Source of the DNA: Oikopleura dioica
Lineage: Eukaryota; Animalia; Chordata
Reading direction: 5' to 3'
NCBI GenBank assembly: GCA_907165135.1
Contig: OU015569.1
Coordinates: 2,108,001 to 2,172,000 of the forward strand
DNA length: 64,000 bases
The notes beneath the pieces were generated by a model. It saw nothing but the letters and a program-made list of their open reading frames with translations. It did not search any database and had not been told where the DNA came from. Shown here piece after piece: positions 1 to 64,000 of this stretch. Positions within the stretch are counted from its first letter, which is position 1. Every line of letters begins with the position of its first letter. The translations under genes were made by a program, and so were the position numbers.

Positions 1-190
1 TTACTCTCCGTTTTTCTCAATGAATGAAAGTCCCTGAGAATTGGTCAGTTTTGAAAATATTAGAGTGATAAATTTCAACTGAAAATTTTCTCTGGTTTAT
101 GAAAAACTCGGAGCGTTTCTCACAAAAAAGACGCGATTTTTAATCACAAGGTAAAACTTCAAAGGTCATCTAGTAGCTACCAATTTTGCC

Positions 191-3100
191 TTACCGTTTA
201 GCGTGGAAAGAGCGTCGTTGTTGAGATCGATTAGGAAGAAGGGACTTTCTCTCGTAAGTGGTGTCAGAATGAACTGATTCTGGTGGAGTGGAAATCAATC
301 GCCGGAGAGGACTCTTCTTTTCGCGCAGAATACCTTGATTTGGCCGAGGGAGGATAGAACAAGAGCTGTCTGATGAATTCTCCGCTTGGATGGCGATTTT
401 CTCTTCATGAACACTGAGAGATTTCGTCTTTGCCAGCCTAGCAGCAACTTTCGATGACCCGAGCCGTTTCCTCTCCATTTCTGAAAGAAAATATCAATTT
501 CAGCTCAATGCCCTGTTCAGAGCGGTGTGGGGAGATCTCATTCGTGTATAATAAAAAGAATGATTGACCAATCTAGCCAAGTTCAAAGATAAACTAAACT
601 CACCAGGATCGCCAGTCGGACTACGAGGATTCGTCGAGCCGCTGGAGCAAGAAATTTCATCCGTAAGAACATCCTCATCTGGAGAAGAGAAGTCATCCGG
701 GTCCCATCTGAAAAGTCGGATTAGTTGAAAATTATCAAATTAGATTTTCTCTGACCCTAGAATTGAGAGAGAGAGGCGGTGTATCTTGATGTCCGATTTA
801 GAGAGTCTCTTTGAAAGCCGTCCCCGTTTGAATGGGGACTGGGCAGTAAAGCACTTGAAAAGCATAGACAAAATTGTGTTCTGTCTTGTATCGGTTGGTT
901 ATTTTTTGTGAATGAGCTTGTGAATGAAGGAAAAAAATATAGCTGCCGAAGACCAAGCAGGGTGGCCCGGTGATAACGCTACTAAAAGACAGCGGGAAAA
1001 AGAGAAGTCTGACGTATTCCTCCTCTCGTATCGTTACTTCAAAGGAGTGAAAAATCCCTTGATTCTTGTATTAGTGTCTCGTTTTTATTAATAAATATGG
1101 GATAAATCTTAGCTCGTACCTGTAATATTTCGCCCATTTGATAGTGTTCTCTAAGTGAAGCTGTGCTCCAGAGAAACTGATTCTAATACCTAGCGTGCTC
1201 ATGCTTCTAACATTTGCAAGTTCTCTTTGAAATTATAAAAGTGGCTGATCGGCGAGCGATCTGACTCGCCGCTGAGCGTCAAAACTAGGCTCAGTCTGGA
1301 CTTGAACATGCCAAAAACTGTCCACAGAATAGCTTAATTTCCTTTCCTCTGACCGCACTGGAAAATGCGGCTTTAAATCTCAATTAGCGCCTACCCGCAG
1401 GAATATGCTAAGACTGATATTGAATCCTTAAATCAACGTAGTAATTTGACATAAAACTGAAACCTTTGGCAAAGAAGCAAGGCAAAATTCAGCATTTTCT
1501 CTGCTTTTCATTTGGAAGCAAATAATTCCAAATCAATGATGAGTTGGAGCTAAGTTGGAAACCAGCGCTTTTAGTGGTTACATCAGAGTCTCTCTCTTGT
1601 CAATATTTTATTTCTTTTCTTGAACCGCCTCTTTGCTCAATACTCAATAAATGCTTACCTTTCGAGTCGCTGGAGTAGATCACTACGTTCCATCGCCCGT
1701 CGGACAGCACTCAACGCCGGATCGTCTACTTGGACATCATCTAAGTCCATTTCCCCGCTTTCAGAAATTCGAGGAGTCGTGTACGAACAAAACAGTGAGT
1801 TTGGTCGAGGTCTTGGACGCGCTCTCGGTGATCGCGTTTGAACATCTTTTAATGCTTCGTACGATTTCGTTCTAGCGATATTCGATTGAAAAGATTCCAC
1901 CATCAGAGAAATCTGTGATGCAGTATCGGAAGCTGTAGGCGAAGTTGCAGACTTGAAACAATCATCGTCATCATCGTCGTTGAGGTACTCGTTGTTGTCT
2001 CCATTTTTGACCGGGGACTCTTTGATAAAAGACTTCGTATCGGATAAGCATGACGATGCAGATGTGTCTGGGCGGTCGGAGCCCTCCTCTATCGTTTCTT
2101 TGGAGATTTCTTTGACGGAGAGATTCAAGTCGATTTCTTCGTCGACGACCATTTCGTCACCGACGAGGTCGATGATGCTAATTTTTGACGACATTGACGG
2201 ATTTCGAGCCATATTAGACGCTATTGAACTTGACGTGCTGGGCTTTCGTTCTTTTTGTACAAGAACAAGGCTCTTTGGGCGAGCTCTTGTTGTAGAATCT
2301 TCGGAGAGGACAGAATTTTTGGGTGGAAGATCTGGGGGAGTTTCATTAGATGGCGACTCGATATCGATCAGTGCAGGATTAACTTGAGGATCTTCTTGGT
2401 CAACTTCTGGCACATTTCGCTTGATTTTAGGGTTACTCGCTGGAAATTGCGACGATAATTTTTAGGCACTTTTGGCGAGAATAAATTTCCAATTGACCGG
2501 CGCTCCGTTCCCGTTTGCGTTTGCTCTTTTTCAGTAGCGACTGGTTTTTCAGGCTTGATGTCGAGCTGTGGTTTCGAAACTTTCATTTGCTTCCGTCCAA
2601 ATTTAGGCGACATTTGTGAAAGCTTCGAGAAAGTCGAAGCGATTTTTGACTTTCCATCTCCCTTTGAAGGAGCAGTTTTAGGACTTGTAGGAAGGTTCTT
2701 TGTAGGTGGTTCAGGAGATTTATCGCTTGTAGATGTGCTTCTTTGAGGTAATGGCGGCGGCTCGACTTTCTTCGTCGCCGTTTCTTGAGGTCGCGCATCA
2801 GATTCTTTCAGAGTTTTCGGTTTCCTTAGATTGGACGGCCTGGTTGAGCTCGATTGCGAAAGTCTTCGTACGATTTGCTGGGAGGAAGTTGATGCTGGGG
2901 CAGGTGCAGCTGGGGCTACCCTACTCTCTGATTTGGAGGCGGAGACGTAAGGCAGTCGGGTCCCATGGGGCACTTCGGAGGCAGCTTTGGCAGTTGGGCT
3001 TTTGATTCCTGTTTTGAAAGTTGGTGGCCTAATACGCGATGAAGACATAGAAGAGGACTCGGTTGATAATCTTGAAGAAGTCGTCATCATTTCTGTTGTC

Positions 3101-4183
3101 TCCTTCTTCATTCTTGTTGATTTCAGGGGGAGGGAGGTAGGTTTTTGGATTTGACTTGTGCGAGCAGTTTGTTTTGCAGGCGTTTGCTTTTCAGGCAACT
3201 TGGGTGGCACTGGTTCAGCAGGGTCTACTGATAACTTTGAAGTTGTGCGCTGCGGCGGAGCTGGCGCGGTCTTTGGGCGGACCAGCCCCTTTGTTGACTT
3301 TGTCAGTTTTGAGGGAGTAGAGCAAGTCGAACTTTTACTCGTACCGACTGCAGATCGTCTCGGTGGTTTAGATGCATTTGTCGATGCTACCGAGGATGCG
3401 CGGGATGAGTTGGAGGCAGATCGCGGTCTCGGAGGCTTCTTTTCTATTTTCTCTCGCATCTCCGGCTCTAAAAAGATGATAAAAAACGAATGCAAAAAAT
3501 AAGGAATCTACCTAAGTTAAAGCGTACTCTACTCATTTGAGGGAATATTGCGATTCCAAGTTCAATTACGCGTCCATAATTTTAATCTATGGCGCACTAG
3601 GGAATTCCTACTCGATGATTACTCGTCATTAAAAGTAGTTCACCGCAAAATGGAGTCCAGTGGATTCTCTACGAATACAAATATGGTATCTGTAAATCAT
3701 TGCCTCCTTTTTCGGCGGGGTTTAACATGTTCTCAGATCTTCTGAGACATTAAAGATTTACGGATACTATCTGAGCAATTATTGATCTCAATCATGAGGC
3801 CAATGGTCGTGTGCCTAACTACGAGCCCTGCCCTCTAACGTAAATGAGATGTTGGGTTCATAGGCGGGAGGAATTAGACAAAACCAGCCACTTATCCGTA
3901 TCGATTTAACTCGACCAACATCTGGCCTTCCAAAACTCTCCTGATAACTAACTGATCCTCCAGTAAGATCGTGACAGAAGCTGACCACCCAGTCAAGCTT
4001 ATTCGAGCGATAATATGGATGGAACTTACCGCTGGGAGTTGTCGGTGTCTTGCTCGGTCGCTGGAAGCCAAAGCCGGACTTTGGATTAGCCTTTGGCTGC
4101 CCAACTTTGGATTCGCTAGCTGCACCTCTGTCGGGAGTACTTTTTACGGCACTGGGGAGATTTCGCTTTGGTAGTCGACTCAT
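191..4183 (-). CDS. Multi-exon gene for a large Ser/Thr/Pro/Lys-rich, probably disordered protein of unknown family
   Basis: ATG at 4183 (MSRLPKRN) follows a tttag acceptor. The first exon ends at a GTAAG donor near 4029. A long exon pair (ORFs 2368-3495 and 1655-2413) can be joined by a 50-nt GA-AG intron at 2440-2489, and there is a GTAAG donor at 1658. A small exon at 604-707 (WDPDDFSSPDED, GTGAG donor) precedes the last exon at 191-480, which follows a tttctttcag acceptor. Exons between 708 and 1650 are unresolved. Confidence 0.6.
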
Positions 4184-7032
4184 CGTCCTAAATAGCATTT
4201 GTTATGACAAGATCTTGAGTTATTAATCAATTTCCAAAACATGAGCACTTGAACGCATATTCTGCCACTGGAGTGTTTTGGCAAGCGCTCAAATCTAGTA
4301 CCGGGCAGCGACTCACGAGGAATACTCGAACATGGAAATGCCGCTGCTCAACAAAGAGAAACATTTTCGTTGAATACTCAGAATTAACGAGTGAAATTGT
4401 GTCAATTGTTGAAATTATATTTGAAAATAGACTTTAATATGTAATACTCACGCATCAATCTCTCCTAGAATAAGATCTACTTCAATAAAAAACTGTTCGT
4501 CTGCCAAGTTATCTCTCATCGCTTCAGAAATTCGAAAATCAGCGAAAAAAGCGAAGAGTGTTTTTTGAGTTTGCTCCCAACTGTGTGCCCAGATTTTGGG
4601 CTGTAATTAATCCCGCTTATAGCAGATCGATGCGGGAGTGTTTTCAATTCCATCCCGCTACAATATCCTTAATCAGCTGGAGCTGCTCGCCTTGAAAGGC
4701 TCGAGCGCTTTGGGCACACAGGCCACGCTCGCATGGGCTCATTCGAGTCCCTTGGGAAGACCTTCAAGGGATTCCTAAATGTCAGGACCGACGGGTCGCA
4801 TTGAATTTCGAGATTAATTTTTAATGCGCTCAATACCGAAAAATCGTATGCACGCTACGGTACTGGAAAGTCTTTTTAGTTTTTTACTTACAGTGATTTT
4901 CTGCTTGTTGGTATCTGTGGCGGTTTTATTTTTGTGATCGCTTGTTCTTTTCGTGTCTCTCGTGGCTAAATGAACCAAAATTAGATGTCAGCTTTGCCCC
5001 TGTGTGCCCGATAGGAAGATAGCCTCTTCCTTGATCTCATTGAAAAATAAAAATATTTTGGGCCCTTATCGCGGTGTCGTACTCGAGTCATAGCTGGTCC
5101 AGAGTTATCCAGAGTGGCCGACATTGCCTTCGTCAAAAGATCACAGTCCGTGAAACAACTACCTTTTGTCCCCAAGTGTGTTTGCGTTCGTGTACATATC
5201 CGGCCGCTCAACTAGAATGAGCACTTTCAATTACTTTATTTACCAGAACTCAAGTACTCTTCACAATTAAAGACAAGCTCCAACTACCGGCACGGTCACT
5301 GTTTGATGACTGTATATTTTTCACATACAATTTTTCTAAGTAAAAGTAAACCACTCTTTTATGTTAATAAACGGAAGTTAATTGTATTACCAAGAAAAGA
5401 TTCATTTTCTCGAGTGGCCACTTGTGCAAGAAAGCGTTGAAATTAGGGTTTAGCGAGGGTGAGCACCTGGAGAAAACGCTAGAATAGGAGCGAATGGAAC
5501 GTCCGAAGGTACTTGTGATCAACCAGGTCGAATTACAATGAGTGACTTCCGGCTGCGCGAGTGTAATCATGAGAATAAATTTAGAAATAAATGACTTTTA
5601 CAAAGAATCAAAATATCGAATAGCGGATGCTCTTTGTCAAAAGCATTTATCAGAATCGAGAATTGGAAAATTCCGAAATTCCTTGTTTGGCATTTCTTGG
5701 ACTAGGCGTGAGATTATCGTGCTGAGGCCTTTATCAACTGACCGCAATTGATGTGAGCTCGACCGCGAGAATGGGCGCAGGTTGGCTGCGTTCCTACTTT
5801 TTGCTCACTTTTGAAGAAATTTTAGGATTTCACGCGCCGTCGCGGTGAATTCGCCAAGGCAGTGCTCTTTGATGGTCCTGACTGGGATCACTTCTATCCG
5901 TTTCCGGATTATCCCGCGCAAAGAAAATAATAGGCAGAGGCGAAGGTAAGAACCATGAAAGAGCCGAAAAAGACTCTTGAGATCGAGGAAAAAATGACCA
6001 GGGCGAAAAACTCTCTGGAAATAATCAACTAGTTCTAACCTGTTGCTCAGTTCGAGGCTTCGCATTCTCTTTTTCTTCTTTGTATCGGGATAGGTTGTAG
6101 CAAAAAGCGAGGACTGCGTCTAAGTCACCGTCCAAAATTCCTAAATTTTCATTTTGAATATTCTCCGATCCCTTTATTTTCCTGCCTTCGAGTCCATCTG
6201 TTCGACATTGGATTTTTGAATATTTTAACACATTTTTGGAGACTCTTGTAGGGCCCTTATAAGGAAAATTATCGATTCGCGTGAAAAAAAAAACCGGACA
6301 GATTGGGCCCGGAAGAAATTCGCTGCGTTGAAATAGGTCAATAGCCGAAATTTTGATAGCAAATGAAGCTAATTTAGTATCGACGCGGCTCAGAGCGCAA
6401 CACATGGCGTCTTTGATCCCTCTAAGCGAGGCAGACGGCTTCTCAAAATGAGAAATTGCATAGAGGGTTTTTAGTTATTCTCGAGTACTTCGTTCTGTCA
6501 CGACCGTAAAACCTACTTTCTTTATTTGCTGGTGGTAAATAGAAAGCGTTCAAGATTTTCAATTTCGTCCAGTTAATCGCAATGAATTGAGTTTCAAAAA
6601 AAAAGTTGACAGGTATGGGCTTGTGTTTTGATCTAAGCGAGCAGGATGATCTCGGCTCTGTTGCTTCTCGCCAGCTGAGTTTTTAGTAAATTGGAAAACT
6701 CTGAGAGCGCACGGCAGCTGACTCGTCTAGATTATCCCGCACCGCCGAACATGAAAACGAGAAATCCCCATTCTGTGCCAAAAAAATAGCAACACTCCGT
6801 ACGCCGACTTTCCTTATCCAATAAAACACCTAAAATATGGAAATCAAATCTCCACCGTCTTAGGTTTTCTATTTTGGCTTCGGATCAAACGGAGGAAAAT
6901 GAATTCCCAGTACTCCATGATTACGGCTTTGCTTCTAGGGCGAGTTAAAGGGTGTGGTTCCTCATGGAATGTCAATTAGAGGCGCGAAAGAAATAGTTTT
7001 GCCTTCTTTGAAATCAACCTTCTTGAGCTAAT

Positions 7033-7617
7033 GGCCAATTTCAATAAGGAGTTGAGATTCGAAATCCTAGCACCCCCCTTTCTTGTGCTCATTAGAAAGA
7101 GCGCAAAAAGTTACGCTAGAAAATAGTACTTTTAGAGGATGAATCCCCGAAAATGACGTCACGATGACTCATTGAAGTTCCAAAAGTCCAAAACTTTGCC
7201 ACGCTCTCATTTTTTTTCTAGAAATGGAAAATTTGAGTTCGATACAGGAAAATGATCGTCTTGAGCCACTCTACCTGAAGAGCTACATATAAAAGATCCA
7301 ACTCAAGAAAACTCTAGAACTAAAACTAGAAAATTTTTTTTTCTAGAGGTGGATCTTTCAAATGTAGCTCTTCAGGTAGAGTGGCTCAAGACGATCATTT
7401 TCCTGTATCGAACTCAAATTTTCCATTTCTAGAAAAAAAATGAGAGCGTGGCAAAGTTTTGGACTTTTGGAACTTCAATGAGTCATCGTGACGTCATTTT
7501 CGGGGATTCATCCTCTAAAAGTACTATTTTCTAGCGTAACTTTTTGCGCTCTTTCTAATGAGCACAAGAAAGGGGGGTGCTAGGATTTCGAATCTCAACT
7601 CCTTATTGAAATTGGCC
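7033..7617. mobile_element. 585-bp foldback/MITE with 256-bp perfect inverted arms and AAT target-site duplication
   Basis: 7033-7288 is the reverse complement of 7362-7617, checked block by block. Termini are GGCC...GGCC, with AAT at 7030-7032 and 7618-7620. There is no coding capacity. Confidence 0.92.
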
Positions 7618-10600
7618 AATCCAAACCCTTCAAATTTGGGATTTTCCCATCTGGATAAAAATGGTTTCTATTTTATTAAAATTGTAAACGCACGAAGATA
7701 AAAATAGCTTAGCATTAGGTTGCTGCTTGAGAAGTTCCCAAAGTCCCTTGTGGAAATACAAACTAACCTTGTTGACCTTTCAACTTCCCATGCACGTCTC
7801 TAATAATAGAATCTTCTTTTCTTTAGGCTCTTATTATTGTTTTACCCTGTTGTGGTCAAAACGGGGGGGTTGTTTAGGCGAAAGTTTGTTTCAAAATTTT
7901 CGAAAAGGCGCCATGTTCGAACTTACTCTGCAAAAAAGGACGGTGCGCGTAGAGGGCGCTGCTGCGTCCGAGTAACCCGACGATGACTCATTCCTCCACC
8001 GCCGCCAGTCACCATGACGGGCTGCACTACTACGAGCATGCTCATCACTCGTGTCAACCCTTTTTCTTACTCATTGTGGATGATTCTAGTAGGCTAATCA
8101 TTCAGTTCATGCAAAGAATTAGTTTACATATTCTTACATAAAAAGAATCATAATCTCAGAATTATTAAATTGAGTGCATTTTGATCGGCAGTGATTTTCG
8201 AGACAGCTCAGACTGATCATTCAAGAATCCCCGTTCGCGCTGCTGATTTACGAGGCCTCGAAAAGGTGGAATGTGCTTGTTAAATATTCCGATTTTTGGA
8301 GGGACTCGTCGGACAGCGCCGAACAAGAACAAAAACATTTGGGCAATACATTAATCATCAGATGCATTAATAGACACCCCGCTGTCTGCCAGAATCAATA
8401 CTGATTAGCAGTAATTAAGTAATCCTTAGTAGAAAATGAAATATTCAAGTGATTTGTGGTCCGATGCACGGACAACAAAGCTCTTAGCCATATTTGTACG
8501 GATAGGTGTCTACAGCTTTGCCGAAGCGCATTTTATGCACTGAGGCGGATTTGACAGAGTCATCTGGTGGCACTTGGTGCTCGAAAATGCGCGCCACCAG
8601 TGGTATCAGACAATGTCACCTGCTGCGAGGAGCGATAAATAAAGTCAAACCGACCGGTGCCTGGCCCCTGGCCAATAAGAGCACTCTTCAGCCCTTTATT
8701 CAAGAAGTGGATTATAACATGAAACAGCGACTCTGTTCACTAAATGGCAAGCCACTTAGATCCTTCGATTTTGCTCTTGAAAGTCGTGGGATATTTTCTA
8801 AGCGGTAGATCTACGCGGTTTCAAAGCTCCCCCAAATGGAATTATTTATTCATTTCTAAGCGGTCTAATTTGAATGTTCTGTGATTTGCGGATGGGATAT
8901 ATGATTCTTTCATTCGCTAATTAGGATCTTCCATCATCATAGTTGTCATTGATTATTGTTAGAACACGCGCGAGGCTTGATAAACGACTTAGGAAGTGCC
9001 CAGTTGGCACGGGTCTTTCAATACCAAATAAGCACCCACAAAGTTGAATAAATACCCCGATCCAGTGAAAACTTGAGGGACTCTGAGCGATGATTATCCG
9101 GATATAACATTGATTCAATAATTTGCATACCGTTTGGTGAGCAGTCAGCAAGGTCGCATCCGCGCTCGCTCAGCTGTTTCAAAACTGCGCGCACGTGATC
9201 CTCCGATGTTTCGTCGAGTTTACGGCGCGGTCGCTCCCCAGCTGATTCAAGGTTAGCGTGTGCATAAAATGCAAAAAAAGGAACCCGGAGAAAGTTAGTT
9301 TCGACCTACTTGTCAAATAGACGAGCTCGTCTAAGATGTCTAAATTGGAGAGGTCCACTCTTATGTCAGAGACGCGTCCAGACAGCTGTTCTTGAGCCCA
9401 GCTCGTGTAAATCTTAATAAAATCCGTCATCGGAGGAAAATGTATTTGTCCAGTGATCGCACACTGCCTTCTCTCTGTTGGACGAAACTTGTCCGTAAAC
9501 AATGAGCAAGGGATGATGGATCAGAGGAGCCGACTCATTCAAATATTTGTCGGAAGAAGAGGGAGGGATCAGCCTTAGACCACCCCCTACCGCAAGATCG
9601 ATTGCAGTTTCACCACAGGATCCGCCTTACTGTAAAAACTTGTGACCCCATGTGGGCCCATTTTAAACCTTTTTTATAGCCCGACATTTTCACAAGTAGT
9701 TTGATTTTAGTCTTGCGGGAAATTTACCTGTAGCATTCTCATGTTGTTCCTCTGTAGCATAAACTTCATTATCTTCTGTCTTCTCTCCCGTTCGCCATAA
9801 TCTCTAACTAAAAACAAGTGTTTTGTCGCTGTCCATGCTGAAAATGGGGAAAATAGCAAAGTGCATGTGTATCATGTCACGTGTTAGCTTTTGTTGCATA
9901 TTAGTGTGTTGATGCCAAGGATCGAATATTTAAATTTGGTTATTGCCAATAACTAACTGTTTAGGATGACCTTTGGGAAGCGCAAGTAAAGAAAAATTGG
10001 GCAAAGCAGGGGCCTTAGGGGAGGAAGAAAATCAAATTTCGTCCTTGGCTCGTGCTCGGATCACAAGCGCCGAGCATCTGGCGGATAAGCCCACTTTAGT
10101 TTTGATTATCTTTAACTTCAGATTCTGAGCTCTGCTCACAGGTGCGCATCTTTGACTCGCTGCAATTGTCTTCTGACAAGGCCGCGATCGTCAGGAGACA
10201 GCTCATTACAATCACTGCAATAAAATGCACCAGCTAAACCTATTAAATCTTGCAACGAAGATCAACAAAACCCAACTCCTTTCAAGCGTTGAAAGCTCTG
10301 AAATGAGCATCTTCTCCCTGGATATTCTGTGACTTACCAAGTCCGAGAAACAGTCGCTATTTTCAAATTTCTTCGGGCTAATTATTCTTCTGGCATATCT
10401 CTATTTTACTTCCGGTATCTCTCATTCAAAAGTCGCTTATCAGTTTGGATCTTTTCGTATTCCGGGAAGCGAAAAAGTAAAGTCGACAGTGGCACAGTCG
10501 TGTTTTCCCGCGACGTGAGCGCCACCCGCGCGCACTCCGAAAAGGGTTTAGCAGCGCTTTTCACAATTTCTGGAGCGTTTTTGAACCCTCCTTTTGTGTG

Positions 10601-12223
10601 CCCTGCTTTGCCGGGGAAAGACTTATTAGTTTGAGACTATAAACCTTTTTATTATATATAGGCTGTCCGATTTACGAGTTCGCGCGGGGAGTCAATGCTA
10701 TTTCAATGAGCGGAGTATGACTAGGTCTTAGCCCGAGGTCACTTGTCCACTGGAGAGCTTGAGCTCGAGCACACAATCATCAGATCGGATCGTTCAAGCA
10801 CTCGATGCTTTATAGAGCTGAAAAGGGATGATAACAATCACCGTGCATAGTAATATTCGTAACACGTGGCTTGTACCATTCAGAATGGAGCTATTCTTAC
10901 AACAACTTGAAAGAAGTGAAAAACTGTCAATCAAGAAGGCCTCAGAATTCGACGAGAGTGGATAAATATTGAGTCGCTTAATTAGAGCCTCGATTTACGA
11001 TATTGCTTTGCTGGGGCTAGTTTCGAGCGTCTGATTTATAATCGCGATGGCTAAGTGCCACATATAAAGGTCAAGCGAGGTGGGTTTCGTCTGAAATGGC
11101 AAATTTGTCCCTTTGAGGTGAGTTTACGGCCTGCTACGATCATATTGGTGGGGAACTTTTATCACCTCAACATTTATCAATGGGAAGCACAACTGTCAAG
11201 CAGTTTCGTTTTTGTCGAAAAGATCAAATTTTCACTTTCACAAAATCATCCGCAATAAAAGCCCATTTAAAATTATAAAAGCATCGAGAAGATGAGCTAA
11301 AATGACACTTATTCATGAGCTTCTATTCTCATTTTCAGATTTGGCTTTGAAGTGATCAGGGAATGATTAAACAGGGCTGCAAGAGTTTCGCACGAGCAGT
11401 CGCGCGTTTCCAATCAATCAATGTCATTTTACGCGTGCACCGTAAATGTCGAGCCAGGAAGTTGCGTAAAAGAATAAAGCTTGGGACCCGAATGAACATG
11501 TCAAACTCAGCAAAAAGCGTCCCTTCGTAAGTGCCCCGGTTTTTCAAGCTCGAGTGATTGAAAATAACAGAATTACGAAAAACGGTTTGTACCTGAGCTA
11601 GCTTCGTACGGGTTCCAATCGTAAACGACCTCTTTATTTTCCGAAAAACTCGCATTCAACATACTTGAAGCAGGAGAAATGTGTTCGTAGTAACGCTTAC
11701 ATAAAATTAACTAAAGAGGAGAGGATCTAATTGTAAGGTCCAGGGGCGATTTTAGGATAGTTGAGTGGCCCCATTATCTGCGAGTTTAGTCGATGAATCA
11801 ACACTGGAGTCAACGCCTTGACCCGCAATGGCGCCTGAAATTCAGCTTTCGTCTTTCCTTGTCCTCCACCTTCCTTGTTGAATTCGCATGAAATGATTTT
11901 CTTTCGATTCTTTTGTCTATCAGACTCCGGCTCAGTCTGGCTGTTAGCGTCAAGAGCGTTCTCGCGCCGTGTCGGACGGAGCGGGATCTTCTCGCAGGCA
12001 GGGATGTGCTTTTTGCCATTTTTTGGAGTGCGGTGCGAAGTGCGATTTTTTTCAAATTTTCATGCGCAGTGCGGCGCAGAGTGCGAAGAGCGGAAGATAA
12101 GGAAAATTGCGGAAAATTTTGCGAAAAAATTGCGATTTTCTCCGAGATTTCGAAAAAATGAGTAAAAGAGAGCTCTGAGAGCTTGAACTAAAAAACTTTT
12201 CTTGTCGCACTGCCTTCGACCCA

Positions 12224-12290
12224 CTGTGGCCCGGTCGTTAAATGAATCGGCCACATAGCAAGAGGCCCCGAGTTCGAATCCCAGGCTTCT
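12224..12290 (+). other. Degenerate tRNA-like sequence (tRNA pseudogene or tRNA-derived SINE head)
   Basis: A-box-like GTGGCCCGGTCGTTAA (about 12226-12241) and B-box GAGTTCGAATCC (about 12270-12281) at tRNA-like spacing. The T-stem has mismatches and no convincing acceptor or anticodon stems were found. Confidence 0.3.
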
Positions 12291-12469
12291 TCGCTATCTT
12301 GAGCTCGATGGGATTGACTCGGATGGGAAAGGGGGGCGAAAGGAGCACTGGACAATCAAATATCTGTGAAGGAGTCCCTCCCTTCTACTTCTAAAATTTA
12401 GAACTCTTATTTTGGAATTTTTGCGAACGACAAAATTTGCCAAATTTTCGCAAAAGTTCTCTTATTTCA

Positions 12470-12850
12470 GGTCCTCATATTTTGGAAAACCACTGTAGTT
12501 ATCCGAAGAAAAATACTATTATGATTTTTAGGTCGCCGAAATTCTTCAAAAAGGAACCACAACAAATCTCTCAACTCTTACCTTCATGCAAGGAGCTGAT
12601 CTTTCCCTATTTGGAATTGACGGTATTCGCGCAACCAGGGAAGATGCGGATACACTGGAGAAGATGGCTTCGAGCTTTCTATTCCGGCAGAATCAGTAGA
12701 AGAATTAACGCAGAAACTGATGGAGGATGGAGCGCTTTTGGCAGGACTTGGAGCGACGGATACATTGAGGTTGGAAGCTGGATTGTGTCTTTATGGGAAA
12801 GGGTTGAAAAGGGGGTGCGAGTCGCAGGTGCGGCGAATCTCCTTTTCTTA
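12470..12850 (+). pseudogene. AMT: Internal fragment of aminomethyltransferase (glycine cleavage T protein), frameshifted and truncated
   Basis: [35 protein letters not shown] is followed, after a 5-nt insertion near 12639-12643, by [15 protein letters not shown]...[20 protein letters not shown]. These match the GcvT motifs RCGYTGEDG and [18 protein letters not shown]. No N- or C-terminal GcvT exons are recognisable. Confidence 0.78.
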
Positions 12851-13054
12851 TTTGGAGATGAGCAAAGCGAGTCCACATTGTGGACTCCACAACATAAGAA
12901 ACGACGAGTCGTGTCAGAAGCGAACCGGGGAATTCGGCTGGAAAAAAACTTTTTCAAATCAAAATCAATGTATAAAAAGCCCTGTCCCACCAAGAAAGCT
13001 CACAAATATTTTTTTTATTATTTGGGAAGACGAGAAAACGAAGAGAATTCGTCG

Positions 13055-13850
13055 ATGGGTTCCCAGCAAGAGAAGAGCCAAAAGAGCGCGGAAGAGATTC
13101 CAAACGTACAATTCCAATCTAAGGCAGATTCATCCCAAACTGAGGTAGAATGAATTGTTACATCTTTATATTATCCTTTGATTTAGACAGGTTCTGATGT
13201 CAGAGAGCTCTCCCAAAAGATGGAAGAGCTGTCTTCTCAAGAAAAGCCTGAAGAAGACGATGTTATCTGCCACGATAGCCAGGCTACGAAGGTCACGAAA
13301 AAGCGGCCAATCGATGACAATGAGAAAATACACCCGACAAAGACACCTCACATGGAAATCAAGGAGGAAACCAATAAACGTCCAGAGAAGAAAGCCAAAC
13401 AAGATGATTCCTCTTCTTCTGATGATGAAGGTATGAAAGCGTAAATTCTCTATGTATAGACATTTTTTTGTTTTTTTTTAGGGTCAGATCTTGTCCAGCG
13501 AACTTTCGATGTTTGCGCTTGTATTCTTGACCTTCTTCGCAAGTACGACGTTCCTGATCGTGATCGACATGAAGCAATAAGTTTTATTGAGAAGAGAATC
13601 ATTGAGGTAAGTTTGAGAAGCTAGTAATTTTTAAGTCTATAAAAAGTTAAGCTCGAAAATTTTCTCGAAGATAGAAAAGATCCACGTCCAATACAGCGAC
13701 CTTGCAGAGTGACGGCTATAGATGGTCACAACGCATGCCTATTGGATTTATTAGAGATGCAAGATGAGCTTTTCCAGCTCAGAACGAAATTAACTCGGTC
13801 GTTTCAGGACATCCAAGCTTGCTTATCCATCTATAAAGCCACTCTGACAC
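13055..13850 (+). CDS. Hypothetical spliced gene (acidic/lysine-rich N-terminus, helical C-terminal part)
   Basis: MGSQQEKSQ... exon, then GT-AG introns near 13146-13186 and 13431-13481 that join in frame to [41 protein letters not shown], then a GTAAG donor. The 3' end is unresolved. Confidence 0.5.
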
Positions 13851-14217
13851 AGGTAAAAGCCACTTTCTAACAATTGTAAGCAAGATTGTCTTTCAGCTGC
13901 GGAAATTCAATAAATGATGAAGATCCCTGAAATTTATGCCCGATCTTATTTTTGAAAAATCACTTCCTGCTAAAAGTACACAACAGTAAAATTCACATTA
14001 TCCTGCTTTATAAGTTATAAGTTTCCTGCACAAATAAAAACAAGACAACAAACAAAGACTCAACTGTTTCCTGTTCTGAGTAGTCGTTAACTTTTGTTGA
14101 ACAGAAGACAGTTTTCAAGAGAAGTGAAAGACAAATTGATTTTATTCAGGATTTAGATGCAATTCAAGGCTGCATTCGGATTTCCGAATGCTGAGAGAGT
14201 TGAAGATCACATGCTAC

Positions 14218-14413
14218 CCTCTAAAGGTAACATGTCATCGTCATCCGATACTTCTTTCTCGATGTTGCGACTTGAGTCGCTCTCGTCGCTAGAATTTTCG
14301 TTAAAATCGTCGTGAAATTCACGCATTACCTTTTGTTTTTCGCCGTTCGGACCTTGAAACTCCAAGGTGAAGTGACTTGAATGAGCAGCGAAGCCCTCAC
14401 AACGACAACAATT
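14218..14413 (-). CDS. Possible exon of a small hypothetical gene divergent from UBE2O
   Basis: Open frame NCCRCEGFAAHSSHFTLEFQGPNGEKQKVMREFHDDFNENSSDESD... between a tttctctag acceptor and a GT donor. No family recognised. Confidence 0.28.
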
Positions 14414-14848
14414 CTAGAGAAATTGTGGAGTATATCGTCTCTTGAAAACAACCGCTTCTGTAGCGAATTCTATGTTACGTCATAATTGCGTAAGAAAATG
14501 ATCGCTTTCCGCTGCATTTTCAGCTGGAATTAATTAAAACACCTATTTTAAATGTCAGCTAATCACAAGAGAAGAATTAGGCAATTTCGGAAATCATAGA
14601 GGAGCGCTGTTGACTCCGCGCTTCTGATTGGCTGGCGCGGCCGTTGACGAGAAAAGTCCTCCCTCGAGTTTTTCATCCAGAGGATGAGAATAGCTTTCCA
14701 ACCCAATTAGTATCGATTTTCTGTTCTTTTTCGTCTTGCCCTTTGAACTTGTACCCCGTGATCTTTCGAGAACTATCCTTTATTTTTCTCCACTGTCTTC
14801 AAAAAACTTCTTTCAGAGAGGGCAAATTATGAAATAAAGAAAATAATA

Positions 14849-17800
14849 ATGACAGAAACGAAGAATCACGAAGATCAAGAAGTCTTCCAAGGCGATATTG
14901 TCTCGTTCACCGACGGTAATTTCGTTAAAAGCGATTTTGAAAAGCTAATTTATGAATTCAGAAAATGGCAAAATCGTCCGCGGCGTGGTCGAAGTCTCCG
15001 GCCTCGATTCAGAAAGCGACATCCTCGAGAGCATGGAAAACGCCGAGCTTCCGAAAGACATGGTGAAGATCTTCACCTACCCTACTCACGAGCTCGTCGA
15101 CAAAGAGATGAAAGACGTAAAGCTGCTCGATCGATCGCTCATGGTCGGCGACACTGTCAGACGAGGCAAGAGTGGCGAAATCGGCACTGTAGTCGCCCTC
15201 GAGATCGAAAGTGACGTGAGAGTTCTGGATACGAACATGGGAATGAAGAAAATTTCATCCAAAAGGTTTATTGAATCTATTTTCGATCCACTAACGAGTT
15301 TGAAAATAGATTTGAACCGTTCGTTCGCTTGAACGAAGGAGATAAAGTGGCTCACAATGGATGGATCGGACAGATTCGAGAGCTCGAAGAAGATAAAATA
15401 GGGTTGACGACGACGCACGGACGATTAGATTTGGAGGACGATGGTCAAATTAATCCAGACTTTCGCTTGCTTTCATCGAGAGGCGTTTATGAGCCAATTG
15501 CGGATTGGAGAAGGAACGAAGAAGATTCTAGTGTTTATCTTAATCAACAGGAAAGGCTTATTAATAACGACTAACATTTCCGAAAGGATGTGATTTATTT
15601 ATGTTTGTATCTTTTGAGCCAATAATCAGCTCCATGGCGCCTACTCAAAAAAGGGAGACGATGCATTCGCGGTTGTGACCGATGTAGGCAACGGTGATGC
15701 TGAAGTCAACTGGGTTGCGTATGGACACAACGAGCAAGCGGAAATGCCGAAAAACGAGTGGTACTCTTCTGAGCTGTGGCAGTTACAAGCTCCGTGGCTC
15801 GAGGAAAATATTGCAAACACAGAGGGACAAGGAATCACGCTCGGGGCCCGTTACAAGATAAAATTAACAGACGAAGAAGCGAAGAGTCTCAACTTCTTGA
15901 GAAACAACCCAGAAGCTAAAGAATTCAACGGTTCCAAAGATGTTCAAGTTTGGCAGTCGCCTGAGCCGCTGCAGACAGAGAAAGAAGTAGAGATCTCTTT
16001 CAATGATGTAATTGAACTGCTGTGGAAGATTACCGACCAGACAGAAGACGAGACTGCGCCCTGGATAAAAATCGACTTCGGCAAATATTCGGTGATCACA
16101 TACGAAGGCGAATCAATCTGCAAATATGACTCAAAGAGGGGAGAACGCGTTGCCGAACACATCAGCTGCTTGTTTGAACCGATTATCTTTGGAAAGGTCG
16201 ACAAGGAAGGTACGAAGCAGGAAGTGGCGCGGCGGACCGAGCAAGTTTTCGCAGAAGTTGGAAAGATACTCGGGAAGCAGTTTGAGCCAGACAAGTTGAA
16301 GATACACATGAGTCAGTTCACGATGGAGTCAGCGGGCGAAGGAAAGTGGAGAAAGTTCAGAACGATCATTAAAGAAGATCCAAATCTGAAAGCAGCTCTG
16401 CGCGGCCAGGGCCACTCAAAGTACGAGTTCAAAAAAGAAAACTGCATTTCCGTCGAAGTCACCGACTATTTCGCCAAGTGCAAAGTTATGTGGCAATCTG
16501 GCGAGACTGGAGAATATCATTCCACACAACTCTTCCCTGCACTTCATATAAATGATCACGATTTCTGTCCAAGTAAGTTAAATTGTTACTCTTTTTGCTA
16601 ATCAAATGTTAGCCGATTTCGTCGTTCGTGAAATACGCGAAAATCTTGAGGAGTGGGGAAACGTCATTTCTGTCGATTTCGTCGAGAAACAACTCGTCGT
16701 TCAGTGGCATATCGACGATCAAGAGAAAGAACGAGAAACAGTCTCCGTTTTCGATGTGGTGGACCACCCCGATTATAAATTCCGCCTAGGAGAGCTTGTA
16801 GTTGGCACGGGCACTTCTGACAGTAATCCTGCCGGTGTCGGAATGGTGCAAAACATCTTGCCTTCCGGAAAACTTGAGATCTTGTGGGCGGACAGGACAG
16901 AGTCTCTTGTTTTGCCGACGCATCTGATCTCAGAATATGTACTCTTTGGTGATGGCTATGATCACGATGATGACATTGACCCAGAAGACTATGCCGAACT
17001 AACTGGTTAGAAATTATCAGAATTTTCGATCCTGATGTTATTTTAAGATGGCGAAGGAGATGATTGTGATAGCTCGGATGGCAGTTGGGAATCAGAAGAC
17101 AGCGATGTCGCAATGGACGAGGAGAGAAAACTTGAATTGGACGAAGAGCTCAAAGGCTTCATCAACGCCTCGGCAGGTCCATCTGAAGCGAAAAAAATCA
17201 AGTCAGAGGAGGATTTGGAAGCTCGCGTACTCGCTTATGTCTACGCCAACGGAACAGGTTCGGGAACCGTTATTTTTTAATCAAATTTGAATTTATTCTA
17301 AGAGGAAAGTTGTCTTGAAAAAATTGACAAGCTGGAAGACATAGACGAGGAGCTGAAACGAATAAAACAAGCAAAGAAGGAAGTCAAAGCTGAAATGGCG
17401 GCTGAAAACCAAAGATTGGAAGAGAAAGCAAATGAAATGATTGCGGAAATTACCGAGCCGGCTAGTAACGATGTGCCTCTTGATGAGCTTGGTGAAGGAA
17501 CGGATTAACATGAACAGGTTTTTATCGCCTAAGAAACGTCTCATAAGTCCGTCAAAAGTACACTATTTTGAACTTCCGAGTCCAACTCACGCTTACTACA
17601 AAATCAAAACCGAACATCCCAAGGCTTGGTTCATCATTTTGTAAAGCAGAACTCTTAAATTGGATGAAAATGAGTAACCAACAAAAAAGTCATTTTTGAA
17701 AATCTACAACGCCGAAATAAAGCGGCTACAGACCTCGCTCCCGAAAGGAATTCACTTGTGGACCTATGAAAGTCGCCTTGATTTGTTTTCTTTTGCCATC

Positions 17801-18660
17801 GAAGGTATTAACGATTGCAAAACGAAATATCCTTACAGTCTTTTAATAGGGCCGGCTGGAACTCCTTACGAGTACTGTCTCTTCTGTTTCGACATCTGTC
17901 TTCCAGAAGGCTATCCGCTTACATCTCCCCCCAAGGTCCACTACAAATCCGCCATCAAGCAAAAGTATGATCCCCTATAATTTTGATTCGACTTGAGATT
18001 TTTTTCAGAATCAATCCAAATCTTTACGATACTGGAAATGTTTGTCTATCACTACTTGGAACATGGGCGGCGAAAAGAGACTCTGAAGACTGGAATTATC
18101 ATTCAAATCTTTTGCAGTTGTTGGTATCGCTTCAAGGTAAATTTGAAAGATCTCTCCACAAGTTGAACTTATAAATTTAGGTCTAACACTCAACTCCGAA
18201 CCTTACTACAACGAAGCTGGCTACGATCGCCAAAAAGACACTGAATCTGGCATGGAGAACGCCAAAAGTTACAACGAGTTTATCACAGTGAAGCTCTGCG
18301 ACCACGTGATCTCAACTATAAGGTAAAGAATTGGAGGAAACCGCAGTGAGTAACATCAATGCTAGAAACCCGGGAGAGCCGTTTGAACAGCTCGTGAAAG
18401 ACTTCTATTTCGGCTCCGAGCTTAGCGAAAAAGAGGGCATCTTGGGCAAGTTTATGGAAAAGGTGGAAAACTTAACAACCGAAAGCCCAGACGATCTACC
18501 TTATCCGCTGCTTCCTATCTCAAAAGGCTGTAAATCCGCACTATCAGGTTCTATTTTCTATTGATATTTATTTTTGCTAACCGCCTGCGTAGTGAAACTG
18601 GAAAAGCTGAAAGAAATCAAATCCGAAAACGGAGAAAAGTTCACCTCTCCCCTTGTCTAG
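14849..18660 (+). CDS. UBE2O: E2/E3 hybrid ubiquitin-conjugating enzyme UBE2O, multi-exon
   Basis: N-terminal conserved region ([14 protein letters not shown]) and a C-terminal UBC domain ([64 protein letters not shown]). The last exon ends ...KFTSPLV* at 18660. Confidence 0.92.
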
Positions 18661-18810
18661 TCCTATCAAATTTTATCCATCACTCATTATTTTTCAACTG
18701 CCTCAATTACTTCAACGGAAAAAGTTCAACTTCAAGAGTCTTAAGCCTAGTCACTGAAATAAACGACAAAAATAATATGTTTTTCGAAACTGTTTCTTCG
18801 CCTCACTTCC

Positions 18811-18819
18811 CCCTTTCAG
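18811..18819 (+). promoter_or_regulatory. Putative trans-splice acceptor for MSH6
   Basis: ccctttcag lies 15 nt upstream of the MSH6 ATG, in a 174-nt gap after the UBE2O stop. No upstream donor belonging to MSH6 is evident. SL trans-splicing and operons are established for Oikopleura. Confidence 0.5.
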
Positions 18820-18834
18820 AACGAATGTAACTTG

Positions 18835-21800
18835 ATGAGCGGGAAACAGCAAAAATCCATCTTGTCGTTTTTCAACAAGACTCCTAATGCCAAGTCCAGC
18901 GGAGGGGTTACACCTTCAAAATCAAAGCCGCCAAAGACCAGCGTCGGGTCATCAGAAAAGAAGAAGAAATCGTAAGTTCTTCCACTGTAAGTCTTCTCTC
19001 AACCAATTCCTAGTCCTTCGTTGAAAGAAAATAGAAATGATCCGGTCGCGAAGAAGCTTGATCTCGGAGCCTCAGGCTCAAAGTCCAAGAAAGCTCGGAT
19101 TGACGATGAAGAGTCGGAAGAAGAACTGAAGATACCGCCCCGAAGAAGTACTGGAAAGCGACGACGAGCAATAATTGAATCTGACAGTGATGACGATAAG
19201 GAAAGCGGCTTATGATTTATTTTAGACATTGCGTAATTCTCGATTATCTCATTTTTTGAAATTCATTACAAGCCCGACTGTAGGGTCCAGAAAAGAAACA
19301 GAAAAGCTCCCGGAAGCGAAAGGAATCCGAGGATGACGATTTCAAACCCCCAGGAGATGCCGAGGAATCATCGGATGATGCAATGGATGTTTCCATCGCT
19401 GAAAGCGAAGACGAGACGATGTCTGAGCCAGAAGAATCTCCAAAGAAGAAGAAAAAACCCGTTGCACGGGCCAAGAGTACTGCTGCTCCAAGAAAGCGAA
19501 ATGTCAACACGACGATGAACGATATGAGCGTCTTTGCTGCGGACAATGACGAAGACGGCGAAGGCTCATCCGAAGTTGTATGGGCGCATGAAGAGCTAGA
19601 GTGGCTCAAACCCGAAAACATCAAGGACGCGAAGGGACGAAAGTACGATGACGTTAACTACGATCCAACTACACTGCATATCCCCGATGCCTACATCAAA
19701 TCGTTGACTCCAGGCATGGGAAATTGGTGGAAAATCAAGTCCCGCAACTATGACGTAGTTATATTTTACAAGGTCGGCAAGTTCTACGAGCTTTATCATA
19801 TGGATGCAATCATTGGTGTTCAAAACTGCGGCATCACCTTTATGAAAGGAAAGTTCGCCCATGCTGGCTTCCCCGAAATGCGATTCGATCATTTTGCTTC
19901 AATGCTCGTGACGAAGGGATTCAAAGTCGCCCGAGTCGAGCAAACTGAAACTCAGGATAACAACAAGGCCCGAGTCAAAGAGTCCAAAGACTGGAAGGGC
20001 GTCTCTAAGAAACTTGACAAATTCGAGAAGCAGACACGACGAGAAGTCTGCAACATCGTCACACCAGGAACACGAATGGCCGCCTTCAATACCCATGACG
20101 ATCTCGGCCACAAAGAAGGCCTCTTCGCTTCTATCTTCGAAGCAGATAAGACTATTGGTGTTGCCTTGGTAGACACTTCCACGAGTGAGTTGATCGTTGG
20201 CCAGTTTGGCGACGACACTTTCTACTCAAACCTTCGGACTCTTCTCAGCCAGCGTCATATTTCCCAGTTGATGAAGCAGAAAAAAGCCTGCCTTTCACCA
20301 AATCTCTTCCAGGTGCTTTCGGCCACGAGCAAGGGAATTTGCTACGATGATCTCCCCGACAAGAGTTTCTTAGAGCTTGATAAAACGAAGAAGATCATTC
20401 GAGAGATCGAAACTGAAAAAATCAAAATGGATACGCTATTGGAAATCTGCGACGCGAATCCTGTTGGTGCGCAAGCTCTTGGAGCTTTGCTCACACAGCT
20501 CAAGCGATATGAAATTATCCATGAAGTGCTCCGAACAAGTTCCTTTGTGCAATACGAAACGGCGGAAAGGCTGACGAAGAAGGTTGTGACTCAGCAGCGG
20601 ATGGTTATGGACGCTGCCACCTTGATCAACCTTGGAGTGACGCAGGGCGATGATCTAGGATCGACAAATGCCCCCGAAATCCGGATCGGGTTTTCGTCGG
20701 ATTTTCTCGAAGTCTGATTTTTCCGATCGGGTTTTTGTCGGGTTTTCGTCGGGTTTTTATCGGATTTTCGTAGGGTATTTTTCGGGTTTTTGTAGGGTAT
20801 TTTTCGGGTTTTTGTCGGGTTTTTGTCGGGTCTTTGTCGGGTTCTTGTCGAGTTGTCACAACACTGAAGTTGAATCAAGTAAGATGAATCCAAATGGGGG
20901 AAAATAGACATAATTTTTGGCTAACAGAATTTCGGGTACTGTCTTTAATCAAACTGATGAGTAGATCCGAAGAGAAACCCGACGAAAATACCCTACAAAA
21001 ATCCGATAAATGACCCTATAAAAACCCGATTTTGTAGGGTCGCCAAAATTTCAGCGTCGGGTTTTTGTAGGGTCGGCAGAATCCAACAAAAACCCGAGAA
21101 AAACGTCGGTTTTCGATCGGATGTCGGGTGGGACTTGTCGATCCTAGGCGATGATGGATCAGAAAGAGGGTCCTTGCTGCGCAAGCTGGACACGTGCTGC
21201 TCTCCTGGAGGAAAGAGAAAACTTTGGGAGACAGTCATTTCTCCTCCTGCAAACGCAGATGTCATTCGACATCGTCAAGGTACGACAGATATAACTAGAA
21301 ATCCCATATTCATAATTTCTTTCTGCCTAGAATGCATTAAAGCGCTGATGGAGGACAAGGACTTTTGCAAAGATGCCAGAAAGCTGATTTCTGGTCTGCC
21401 GGATCTTGCCCGTCTCATCAGCCGCTTTGGGAACTTGAGCTTTGGAATTCGGCCATCCGATCACCCCGATAAGCGCGCAGTCATGTACGAGGAGATTCTT
21501 TACAACCGCCAGAAGACTCGAACTTTTTGCAAAGTCCTCTCTGGTTTTCGCTCAATTGATTCCTGGATAAAGAAAGTATCGGAAACCAAGTACGATCTAG
21601 CTAAAATCCTGCAGCTTGTTGATAACAAGAGCATTGTGATTGACGATCTCCTGGAGACTTGGAAAAAGACGTTTGACATGGAGAAGGCCAAGCGAGATGA
21701 AAAACTCACTCCAAAAGAAGGAGCGAACCCTCCTTTTGACGATGCCGTCAAGGAAATCAAACGGATCGAAGGTGAAGCCGAGGCTTTCCGCTCAGAAGTC

Positions 21801-23066
21801 GCCGATAATTACGGTCATGCCAAATTGCTCAAATCTGGAAAGCTGTATTTCGTCATTCAAGTCCGCGATACAGTGAAGCCCCCTCATGAATGGACCTCCA
21901 TCGGACTCAGCAAGGGATTCAAGAAATACCAAGCGCCAGAGTTGGATGAGCTCAACAAAGAAATGGACCGCCAAGTCAACTTGAAAGACATAGCCTTGAG
22001 TGAAGCTTCTTCAATGATTTTTGGCAGATTTTACGAAAGTGCTCCCCGATGGCTAGCGATCGTCAAAATAATTGATGAGTTGGATGCCCTCATCTCACTC
22101 GCAAACTATGGAAATTCCATCGAGGAGCGATGCTTCCCAGAGATTCTTGATGATGGCGAAGTTCTTAGGTAACTATTGCGTTTTACTAACCACTTATTAA
22201 TTTGAATACTTCAGCTTCACTCAAGGAAAGCATCCCACTGTTGACCTCGCCAATTTTATTCCAAACGATGTTGACTTGGAAGACGGTGGGAAATGCATCC
22301 TCCTAACCGGTCCAAACATGGGCGGTAAGTCTACAATTCTGCGACAAATTGGTCTTCTCGCTATTCTCGCGCATTATGGATGCCCTGTTCCTGCCGAAAG
22401 CATGCAGATCTCGCCCATTGATCGCATCTTTACCCGACTCGGAGCCTCTGATCGCCTCCTTGCTGGTATGACTTTTCAACTGAAAATATCAATCACCGTT
22501 TATTATTCTAGGCGAGTCCACATTTATGGTGGAGATGGCGGAGACCAGCTCAATCCTGAAGAGCAGCACCAAGCAATCTCTTCTTTTGCTCGACGAGCTC
22601 GGTCGAGGAACCGCCACCCACGATGGGTCTTCAATCGCTCAAGCCGTTCTAGAAAACCTCTCTTCCAGAAAGGTCCGAACAATTTTCTCCACTCACTACC
22701 ACACCCTCTGCCTCATGCTCCCCGCTGGTTGTGTTTCTAAACACATGAGCTGCCACGTAGAAAAGGTAATTCCAAACCGACTTATTGTCGACAGAAAGCT
22801 GACACATATTTTAGGACGAAGAAACTGGCTTGGAGAAAGTCACGTTTCTGTACACTCTATGTGACGGCCATGCTTCGCGCTCTCATGGATTCCACGCTGC
22901 TAGAAGCGCCGGAATACCCGATCAAGTCGTCCTCGCCGCCCAAAGAGCTGCCAAAGATCTTCAAAAGTTGCACAATGGACTTCAATACATCAACCATTTC
23001 AAACGGCAGCGATTTGAGAAGGCGCAGCACTTCAAGTTCATCGAATGCGATGACCAGATGGTATAG
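18835..23066 (+). CDS. MSH6: DNA mismatch repair protein MSH6 (MutS alpha subunit), multi-exon
   Basis: PIP box QKSILSFF, mismatch-binding motif [11 protein letters not shown], Walker [19 protein letters not shown], Walker [11 protein letters not shown] and FSTHYH. It includes a GA-AG intron at 19201-19283 and the MITE-derived intron at 20647-21147. A further short 3' exon to about 23148 is possible. Confidence 0.97.
20655..21147. mobile_element. 493-bp MITE inserted in an MSH6 exon (candidate introner)
   Basis: 13-bp perfect TIR CTAGGATCGACAA / TTGTCGATCCTAG. TSD GCGATGAT at 20647-20654 and 21148-21155 (9 bp if the last TIR G is counted). Many TCGGGTTTT / AAACCCGA subterminal repeats. Confidence 0.93.
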
Positions 23067-23371
23067 ATTACCTATCAGCATTTTGTAGGCTCCTGACAAG
23101 TTCATTTATCAACTGCCAAGAAATTTTACGAATAAAGCCTATTGAAAAACCAAAGATCAGTAAATGCTGTTAACAGGCAACTCACCCACGCGTTATCGTT
23201 CTTATTTCGTTGATCTTGCATTTATTGTAACTGATAATATTTGCCCAAAGACTTTGAATCATCAAGAACGAGCCAAAGTCAGAACTTTTCCATTCGCCAA
23301 AAATTCGATTGGACTAAGGCAAAACTTTTATCGCCTGTAGAGAATCTCTAGATGTTATATTTTTTTAAAAG

Positions 23372-23383
23372 TTTTTTATTCAG
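23372..23383 (+). promoter_or_regulatory. Putative trans-splice acceptor for DCAF1
   Basis: ttttttattcag ends 13 nt upstream of the ATG at 23397, about 330 nt after the MSH6 stop on the same strand. Confidence 0.45.
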
Positions 23384-23396
23384 ATTATGATCAGAC

Positions 23397-26300
23397 ATGA
23401 CTGAATCGTTAATCCAGCTCAGATTTGGGACTCGAGGGGAACCACCTAAAAGTGCCATCAGCAACCCGCGCAAAACTGTTGATGATTTCGTTGAAGAGTT
23501 TCGGCGAGCAAAAGAAATCGTCGCGGTCAAAGAGCGCGAATCCAAATTCTTGACCGGTATCAACAAGGTAAGCCATCTTTTTGATTGAATGCGGTTATTC
23601 TCGGTGTAGTTCTCTGAAGTATTCGAAGTCGCAGAGGACGAGTATTTGTCTAACCATCCAGATCCGTTCGATGAACGCGCTCCGTTTTCAATTGTGCCTG
23701 ACTGTTCCCTTGGAAAACTACAGAAAAACCTTTCAGAGTATCCAGGCTTGTTTTGAAACTCGTAAATCTCCTCAATGAGAAACTCGTTTCAAAGCTAAAA
23801 TCAGAATTTCTCGATGAAGTTATCGAAGACTGCATTTTGCGCGCGACATGCAAAGACCTCCAAAAAGCAACATGTCGACTTCTTTTGCTGACGCTGCCCG
23901 GATTCGAAGCAGCGGCGACTTTTTCATCGTTTGGAGATCGACTTATCCCCAAACTTCACAGCTGGGCAGAGCTTCCGCTTTCAAATCCGCTATCTGGATA
24001 CGCTGCGGGTTTTCTTGGCCATGCGATGGAGTCCAGCGATCTTGTGTCCGACTATCGGACCATCAATCAACGACTCGTCCCAGTCGTAATTAGACGACTT
24101 CAAGAAGCAGTGGAGAACCTCCGGCCACGGCCATTTCCCCACTCATCTTCGCCCCCATCCAAAAGAATGCGACATTCCACCTTAGAAATCTACGACGACA
24201 GTGATTCCCGCGGCTCTTTCACATCAGAAGCTGACCTGAGACAAGAACACAAGCTTCATCCTCTAGGAAATCCTCGGAAAATCGTCCTCTACTTGCAGTA
24301 CTTGACGCCCATGGGTGAGTACTTTGACCAACTTCCGTCATTTATGGAACACGACGCACTTGGAACGGTACTGGACCTTCTGGACATTGGAGATAACATC
24401 ATGAAACTAGAAACGTTGAAACTACTCTCATCGATGCTCTGCCATAATAAGGTAGCGCTGGACTTTGTCAATCGAAGCGGGTTGGAGCGACTAACAAGCG
24501 TGAGCAAAAGCTCAAGAGCTGGTGCAGCAGTTGCTGTTTGTCTGTATTACCTCGCATACAACGGGGACGTGATGGAGCGATTTTTTCAGATAAGCCGCGA
24601 AAAGATGAGGGGCGTAATCAGTTACGCTTTGGATCTGATCGAAGTAAAGCATGATTCCGCCCGAGTACACTCAATAATGTTCTTCACGTATATTCTTCTC
24701 AACCCGAAAAACCGGGTGATGCTCCAGATCTTCGACGAAAAAGACGGTGTCCGGCGAATATTCAACGTGATCTCGACCATGTCAGTTCTCCAAAACGGCG
24801 ACATTGAAGACCAAGAAAGTCATGCTGAGAAAACGAGCTGCAAGATGGCATCTGTTTGTTTAAAACGATATATCGAGAGGAATATCGTCTTGAAGGCTGA
24901 AGCTTTGGGAATAAATACTGCTCTTTACCAACTAGAATCGAACACTCAGTCAACCGGCAAGAAAATGTCCCTCTACGATCTCGCAGAGAAGATAAACAAT
25001 TATGGGACTGGCTGCTTTCTATCAAAGATGGGCTTCTTGCGAAAGTTCATACATATGAAATGCATCCGAACGCTCCTTCGTCTTGCTTTACGATGTGCGG
25101 ATTGGACGGGCTTCACTGGGCGCATAGAAACGATCCGTGCCTTGATTGACATCGTGGCCATTTGTTCGTTGTCTTTTGAGGCGATCATGCAGCTTTGCGA
25201 ACCCATTGTGTCTGAGGATTTCTTTGAGAGTGCCATACAATTCAGAACACAGGCTCCCCCGGCGGACTTAGATAGTAGGCATCCGTCTGACGACCACCGC
25301 AACTGTGGCCTCAGTCTCCTTTTGCTTATGGTTGAAGATAATAGTGAGGATGGTCACTTCTTCAGTGAAGAGTATTTTACCATCTATCGCCGTTGTATAA
25401 TTTTTCCTTGTAGCATTCGCGCCTCTGCTCTAGACATTCTGAAATCAGCCTGTTACGTTTCACCGCGGCGAAAAGCCAGCGAAGTTGTATTTGGTGTTCT
25501 CCAGAAAAACCACGGCATTCAAATTCTCATTAATCTCATGGACAATCCAGCGTTACGGTATGAACATGATAAAGACCTTGATAAACAATATTTTTTAGCA
25601 TTGGGGCGACAATAGCCCTAGCAGGAATCGCCCGCCTTGATCACGTGAAACAAATTGTCAGAAAAGTGCTCCAGCCAAAACACATCGTGCGACAGTTTTT
25701 CCTTGGCGATTCTTCGAATCTTGAAGACTTCCAACGAGCACTGAATCATCTCTCAGATATTTCTGGAATGCCTAAGTACAGTTCTGAAACTTGGGATATC
25801 GAAAAAATAACGAGGCGAAATGAGATCCTGAAGAATACAAAGATTCTTGTCGACCAAAAGGAGATCTTGCAATTAGTAGAGGCTCATCTACGTGAGGCTG
25901 GACTGCCGCAAACAGCGGAAATGCTCAGAAACGAGGCTGGAATATCATCGATGAATTACAAGTCCGCCTTCAAAACTCCGCGCCAACGAACCAGTTCCTT
26001 CGATGAAAATGCGCTTCCAACTCCACGATGTACTGCTCTCAGTGAAATTTCGACAAACGTTTCTCCCCAGAAACCGACTCAACCTAAAATACGATTTTCA
26101 AATGCCAGCAGATCACAGAATTCATTAACGTTCTCAAAGACCGTGTTGCCTCCGAATGTTCCTGCTAAACAAGAAGAATCAGAGGAGCCCGAAATCCTCT
26201 TTAGCCTCACAGATGCCGTTCGATCATACTTCCGCGAACAGTGGCATGCAAAATGTAAAAACCCAATATCGTCTTGCCCAAGATTCTCAATCTATAAACA

Positions 26301-28260
26301 ACACAAATGCCCAGAAAAGCGTCCTGATCCGACTCCAGTACCACTGCCGATCCGTCTTAGATCCCGGAAAATTAAAAACTATCGTGCCGGTGACCGAGGA
26401 AACATTTTGGACAAGCAATTTGTTTGGAATAGGTTTAGATCGATGCCAGTGAATATTCGCACCCCTGCAGATCAAGGGTTCTAAAAACGGGCGACCGTGT
26501 TTGACTGAAGACGCAGTTCCAAATACCGCATTGTTCATTCGTAAATGAAGGCGTTGTTTTAGTGATAATTGCGAATAAGGACCTTCGTCTTCTAGTTATC
26601 TCTAGTCAATCGTTTTTTGAACCTTTGCTCCAGATCAACACGCGACTGCCTGTGCGTTGAGTACCAATGAGAATCTCCTTATTGTTGGCAGTACCAACGG
26701 GGATGTTCTCATGTACGACACGAACACTGATCACAACCAGGCCGCTTACAATTGCTGTGAGAATGCGATCATTCATATTGGAGTGACCGAACGATTTGTG
26801 ACAACAACGCAGCGATACGGGTCGCATCCAACCACTCTTTGGTCGTTTCCCGATATGGACATTGTGAAGGATTTCGAAGACCCAGCGGTGATCTGGGGAG
26901 AATTCGCAAAGCACAGCAATCGATTGGCGCTTACTTGCGAGAAAGAATGCATTCTCTACGACGTGGAGACCGATAAGGTTAGACCTGATCTTAGACGTCA
27001 AATTCAACTTTATTTTAAGGCACTCTTGAACATTCCTTACATCGATTTGGGCTGTGGCTATGAGCAAAATAGGACCTTTTTTGGACCTGGTGACGATGTG
27101 TTCCTATCCGACGGATGCTTGTGGGATCTACGAAGTGGCAAAAAGATAACCCGATTCGACAAACTGAACCAGAACGTCTCGGGTATCTTTTGTTCCTCCT
27201 TAATTTTATTAATTAATATTTAGGTATCTTTCATCCGACCCAGCCACATGTCATCATCAGCTCTGAGATTTGGGATATAAGGATGGTGGATTCGAATAGA
27301 ATTCTAAAGCAGGTACCTGAGCTGCGTGGAATCTGGCCGCGATTCACGCCAAGAAGCGACGCCATGTTCGCAGCAAAGTGGTTTTCCGACATTGAAAACC
27401 AGGATATTTATGAGCTGGATAGCGTGATAAAGATTTATGACCCGATGGATTATGAGTGAGTTGATTATCATGTGACGGAAATTACAGCAACTTTAGGAAC
27501 TTGGGAACATGGAAGTTTGAGTCTAACAGATCGAAAATCCCACGGCGGAAAGTACTGGATTTTACAATGAACAAATCAGAAAGAATGGTGAATGTTTTGG
27601 AGTCAGATATGAGCAAGCACGTTCAGGTAGAGCTTCTTACTTTCTCAGTTTGTAATTTTGTGGATCAGACGAACTGCGTGAGCGCGCGATGGTACCAGAT
27701 TGGAATGTTGCAGGACGACGATGACGAAGAGTCCGACAATGCGAGCGACAACAGTGATAACGATTACGGCGGAATGGGTCGACGCCCACATAGAGACGAG
27801 ATGGATGACTTTACGGACGAAGAAGGATCGGATTATGAAATCTACGAAGGCCCACGGCTTGGGCTAGGACACCAGTCTCGGAGGTCAGTTTCTATTCGCG
27901 CTTCTACGCCACCGAGTCAACGGCCCAGCGACGTCCTGAACAGAGACACGCGCATCGTCAGTCTTCGTGAGAGTCCTCTGGATCCGGTGGTCAACGCCAT
28001 GCAGCAAGCTAATAGAGAGCGAGAAATTCAAGTACCGCCCTCAATCAATCGATCACCGTCTATTCCAGGCGTTATTCCAGATGATGGAGACGAAGATTGG
28101 GAAGGCAAGGGACAAACAGTTTAGCGATCTATACGAAAATTCGTATAATTATTAAAATAATTATTTTATCTCTTCGTCACGTAGAAATTAATAGTATCAA
28201 TTTGTTTACCCAAAGAAAGATATTGAAGAGGAACAAGGAGAGTCCGAAGGCAGTGCGTGA
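23397..28260 (+). CDS. DCAF1: DDB1- and CUL4-associated factor 1 (VprBP), multi-exon
   Basis: HPDPFDERAP near the N-terminus, an ARM-like middle region, LisH (QKEILQLVEAHLREAGLPQTAEMLRNEA), YFREQWHAKCKNPISSCPRFSIYKQHKCPE, WD40 exons (FDKLNQNVSG-IFHP) and an acidic tail. Confidence 0.92.
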
Positions 28261-28818
28261 TTCGCCAAGACAAGTCAACTGATATCTGTAATATTTCTAG
28301 AGTAAAACTCATTTAACATTTTTTCTTTAACACTGCCTCACATGCTTCAACTACAGAAAACGTCATTTTAACGTGTATTAGCCAGGCTTATTCGCAGCTT
28401 AATTGAATAATTCTGACACTTGAGCTGATAGAGTCAGAACAGAAAGTGCTTCTGAATCAGATTCAACCTTCTGATAGATAATATTTTTTGACAAGCGTTG
28501 CCAAAATTTCAACAGCCGTAATTTTGAGTACTCTCATGGCTTAAGTTTGTTTGGTTTTACGTCCTAATGACTGCTTCTTGAAATCGGCTAGATAAAAGTA
28601 TTTCGTCCGGAGCATCAAATTCTAGTGGCGAGGGTTCAACCTGTTCCTGTTTATTGAAGTCAAGGAAAAATATAAGAAATACAAACGGACACGGAAATAA
28701 GAAGAGATTTATCTTGATATTCTCTTCTCTCGTTGTTTTCTTTTTTTATAAAAATAAATGCATTTATTATAAAAATATCATAAATATAAAATAAAAGATC
28801 TGAAAGGGCAAACGCAGG

Positions 28819-31640
28819 TTAGGAGACTTCTGGTTGGTTTGTTTCGGACTTGAGGGAGATGAGCGAAAGCGACTGAATGTGCGATCTGACGTTGACGAGT
28901 TCAATGAGTTTGATGTCTTTCGGGTTGTTCCGCTTTTCTTCCATCTGGTGCATTATCAAGTCGACTTGTTCGAATTCTATCCAGGGCGCGAGTATTCTTT
29001 CTAAAATCGGGGTCAGCGATGCTGCATCTCTGAAACGGAATTACCGTTGAAGAAGTCGACAATTTCGGTCATCACACTCGCCGAGGAAATAAGAGATCGA
29101 GCGACTGAGTCGCCGGACTTGATTCGCTTTTCGGACATGTCCGATATCGTTTGCAGTAAGCTGCCGGACTTGGTTGGTCCGTTTGTTGTCGGCGTTTGCG
29201 TTGAATTGGAGATTGTTTTTTCTAGTTTGTTACTGGAGACGGAGGACATCGATTTCACGACGGTTGCGCTTCCCTCTTCCTCGTTGGGCATTGGGTTACC
29301 GTATTCGCCGGAGAGTCGGTTTGGCGGTTTAACTGTACATCTTCTGTTTTTAATTGGCTGCTGTTCTTGTTCGCGGGCTTAGAAAGACATTCATTTCATT
29401 CTGCGAAACTGGTTAAGTTCAAGCCCTTCCTGTGGGGTCTGCGTTACTATCTGGCGTGTCGAGTTGATTTCTCAATTGCTCTTCTGTTTCACTTTGATTG
29501 TCTTGTGACGAGCGACCTTCCTCTATCGTGGTGCGAGAAATCTCCGAGTCGATCTTTTCTTCCAGCGGCGGATCTGGGTTGATTCTGACTGATTTTTCGA
29601 CCGGTGCTACTGGTGGCGGTGCGATCTCGGGTTCTGGCTCTTCTGGCGGATTTCGCTCTTCTATGATAAGTCCGATCAGCGCATTTGCGAATTGAATAAA
29701 ACTGATTGTTCTGTCAATATCTTCTTCCATAACTGGATCGTCGCGACTAATGTTTCATTTGTATATCGATTTAAATCAGATAGTTTATGAACTTACCACA
29801 TGATTCTCACGCCTTGTGTTGGAGTGAACGGACTTTTGATTTTCTTCAGAAACTGAAGGAAATCTCTACCCGTCATTCCGTAATCATTTGCTGCCCAGAT
29901 CCGCGAAAGGCCTTCCCGCATTTTACAAATTTCTATTTTGTAAAGTTCTACGAAGAATTAAATAGATAATTTTTTAAAAGCTCGCCAACCTCTGTAAGGA
30001 GTTTTGACCGGCTTGAGGAGCATTCCGTCGAGTAAAAACTGAACTCCATCATCCAACTTTTGCTGCGGAAAGAGCACTCTAGCAGTATTGACCAAAAACC
30101 AAGCAAACTCGCGGAGCAGGAGAGGGCGCATAGGATCTTTGATGTTTTCGGAGTAGAAGCCTTCAATCGGGTTTAGCTTGACAATGCCGTAGTCGACGCA
30201 AAGCCGATCAAAGTGCATGAGTCGGAAGACGTTGTCCTCGGCATAGGTCGAATAGAGGTGGCGGATTTGGCCGATGTTTCGAATTATTCCAGCTTTTCCG
30301 GCAGCGAGGAGTTCTCCGAGAGTCGAGTCGAGCTGGCTTTCTGTGATAGAGTAAAATGTGTCGCCGTTGTCAAACTGATCGACTATTCTGTCATCCTAAA
30401 TTGTTCTTTAATCTTTCGGTAAAATATCTTGGAACAAACCTCAAATAAGATAGGCGCCTCTTTATAGCCATTAGTAGAGACGACTTCTGCTTCTCCCCAT
30501 TTCTTGTCTTCCTTCCATTCGCCATTATAATAAGATCCGTCCCCGTAAGTCATCGCGCCGATCCCATCTCGCTGACCGTTTTTCCAGCTGCCACTGTACT
30601 CTGCGTTTCTTGATCCGTGCCATTTTGCTGAACAAAAAAGCTCAAATTCAAGATCATCAATAAATATTGTTCAAACCTGTTCCTTCTCCATGCTGTATTC
30701 CATTTTGCCACTCGCCTTCGTAAGTTTGCTCTGCATCGACCCAGATCATCTTTCCTTGGCCGTGGCGTTTTCCATTTTTCCACTCTCCAACGTAAGAATC
30801 ATCGTTGCCCCAGTGTCTTTCGCCGAAGCCGTCGCAGAGGCCGTTTTTCCAGCTGCCTTCGTAGAAGCTTTTCTCGTTCCATTGGCAGCGTCCTTCCCCA
30901 TGTCTTTTTGAAAAAAAAGATTAAGATGGCGTTTCATGATGAATAAACTTACTTTTTGCCGGCTTTCCAGAAGCCATGATAAGTAATTTCGCCAAGGCGA
31001 AAGACACCTTCGCCGTGGCGATAACCGGCGGCAACTTCGCCTTCGTACTCGCCGCCGTCAGGGAAATAAATGCGCCCTGTGCCTTGAATCGAGCTCTGGA
31101 CAAAGTCGCCCTCATAGGTCCACCCATTCTCGAGCTTGAGTTTTCCCTTTCCGTGGGGTCTACCCATCACAACGTCGCCTTCGTACACCGCCCCAGAACG
31201 CAGAATCATCTGGCCGAATCCGTGCGGGATGGATCCTTCGCATGGGCCTGTCCAAGAAGAGACTATCAGATGAAGAAACTCATTGAGCGTGTCCGTCTTG
31301 AACGTATCTTCTTTCTGTACAAAATCATCTTTATTTTTTAAGTTAAATCGAAAGGTTGACTTACTGGGGGCTCCTCTTCAGGCTGTGCTTCTATTACTTC
31401 TGGTATTTCCTCGACAGGGGGCTCTTCTTCTTTTGGCGCTTCTTCTTTTTGCCTAGGTTTTTTCATTTTAATATCGTTTATTCTGAGAACTGCTGCTTTC
31501 CTTTCTATATCAAAACAACTTTTCTAGAAACGCAGCTCACTTCACGCTTCTACTTACGGCTCTTCCTCCTTCTTTGGCGGTGCAAGGGACTTCTTCCTAT
31601 CTTTAGGCATTTTTGTTTTAGAGGCGTTCCCTTTCCCCAT
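28819..31640 (-). CDS. MORN-repeat protein, radial spoke head 10B-like, multi-exon
   Basis: Lys/Glu/Pro-rich start (MGKGNASKTK), about ten MORN repeats (YEGDVVMGRPHGKG, YEGDFVQSSIQGTG, YVGEWKNGKRHGQG), then a helical region (PLLLREFAWFLV) resembling RSPH10B from recollection of the family. The stop is at 28819. Confidence 0.7.
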
Positions 31641-31987
31641 CTTTTCTGCTTTATCGTTGATTCTTCGGACAGTAGTACTCGGGTATTCTAGAAGGTGCAT
31701 TTTTAGTACTCGAATCTACCATTCAGTAATTTTTCTATTTTGAACATGTCCTGCTTGAAATGCGAAAGAAAGATAGAATACGGCCAACTGGTATTGCTCC
31801 ATTTTTATTTAGTTGACAATAAATAGAAAATAGCAGTTAATGCACATTATTTGCCTAGATTTGGAGTGAACGGTTGTTGAGTTACAGTTATTATCAATTT
31901 CGACCGCAGCAGTGTAAGGTATTTGCTACGTGATAAAGCCTAAACGGAGGAGGAAGCGGAACACCAGCGAGTTGCCGCGGCTGGCGA

Positions 31988-33024
31988 TTACTTTGGGGCG
32001 GCAGCAGCGGCCGCAGCTTTGATTCGGGCACGCTTGCCGACGACGGCTTGAAACCCCTTTGTGATGGCGACGACTGTACGCTCGCTAGAATCGAGTTTAA
32101 CAATTCAATATTCACCCGAGAACTTACGATTGACAAATGTCACATTTGACGAAGAAGAGTCGGTCGCGCTTTTCGAGACTGGTCTGGTACGATTTGCACG
32201 TCTTGCACTGGACGTACTCCTTACAGTACGCCTTGAGCACCTTCTCCATCGCCTTGTTGACGAATTTACCCTTGAGAATCAAACCACCGGACGCGTCCTG
32301 GTTTCCAGTAGTTCCCAACTCGGCGAAGATGTAAAGCAACAAGTGATCGGACTTTCTGTTCAATGCCCTAAAAAGAAATACGCTAGAAAACATGATAAAT
32401 CTTCACTTCTTACTTGGCGGTGGCGTCGAAATTGGAGAAAGCCGTCTTCTTGGTACCGATACGAGCGAGTTTTGGAGGAGGAACAACGAGCTTTTGAGAG
32501 CTCTCTCCAGAGGAGGGATTGTTCTTGTTGATGATAGCGTAAACGCGGTCCAAGAGCTCTTCGTAAAGGAAGCCGTCTCGGCCCATGTCTCGGTCGAGCC
32601 ATGGCCGCTCCGATTTCTGACCAGGCTCGGCGGTCTTTTCAAGTCCATCAGCCTAAAAATATGAATAACAGATAAATAAAGAAGCGTGTCTTACTGAAAG
32701 AGAAGCTCCAATGTCCAAGGCAGCTTTGTTCTTTTTCTTCTTCTTCTTGTCGAGACTGAGCTCGTCAAGATCTCCAACGAGATCTTCTTCTCCTTCTCCG
32801 AGGTCAAGAGTAACCTTCTTGCTCTTCTTCTTCTTTTTCAACGTCTCGTCGAACTTGGTGACATCGACGTTCGATCCATCCTCGCCACCGAAAAGGTCTT
32901 CGTTGGCTGCATCATCCAAGATCTTTCGCTGATCCGTGGTATCTTCGACATCAAGAGGAGCCGCAGTCTTCTTCTTCTTCTTTTTCTTGGTCAGGTCGAT
33001 ATCGGGCAACTCGGCGTCGGACAT
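31988..33024 (-). CDS. EIF2S2: Eukaryotic translation initiation factor 2 subunit beta, multi-exon
   Basis: Three poly-Lys boxes, KPKHL-like core (FAELGTTGNQD, LILKGKF), C2-C2 zinc finger CKTCKS...CDICQS, and a last exon ERTVVAITKGFQAVVGKRARIK. An acceptor AG lies 2 nt before the ATG. Confidence 0.97.
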
Positions 33025-33559
33025 CTCTAAATCAACAGATTATTAATTCAAGCGTAATCTACGCGTAAGGTTATTAAAATCGCCAGTTTAAAAACATGAA
33101 TTTCTCTGAAACACTAAAATTCCTAACGCTAAAGGGGATAATTGTGAGAATTTCTCATTCAAGAATCTTTCTTTTTATTTGATTGGGCTCGCGGTGCTAG
33201 TCCGCGCCAATAAGATCGGAGTTATTTCAACGCACCTCACTTTCGGAAATCCTTCTCAGAAGGACTCAGAAGGGTTAAAAAATTACCTAATGATTCTCCT
33301 TCACCCCAGTATCTGAATATTCCGTTGTATCGAATGGTAGATCGTTGTTTTATGCTGTAAGCGGCACAGTAATGCCATAGCATCGACATTATTATTAGCA
33401 AAAATTCTACATAAGTATCATTCGCCATTTTGAATCTTTTACTTTTTCGATGAAACTTTTTGATTGTTGTCTACTCCTCCCTTTCTTTATATAGGCTTTC
33501 ATTTCGTGAAATTTCTCGCCTGAAAGCAAGGAATCCTGATTGATTATCAACGATAATTT

Positions 33560-34166
33560 CTCATACAGTAATATCATTCAAGATCTTTCACAACGAAGAT
33601 ACAACTAGACCGATTGTTAGAACCAATTTGAAGGCATAATTTAAAGTTCATTGCACCGACAAAAAGCACACAGAGTGGACTGTCTGCGCCGGGTTAATGA
33701 GATCGACGAAAATATCGATCGCTGCATTTTTCTCTGCAGTTGCGAAAGGCGTCTTCAGATCGATCGGCAGCGACATTTCCCGGCTTCAAAAGCTCATTTA
33801 TAAGGGTTTAAAATCGGGGATGATCATTTTTAAAGAGAAAATTGTCTACTACAGCCGAACCGTCGTACATGGACCGTGTACAGATAACTTGAGCAATTTT
33901 GCAGAGCTGCTTTTATGGGTGACTTAAAACATCGAGTATCATCCTTCTCAGCCCTTTTTTAGATAGCTCTTATCTACATGCTCATTGCTGGAGTACTCGG
34001 TATGCAAAAACAGGTAGCTCAAAGTCTTTATCACAAATCTACTTCTTCTCAAGGGGCGAAAATCAACGAAGACTCGCCGAGAGGCGAAACAACTCGCACA
34101 TACTGTCCAAGAAACTCGAGAAAAACTGCTGAAAATATAACCACAACGAACAAGAGAACACTCTGA
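33560..34166 (+). CDS. Possible small spliced hypothetical gene
   Basis: A series of short open segments flanked by plausible AG acceptors and GT/GC/GG donors. No family recognised and the frame was not fully resolved. Confidence 0.25.
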
Positions 34167-34281
34167 AACACATTTGGTTTTTCGAAAGTTTTATTGTAAA
34201 ATAGTGTGATCAGTTTCAATTAATATTTAATTATCCGTTGAAAAAATGTATCAGGGCAGTGAAAAATCGCCATTGATGTGC

Positions 34282-35273
34282 TCAGTCTATTATGATGGGT
34301 TCTTGTTTAACATCAGCTCCACTAAAAATGATATGAACAGACTCAGGTTGAGTCACCCAAGAAAATACTTACGGTTCTTGCGGTGGAGTTCCTCGACCTT
34401 CGGTTCCACCATTTTGAACAGCTTGAGGACCTGGCGTTTCCTAAAAGATATCTTGGGAAGGAAACGAACACATTTGACGTACCCGAACACAAGTATGTTC
34501 ATCTGGAAATTGTTCGACAATCTTGTAGTTGGAGATTTGATCGATCTCCTCTTTGTCGGTATTCAGCTTTCGTTTTTTGCGATTATAAACATCGTCGGTG
34601 GTGAGAATCATATCATTCGGCTTCTCGATCGAAAGCCGATACTTTCCCGGGCACAGTTTTCCTTTGGTTGTCGGGCGACTAAATTTTTTATAATACCTAA
34701 TTTAGTACTAGAATATATTTACCCGTCACAATTGACTCGGAATGTGTCGTCCAAGCGGATATTGTCTTTGAGATAGTACCAACACTCTGTTACGCCATCG
34801 GTGATGAGAAATTTTCGAGTCGCGGCACCTCTTTCCTCGATCTTCAGAATCTTTGGCAAATCGAGCAGCGATTGCCAATGGGTAACGTCATTTCCATCTA
34901 AATGATAGTCAATTAATAGAGAAGTAACGCACATCTTTTACTTACGATTTTGATTCGATCCCTGCGGACGGGTGGAGGACGGAATCGGAGACAATGGAGG
35001 AGGCGTGATCGAAGTCCGCGGAACGGCATCAGCACGGCCGTTGTATGAAGTCGATGATCCAAAATAAGTGGCGTGAACTTCGTTCCTTGAAGTTTCACTG
35101 ATGTCAACTACTTTCAAGTAGTTTCGAAGTACTTGGAATTCCACTTTCACCGTCTCAGGGTCCGTCCGGTCCTGCACTTTCTCTTCGATCTCTTGTATTT
35201 TCTGCCAGATGAGTGGCCACATGGTGCATTCTCGCATCTTTCTCGTTAGCTCTTGATCTTTTGCTTTTTCCAT
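34282..35273 (-). CDS. Hypothetical spliced protein
   Basis: The ATG exon at 34947-35273 (GTAAG donor), exon DYHLDG...NCDG, exon YKKFSRP...ELHR and last exon GADVKQEPIIID* join through GT-AG introns. Confidence 0.55.
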
Positions 35274-35877
35274 TTTTGAAAATTTTGGAAAATTGTGGAA
35301 ATCGAATTTGATTTCAAAAGAGTGAAAGAGAAAGAAGATATGAATTGCGAATCTATCGCGCTATTCGAATCTATCCTGTGGGTCGGATGATAGGAATTTT
35401 CGATAATGCTGGCGTAGGGCCGCAATCAAAGGCCCCGCTATCTCGTCACAAATAAGCACAGGGTGTAGAGAGTTGACTGGAAAAGAAAAGAGAGAAAAAC
35501 CTCCGTTCTTTCTAGATTCTACCATGACGTGACAACGCGGTGATGATGCGCGCTCGGAACCCTACATTTCTAGATTTTGCTTTGCTACCCCAAATGGGGG
35601 CCAAGCTACCAGATGAGTGTGCGTCATCTCTGCGTTGTCACGTGATCATTTTCCGAAATTAAAAAAAACCGGTGACAAGCTTTATTAGAAGGATGGGCAC
35701 ATTTTACCCACAATAAAAGGGGAGCCCTCTTGGCATAAAAGAATGGATGGAAAGACAGTCTAATCCATTTAGCAAGAAACGAGTTGCCCTGTAACGAAAA
35801 AAATATAACGACAACAAACAAGAAAACAGTAGAAGTTTTTATTTATTGTGTATTAGCGATTCACGAGCATGGAATTT

Positions 35878-36400
35878 CTATTTTGCTTTATTTCTGGCAG
35901 AGCGGCGGAGTTTTTGTCCAGCACCAAAAAGTCGTCGTGGACTCATTTTGTAATTCTCGTCCGACGCTTCTTTCAATGGTGTTCGTCCAACGATACTTCG
36001 TTCTAAGCTGTCGCCGGCGCTGACGTGTCCACTGTCATCAAGTGACTTCTCCTCTTCGATTTTTGGCGAAGCTGCCAGCAACTGATTTAGGCTTATTGCC
36101 TTCTTCGCAATCGGCCTTTCTTCTATTTCTTTAGGAACTGGTGTTTTTCCGCTAGAATTCTCATAAATTTACTAAAATAGCAAAATAACCAACCTTTGGC
36201 CACTTTTGAGTAATTTCTTCAAGTCGAGCTCTCTGTTGACATCCGGCGTTTCTGTGTTTCTTCCGGATCTAGTTTTTGGCATTTTCAAGGTTTTCGCAAA
36301 TGAAGGCCTGCATAAAAATGAGGTAACTTAGCAAAAAGAAAGGCGCAATGGGGCCACCAAATAACCGTTGGCGGTGATTTAGTCATCAGATAAAGGTGGA
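35878..36400 (-). CDS. Hypothetical spliced gene, 3' exons (Ser/Lys/Arg-rich, TP/SP sites)
   Basis: Short exons separated by GT-AG introns, ending ...SPRRLFGAGQKLRRSARNKAK*. The start is unresolved. Confidence 0.4.
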
Positions 36401-37221
36401 ATTGAGTCGATGAGATCGTCAACGCTTTTTTGGAAAATTATCTTTCATTTCTATATTTTAGGATACAACTTTACAAATAGGGATGTCGAGCACAATGGCC
36501 CGACCTACTCCCGCATGAGGGCGCAGGGTGCGCGGAGGACTCTGAGTCCTCCGAACTACGCGAGTCCAGGGAGAACTGATGAGTTGGCGGTAAACCCTAA
36601 ATACGCTAAGCGAGCGTAACACCTGGGAGTGAGGGCAGCAGGGGCGGGCGGGATATTTTTGTTCTACCCATGCTAGTATCAATTCTAGAGGCGAATAGGA
36701 GTGATGGCTTTGTTTCTATGGGACTTATATATATCAGAAGAAAGCTCTTCGCACACAGAACATGGATTTTACGGAATTAAAAGACAAAGTTAATGGTATT
36801 CCTAAAGATGGGGGAACCAAAGATAAACCTATCATTTTTCACATCGGCAAAACCAGAAAGCTACGCTTTTTATCTGCAGTAAGGAGAGAAGATTGAAGGA
36901 AAATACCAGAGGTTCCGGATGCGAATAAGGCACTTTCTCCTCTTTTACTTTTCCTGTAACTTCCCACTAATTTTCCACAAGTAGGTGTTTTTGACTCTTT
37001 ATTTAGATTCAGCGCAAAATTTCACTCTAGAAAAGTCTTCCTTGTTTATAAATAGCTTCATAAAAATGTGCGCGAAAAATCACTCTAGTGAAATTTAGCT
37101 CCTAAGGGGGGTACTACGCCGTCAGAACTGATGGCGGTGTTTGAACAGAGATTGACACACTTCACGCTGGGATTAGGCGGCTTCGCGCTCCCTTCCTTAC
37201 TTGCTCACCCGCTGAGTAATT

Positions 37222-37793
37222 CGGGTGCGCGTCGTTTGCTACGGTTTGGGGGGTTTGCGTATATTTCTACGATGCGTATATTTCTACGGTGCGTATATTT
37301 CTACGGTCAAAAATGAATCATAGGGACCGTAGCAATTGACGCACAGTTTAGGGTGGGCAAAAAGCCGGGTCGGTTTTGTCGGTTATTAATAAATTAAAAG
37401 AATTTAAAGCTATCTAAGTCGGTCGGAACGAGTGTCTGGCCGGTTTTCCCTTAAAAAAAGATGAAATTCATCATGAATAAGTATCATACTTTGACAATGC
37501 TTATTCCACCAAGGTTTAAAATTATTTTCCTTCATATTGTTTTCATTTTTGTAAGGGAAAACCGACCAGACACTCGTTCCGACCGACTTAGATAGGCTAG
37601 ATAGCTTTAAATTCTTTTAATTCTATTAATAACCGACAAAACCGACCCGGCTTTTTGCCCACCCTAAACTGTGCGTCAATTGCTACGGTCCCTATGACTC
37701 ATTTTTGACCGTAGAAATATACGCACCGTAGAAATATACGCATCGTAGAAATATACGCAAACCCCCCAAACCGTAGCAAACGACGCGCACCCG
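37222..37793. mobile_element. 572-bp foldback/MITE with about 245-bp near-perfect inverted arms
   Basis: Termini CGGGTGCGCG / CGCGCACCCG. TSD AGTAATT at 37215-37221 and 37794-37800 (8 bp with the overlapping G). Each arm has a 17-bp unit GCGTATATTTCTACG(A/G)T three times. The arms differ by a few substitutions and small indels. Confidence 0.93.
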
Positions 37794-37967
37794 AGTAATT
37801 CATGGAGGTTCTCCTCTACGCTCCTCTGCGCACTCTCCTCCGGCGCCATGCTCAGAGCGCTCTTCAACCTCTTTTCCGCTCTTCCACCTCTTTTTCGCGC
37901 GCCCTCTTGCGGATGGAGGTCGGGCCATTATGCTTTTACCCCACAAATAGGCTTTATTCACGCTCAT

Positions 37968-38790
37968 TTAGCAATAGCAACACGGACAGAAAGGGACAAG
38001 TGAGAGAGCTGGAAGCGATCTTGATTCTTTCCAACAAGTTCGCTCATTTGAATCTAAAATATTTATTGAAAAAAGAGTGAAATTAGATCCACTGACCTCG
38101 TTGTTATCTTCGGTCATAAGCGTGACTTTTGTCTGCACTTTCCAATCAAAGACCTGTTTCGTCGGGTATCGCTAAAATCATTATTTTTAGCGAAGATGAT
38201 TTAAATTCTTTCAGTACTCTGAAGTAGCCAGTAGCGAGCCCGTAGAGATAACAAGTAATAGTTCTATAAAGCTCCTCTCCAGAAGGAGGGTCGTTCAATG
38301 TAAATTCGCCAAAGGAATCTTCATATTGGTCATTGTTGGTAACTAAATGGATAACGAAGAATTTTCGAAATGAAAACTTGCTTTTTGGATTTTGTTTGGC
38401 AATGTATTCGCCAAGCGTTCCCAAAGGCCGGCCAAATTTGTCGAAAATCTTCCATCCGTTGAAGTCATTTGCTCTTTCTCTTTGATCGGTTCTGTAGTTT
38501 CGGTAAGAATTGTCTAAAACGAGCACCATTGTTTTTTTGAGTTCTCCCTTTCCTTGCTAAAAAGATCGAAAAATTGTGTCAAGAACGAGCCCTGAGAGAG
38601 ATCAACGCACGAAAGAGAGAGAGGAGATGACGCCACGTTTGACACTGTTTAGCGCTGTAGGAATAAGGCAGAGACGCCCTTGAACTCGACTAAATCTGAA
38701 AGCTTGATTTTTCAGAGGCCCTGCTGATTTATTCAGAATTTGAGGAGATATAGAAACGATCGTAAGAAACTGCAAGAAACTTGAAGTCAT
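37968..38790 (-). CDS. Hypothetical spliced gene
   Basis: The 127-codon open exon (38146-38529) has protein-like composition, and a GT donor after DET joins in phase to DSNERTCWKE...CPCCYC*. The upstream exon is uncertain. Confidence 0.4.
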
Positions 38791-38929
38791 TAATTGATTA
38801 ATTGTTGAACTTTATTTACAAATTGTGATTATGATTACAATTGAATCGAAAAAAATCAGACAAAAATAGAGAAAAACATTATTTCTCCAGCAAAGAAAAA
38901 TTCAGCATTCTCAGTTGATGATAAAAAGT

Positions 38930-39898
38930 TTATATGGCTATTTTTCGTGTTGTTCGCCGCGGCTGGGTGTTGGGTGGGCGGTAGGACGCTGGTAGATGAA
39001 GAGGGTATGTCCTTTTTGCAGCTACTTTGAAGAGGCGAGCGTTACAGTCGGAAATGTAGTCCCATCCTTTTGGTTCACCATTCCATACATTGTTATCTTC
39101 TGTTGATCTTTTTTCTGGTCGGACTGAGATTGTTTTGCGCCTCTTCGCCAAATTTTCGCATTTCGCAGGAGATTCTTCTTCATTTTTTCGTTTTCTTCCA
39201 GATTTCTTCGAATTTTGACCCAACTGGACCCCGACTTCCTTGAATTTCTTGTGCAGGTTTGCCCTTTCGTTAATACATTTGTAAAGCTGAAGCGCTACCT
39301 CGCGGTCGTTTACCATTTCAACGGTCTGCAACTCTCGACCCAACTGTTTCACTGCCTTCGGTTTCCTTTGCTGTTTTGTCCTATCGTTGATACTTTTATA
39401 AAGCTGAATCGCGTGCTCTCGCTTGATTGATTTTTCTGTTGTATTTTCCAACTGCTCTACTGCTTTCGGTTTCTTTTGCCGCTCTGCCCTATCGATGATC
39501 GTAGAAGCGTTAAGCTGAAGCCCGAACTCGTGGTCTGCGCGTTGACGCTCTAGTTGGCTGAGAAAATCGTTAAAGTACTGTCCTTAGCAGACATCGACTT
39601 ACTTCAGCCAGACTTCAGATGGTGTTGGCTCGTTGGTATTTGTTAAAACGCGATATATTCTACTTTCAAGGGTCCTCATTCTCTTTTCGTACTTTGATGC
39701 CAAATCCGCATTTTTCTCCCGTGTACTTTTTCTTCTTTTGATTTTCTTGAGTTTTTGCTGACAAACGGCGTGCTCGTGGAATAAAAATTTTAAACTGGTA
39801 TTTTTTATTCTTGCGTCAGGTAAAGATTCAGCATTTTCTCGTTCATTTTGAATCACGTACACTCGGTCAAATATTGCCATAATCTTAATTTTTCTCAA
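38930..39898 (-). CDS. Hypothetical basic protein with three internal repeats of about 40 aa; one apparent frameshift
   Basis: Exon 39599-39898 with a GTAAG donor, then repeats DHEFGLQLNASTIIDRAE / REHAIQLYKSINDRTK / REVALQLYKCINERAN. An extra A in the first repeat shifts the frame. Confidence 0.42.
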
Positions 39899-40179
39899 CG
39901 TTTATCGAGAAAAATTTCGAAGGCGAATCTTTTTAAAAATGGGATTGGTCGCCGATCATACAGATAATGAAACCAATATAGATTTAATAACGATAAGGAC
40001 TTCACTGGCAGTTTTCTTGTTTACAGGAATGAATTTATTGAGCGTATATCGTTATAAAACTTCATATTTGATGCAGTAGACTAAGACATGTCAGCTTCTT
40101 ATCTACTCTGTAATTAATTACAGTTTGTTCGTCCGACTGAAAGCATGATATAATATCATTGATATTTTTTAGAATCTAT

Positions 40180-42570
40180 GATTTGCTTACGATATCGAAG
40201 GTGAGTGGCGAAAAAAGATCGTCTTCGTCGTTTAGAGAGAACTTCTTGCTGATCACGTGAATTTTGTATTCCATCGTTTCTTCATCAATGTTCTCGTCAG
40301 CGGCGAATATGAACAAGCCCTTTTACTGCTCAATTCTTTACGTCTTTCGATCAATAAAAGGCTGTAGCTTGAGCGGTTTCCTTTGAAATTAGGCAGTTTA
40401 TATGAGCACCAGGTATAGCTACATGTTCGACAATGTCAGTTCCGTCGACGGTGGATGAGAAAATGGTGTCACCACCTTCGGCCCAATACAGCTTTTCTTC
40501 TTTATCGTCAAATGCCATGGCACTTGTTTCATAAAATGTTGTATTCTTGAAAAGAGGTCTATCCATATTTATTTTGTTTTCTTTTTGAAAAGAATTGAAA
40601 TGGCCATATTCAAAGTTTACAGTTCAATTCTCTTGGCTTTTCCTGTAATGTTGTTCTGATAGAAGCTTCCTCGAAAAGAAACGAGAACTTGAGAGCTTGT
40701 AACTGAGAGGGATTCCCAAGGAAGACCAATGATAGGATGAGCAAGGGCAATGGAAGGCCTCCGATCTAACTCAAGATTGATGCTTCCGATAACAGAAATA
40801 AGCTGCTCTGTCTTGAGAATAAACCAGATATAGTCTCGAGAAATAGATAAGTCAATGATTTCGCTTTGGTCGCTGATCAAGAAAAAGTTTTCTTTTACCG
40901 AAAAACTCTCGTTTTCGGGCGATAAGGAGTGAAAGTGGACGACGGAAGAATTCTTTGTCTAGTTGCACAAAAAATAATCAACTTTTCTCGCTAAAAAATG
41001 TGTAACTCTTCCTTGACTCCATAAATTAGAAATTTTCTTTTGTCGTCTATCACAAATGTTGTTACTTGGCCTTCAACCAGGGTGGAACGTTGGGACCGGG
41101 CAAGTCGGGCAAACCGGGCAAAAAATCGGGCGGGCGTGCAAATCGGGCGGCGTAGGGCTCGATTTTACGAGGTAAAAATCGGGCAAAGTCGGGCAATCGG
41201 GCAAAAATCGGCGCCCGGAAAAAGTCGGCGTCCGGATGAAAAAATGGCATCTTATGGGACATTAATACTGAAATTTTCTTTAAAAACGTCCGGTTTCGGT
41301 TCTCCATGAGTGCCCTTCTTCTTTCGAGATACAAAATAATCCTTCCTCTTCAATAAATTTACATATTTTTTGGTTTTGGGGTTGCCGAAATTTCCGGGCA
41401 AAAGTCGGCACCCGGGCAAATCGGGCGGGCAAAAAGTCGGGCGGCCATCGGGCGGCGCCGACAAAAAAAAATTTAATCGGGCGGGCAATCGGGCGGCCAA
41501 ATTCAAATATTTTGCCCCAACGTTCCACCCTGCTTCAACAGATGCTAGAATAGGAATCGAGGACAGCTCTTGTTTCAAGTGCACTTCTGGATTGACACTT
41601 ATTTCGTAAAATACTGTCTTATCCGTTGTTTGATTGTAGCCATCGTAGACGAGTTTGACTCCATCATCGCAGACGGTAATATCGCAACTTTCCCACCTTC
41701 TTTCGGGATCTGTTGTGTAGCACCAGGCTCCTCGCAAGTCCAAATGAAGGTTCACATGATTGCGTCGTGAGTTTGTTCTATAATAAAGCCTACTAATTGT
41801 AAGAAGCATAGAAGCAAATCTGAGAAAAGAGAATGAACCCAATCTAAATCCGGATTTCTGCAGAAGTTGTGATCATTTGGAGGCTGCGGCACTGCTTTTG
41901 GCACGTGAGGAAATGTTTCATTCCATTTCTGACAAGTTCGTCCAGAGAAAGTTTGAGAGAGCGTTCCATTATAAGTGAGACTCGTATTGTGAGGCCAGCA
42001 TGTCTTCTCTTGAAACACCGTCTTCCATGTGATTTGAAAGCCCTCGCCGCTTTCTGATCCGTCGGTGAAAAATAGCATTCCAATTTTAATGAATCCTTCA
42101 CTGTTAGCTTCGAATGTGAAAGAAGTAGAATTGCCTCTGCAAAGTGTTTTTATGTTCGACACACTTCCGTAGTTAGATACTTCGAAAATGCTCAGTGAAT
42201 CCCATAGACATGGAAGATCGTTCTGCTATTCGTTGCAAAATAAAAGTAAGTTATTACTTTTGAATCCTACTTCTGAAAACAATCGTTCTTCGCCCAGTTT
42301 CAAGTAATCCACTCGCAGATGAACCCTTTTAGGGATAGTCGTTCCGACTGAAGTGGGCTTATGAAGCGTTTTTTAAACATGAGAGACCAACGTTATTCTC
42401 GTTAATCAAACACTTTCCTGAAGATGCCATCGACAGTTGATGCTGCTTTCGTAAATGTCTCCAAATGCTTCTCGGGAAGAAAGTAAGCCTCTAGCCACAC
42501 GAAAGGTTTCGCCACAAAGACTTTGGACACTAGAAACTAAGAAAAACTTAAAAAGGTGCATCATGCCCAT
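40180..42570 (-). CDS. Secreted CUB + kringle + YWTD-like beta-propeller protein, multi-exon
   Basis: Signal-like start MGMMHLFKFFLVSSVQSLCG; CUB (CGETF...NCRWHL...CLWDSL...FFTDGSESGEGFQITW); kringle (YNGTLSQTFSGRTCQKW, NFCRNPD, AWCYTTDPERRWESCDI); propeller-like exons (MAFDDKEEKLYWAE). The 3' end is approximate. Confidence 0.8.
41078..41532. mobile_element. 455-bp MITE inserted in an exon of the CUB-kringle gene (candidate introner)
   Basis: 17-bp TIR CAGGGTGGAACGTTGGG. 7-bp TSD CTTCAAC at 41071-41077 and 41533-41539. Dense AA(A/G)TCGGGC subterminal repeats. Confidence 0.93.
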
Positions 42571-43904
42571 TTAATTGGCATAAAAGCCGCTAGTTTATCG
42601 GACATTGTATCAGACTCTAGCGCACCGCCCGGGGAACGGTCATTTTGTTGATTAACTTGAACAACATAACTCCAATGAATGAAACAGATTTATCGTTGTA
42701 TATTTCTATCAAAGCTCCAGACTTTTTCGGTCGCGCAGATGCTTTTATCGATCGAAAAAAAAGATACACACAATGGTAGGTTGTATCAAAGGATGAAAAA
42801 ACCCGCTGCATTGTACATAATCTGCGTCGGGTAAAACTCTTCCTTTGTTGAAAAAGGCTGAGATTTGCTTAAATTATTTATATAATGTAATTATTTCTTA
42901 ATTGAGCTGATTAAAGTTGCTCGATTGAACAGAAAATGCCAAGAACTGGACCAAAAAATCGAATGGAATCAACAAAGACTTCGCGAAATACATCGCGAAA
43001 ACGACCATTTGAAAGAACAGAAAGCTCAAACTCAGGCTCTTCTCAACGAAACGATCCGTAAGTGATACCCACGAATTTTTTCCTGTACTTTTTAAGAAAA
43101 TGCACTCTACACCTCTACAGAAGACGAAGATCTCCAAGGAATAACCTTCAAACATGATGATTTGGCTTCTTAGTTTAAAAACTGAATTTCATAATTTTTT
43201 TTTCAAATACTGCATTCAAGTTCGCTTATATAAGCGACAGGTATTCTTGAATAAACAAATTTCAACATGACCTTTTTTGGACCCGGCGGCATAGCACTAT
43301 TAAAAATATTTGCCAATGACAAGCATTGTGCCTTCAAAATCGTCTGTTCTCTACGATAGAATCACTTATTGATGGTAGACTTCTCGAAGACGAAGCATTA
43401 CAGAAGTCCCTTAGAGCAGGTGTTTTCCTTTGCTATTTTGAGAGTTCTGTTATCTTAAAAATTGAAGAAGAAGAGTAAACTTGTCGTTATTTATTTCCTA
43501 CCGGACTCAGTTGATGTCCACATCTGGTGGCTAAAAAATTCTTCGGAACCGCTTGTCAGGATAGATGGGCGTCAGGACGCGGAGAAAAATAGACAGGAAC
43601 TTTTGTCGGATGACTAAAAAGGCGAAAACTCAGGCGTTAGATACGATGAGTCGAATTACGGCAGGTTGAAATTCTACCATTCAGGAAGGACTTTTTGAAA
43701 GGCAATTTACTTTTTATAATAAGGATCTTTGTTTTGAGAAAAAAAAGAATCGGCTCGAAGAATCGATGAGAACAAATAAAACGGTCGTTTTCCCACTAAC
43801 AAACTCATTTTACCTTTTGAGACACAGAGAAATAACGAGAGAATCTTTTGCTGTACAAATGATATTAACCGCTATTTTTAAGAATTTTTACCACTTGAGA
43901 TACA

Positions 43905-44775
43905 ATGAGTCGAGAATTCGATGAGCGCTCTATTAGAAGCTCTGCAAGTAGATACAGAAGGGGCCATGAATACGCTCCGTCGTTAGCTGGGTCAGATGGG
44001 TTCCGATCTGCCTATTCTGGGGGATCTTCGAATTATCATGGAGGAATAGGAAGAGGTCGAGGAGGAAGTCGCGCTGGACATGCTGAGCGATCAAGGATCT
44101 CTAGTTCCCATAGAACTTCAGGTTACCTCCCTCCCACCAGCGAGTCAGAGTTCAAATTCTCGAGAACGAGAAGAAACTAGCGCTCTTCCGTTCGTAGTGC
44201 CAGTGTCTACTGTTAAAAAAGAACTCTGTTAAAGATATTTGGTTCCGTTGACCATCGATCCGAACACTCAGGCACATTGAGACCAACATCACGAAGTGAA
44301 TCGAGGTTGGAAGTATACGACCCTGGAATGCATTCTGAAAACCCTGCCGCCCAAGAAATTTGTTCAATTAATTTATAATTAAATGCATAATTTTTTATTA
44401 GTTCTTCCTTTTTTCTAACCTTTTGAATTTTACTAAAAGTAAACAAACTCTACAGAAGACTGAAGAATATCGATGAACAGATTCGCCACAACAGAGTCAT
44501 AATCAGAAATAAACATCAAGAAAATGATGTTCTTGAGCGAAAGAAAAACGATACGCAGAAACTTCTCGAGGAAACAATCCGTAAGCAAAATATATTTTCA
44601 TATTCAGCCTGTAATTTATATTCACTCGAAAGAAACCCTCCATTTCACTTCTGAAAGCCATGAAGAATATCCCCCTGCCCTTACTTCTGAGAATGGAAAC
44701 CCTCTTCAAGGACCACTTGGAAAGATTACTGAGGTCGATACTGATGCAGACAATAGCATGGACACATCACTTTAG
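43905..44775 (+). CDS. Hypothetical spliced gene (Ser/Arg/Gly-rich N-terminus, coiled-coil exon)
   Basis: First exon MSREFDERSIRSSASRY...GRGRGG; internal exon LYRRLKNIDEQIRHNRVIIRNKHQENDVLERKKNDTQKLLEETI with a GTAAG donor; last segment to 44775. The middle exons are unresolved. Confidence 0.42.
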
Positions 44776-44891
44776 TAAGCCCTATTTTGAACTAAAATAC
44801 CCTCTCTTTACAAACTTCTAAGATGCTGTTCATGCAGAAAGAGTATTAAGAAAACACAGTCACAAGAATCAATTTCCTCGGTAAATTTATT

Positions 44892-46180
44892 TTATTTTCT
44901 GCTGGGCAAATTATAAACGACCTCTTGTAGATTTCGCTGTTGAAGAATAAACTGAAATATTTAATAAATAACAACTCTCACCCTGAAAAACTCGCCTTTA
45001 TGATCTTTTGTTCCATACGATTGAAGTATCTGAGCACATTAGCATCTGCCCAAACGAGATCAAACTTCTCCTTTAGCTCCCACTTCGGATCAATATCCTC
45101 GACAGTTGCAATGAGAAAATCCCCTTCTAGCCAGGCATGATCTTGAGTGAAAGTCTGCTAAGTTATTATGTCTTTGATTACCTGTGTTGTAAATACTATC
45201 AATAGTATTGTCAGAGGAAGCGACAAAGAAGTTAATTCCTTCGAAAGTTTTAACGATTGTTACTAAAACTACAGAAACTAGAATATTTGAAACTCTTTCT
45301 AAGTAGTTCTCGAGGTCTTGAATCTTATTTTCTCCATCCTTATGAATCCAAAAAGGAAGTTGATGCTCGTTACTAGTGCATCCTCTTGCGAGAAATCTTC
45401 TTCCAGAAACGACGAGCATATAAGAAACTTTGTTGGCACCTGGTTTGTCAAGGCGACCCACGCCAACACCTCCAGTGCGTCCGATTTTATTCAAAGTAGC
45501 GTTCTTGGGAATACTCTGGGGCAAACCGATCACAACTGGGTCGTAATCTTCCCAAGGCGCGTCCCATTTTAGATTTTCATCTGGAACCGGAAATTTAGGT
45601 TTTTGACCGGGCAGCGAGCTTCGACTGAGTCTCCACTTGGCGGCGCTTTTCTCCACAATCGCAGTAATATGGCTTTGTATTGTCGAAACGCGTTGGATAA
45701 TCGTGGGCTCTTCGAAATGGTCTTTGATCAGACGATTGGAGTCCGTGGAACTTCAAGAATATAAAAACTAAAAATTTGTTCAACTCACTTTTCCACTGAG
45801 CGTCCCCAGACACAGAATAACGGCGGCGACTGTTGTTCCTTCGGCTCTTTTGTTACTTCCCCTGTAATCCTTTCTGTTGATCTTTTTGCACCTTTTGGCT
45901 CGCTTTCTGCTCTTGAAATTCGTCTGTTTCGGCTGTTTAGAGTGCTTCTTGTCATTCCATATATTTCGAAATCGCTTGAATTCTACTGAAAAGTTGAAGC
46001 ACCGCGAAAGTTACCTGGGAAAACCATCAAGGCTCATATGCTCCAAGCATTCCTCACGGGTCGGTTTCGGAAGAGGGTCTGTTTGAGCACTAGTTGTTAC
46101 CATGACTGGTGGGGGAGTGGGCGGCGGTGGTGTTGGAAGTGGTGTTGGTGTTCGTATTTTTACAATTGGTTTCCCTCCAA
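44892..46180 (-). CDS. NUDT9-homology (ADP-ribose hydrolase-like) exons, probably the C-terminus of the upstream TRPM channel
   Basis: SRSSLPGQKPKFPVPDENLKWDAPWEDYDP, NKIGRTGGVGVGRL and DHAWLEG resemble the NUDT9/TRPM2 motifs FPVP...W, GRTG and DNAWMET. They lie on the same strand directly downstream of the TRPM coiled coil. Confidence 0.7.
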
Positions 46181-46417
46181 CTGAGGATATTGACTCCTCT
46201 TTTCAATAATTCAACATTGCCTTTTTTGTTTTCACAAAGTGGCTCCGAAAATTAGGAACTACTAAATCTTCCGCTCACCCCCTGAGAACTAAATCTCACG
46301 ATGAGATCAAACCAGCTGTACACGCGGTACCCCGCCGAATTCCGTCGCTAAAGCGCCATCAGCTGGACAAAAGTGTAGATAAAAATAAACACCCGGTTTT
46401 CTTTCTATCAAAACAAA

Positions 46418-46726
46418 ATGCAATCAGATAGAAAGCGAAAATCGACCGGACCCAAAGTTTGTGGCGCTCAATTGAGACTTCGAAAAATCCAGCGCAGAAG
46501 GCTTGGAGAGCACATTCGCCAAATGATCGAAGCTGAAAATGAGCTCGAGAAACTGCGGAAAGAGGAGCAAGAAAAGCAAAAGAAAGCACAAGAAGATGAG
46601 CGAAGAAAAAAGGAAGAAGACCAGCGAAAACAAAAAGAAGAAGAGAATGTGAAGAAGTTCCGACAATTTTTCAGCAAGGAAATTCTCGAGATGCGACGAC
46701 GACTCTACATAAACGAAACATGGTAA
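46418..46726 (+). CDS. Glu/Lys/Gln-rich coiled-coil exon antisense to, and apparently nested within, the TRPM locus
   Basis: Open frame of about 100 codons with an aatcag acceptor near 46427 and a GTAAA donor near 46722. The composition is biased (EEQEKQKKAQEDERRKKEE). Confidence 0.4.
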   Translation: MQSDRKRKSTGPKVCGAQLRLRKIQRRRLGEHIRQMIEAENELEKLRKEEQEKQKKAQEDERRKKEEDQRKQKEEENVKKFRQFFSKEILEMRRRLYINETW

Positions 46727-46986
46727 AAGAACAGACTGCCTCCACTGAGAAATACTGCAAATTATCTAATTCTGAAATAACTCGAACTTATTTGGAATAA
46801 AACAAAAATCGTGAAGCTGGCGAGTTTTTTATGAGATCCGTGGGATTGAATTCAATTACTGTATCGCAATATGACGCCGATCCAGCCCAAAAAGCCGGGC
46901 AAAACGAGTTTCCCATCCTTCACCAGATCGAGAATATCTCACAAAGAGCATCGTCGAGACCACTGCAGAGAAATTAAACTACTAGA

Positions 46987-49900
46987 TTATGTCGAATCAT
47001 TTCCTAGAGATACTTGCATTTCTTCCAAATTCGCATGAAGTAGGGCTATCTTCTCATTCATTTTATCGAGCTCCCTTTTACCATCTCCTTCATTTTTGCC
47101 TGTCACCTTTTCTTCTAGTTTTTCAAACATTAACTTCTTTGAAATATTAGTCTTTTTCCAGGTTAGACTTGTTGATAAGTTCAATTTTGTTTATCTCTAA
47201 CCGGCCTGTAATTTTTGCATTTCTTTCTGCTGAGTTTCATCCAATGGCGGGCTAATTCCTTGAATTTCCTCTGATTCAGGGTTTAACTGCTCTCTGAGAA
47301 AATAAACTGCTTCGGTAATAACCCGTTCCTAAAGAGCTGCTCAAAATATCGCTATGCCAGGATGCTGGAAGCTGATGTTCTTGTGCCATTACCTTCAATG
47401 TGAAAAAGATCCAGATAAGCGCATAAAAAAGGTAAGCAATTGTGATGACGGGGATGATTGAATGAGTCCTCATGCAGCGGACATCTGTATCGAGAATATT
47501 TGTTTCGGTGAAATTCCCACATTGTTCAACATCATATCGTGACTCTAACATTTCATTTGTTCTACATTTATGCCCAAGTGATTATAATTCTCAGTTACAG
47601 AGGCTATTTTAGAACATGCCTGAAAGAGATCATCGTTTGATTGCAAAAACAAGGCCGAAAATGAGCGGGAGACGATGCCACGGAAAAGGTCGGTCGAACG
47701 AGGTTCGTTGGGAAAGAGCAATCCTTGGGTCGTGATTCCAAAGCTGACGACAAGGAGGAGTAAGTAAATTCCGTTCCAGTAGACAGCACGACTTTCAAAG
47801 GTGTCACAAACCTCGCCGACTGTATTTACGTGTCTAATAGCCAAGCAATACCGTCCTTGAATACCAGATTAAGCCCGCAGCATGTGCAACGGTCAATCAA
47901 ACGATAATGAAAGGTCCTTCGCTATTTCGTAAATATCATAATGATCTCATTATCGCGTCCACGCGTTTCTTATTCACGCAAAGGCGCTTAAAAAATTTAG
48001 GCAACGTAAAGACAAAACTCAAAGCAAAGAGAATCAACCCATTGTACAGACCATCGCTCAGTTGTAAAACTGTACCAGTTTCGCTACTCGTAATGCTTCG
48101 CATAATAATGGCAAAAGAAAGGAGAATCCAGGAGATTCCAGTTGATAAGTTTACGAGTGACCTTTTTTGCTGATTGAAAATCATGATTGATTACTGGTAC
48201 TTGATATAAATGAGTATTTCTCCGAATGGATCATTATAACTCGAGGCTGATCATTTCAGCGTATTTAAACCGCATCCTGTGCCAGATAAATTCATTCGCG
48301 TTTCGCCAGTCGCGTACAACGGTGAAAACGGCCAGCGCAAAGTTCAACCCTTGCAGCGCGTAAACCAAGTACTCTTCCGGCTGAGGCGACGAATAGAACT
48401 TCTGCAAGAGCACTATTGAATAGAGGACAAGCATGACCAGATAAAATAGAGTTCCATAAATGTGCTGGACAAACGGCACGGCCAAGAACTGACCCGTCGA
48501 TGCAGAAATTGATGTTGATTGGTTCTGTTTCTTTGGCAAGTTAAAAAAGTTAGCTTTGCAAAGAATACTGCTTAGTTTTTCCTGCTTCTATCCAGAAAAA
48601 CCAAGATAAACTAATCTGGATTCTTGGCGTAGCTTGCACTATCGACAAAGAAAATTACTTTTCTAGATTTTAGCTGTTCTTCAGCCATCCAATCAAAGCC
48701 ACTCTAGACCACCTGGATGTCAGAAAATGAGTGACAAACGTTTTCTCCAGTCAAGAGGTCCGTACTTTCCCCATCGTGAATTAAAAAAAAGCGTAGGTAA
48801 AATACGGAGTTCCAGCTTTGAGAAAAAAAACTCGACTGTTACTGTAACCAATCAAGGGGTGCTTTGTCAGAAGTGTCCAAAAGGACTGTCTTCTTGGAAT
48901 GCTAGAAGAAAACGGACTTTTGTCACTTCTAGCAGAGCTTCCCTTTCAACCGACGACAAATTTAATCTTCGACTCGAAAAGGTGTTTGAAACCATAATGG
49001 ATAAACTAGAACGACAGTATTTGTATTTTTCTATACTCGCCTATTACAACATCGAATCAAATCTTGCTACAGGTGGTCAGAAGAAAGTGCAGACATCTTT
49101 AGGGCAAACATTCAATCCCTGAAGCAGCCTGGGCGGTCTTCCGGCCATCTGAGAGCGCATTCGACAAATACACCTCACCAGAAGTCCGTAAGAAGCCCTA
49201 TTTCGGTAATAATCCTCATCCCCTAAGCAGGGCGAGACCGGGCGACGCTGGGCGGCGCAGGGCGGCGGAAGGCGGCGCAGGGCGGCACAATTCAGTGTCT
49301 CCCCTTTCTTCTACTCAATTACTTTTTATGCTATTCTTTTAACTCATTTCCTTGACAGAAAACTTCGCCATAAGGGGGCAGAAAAAAGAGATAATGAAAA
49401 ACGTGTAATTTCTTTTCTTCCTAAAGTATTTGTGAGGCGTTAACGAGCTACAGTAACTGAGGAACGAAGGTTTACCTTAGTGGGATGAGAGCGCCGTACC
49501 ACCTACTCGAAATGTGCTCTTGGATAATCTGGCCGAGTTTTTCACTTTGAGTGGGATATACGAAGTGGCGCACTTGAATTTTTAGTATTTTATATCCGAC
49601 TGTTGAGTTCCATCGACTCACAGTATCTAACTAACTGAGTTTATATCCAATTTTTGAAGCGGCGAAAGCAGCTTCTTCAGTCGCACATCGCCCCATTGAG
49701 AGCATCGAAAATTCATCACTTGCTCGTGTTCGCTGATAGATAGCTTGCCAAAGCAATCCGTTAAAATCGCCATCGCAACAGGACATTTTAGCACGTGAGC
49801 GGCTACAGCTGCGTTTGGAAGTAAATTCCGCCGCAGACGGGGAAGACAATGAGCAGCAACTTCAGCCTTTGAGTTGACCAGCGCCCAAACTAGAATTGTA

Positions 49901-51600
49901 TGGAAAAAGTCGTCGTTTTCCATGTTGAGAGGACATCTGTCGAAATTGAATCCTTTTAAAAGCATAAAAAATGCCCGAATTTTCGGTGTTTTGGTACATT
50001 TAGGATAATCATTCACGCGATTTCCTTGAACGCCAGCGAAATATTCCAGCAGCCAAAATCTGCGGACGGGCATATTTTAACAAACTCTGCGTGATTGGAG
50101 ATAAGCGGCCCGTTTCCTGATTCTTTCATGTATAAACTGGCCAGGATTAGCCGCCTCGTCCGCTGCGAACAGGCGGTATATCGTTTTTGAAATGTTGGGC
50201 GACTTTCGAGGGCTACCCACTTAACGGATCACGTGTTCTCCGTAATAGGCAGCCGTTCCGAGCGCAGATTCTGAAATTGCTGGCAGACGAGTCGAACGAA
50301 AAACACTTCGTCCTTGAGCAAAGCTGATACTACTCGTTCAATAAGTTCCGTAGACCCTTAAAAGCAACGAATGAGCAGCGAAAGTGGTTAGAAATCACAC
50401 CTAAAATAGCGTTGTAGTCGTCGATAGGGCAGTTTTCAAGAAAGTCGGCGCAGATGGACTCATTGTGAGAAATCAACGAGAAAGTTTCAATCGGCGAAAA
50501 TTTGAGGTTTGCTTCTCAATGCTCTGAAATCATTCATACTTTTCTTTATCAGTATTTTTCAATTTTAAGCTGTCCTATTTGTCGTTCAAAGTTATTCTCC
50601 AAGAGGATCAGGTTGTGAGCGAACTTGTTGTACAAGTCTTCTGAAGGCTGTTTTCCAAGAAGGTTCTAAAGAGAGGCAAGATGACCTTTGGCTAATTCTT
50701 AAAGAAAAACAAGGCTTGAAAAGAACTTAATAAATATCGTGTGCTCTTTCTTCTGATCGCAGTAGAAAGCGGGTTGAGCTGTGGCGCGAGTGGATTCATT
50801 AGCACGGGCACTCCCTTTGATATCACGTCTCGGATTCTCCTCTCATCCTTTGCAGCTTTATTTGGGATCAAAATGCGATAGAAAAGCGAACCTTTAAAAA
50901 AGAGAATTCGATCCGCTAGACTAGAAGCACTTGAAAACGTGGACATTGCCAGTATGTCTCTAAGCCCGCTCTAATATCATCCGGAAACTTGGTTAGAAGC
51001 GTGTGGGTTAGATTTGGGTCCAAACTTGTGTTTTCGCCTTCATCGACGACTCCGATAAATTTGACCGTTTGTTTAAACTAGATCGCCAATTCATAAAAAA
51101 ATGAGAGCATTTAAAATTGCGCCCACCTTCGAGTTCAAACGTGTAAGTTGCGAGTCAATATCGCACCTGACGCCAGAGACGAGCACTACTGCCTCTGTTT
51201 TTGCTGCAAAGTAGAAAAGCAGCTTTAATTTCTCGACGAGCTCGTGGCGAGGCCAGTCGCTTAAAAAGGCTACCTTTTTACTCCGGCAAGAAGAAGTACC
51301 TGCAATTCGCGAGTGGACCACCTCTGACGATGAGCAAAAGGCTCGGACGTTCTTGAAACCATTGGTTGACAATTGAGCCGAAATTATTACGATTGGCATA
51401 AGCCACCTTCCCAACTGATTGAATACTTTTCAAGTCTCTCGTTCGTTCCATCTCCAGAGACAAGCAAAAACCTCTAAAAACTCGTCCCCAATTCTCTCAT
51501 CTCGAGCAAGTGGCAAAAAGAATTCGCGAAGGAGAAGCACTGTACTGGCGATACTTGATCTTTGCCCATTGTAACGGTTCACATTTGCCCGCTGGAAGAA
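46987..51600 (-). CDS. Divergent TRPM-family cation channel (TRPM2-like if joined to the NUDT9-H exons), multi-exon
   Basis: MHR1-like WLMPIVIIS...AAKTEAVVLVSG; MHR4-like ILVWALVNSKAEVA...ILTDCF...CSQWG; transmembrane exons; pore-region QGLLFPNEPRSTDLFRGIV; C-terminal coiled coil. The 5' end is approximate. Confidence 0.8.
49231..49290 (+). repeat. Six GC-rich 10-bp tandem units (GGCGGCGCAG-like) in a TRPM intron
   Basis: ggcgagaccg ggcgacgctg ggcggcgcag ggcggcggaa ggcggcgcag ggcggcacaa, preceded by CAG. Confidence 0.7.
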
Positions 51601-53492
51601 AAAAGGGAGTTACTGTGGTTACTTGGCCTGGCTTTAATTCGCGGCAAATAAGCATTTCACAAATTCGGCAATTGGAATTTTAATTGTAAATCGCAGATTG
51701 ACAAAGTGCTGCTCGTTTATTATCCTACAAGAAGAAACTTCCGCCGCGTCAATTTATTTTCATAGCCAAACTTAATAAAATTCAATTTAGGTGAGAACGT
51801 CTAAACATTTGGACAGGTGATGAATGGCTCCTCTCATTGCCGTTTTCAAACGCGGTCCCATCCATTAGAAAACCTATTAATGTTGATTTTCGCTGTAAAA
51901 AACGACGCTCGCTACGCTTGAAAGGTTAATTTTGTTGGAGCGTGTTCCCGGAACTAATTAACTAATATAGGCTTTGGGGAGCTTAGTTCTCCTGTACTTT
52001 CGCATTATCACACGCCTTCCGACACGAATATTCGGCCCCTGCATATTCAGTTAAAGGATATGCATGTCAAGGCGCTACAAATTAAATTTGCGCACCTTGC
52101 ATAGGGACACAGCCGCACAAGAACCAGTTAGAATGACGCCCTCACACTTTATTTAGAACGTAAATATCCAGCGAAAAAATAACATCTGCAACGTTGATTA
52201 TTGGCGCCCAGAAGAAAATTAAAACGAGCATGCGGAATTCCATCGCGGACAAACAAGCTGTGATGAAAGAGAAGAGCCTCTGAGAGCGTAAAAAACGAGG
52301 AATGCATGAGACAGTGGCGATGGAGTACTCTGATGTGAGTATTCTCACGATGCTCGCCACAATCCCATATTGCCCCGCGGGGATATTGGGCTTTATTCAT
52401 GATTCTGCCCCTACCCGGACCGGGTGGTTACTACTCCGTTTGATTGAGGTTAGAAGCGCGGAATAGCGCCACCGTTTTCACGTAGTCCGCGTGCCGTAGA
52501 ATCAACGCGCCGCCCTTACTACAACTACACATTCACAACACAACCCTAGAAAAAGCAAACGATTCACTTCACTTACCTCAACACGCTTTTTTCCTATATT
52601 CGGCTGGGGAAGTAGAGAAGGAAAGAAAAATGAAGCGGGAATGAGAAAAAACACGGAAGATAATTTAAACGTGGAATGGGCAGACTAATCAAACAATGGG
52701 ACAAATGGAGCCAAGAAAGAGAAGATGCATCTGTATTGCTTTGACTTGTGCGCTGACTCTGGAACGGCTCATACAATCAAAAATTTCTTAGACTTTGATT
52801 TTTATTTGCTGAGCCGCGGAATAGATTTTCATCCTAGCAGGCACACTATGCGGTATTTTCATCCCCAAAATGCTAACATCAGCGCCCGAGCACGTAGAGG
52901 TCACTTCAGGTATGCCCAAAATTCTAGCGCCAAAACAGGGTCAACGTGCGAATGAGTATCGGCGCGATAATCTAAGCGCAACACATAAACTTGCACAAAC
53001 AAAGCTTTTCCAGCGGGGGCTAGAATCATTGGCAATTTGGCATTAATAGAGTTCGGCCACAGCGTGCAGATAATTTATTCAAATGATGACAGGAAATTTG
53101 AAAGTTTGAAAATTATCGTTTTCTCGATTTGCCGGCTGATTCACATCTTGATGAAGAGAATACCCTCATAATTAGCTAAATTGCGGAGCCACTTTTAGAT
53201 TTAGCTCAAGGGCCTGGTGCGCTTCAAATAACACTAGTCTTCCTCCGCGTCCGATGGTACAGACAAAATTTTACCAGCACTTTTTGATCGTTGAGTTTCT
53301 AAACAATATGCCCTTATAGATAGCGATACGCTTGCAAAAGCTCTCTGACTGCGTTATCAGCCGCAGGTGGCCTATATCCCCTTCACCCGCGAAAATTCGT
53401 GGTGTAATGATAACGCAGACGAATGTATAATTAAATTTCATGAAAAAGCAGCATCTTGCTTGATTTGCAACGGATTATTAATGCAATCGTTA

Positions 53493-56066
53493 GATTGAGA
53501 AGACAAATTCACTCAGAATAAATTCAGCGAGCGCGCCGATTGAAGTGAGCTCCACGACAAGCGCGAGCACGCTGAGCAGCGACTCGACATTCACAGAGCT
53601 TGAAACTACCACTACCACAACAACCGAAGCAATAACAACGACAACTACGACAACTACAACGACGACAACTACCTCAACAACAACAACTACCGCATTCCCA
53701 ACAACAACGAGCACGGTGCCCGTAATAGAAGCAGGCGAGCCGTTGCTCAACTTTTTAAAGAGCACGAGAGAAGATGACGAGCCCAAAATCGACTTTATAG
53801 ACACGATGGACACGACACAAAGTAGAGTTCACATTGTAAATATTACTACTGGAAGCTGGATGTTCGGCGATGTCGAGAATCTTTGGTCACATTATCTCGT
53901 GATATTTGTTCCAAAGGGAAAGGTCACGATAGCAACATCACTGCCCGTTTATTTTTAAAACAGCAACGAATTAGTTATTCAAACCTTCTAAAAGTACCGC
54001 GACCAAAACCTCGATGGAAACGGATTCTTCTACTCAACCGAGGGGCCTGCTGATGGCAGCGATATGCTCCTCTCAATCGAAGCCGAATTCATGAAGGGTC
54101 TCGCGGAGCGCACAGGATCCGTCACAGCGCTGCTCTACGGTAATCCGCCCTCTCCGTTGCGACATGGCACCGGGTCAAACGACACGGAAGAGGTCTTCTT
54201 CGGAAACCAGATCTTGGCGCTATCGTGGGATTACGCCCGCAAATCCGAGCCTGTCGATCCTTCGGTGAGTCGTTTTTTTTCATTTATATATAACACCTGG
54301 AAAAATTAAATAATCCATTTATTAATTCTAAAATTATAGTTATGATATGTATGCAAAAAATAAGAAAGAATCCTTGAATTGTGGATATTTCAGGCCTTTT
54401 CTTAAATGAATCGAGACCGGGAATGAATCCTCGGTAACATGATCCGAACGTTAGCCCTTTGCGGCATCCGAGCTCTCGAGAAATATGCCAAAGAATGCTT
54501 GTGCATTTGCGATGTTCCGCTCTCTCCTTTTTGTATAAGAAAAACGCAGCGGAACAAACGCGTTCCGTTACGTTTAACTCAAACATCATTTCCGTGAAGT
54601 CCATAATTGGCGAGGCGCGGATTGAGCGCGGCCACACTCGAGAGTGTTCTTCTTTCTCATCTGTTCGTTCAGAAAAACGTGGTCTTTCCGATCCTGCGAT
54701 CTGTTTTGCGAAGCTTGGACGCGGTGACGGACATTGTGCAGGAGAAAGACGAGCTGCCGGTTCCGATTAGCAATTTCTGCGTGATGTCGGAAGTCCCCTT
54801 CGTCGCCTGGCTCGCTGGAGTAGATCCGAGGGTCAAGTGCTCAGTTCCGATACTGACTGACTTGATTAACGGCACCGCCCAGTTCGAGCGGCAGTACAGG
54901 TAAAAACCCCCACGTTTCGAATAATTTCTTGTGAAAATATAAAAATCGTCGCGCTACAAGCGTAAAATCAAATTTCAAATGGGAAAAATCGTAGCGCTCA
55001 AAACTTGTCTCGAATAATTTTCAAAGTTCCTGCATTTCTTTTTTTAAAAAAGTGATCAAAGGTCTATGGCTGGCTGGAGTCATCACTGGGCTGGCTTTGG
55101 GGATCTGTTTGACGACCTGGGCTCGAGAGAGCTCTGGGAGGTTCTTCGACATGTGGACCCGATTTATCAACCAGAAAGATTCAATCAATCGATTCTCATG
55201 CTCAGAGCCGGAAACGACGAAGCTTCTGGTAGATACTAAGTCATTCCTCAATGCTTATACAATATATATTAAGTTCCCGATGCAACTTACGATTTCTACG
55301 ACAAAATGAGCAAGAACCAAAAGATCTACCTACGCTCGCTGCCCAACTCGTTGCATGAGATCGACGAGCGTTTCCGCAACACCATCGAAGGCTTTTACGT
55401 TGCCGATCGAAGCCAGTCGCGAGAGTAAGTCTACTTCATTCAATCAAGCTTGTAAAGAGAGAAGTACTCGGTCTCTGACTAGAGGAATGCGCCGTGCATA
55501 AATTTATATTTTCTTCAAAAATGTGCTTTTAGAAGCCCGCAGCCAAATCTAAATTGGACTTTGCTTGCCACTGACGAAGAGAACGAGATCATCGTCACCA
55601 GTGATAGACGACCTTCGCGGATAACAGTGTGGATGTCTGAAACGCAGAACAGGAACAAGAAGGATTTCAGACTTTTGAAGCTGGTCAAGGATGGCGTCAC
55701 CGCGCAAAACAGTCAATATTTGTGAGGAGATTCAGTTGACTTTCGCTGTTTTACTGTTCTTGTAGGCCCTTCAAGGAACCTCCTTACCTCGAAGACATCA
55801 CTTTCGATTTGGAGCGATATCGAGGCAGGCGCCAGGCGATGTACACTCAGCTGTACACTTACCGGGCGAGTTTCGAAATGCCCCCGAAAGGCTACTGGAA
55901 AGCATACTTCATCGAACTCGAGTTCGTCGGCCAGTGGTCCTCGCAGATCTACACCACGGAGACAAACGTGATCCCGAACAAGCTGCCCTGGCAGGGATGC
56001 TGGGAGAACCAGCGCAAGAAGCACTTCTACGACTGCGAGAAAAAGTACGAGCGTCGCTTCTTGTGA
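53493..56066 (+). CDS. PqaA / autocrine proliferation repressor AprA family protein with a Thr-rich N-terminal stalk, multi-exon
   Basis: LWSHYLVIFVP, ILALSWD, FPILRSVLRSLDAV, WLAGVDPRVKCSVPI, VDPIYQPERF, YLRSLPNSLHE, LNWTL, KDFRL and GYWKAYFIELEF...YTTETNVIP occur in the order expected for the PhoPQ-activated pathogenicity protein family (recognised from memory of the family). The first exon was not located. Confidence 0.78.
53600..53712 (+). repeat. ACN-codon low-complexity tract encoding poly-Thr (mucin-like)
   Basis: ETTTTTTTEAITTTTTTTTTTTTTSTTTTTAFPTTTST within ORF 53545-53958. Confidence 0.85.
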
Positions 56067-56255
56067 CAGAGCAGAATCATCAATACAGAGTACCTCTACG
56101 AAAGTGGGAGGCACTGCCGCGCGCCGGAAAGTGCTCTTATTCACTATTTTTATAATCTTTAACCTATGTAAAATGCCCTCAATCAATACACTTCCTGAAA
56201 ACATATTTATTAATAAATTTCTATTCAAATTTCAGAATCAGTGTAGAATTTTTAT

Positions 56256-58694
56256 TTATTCGCAGACTTTCGAAATTAGCTCTTTATCTTTCGCCGCAGC
56301 TAAAAAACTTTATAATTTGTATGCAAATTATCTCAAACCTTGTATTTCGCAGAGAAGAGAACTTCGACAATCTTTATCGCACTTTGAATGCTGGCTTTTG
56401 TGGTACTTGTTTGCAAAATACTTTCGAAAACTGCCACTGCTTTTGCCGTCTTTCCACGCTGCGACGAGTGCACCCCATGATTCAGGAGACAGGTCTTGAA
56501 GATTGTACTCCGCTCTCGCCGAGTATGACTAGATAATGATGAAAATTAGAGGCTTTTCATGAGAAATAATGACCTTGAAGAACTTCGGCGTTTCGTTTCT
56601 AGCAACGTCTTCTACATTCGTTTTGAAGGTATGATGCTCCAGTACAGCAAAAGTGGTATTTTCCCGTTCCCAACTGAGTAAGGCTGATTTTGTCATCGAA
56701 AAGGTAAGAAAATTGCCCTCATCAAGTTCATAAAATATTAACACTGAAATCAGTCCTGTCAATTTCGTACACTCTGAAAGAAGGATCCACACCCTCCCAT
56801 GTTGTCACACTTGGAGTGACATAGGCTATGTTGCTTGGTTGCTTCTCGTCGTAGTCAGAATAGAACACTTTTATGTGATCCCAATGGGTGTGGCCATAAA
56901 ACTGTACAGTGACGGTTTCTGAGAACCTAGTCAAATTTATAATAGCCCTAAATCTATACGCCGTACCGATCGATTATTTTGTAGAACTCCGCCGAGCAAA
57001 AGTGGATCGTGTCGGGCTCTCCAGGTGGTATGTGTCCTAATAATAGCACTTTTTCCGACGTAGCTTCGGCCCTCACTAATGTGTCCACAAGCCATTGATG
57101 TTGGTTGCTTACGGTTTTTGAAGGGAAGTATGTAATTTTAATTTGTAAGGGTTTGTCGCCTCGTGAATAGAAAATGCACGAGTGACACGGCGCAACTAGC
57201 TGTTATCAGTTGTTATATTCACGGGAGAAAACCGAGCCCGGGGTCGCCATCCGTGAGAAGAATCCAGAAGTTCTCATCGTTGCAGAAGTTCGAGTTGATG
57301 GAGACGACTCTGAAGCCCGGTCGTAAAAGCTGCGTGTACTGAAGGAAGGGGATGCTTTTAGTCAGAATAAGGATCAATTTTATACATATCCGTGGCGTTT
57401 TATGGTCTCGTAAGATTGTGCCTCGAGTCCAAATGGTTCCCACGCGTCTGCTAACACCTAGATGGGCTTTAGATTTTTCACACATGGCAGAAATTACTTC
57501 GTAGAGCCAATAGTCGCTGCTGGGAAAGGCGTTGACCGGAACTCCTTCATGATTCCCGACCGACGGTAAAATCACTGTTTTCTGAATAAAATAAAATAGA
57601 ACTAACGCCAGAGGAAGAACTTGCCGGAAATCTTTTGCGAAATTCTTGCGTGATATTGAATATTAGACCAGCGGTAGTCCGGGGAGAGTACTCCCAGAGG
57701 TTATGTGCTAAAATTATAAAAATGGCTTTGATCAAAGAATCAGCTTACCCGGCGCGTCACCTGTCCAAAAAAGGAAGTCCGGTTCGGGAAGCGTCTCTTT
57801 TGCTGCATCTGAGGCTGATAAAGAAACTCGCTCAAATAATCGAATAAAATATGAAAGGTGTCCTTTCCTAAAGTGGCGGCAAATGTTCTGAATGGAATGT
57901 CACAGGATGCTTTTGTGCCCCAGAAAAACGCTGAATTTGCTGCGCTTTTTTGTGAGCTTCCAGTTGAGGAAGAGCGGCAGCATAGCGGCTGATCGCATTC
58001 AGATAGCGCGTTCTCTTCGTAATCCAGGTCAATGTGGACGTCGGTTATGTGGAGAACTTTGAGAGTTTTAACTGGCTCGGTCTGGGGTTGAAAATGTGAA
58101 GTTGAGATTTCAACCTTTGTGCTCTTTGAAATTTATAACCCGCGCTTAGTTGGGAACGCCGTCTTCGATCGTGGACGCTTTCTAGTTGGGATTTGAACTT
58201 GCTTCCATTCGAACAGATTCCAAATCTCAGCCGAAGAAAAACAATCGGGCAGAATCAAATTGCAAACTGATTGAGGACTGGGTCGGACATTACGCACAAC
58301 GGCGAGAAACTCCGGCCGGAAGAGGTCAATCGTCCCGTAGCAAATGTTTTTGTCGAATATTTTAAACTGCCAGCAGATTTTCTTGAGAGACCTTGTCTTT
58401 TGATGCTAATGGAATTTCGTGATTATCGCGGCTGAAGAGACAAAGATACGTCTCCTTGTCTCCAACAATAACCATTTAGCTAACTTTGACAAATGAACGC
58501 GTTGGCCCCTCGCTCGGTTCTCACAAACGGCAATAAGGTTTTCACCCCCGCTTCGCATGCGAGACATTTCGTCGAGTAAGCTAGAATATTGACCGCTCCA
58601 AATAACTGTTAATTAATTCTGCTTTTCTACCTCTTGACTTTAGAACAAGTGATGCGTCGGCCAGACAAATAGCAAGAAAGATTACCAGCTTCAT
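56256..58694 (-). CDS. SMPD1: Acid sphingomyelinase (SMPD1-like metallophosphoesterase), multi-exon
   Basis: Signal peptide MKLVIFLAICLADA; saposin-like exon; LHITDVHID, FWGTKASCDIP, FWTGD, VGNHEGVP, LLGHIPP, FYGHTHWD, PSVTTW, FRVYEID; C-terminal YSARAEYNL...CDKDCRSSLLC. Confidence 0.9.
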
Positions 58695-60423
58695 GAGCAA
58701 TAAACCTTCTCTTTTAAACTTTCCGCTCTCGCCTTTTTAATCCATTGTTTATTTTTTTTATCAGAACTTGATCTCGAAATCAAGTCTGGGCGAAAATCGT
58801 TGATTCTTTTCTGAACCTATCCCGCTCGTAAAAATGCTTTTAGTAGGAAACAGAAAGTGACAGAAGAAGAAGCAGAAAGTGATAATACATTGATTGAGGG
58901 CGGAGATTAGCCAAAGCGGGTATTATTTTCGGACAGCGCTTCAAGCTGGGAAGATGAACTTTTCGCGTCATTTTTTCGCGGATCCTCACCCCCTGTGAAA
59001 TCTAGCAACAGTTTCACAAGCAACGTTTTTTTGATGTTTGGCGGAATTCAATCGATCCGACGTCATTCGCCGTTTATCCTATATTTTCCATCGATTAACA
59101 GCAAAATGGCGATTAATAATTTTCGCGGGCTCAATACTTTTTTCTCCCTTCTTTCAATCTAGGTACCGGGCAAAATATAAGCAAGTGGCTTTGTCCCACG
59201 GCAATGGAGCTGGGATTCGATTTCGTAAATTTTCTCGTCATTGCCAAAATTGAAAAGGATTGATGGATGATTTTATTCTTGAGATTTGCTCGAATCGCAT
59301 TAGGTTTTTTTTTCAGCGCAAGTCATTTTTGTCAATTGCAATTTCGCTTATTGGATGTTTTATGCTTGAATGCGCTGTCAAGAAGGTATTCCTGTTTTCG
59401 ACAGTTTGGGAGGCTGTTACGTTGGCTTCGTAGGCTAAAGTTAAAATGGGCATTGGATTTGGTAGTTATCGGAGAACGAGTAGAGAGATCGACTCGGTTG
59501 GGATTGGTTGAGGAGCGCCTCCCGACCCATCTGGCTGCTATTTTTGCTCATATGGTCTAACCACCACGCTGAGAATATAACTCGCTTTTGTACAGGAAGG
59601 AAGTTACAGAGAGGACGAAGATCGACAACCGAAAAAGAAATTCATAAAAATCCAAAGCAAGTAAGTCTGATATTCGATCATCCCAGTCACCCCACACACC
59701 ATTAAATATTCATTTTTTTTTGGGGAAAGGTGATTTTGCTTTTGTTGTTGGCAAAAACAGAAAATGGCCATTTTGTTTCGAGAATTTATTATTATTTTTG
59801 GGGAATCTTGAGCGGAAGAAGGAAAGCCTTGATCGTATCGTTTTTGTCGTGTTTTTGGGGAGTCAAGGTCGCCCATGGATGGATAATCCCAAGGGAGCCC
59901 ATTTCAAGGTGAAGTCAACTTCAGCCCTCGCCCGGCCAGAATTGTCTTTTTAAAAGGTACAGCTTTCGCGTTACTCAGTGAATAGACCTTGCAAATCGAT
60001 CTGCAAATAGCTTAGCTCCATTTCAAACTTAAGTTTATCTATATCTTTGCTTGAGAAGCTCCTTTCCATCAATCCCTTTTTTTTAATTATTTTTTTTTCA
60101 TAAATTTGAATAGTTTTATGTTATTCGAAAAATTTTACGAGTTTTCCCTTTGAAAGGGCGTCAAAATCTGGAGATTATTGAAAATGTTTTATTCCAAGAG
60201 GATGACAGTGAGGACGTGACGTGCCCTGTTTCTCAAAGCTGCAATACACTTTACTGCAGTTCGTAGCTGGCACAAATATAAAACTAAACCCGACTTATCC
60301 ACAATTCGCCCAAAGTACGGATGCCGATCAATTTTCAGTACAAGCTCACGCATCCCCGTAAAAGGGCACTGGTAAGGTTCGCTCTGGAACAGGCGCCCCA
60401 ACTGATAAAATAAAAACAATTAA

Positions 60424-60573
60424 GGGTGTCCCCAACGATCGAGTTTGACTGTTCTTAGTCGGGTGACCAAACTATTTTTAAGGAAGCTGCCTTAACCGAA
60501 AAGCCTTCAGTAAGTCCTATAAAAATTAGCTCAAAGTATAGCCTGTTTAAAAAAAAAATCGTTGGGGACACCC
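60424..60573. mobile_element. 150-bp MITE with TTAA target-site duplication (Kolobok-like termini)
   Basis: 15-bp TIR GGGTGTCCCCAACGA / TCGTTGGGGACACCC, with TTAA at 60420-60423 and 60574-60577. Purine-start termini fit Kolobok better than piggyBac, which starts CCC. Confidence 0.85.
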
Positions 60574-62770
60574 TTAAAGCGAGAGTTTTTATTTAGTAGA
60601 GATTATCGCTCATTAGTATCGATTTCTTATACCTAATGATTTCAAGGTTGTCTTGTTTAAAAAAACTACTCGTTTTGTGATAATTTCAGATTTTTGTGTC
60701 TCTTTTTTTGGAAGTGTTGGTTTTTAAACTGTCGATTGAATTGATAAGTGAAGGAGAATAGTGACAGGTGAAGGTACTTAGGCGTACTGGTTCTTTGGAG
60801 AGCCTGGGCGCCGTTGAAATATTCATCTCTTGACAACAGATCAGAATGCTCTGCTTTCTTGATGACACTAGTTGGATGCACCCCTGAACGCTTTCGCTTT
60901 ACTAAATAGAGCTCAGAGAGGGATAAGCGTCGAACAGATAGATACAATTTTTTCTATTATATTGCCAATTCTATATCTGGCTAGGGCGAGCGAGGCAATG
61001 ATCTTCTTTTTTTCACAGCCAAAGAAATCGAGAAAGTAAAATGACTCTTTTTCTGGAATAATTTATCCGTAGCGTTTCAAACGCAGCCGCACAGCACACA
61101 CACTGCATGATTCGCAAAAAGGATGATAAAGATTAGCCAAGCTGAGTAGAGAAATCTTGTTCAGAAAAAAAAAGGTGGAATCGAATTGAGAATGACCGTC
61201 CTGGCGTGCAATTTGAGATATCCCCAAATGAGATATCCTTGTAGTTCGATTTTCTGCAACAACTTGCGGGAATTTAATGATCGCTACTTTTTAATCAATT
61301 TTGTTTCTTTTTCATCTTGGCGGGTTTCTTCCTTGATTCCAAGGTTTTCTCTTTTCGAGCGCTCGGGAAATATTCGCGAATATTTTGAATGATTAGAACA
61401 TCGCTAAATTATAGATGCGGACTAGGAATAATACGCTAGAATATTCAAATATTTGAGCGAAGAACTTGACTCGCCGCACGGGCTCAAGAACTGTTGATTA
61501 TTTATCAGATCTTTCTTCTCTCAAACTCAAAGGAAAATTCTGAGAGAGAAGGACGAAGGCCAACTAAAATGTGAAAAAGAACGGTTTCATATTTAATTGG
61601 ATTGAGGTCTCTGGGAGGATGTTTGGGATAAGGGCATTTAATGAAGGAAATGGCCGAAGAGATCAAGTGCGGTCTTTAGGGTGGGTTAGGCACACGCTTT
61701 TGGGTTCATTTATCGCTAATTGCCCCAGGCGCATGGGCATGTTCTTAATTTGCCTTAAATTCGATTCCATGTTTTACAATATCTGATGATGCGTGATGCG
61801 CCATCTAGGGCGTCGTTTATTATCCATTCAACGATGGCGGCGGAATTTGGGCACACTTATCAAACTTGCTAGAGCTTCTCACAACACCATCGAAAAGCAT
61901 GGAAACAGAGAATCCCATAACATAGAGCGAATTCCTCAGCACAAACTAACAGAATGCCGACGCGCATTCAAGAGCTCCACGAGCCCACGGCTTTGGCCAA
62001 ATCTAGAACATTCCCGTTCTATGAGTCCGACTTGCTTGTGGATGAGGTGTGCATGGAAAATGATTTTTTTTTCATAACTGAACGTGTTCAGTTTGAGCCG
62101 GCCAAGATAAAATTATGATCGCCAATTACCTTTTGAAGCAAAAATTAAAGAGTTCAGAACTTTTCTTATAATGAAACATATCAGTGGACTTATTCTAGTT
62201 TATATGATTATAGAGAAAGCATTATTTATTAGACTTAAAAGCCTACAGAAAGAATTAAATAGTGGAGAATATATTAAATACTTACTGAAACAAATAAATG
62301 CTTTATTTCAAAATTTAATGTTTAAAATTTGTTAAGATGGAAGGAAACAACAGCGACCGATTTATTGTGAAGACGACAAGCCTGGAACTGTAAGTATTTG
62401 TCATTGTGTGGAAAAATGATTAGGAAAAAATAACTTGGGATTATTCTGTAGTTTCGAGAAGGACGGGTCGATCGCACTGAGTGACCATAATTGCATTCTT
62501 GCGGATTTCTTAATTTATCCAAAAATCTATAATCACTTGTTTTATCTGACGGTCGCCGAGTAATCATTTATCCTCATTTTCCAGCTCGATGGATTTAAAA
62601 GCATTCTGAAAAAAGGTGCAGTAGCAAAGCCGCTCGCAAGAGTGAAAATTAAAGTCAAATTAAAAACAGAACAGCGTCGCAGTCTGTGGCAGACAGAACT
62701 TTCAAGGCATAAACATTGGTTAAGTAATAGATTAGGCAGAAACTTCGGCTGCCTGAATAAGCAATTCAAG

Positions 62771-64000
62771 CAGAGCCGATACGTTAGTGCCGCAAGAGTA
62801 CTCCAATGTCAGAACTGGGCCTAAACAGCCAAGTAGGCATCGCATTGAATTTTTGTACAATAAGCAAAAACGACAATGAAGATTGTAAAGTTCTTTCAGA
62901 AATGGAGATGAGGAGTCCCTACTACGGCAGAATTCGCAGCCGACAGTCACAGAATCAACTTACTGGACAAAGGACAAGAATATCCCCGATCTGCTGGCGA
63001 ATTTGGATAGCGAGAAAAAGGTAAACATGTCTCAATCTGTCGATGCTGTCTGATCAGCATCTTAAGTTTTTTAATTATTCATTTCAAACTTTTATTTAGC
63101 CCGTTGGAAATCGACTCTCCACGCTAATGGGTGTGTTTTTCCCCACTATGCAGAATATTTTCGGGGTGATACTCTTCATTCGTATGAGTTGGGTGGTTGG
63201 CGTTTGCGGCTATCCTCAGGCTTTTCTTCTTGTCTCCACGTGTTGCCTCACTACCATGCTGACGGCAATCTCGATGTCAGCCGTCGCCACTAATGGCAAA
63301 ATATCGGCCGGTGGAAGTTACTACATGATCAGTCGCAACCTAGGCCCAAGTTTCGGCGGCTCAGGATAGAGTTCAAGTCAACATTCATTTTACGCCCGAG
63401 GAGTCGACTCAGCGACACAGCTACTCGCAATTAGCAGCTAAAGAACTCTATTAAAGTCGGCATACTGTTCTATTTGGGCACAACTTTTGCCTGCGCAATG
63501 TACATTCTCGGAGCAGTCGAGATCATCACCAAATACATCGCTCCAAGTTTATCGCTCGGCTGGGGATCGCCGGGAAGTGACGGCTTCTTCACTATATATT
63601 TTAACGATTGCAGAATATACGGCACAATCATCTTGCTATTAATGGTTACGATTGTTTATGTTGGAGTAAAGGCACGGGCTGAAAAACTCTTTCGAAAGAA
63701 CTTTCCAGAAGACGGATTAATTTTTCTCTTATTTGAGTGCCGTTTATCAATCAGAGCTTACCTCTACTAAATTAAAGTGACACTCGCTCCAGCCTGCGAA
63801 AGTATGTGAATTACTCCGCAAACATCTTCCTCGGAGTGACGCTGATTAGTATTGCCACTATTTTTGCTGGATTTGTTAAAAACGCTGCATTTCCTTCTAC
63901 TGCCCAAGATGATCTTCATGTCTGTCTGCTCGGGCCCAGATTACTCAGACAGCCAGAAGATGAATACTGCTCAGGTAATTATTCGCTCGAATCCTAATTG
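62771..64000 (+). CDS. K-Cl cotransporter (SLC12A4-7/KCC family), 5' part; runs off the window
   Basis: [82 protein letters not shown] and VCLLG. The start exon is uncertain. Confidence 0.93.

Follow-up and report, generated by a model that had tools for sequence, protein, structure and literature searches.

A transposon insertion with introner-like geometry is already known, and the nearest precedents for the locus described here are the introns of Fritillaria, the introners of algae and the splicing of Ds elements in maize. Wessler and colleagues reportedly described, in the late 1980s and the 1990s, Ds and dSpm insertions that are spliced out of maize exons, and Denoeud et al. are said to have reported in 2010 on the G*-AG non-canonical introns of Oikopleura dioica. 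How animals acquire new spliceosomal introns is for the most part not understood, and the classic animal example of very fast intron turnover, for which no mechanism has been accepted, is Oikopleura. Introners are described from Micromonas, Aureococcus and other mostly marine eukaryotes (Huff et al. 2016; Gozashti et al. 2022; review PMC11282704), and MITE-derived non-canonical introns from Fritillaria borealis (Henriet et al. 2019, via PMC11282704 and PMC13326754). In O. dioica itself, 11-12% of introns are non-GT/AG (PMC8008620). GA-AG introns are more frequent there than GC-AG introns, with RNA support and the donor context AG/G.A (PMC7072748; here and below, a slash marks a splice border), and intron turnover is high, with intron phases evenly represented (PMC3488318; PMC11067885). 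The first-pass annotation of the DNA analyzed here had stated that introns derived from TIRs and TSDs are known from algae and from appendicularians. This holds for algae and for F. borealis, whereas a full-text literature search found no paper describing MITE-derived introns in O. dioica, and none of the papers searchable states a transposon origin for the G*-AG introns of this species.

The window, to which all positions refer, is the whole 64,000-nucleotide stretch of O. dioica DNA that was analyzed. Its MSH6 gene occupies 18836..23066 on the + strand, from the ATG at 18836 to the stop codon at 23064-23066, and was assigned from Pfam matches, named homologues and motifs. The product contains Pfam MutS_I, II, III and V, an ESM Atlas look-up of the protein returned the MutS family, and the named homologues of the gene are MSH6. 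The N-terminus carries QKSILSFF, which resembles a PIP box, and the ATPase region has the Walker A motif GPNMGGKST. Five introns of 42-51 nt with GT-AG borders were placed on the + strand (18972-19013, 21280-21330, 22169-22214, 22466-22511 and 22766-22814). The first of these is spliced out in a contig of metatranscriptome X1, and the others were placed by homology and frame. The borders of a further intron, from about 19187/19201 to 19283/19290, are ambiguous. In RNA reads from a diverged lineage, loose ends at 22813 match the exon ending at 22765, which fits splicing of intron 22766-22814 in a relative.

A large exon of this gene is split, where MutS domain III begins, by a 493-bp non-autonomous TIR element, a hAT-like MITE at 20655..21147 (no strand assigned), delimited by sequence reading, the repeat finder and a scan of the window. 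A 493-bp TIR element with a TSD in a conserved MutS segment of MSH6 is what the first-pass annotation had claimed, and the sequence and the repeat finder agree with it. The left TIR, CTAGGATCGACAA (20655..20667, + strand), holds a possible internal donor CTAG/GA with an intron start at 20659. The right TIR (21135..21147, − strand) is its reverse complement and ends in ...CCTAG, placing an AG acceptor at 21146-21147. The TIR pair is perfect over 13/13 positions and extends, according to the repeat finder, to 34 nt at 74% complementarity. Copies of the TSD GCGATGAT lie at 20647..20654 on the left and at 21148..21155 on the right (no strand assigned to either) and are identical over 8 bp; the direct repeat measures 9 nt, as the last G of the element matches G20646 by chance. 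The interior holds an array of 11-bp subterminal repeats (GTCGGGTTTTT-like; 20685..20853, + strand) with inverted copies at about 20975-21104, and all 15 matches to this unit in the window fall within the element, against 0.03 expected. Outside the insertion MSH6 is intact, with all MutS domains kept.

An 8-bp TSD combined with short TIRs and subterminal repeats is typical of non-autonomous hAT-type elements, and the hAT TIR consensus is of the YARNG type. The TIR found here starts with CTAGG, which agrees with that consensus only when the first C is set aside. The traits of hAT MITEs that are present are 8-bp TSDs on both sides, a length of 493 bp, a sequence free of transposase coding, and repetition in the genomic data set X30 described below. 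The TSD length, together with the general traits of the superfamilies, points to a non-autonomous hAT-type element. Searches with its ORFs matched neither a Pfam family nor any related protein, its 79-aa ORF used as a protein query for further copies gave no match, and no autonomous hAT transposase partner was found within the 64-kb window. Sub-threshold Rfam matches inside the element, to plant miRNA hairpin families, were rejected as generic hairpin resemblance.

The whole window was scanned for exact TIRs of 10 bp plus TSDs of at least 6 bp, with five shuffles as the control. The scan returned the MSH6 element, two other elements and a long palindrome, and the shuffles gave 0 in 5/5. The MSH6 copy is the only one of its family detected in the window by searches with the TIR 13-mer CTAGGATCGACAA, for which there was no further mismatch-free occurrence, and with the 11-bp repeat. 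In X30, 386 contigs were matched, almost all of them on the element, where the summed word depth reached 1600-5900 compared with 49 in the flanks. This corresponds to 30-120 times the flank depth, a figure that is not a copy number, and it shows that the element family is highly repeated in X30. One RNA contig from X1 carries the left end of the element beside a different, AT-rich flank that looks non-coding, and it is another copy of the element, from a wild population. A separate metagenome scan with the TIR pattern CTAGGATCGACAART produced 120 loci with one match each and none of the other element words; these were discarded as chance matches.

The first-pass annotation had named an empty-site allele as something to look for in other populations, and X30 contains one. 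X30 bears a different organism label and is guessed to be a DNA sample, and identity between its contigs and the window is about 97.5%. These contigs are genomic DNA and not cDNA, because the MSH6 introns (18972-19013 and the four downstream) are retained. A contig of 2878 nt joins 20645 straight to 21147, skipping 501 nt with a 9-nt ambiguity, and the depth at the joint is 49, equal to that of the single-copy flanks. It is the exact empty site, with a single copy of GCGATGAT. Since X30 carries this site, the insertion is young or polymorphic. The filled and empty alleles show 16 listed codon differences, 12 synonymous and 4 non-synonymous, which shows past purifying selection belonging to the older history of the gene and not selection since the insertion. 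With an insertion that is young and missing from X30, the intact state of the rest of MSH6 is uninformative on selection after the insertion.

Three oikopleurid relatives, which share 52-58% identity and include Tara Oceans metagenome contigs, are continuous across the site with unchanged spacing, and no copies of the element family were present at their MSH6 loci. In two relatives, a 5-residue gap falls exactly at the insertion point. The window sequence itself is present in marine plankton metagenomes and metatranscriptomes, which, like the 42-51-nt introns and the gene density, fits O. dioica. Many runs carrying the same species label share none of the sampled window words, as expected from the cryptic lineages that O. 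dioica comprises (PMC11067885).

If the element stayed in the mRNA, read-through from the exon would enter the element sequence CTAGGATCG. The upstream frame reaches its first in-frame stop at the TGA at 20715..20717 (+ strand), cutting the protein before MutS domains III-V, and the earlier claim that the element brings in-frame stops is correct in this respect. The first-pass annotation had also claimed that an intron from GC(20647) to AG(21147) removes exactly the element and one TSD copy, and as geometry this too is borne out. This candidate scarless GC-AG intron (20647..21147, + strand, 501 nt) consists of the left TSD and the element; it was defined by geometry, and the same removal yields the empty DNA allele. 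With 20647-21147 excised, the reading frame stays open for 1026 codons, beginning at 19293 and closing with the stop codon at 23064-23066, and across the junction the product is collinear with four full-length MSH6 proteins as well as with the three oikopleurid relatives. The 9-nt repeat allows ten registers with identical mRNA, and only the GC(20647)..AG(21147) register has G*..AG ends. In terms of geometry, the element would supply the AG through its TIR, the TSD would supply the GC, and excision would be exact. The terminal CTAG is palindromic and offers an AG acceptor whichever way the element inserts, as had been pointed out. At its acceptor, MSH6 intron 21280-21330 has this pentamer too, CCTAG/.

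A non-autonomous cut-and-paste transposon thus landed recently in the large MSH6 coding exon, and the insertion is still polymorphic. We propose that the filled allele is rescued at the RNA level, with the element removed by a host spliceosome that is reported to accept G*-AG borders. The most economical register would pair the GC at the start of the left TSD with the AG ending the right TIR and restore the ancestral mRNA. A second register would use the TIR donor CTAG/GA (20659) and leave a scar of 12 nt, or 4 residues, in a loop of variable length. Folded as RNA, the element forms a single long hairpin (dG −207 kcal/mol, z −9.4) with the TIR pair at its base, an arrangement that could bring donor and acceptor within a few nucleotides of each other despite an intron ten times the usual length. 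The same hairpin also buries both splice sites, the AG of the acceptor and the GA of the TIR donor, in a stable stem, which counts against splicing. It is possible that the element is a functioning intron, and we put the probability that carriers remove it in frame, by either route, at about 0.5. The scarless GC-AG route taken by itself has less than even odds.

The statement of the first-pass annotation that the element forms an intron finds no support in the RNA, where no matched read or contig spans 20646/21148 or 20658/21148. Simulated insertions over the MSH6 exon produced a G-starting TSD at 25% of points (GC at 6%, GT at 3.6%), so scarless geometry is in itself not unlikely. The GC donor context AGG/GCGATG is weak and is without the AG/G.A context of O. 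dioica non-GT donors (PMC7072748). The donor CAG/GG, one base upstream, fits the AG context better; it lacks any AG partner in frame and would give a frameshift with 21147. The candidate intron is 501 nt long compared with 42-51 nt for the other MSH6 introns, a tenfold difference.

These same features, namely the weak donor, the frame-shifting competitor, the atypical length, the acceptor buried in a stem and a geometry unremarkable by chance, favor the strongest alternative, in which the filled copy is a null or strongly hypomorphic allele. Under this explanation, the assembled haplotype would carry a recent disruptive insertion that either runs into the stop at 20715 or is mis-spliced out of frame. 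Such an allele could persist because it arose recently, because it is recessive or because a laboratory line tolerates it, and MSH6 loss is not known to be lethal in other animals. It also agrees with this explanation that X30 yielded the empty site alone, at full depth, and that no MSH6 transcript or protein spanning the junction was present among the RNA data and protein collections searched. We regard a null allele as a substantial contender that falls short of even odds.

Contigs of metatranscriptome X1 cover 18818-19136, 19387-19689 and 21564-21771 of the window, away from the insertion site. Two oligo-dT RNA runs from 2026 with the same species label (X7 and X8) contain reads that match the window at 90-95%, and only in the conserved 3′ part of MSH6; on these grounds they represent a diverged lineage and are uninformative on the junction. 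Matches in the protein collections included no junction-spanning protein or contig. An exact-sequence look-up of the element-truncated ORF (19383-20714) returned no record, and the 100 residues upstream of the site, used as a protein query for junction-spanning fragments, gave no match. Among protein representatives there was no near-identical full-length MSH6, the best being a 185-aa fragment at 83% identity.

Against a null allele stands another gene, 20 kb away and apparently intact, that is likewise split by a TIR element, one unrelated to the first. It is a kringle-domain gene on the − strand, and the element (41078-41532; TIR CAGGGTGGAA..., 7-bp repeat CTTCAAC) interrupts one of its coding exons. 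With it, 2/3 of the TSD-flanked elements in the 64-kb window lie in coding exons although the genes concerned look intact, a small sample, and the load would be heavy if each were a null allele. Null alleles at such a density in one haplotype would be surprising under the strong purifying selection of the species. Two exonic elements out of three are easier to understand, within the limits of so small a sample, if such insertions are tolerated.

Another alternative retains splicing and changes the donor. Among frame-keeping, stop-free G*..AG pairs near the element, splice-pair enumeration gave CTAG/GA(20659) with 21147 as the second route, a candidate GA-AG intron of 489 nt (20659..21147, + strand) that lies wholly inside the element and leaves +12 nt (+4 aa) in the mRNA. 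This in-frame route is absent from the first-pass annotation. The 12-nt scar comprises the 8 nt of the TSD and CTAG, the protein would read QGDD-LGDD-GSE, and the scar falls in a loop, where two relatives differ by the 5-residue gap. Among simulated insertion points, the scar is free of stops in 2/3 of phases, that is, at 67% of points. The target sequence is irrelevant to this route, which is identical in both orientations. It is also the only other nearby G*-AG pair with AG/ on the exon side that keeps the frame, and GA-AG is the commonest O. dioica non-GT class, with a conserved upstream AG (PMC7072748). Against it, position +3 of the donor is T instead of the A conserved in O. dioica non-GT donors, and the donor sits within the TIR stem. 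Splicing through the TIR's own CTAG/GA and CCTAG/ is, on balance, unlikely.

An assembly artefact, with the element misplaced in the exon, is highly improbable, as nothing specific speaks for it beyond the repetition of the element family in the genome, whereas the borders coincide exactly with a perfect 8-bp TSD and perfect TIRs, and the alleles differ by exactly the element and one TSD, which is a signature of transposition and not of a chimeric join.

What is new at this locus is the empty-site allele, the evidence for a repeated family and the second in-frame route. One exon of a DNA-repair gene of the essential type thereby exists in both a filled and an empty allele. Should carriers splice the element out, a chordate intron would have been caught at birth, and genotyping and RT-PCR at this locus would directly assay the borders used by a permissive spliceosome. 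If they do not, the filled allele would be a natural MSH6 knockout, relevant to mutation-rate studies in a fast-evolving lineage. A broader proposition, that hAT-type MITEs of O. dioica act as instant introns whose fresh exonic insertions are removed by a permissive G*-AG spliceosome, is speculative, and we hold it as doubtful. Palindromic CTAG termini would then serve as a built-in AG/GA donor and AG acceptor in either orientation, and the 8 nt of the TSD plus the 4 nt of CTAG would make a 12-nt scar that stays in frame wherever the element lands. Were this true, the element would be a self-neutralizing transposon and a concrete source of the very fast intron gain, the even phases and the 11-12% of non-GT introns in O. 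dioica.

Comparison with the described systems places the locus between several of them. The maize Ds and dSpm insertions are likewise non-autonomous hAT-type elements in coding exons, with splice sites in or beside their termini, and their splicing yields wild-type-like or slightly altered in-frame mRNAs. They differ in having a plant host, canonical sites and removal that is usually imperfect and has been shown experimentally. Algal introners resemble the MSH6 element as short non-autonomous DNA transposons with TIRs and a TSD in a marine host, with one splice site given by the element, the other by the TSD, and scarless removal. They number hundreds of spliced, RNA-supported copies with canonical sites and 3-bp TSDs, whereas the MSH6 element is a single exonic copy with an 8-bp TSD and a GC or GA candidate donor. 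The introns of F. borealis come from the same animal class, carry TIRs, occupy lineage-specific positions and are attributed to MITE insertion, with removal by a permissive or modified U2-type spliceosome. Most of them have AG-AC or AG-AT sites, and they are fixed, spliced introns, whereas the MSH6 insertion is polymorphic and its candidate borders are G*-AG. Frame-keeping borders at the MSH6 element are of the G*-AG type only, to the exclusion of AG-AC and AG-AT. The published G*-AG introns of O. dioica (GA-AG, GC-AG and GG-AG) differ from the candidate intron in being short and RNA-supported, with an AG/G.A donor (PMC8008620; PMC7072748), but it is to this group that the candidate MSH6 borders, GC-AG and GA-AG, would belong.

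The hAT-like MITE in the MSH6 coding exon (493 bp, 20655–21147) belongs to a family that occurs in wild plankton RNA libraries, because a 163-nt contig from the metatranscriptome X1 holds another copy. The contig maps to 20654–20758 and represents the left end of that copy, joined to a different, AT-rich flank ending in TTTTTAGT. Its presence in plankton RNA libraries may reflect either transcription or DNA carry-over. Two oligo-dT RNA runs from 2026 labelled as the same species, X7 and X8, matched MSH6 only at 22786–23107 and at just 90–95%; the species label therefore spans deeply diverged lineages, and tests of the window's genome require lineage-matched RNA.

A scan of the window for exact 10-bp TIRs with TSDs of at least 6 bp returned two further elements. 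The first (41078–41532), with TIR CAGGGTGGAA... and a 7-bp flanking repeat, CTTCAAC, interrupts a minus-strand kringle-domain gene within one of its coding exons, between ...ILASVE and GQVTTFVIDDK. Its subterminal repeats are its own, and it is unrelated to the MSH6 MITE; the in-frame removal identified would leave 3 extra nt. The other, a 570-bp element (37223–37792), is flanked by a 9-bp TSD, GAGTAATTC, and carries a long TIR starting with GGGTGCGCGT around an internally palindromic body; no clear conserved coding frame was found around it. A near-perfect palindrome of ~575 nt (7038–7612) appeared in the same scan as nested TIR matches with palindromic pseudo-TSDs.

MSH6 itself is closely packed with both of its plus-strand neighbors, a ubiquitin-conjugating enzyme (UQ_con) gene upstream (17678–18171) and a large solenoid and WD40 gene downstream (23391–27000). 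The borders of its second intron (19187–19290), which none of the RNA contigs spans, are ambiguous, with two candidate readings that both keep the frame: a GT-AG intron of 104 nt spanning 19187–19290, and a GA-AG intron of 83 nt at 19201–19283. The donor of the GA-AG candidate, AAG|GAAAGC, agrees with the reported non-GT context.

Follow-up and report, generated by a model that had tools for sequence, protein, structure and literature searches.

Can a transposon that has landed in a coding exon be removed from the pre-mRNA as a newborn intron? The question is raised by an element of 455 bp at positions 41078–41532 (minus strand) of the window, by which we mean the whole stretch of Oikopleura dioica DNA that was analysed (64,000 nucleotides). 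The original prediction held that this element lies in an exon and is spliced out by a GG-AG route, with the donor taken from its TIR and the acceptor from its TSD. The insertion in the exon is confirmed as real, young and polymorphic, and the locus is plausibly a candidate nascent intron.

Structurally, the insertion is a MITE-like non-autonomous DNA transposon. Its TIRs are perfect over 17 nt, reading in gene sense CAGGGTGGAACGTTGGG at the upstream end (41516–41532, minus strand) and ...CCCAACGTTCCACCCTG at the downstream end (41078–41094, minus strand), the second being the exact reverse complement of the first. The only two matches to CAGGGTGGAACGTTGGG in the 64-kb window are these two ends (0.03 expected), and the window holds a single copy of the family. 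The upstream TIR carries two candidate donors, CAG/GG (41529) and CAGG/GT (41528), where the slash marks the splice junction. On both sides lies the 7-bp TSD GTTGAAG, identified by repeat search and by the joint of an empty site described below: copy 1 (41533–41539, minus strand) encodes V-E-(G), and copy 2 (41071–41077, minus strand) ends in the AG that would act as the acceptor.

The minus strand reads ...GCA TCT GTT GAA G, followed by CAGGGTGG...CCACCCTG and then by GTTGAAG GC CAA GTA. In the host frame, ...ILASVE leads into CAGGGTGGAACGTTGGG, and after CCCAACGTTCCACCCTG and the repeated GTTGAAG the frame resumes as GQVTTFVIDDKRKF. The element and one TSD together measure 462 nt (3 × 154). 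In-frame stops are present in the host frame, in keeping with the original claim that the element contains a stop, and the unspliced allele would therefore encode a protein truncated after the kringle. No transposase-sized ORF is found in the 455 bp, in which the ORFs are only of low complexity. Many short subterminal repeats of the form GCCCG(A/G)(T/C)T occur inside the element, in opposite orientation at its two ends, an arrangement seen in many MITEs.

Two sequences without the element reveal the state of the site before insertion. The first comes from X6, a DNA run under a different organism label, whose contigs we compared with the window. A 3861-nt X6 contig, at the depth of the flanks, joins 41070 to 41533 and so skips exactly 462 nt, with seven ambiguous letters at the joint, which identifies an empty site with a single GTTGAAG. 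The second is L001, a marine metagenome contig reached through protein P0007 (the ORF of an exon in a divergent relative); in this divergent orthologue the site reads ILAKINGRVTAF, equal in length to ILASVEGQVTTF. Alleles or orthologues lacking the element had been expected to encode SVEGQ (from a pre-insertion SVEGQVTTF), and both the X6 contig and L001 uphold that pre-insertion structure. The exact empty site, the 17-nt TIRs and the 7-bp GTTGAAG likewise bear out the description of a transposon with TIRs and a TSD in an exon.

Window and X6 differ by 114 substitutions over ~3.3 kb. That rate matches the 3.6% heterozygosity published for the male behind the Okinawan O. dioica reference (PMC8008620), and we therefore read the insertion as a population-scale presence/absence polymorphism and not as a fixed species difference. 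Present on the assembled haplotype and absent both from a ~3% divergent haplotype and from a sister lineage, it is a young, recent insertion into coding exon 4 and is probably still polymorphic. A short way upstream of the host gene, at window ~42859, the X6 contig has ~516 extra letters (2458 to 2975 of the record); these may be another insertion polymorphism, with the presence pattern reversed.

The element belongs to a larger family. Summed X6 word depth is ~53 on the flanks compared with ~800–2400 over the element (15–45 times, which is a rough sign of copy number only). In other X6 contigs the match to the window stops precisely at 41078 and at 41532 and gives way to unrelated sequence, and a second copy in X6 is flanked on both sides by ATTTCTC, a 7-bp TSD of its own. 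Taken together, these observations show a multi-copy family with a 7-bp TSD, the other X6 copies of which were seen as short contig pieces only. The boundaries of the window copy are given by the empty site and by the loose ends of these other copies. With TIRs, a TSD that has a matching empty site, and a small, non-coding and multi-copy body, the element has the features of a MITE.

Its superfamily is less readily named. Like hAT-type MITEs, the element has subterminal short repeats and a CAGGG terminus, which fits the YARNG start, but in the window copy and in the ATTTCTC-flanked X6 copy alike the TSD measures 7 bp, whereas that of hAT elements is typically 8 bp. We rejected hAT membership on this TSD length. 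A metagenome scan for the TIR gave five single-end matches, of which four lie in high-G+C contigs and are attributed to chance. The fifth (L006, positions 3089–3120; contig OHME01000140.1, 62.8 kb, 45% G+C) is a solo 38-nt terminus, ~82% identical to the MITE end, with no second TIR near it. Possibly it is what remains of a kindred element in some other marine eukaryote.

The interrupted gene (40077–42570, minus strand) is conserved and receptor-like and encodes a signal peptide, a CUB-like N-terminus, a kringle and a YWTD-like region in at least eight exons colinear with L001. Exon 4 (41012–41740, minus strand), which holds the element, encodes the C-terminal half of the kringle, a linker and the start of the propeller region; the two kringle halves fall in exons 3 and 4 (Pfam), and the YWTD-like motif LYWAEGG occurs in the downstream exons. 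Among the full-length homologues retrieved, an LRP4-like protein of Styela is the nearest. The L001 contig runs colinearly with window 42659–40078 at ~70% nucleotide identity. Across 503 aligned codons, pN is 0.19 and pS 0.73, giving a dN/dS of ~0.075 (with dS saturated), and the three exonic differences visible between the host gene and X6 are all synonymous. On both comparisons the gene is functional and constrained, and by the codon-level measure it is under strong purifying selection.

Splice sites that depart from GT-AG are well documented in this species. Non-canonical introns account for 11% of the Okinawan annotation (PMC8008620), GV-AG introns are a recognised tunicate class (PMC13326754, section 21), and the GA-AG donors of O. 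dioica have a conserved upstream AG and an A at +3 (PMC7072748). An exonic AG before the candidate donor therefore matters here. In the host gene itself, what is conserved between window and L001 suggests GA-AG introns whose donors read AAG/GAA (40320–40380 and ~40950–41011, minus strand): one follows exon 4 in both lineages, where the donor would read AAG/GAAGAG, and in the window another follows exon 6. The acceptors predicted in the gene are mostly AAG/, and GTTGAAG/ fits them. At the intron of 40320–40380, L001 has AAG/GCA, or a GT two codons further.

To describe the choices open to the spliceosome, we combined 13 donors that start with G and 2 AG acceptors, all lying no more than ~25 nt from an end of the element, into 26 pairs. 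Six of these G..AG pairs are in frame and free of stops, as chance gives, so that an in-frame GG-AG solution is not statistically special; we rejected it as evidence of splicing. The enumeration does return the proposed GG...AG segment of 459 nt at 41071–41529 (minus strand), a hypothetical intron whose removal would leave CAG and yield SVEAGQVTTF, with one added Ala. This pair alone among the 26 has an exonic AG preceding the donor (GCAG/GG). Written out as GCAG/GGTGG...GTTGAAG/GCC, the candidate shares the G at +1, the 3′ AG and the upstream exonic AG with the GV-AG (GA-, GC- and GG-AG) introns of O. dioica (Denoeud et al. 2010; PMC7072748; PMC8008620). It departs from the published GA-AG logo in having T and not A at +3, and a canonical GT one nucleotide downstream (CAGG/GT, 41528) competes with it and would shift the frame (PMC7072748 for the logo).

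The canonical donors fare no better. Those at 41539, 41528 and 41521 all shift the frame with either acceptor, and GT-AG removal of 458 nt would give the frameshifted junction GAAGCAGG/GCC. Nor would the candidate be seamless: the TIR donor and the TSD acceptor would remove 459 of the 462 nt, and 3 nt would remain. The sole G..AG pair that removes 462 nt gives SVEAGLTTF, and none takes out exactly 462 nt while bringing the pre-insertion sequence back. Both the MFE and the centroid fold place the donor and the 3′ end inside a G+C-rich stem of 17 bp. This counts against the proposed junction, as does the C/G-rich 3′ region of the element, unlike the A/T-rich short introns of the host gene. A splice-site matrix built de novo from ORF-bridging candidates in the window was dropped for want of a length peak and for its many false pairs. 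On sequence grounds, given the exonic AG/G and the AAG/ acceptor, a GG-AG junction is possible.

A MITE with 17-nt perfect TIRs, a 7-bp TSD and a hAT-like CAGGG terminus inserted recently into exon 4 of this CUB–kringle–propeller gene. We propose that the allele would be tolerated through spliceosomal removal of the element from the pre-mRNA with the frame kept, in which case the element would be a nascent intron. Of the single junctions, the likeliest would take the TIR CAG/G for its G(V) donor, a non-canonical one, and would end at the AG that closes the second TSD copy. In that event 459 nt would go out and CAG would stay, giving SVE-A-GQV across the junction GAAGCAG/GCC; the second possibility would be a non-GT route that takes out the full 462 nt exactly. 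The geometry has a general consequence. With the donor at TIR offset 3 and the acceptor closing a 7-bp TSD, exactly 3 nt always stay behind, so any copy whose sense-strand TSD ends in AG would stay in frame, whatever the codon phase. We put frame-preserving removal of any kind only just short of an even chance, a judgement in which the presence of other lineage-specific intervening sequences in the host gene counted for splicing. The exact GG-AG junction that was originally proposed is, taken singly, unlikely.

The insertion may instead be a plain loss-of-function or hypomorphic allele, that is, a rare, young and deleterious MITE caught on one assembled haplotype, and we give this a substantial, though less than even, chance. 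Retention of the element would truncate the protein after ~94 junk residues at an in-frame stop, and use of the GT donor at 41528 would shift the frame. Such an allele would resemble any ordinary polymorphic exonic TE insertion in its presence/absence polymorphism and in the in-frame stops inside the element. A rare deleterious allele is also expected to be missing from a haplotype at within-population divergence, and the ~3% divergent haplotype, compared with the 3.6% heterozygosity of the reference animal (PMC8008620), lacks the insertion; this counted against splicing. All three GT donors frameshift, and the TIR stem buries the splice sites. What sets this locus apart from an ordinary null allele is the strong constraint on the host gene: with a dN/dS of 0.075, a null should be rare.

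Searches for products of the gene bear on the same choice, and the failure to recover a gene model or transcript agrees with a null allele. A representative search and an exon word search for a gene model or transcript-derived protein found only P0007, and two profile searches (each combining a full-length homologue with the exon pieces) returned their seed proteins only; being insensitive, with few alignment columns that became profile positions, they carry no weight on whether a gene model exists. The RNA runs X12–X14 (poly(A), same species label) placed no reads on 3.8 kb, the whole gene included, at 90% likeness, and the presence of the organism in these runs is shown by no other stretch; their lineage may be too divergent for read placement, as sister lineages are only ~70% identical, judging from L001, and the zero count is no sign that the gene is silent. 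None of the RNA runs listed is shown to hold the host gene. A scan of the metagenome for an empty or spliced junction with 0–12 extra letters gave no matches.

Exact removal of the element and one TSD (462 nt, with CA..AG ends or any of eight equivalent registers) would restore SVEGQ with no scar and give an uninterrupted GTTGAAGGCC junction. It would involve GT-independent splicing helped by TIR pairing that draws the ends to one another, a mode comparable to that of Fritillaria or of the non-conventional introns of euglenids. We consider it quite improbable: the introns of O. dioica are reported to be overwhelmingly GT-AG or GV-AG (PMC13326754, PMC8008620), and the product would be indistinguishable from transcripts of the empty allele. 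In its favour, the TIR stem closes the element, and the host gene contains an intron that may have arisen in a comparable way.

That intron splits the kringle (window ~41741–41845, minus strand; L001 counterpart ~2303–2366). The DLRGAW segment just downstream of it shows three synonymous and no non-synonymous changes between window and L001 and is, by that pattern, clearly coding. A kringle-consistent product, CRNPD-x-DLRGAW, needs an intron of 104 nt in the window and of 64 nt in L001. In L001 no AG-ending solution keeps WCYTTDP in frame, and in the window there is no GT-AG in-frame solution. At homologous offsets, the options for its ends are TA..TT and CA..TT, AG..TT in both, or GA..TG and GG..TC. 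The 3′ end repeats the last ~10 letters of the upstream exon, the intron holds an inverted repeat, GGTTCA and TGAACC, and insertion-like direct and inverted repeats of this kind are present at the ends in both lineages. At this position, the related ORFs on other tunicate-like contigs are not split by an intron.

The kringle-splitting intron may derive from an old insertion and use neither GT nor AG; if that is real, exact removal of the 462 nt becomes a serious alternative to the GG-AG junction. Oikopleura of the window lineage might then excise fresh MITEs precisely, as element plus one TSD, without GT or AG and through pairing of the ends, an idea to which we assign a low probability. It would mean Fritillaria-like non-canonical splicing in a laboratory species, with the kringle-splitting intron as an older product and 41078–41532 as a new one still segregating. 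An assembly or somatic artefact, absent from the germline of the sequenced animal, is hardly credible, as clean TIRs and an exact 7-bp TSD matching the empty site are the signature of transposition and not of misassembly, and the DNA runs X1–X3 hold 82–91% of the sampled words of a 3-kb stretch.

The lineages differ in other introns of the gene as well. A predicted 45-nt GT-AG intron lies between host exons 2 and 3 in the window (42226–42270, minus strand), where the coding sequence of L001 is continuous; from the alignment, this is a case of intron presence/absence between lineages. L001 has its own intervening sequence of ~111–117 nt inside exon 3 (~1903–2019), absent from the window. A GT-AG pair would remove it in frame with two additional residues (DSTDGSFVF versus NSTSFTF).

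The preferred reading, a nascent intron with a TIR donor and a TSD acceptor, has published precedent in its layout. In the IE1 introner of Micromonas, the element supplies the 5′ gt or gc and the TSD supplies the 3′ ag, according to Fig. 2 of PMC11282704 (after Huff et al. 2016). As that article summarises them, the introners of Micromonas pusilla and Aureococcus (Huff, Zilberman and Roy 2016) are, like the element described here, small DNA transposons of the non-autonomous kind that carry TIRs and a TSD and lie in coding sequence; in them the element can give the 5′ site and the TSD the 3′ AG, the arrangement proposed for our candidate. They differ in being spliced and seamless and in numbering hundreds to thousands per genome, with GT or GC donors. 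Here, one exonic copy is known, from its sequence, the candidate donor is GG, and the GN-AG solution leaves 3 nt.

The original prediction had presented the layout as the opposite design to that of another exonic element in the window (20647/20655–21147; TIR CTAGGATCGACAA, 8-bp TSD GCGATGAT). There, TSD and element measure 501 nt and could go exactly as a GC-AG intron, with the TSD as GC donor and the TIR as AG acceptor. The two families are indeed unrelated, and the contrast between a TSD donor with a TIR acceptor and the reverse is correct. The layout is not a new route, being the published Micromonas introner design (PMC11282704, Fig. 2).

A second comparison lies within the larvaceans. In Fritillaria borealis, MITEs have given rise to introns with non-canonical ends (Henriet et al. 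2019; PMC13326754). These resemble the present case in being lineage-specific intervening sequences with TIR and TSD features and non-GT donors. They have AG-AC and AG-AT ends in a genome with duplicated U2AF paralogues and 95% non-canonical introns, whereas ~88–89% of Oikopleura introns are reported to be GT-AG and the rest mostly GV-AG. Table 1 of PMC3443670, citing Denoeud et al. 2010, places Oikopleura among the species with indirect evidence of intron gain by transposon insertion, and a survey of introners across eukaryotes makes no mention of tunicates.

If the element is spliced, the birth of a chordate intron would have been caught in the act, with filled and empty alleles still segregating and the transposon family identifiable. 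The junction would differ from the empty allele by 3 nt and could be scored, and the locus would offer a concrete mechanism for the fast intron turnover of Oikopleura in a culturable species. If it is not, the locus is an ordinary deleterious insertion polymorphism. Its present value is that of a well-characterised test locus for intron birth, not of a demonstrated phenomenon.

The window contains further palindromic or TIR-bounded elements, at 7032–7618, 37213–37802, 36489–37934 and 60420–60577. The features recorded for them are arms of 280 nt with 99% complementarity, arms of 196 nt with 94%, two 36-nt TIRs separated by 1.4 kb, and an element of 158 bp whose perfect 20-nt TIRs begin with TTAAGGG.
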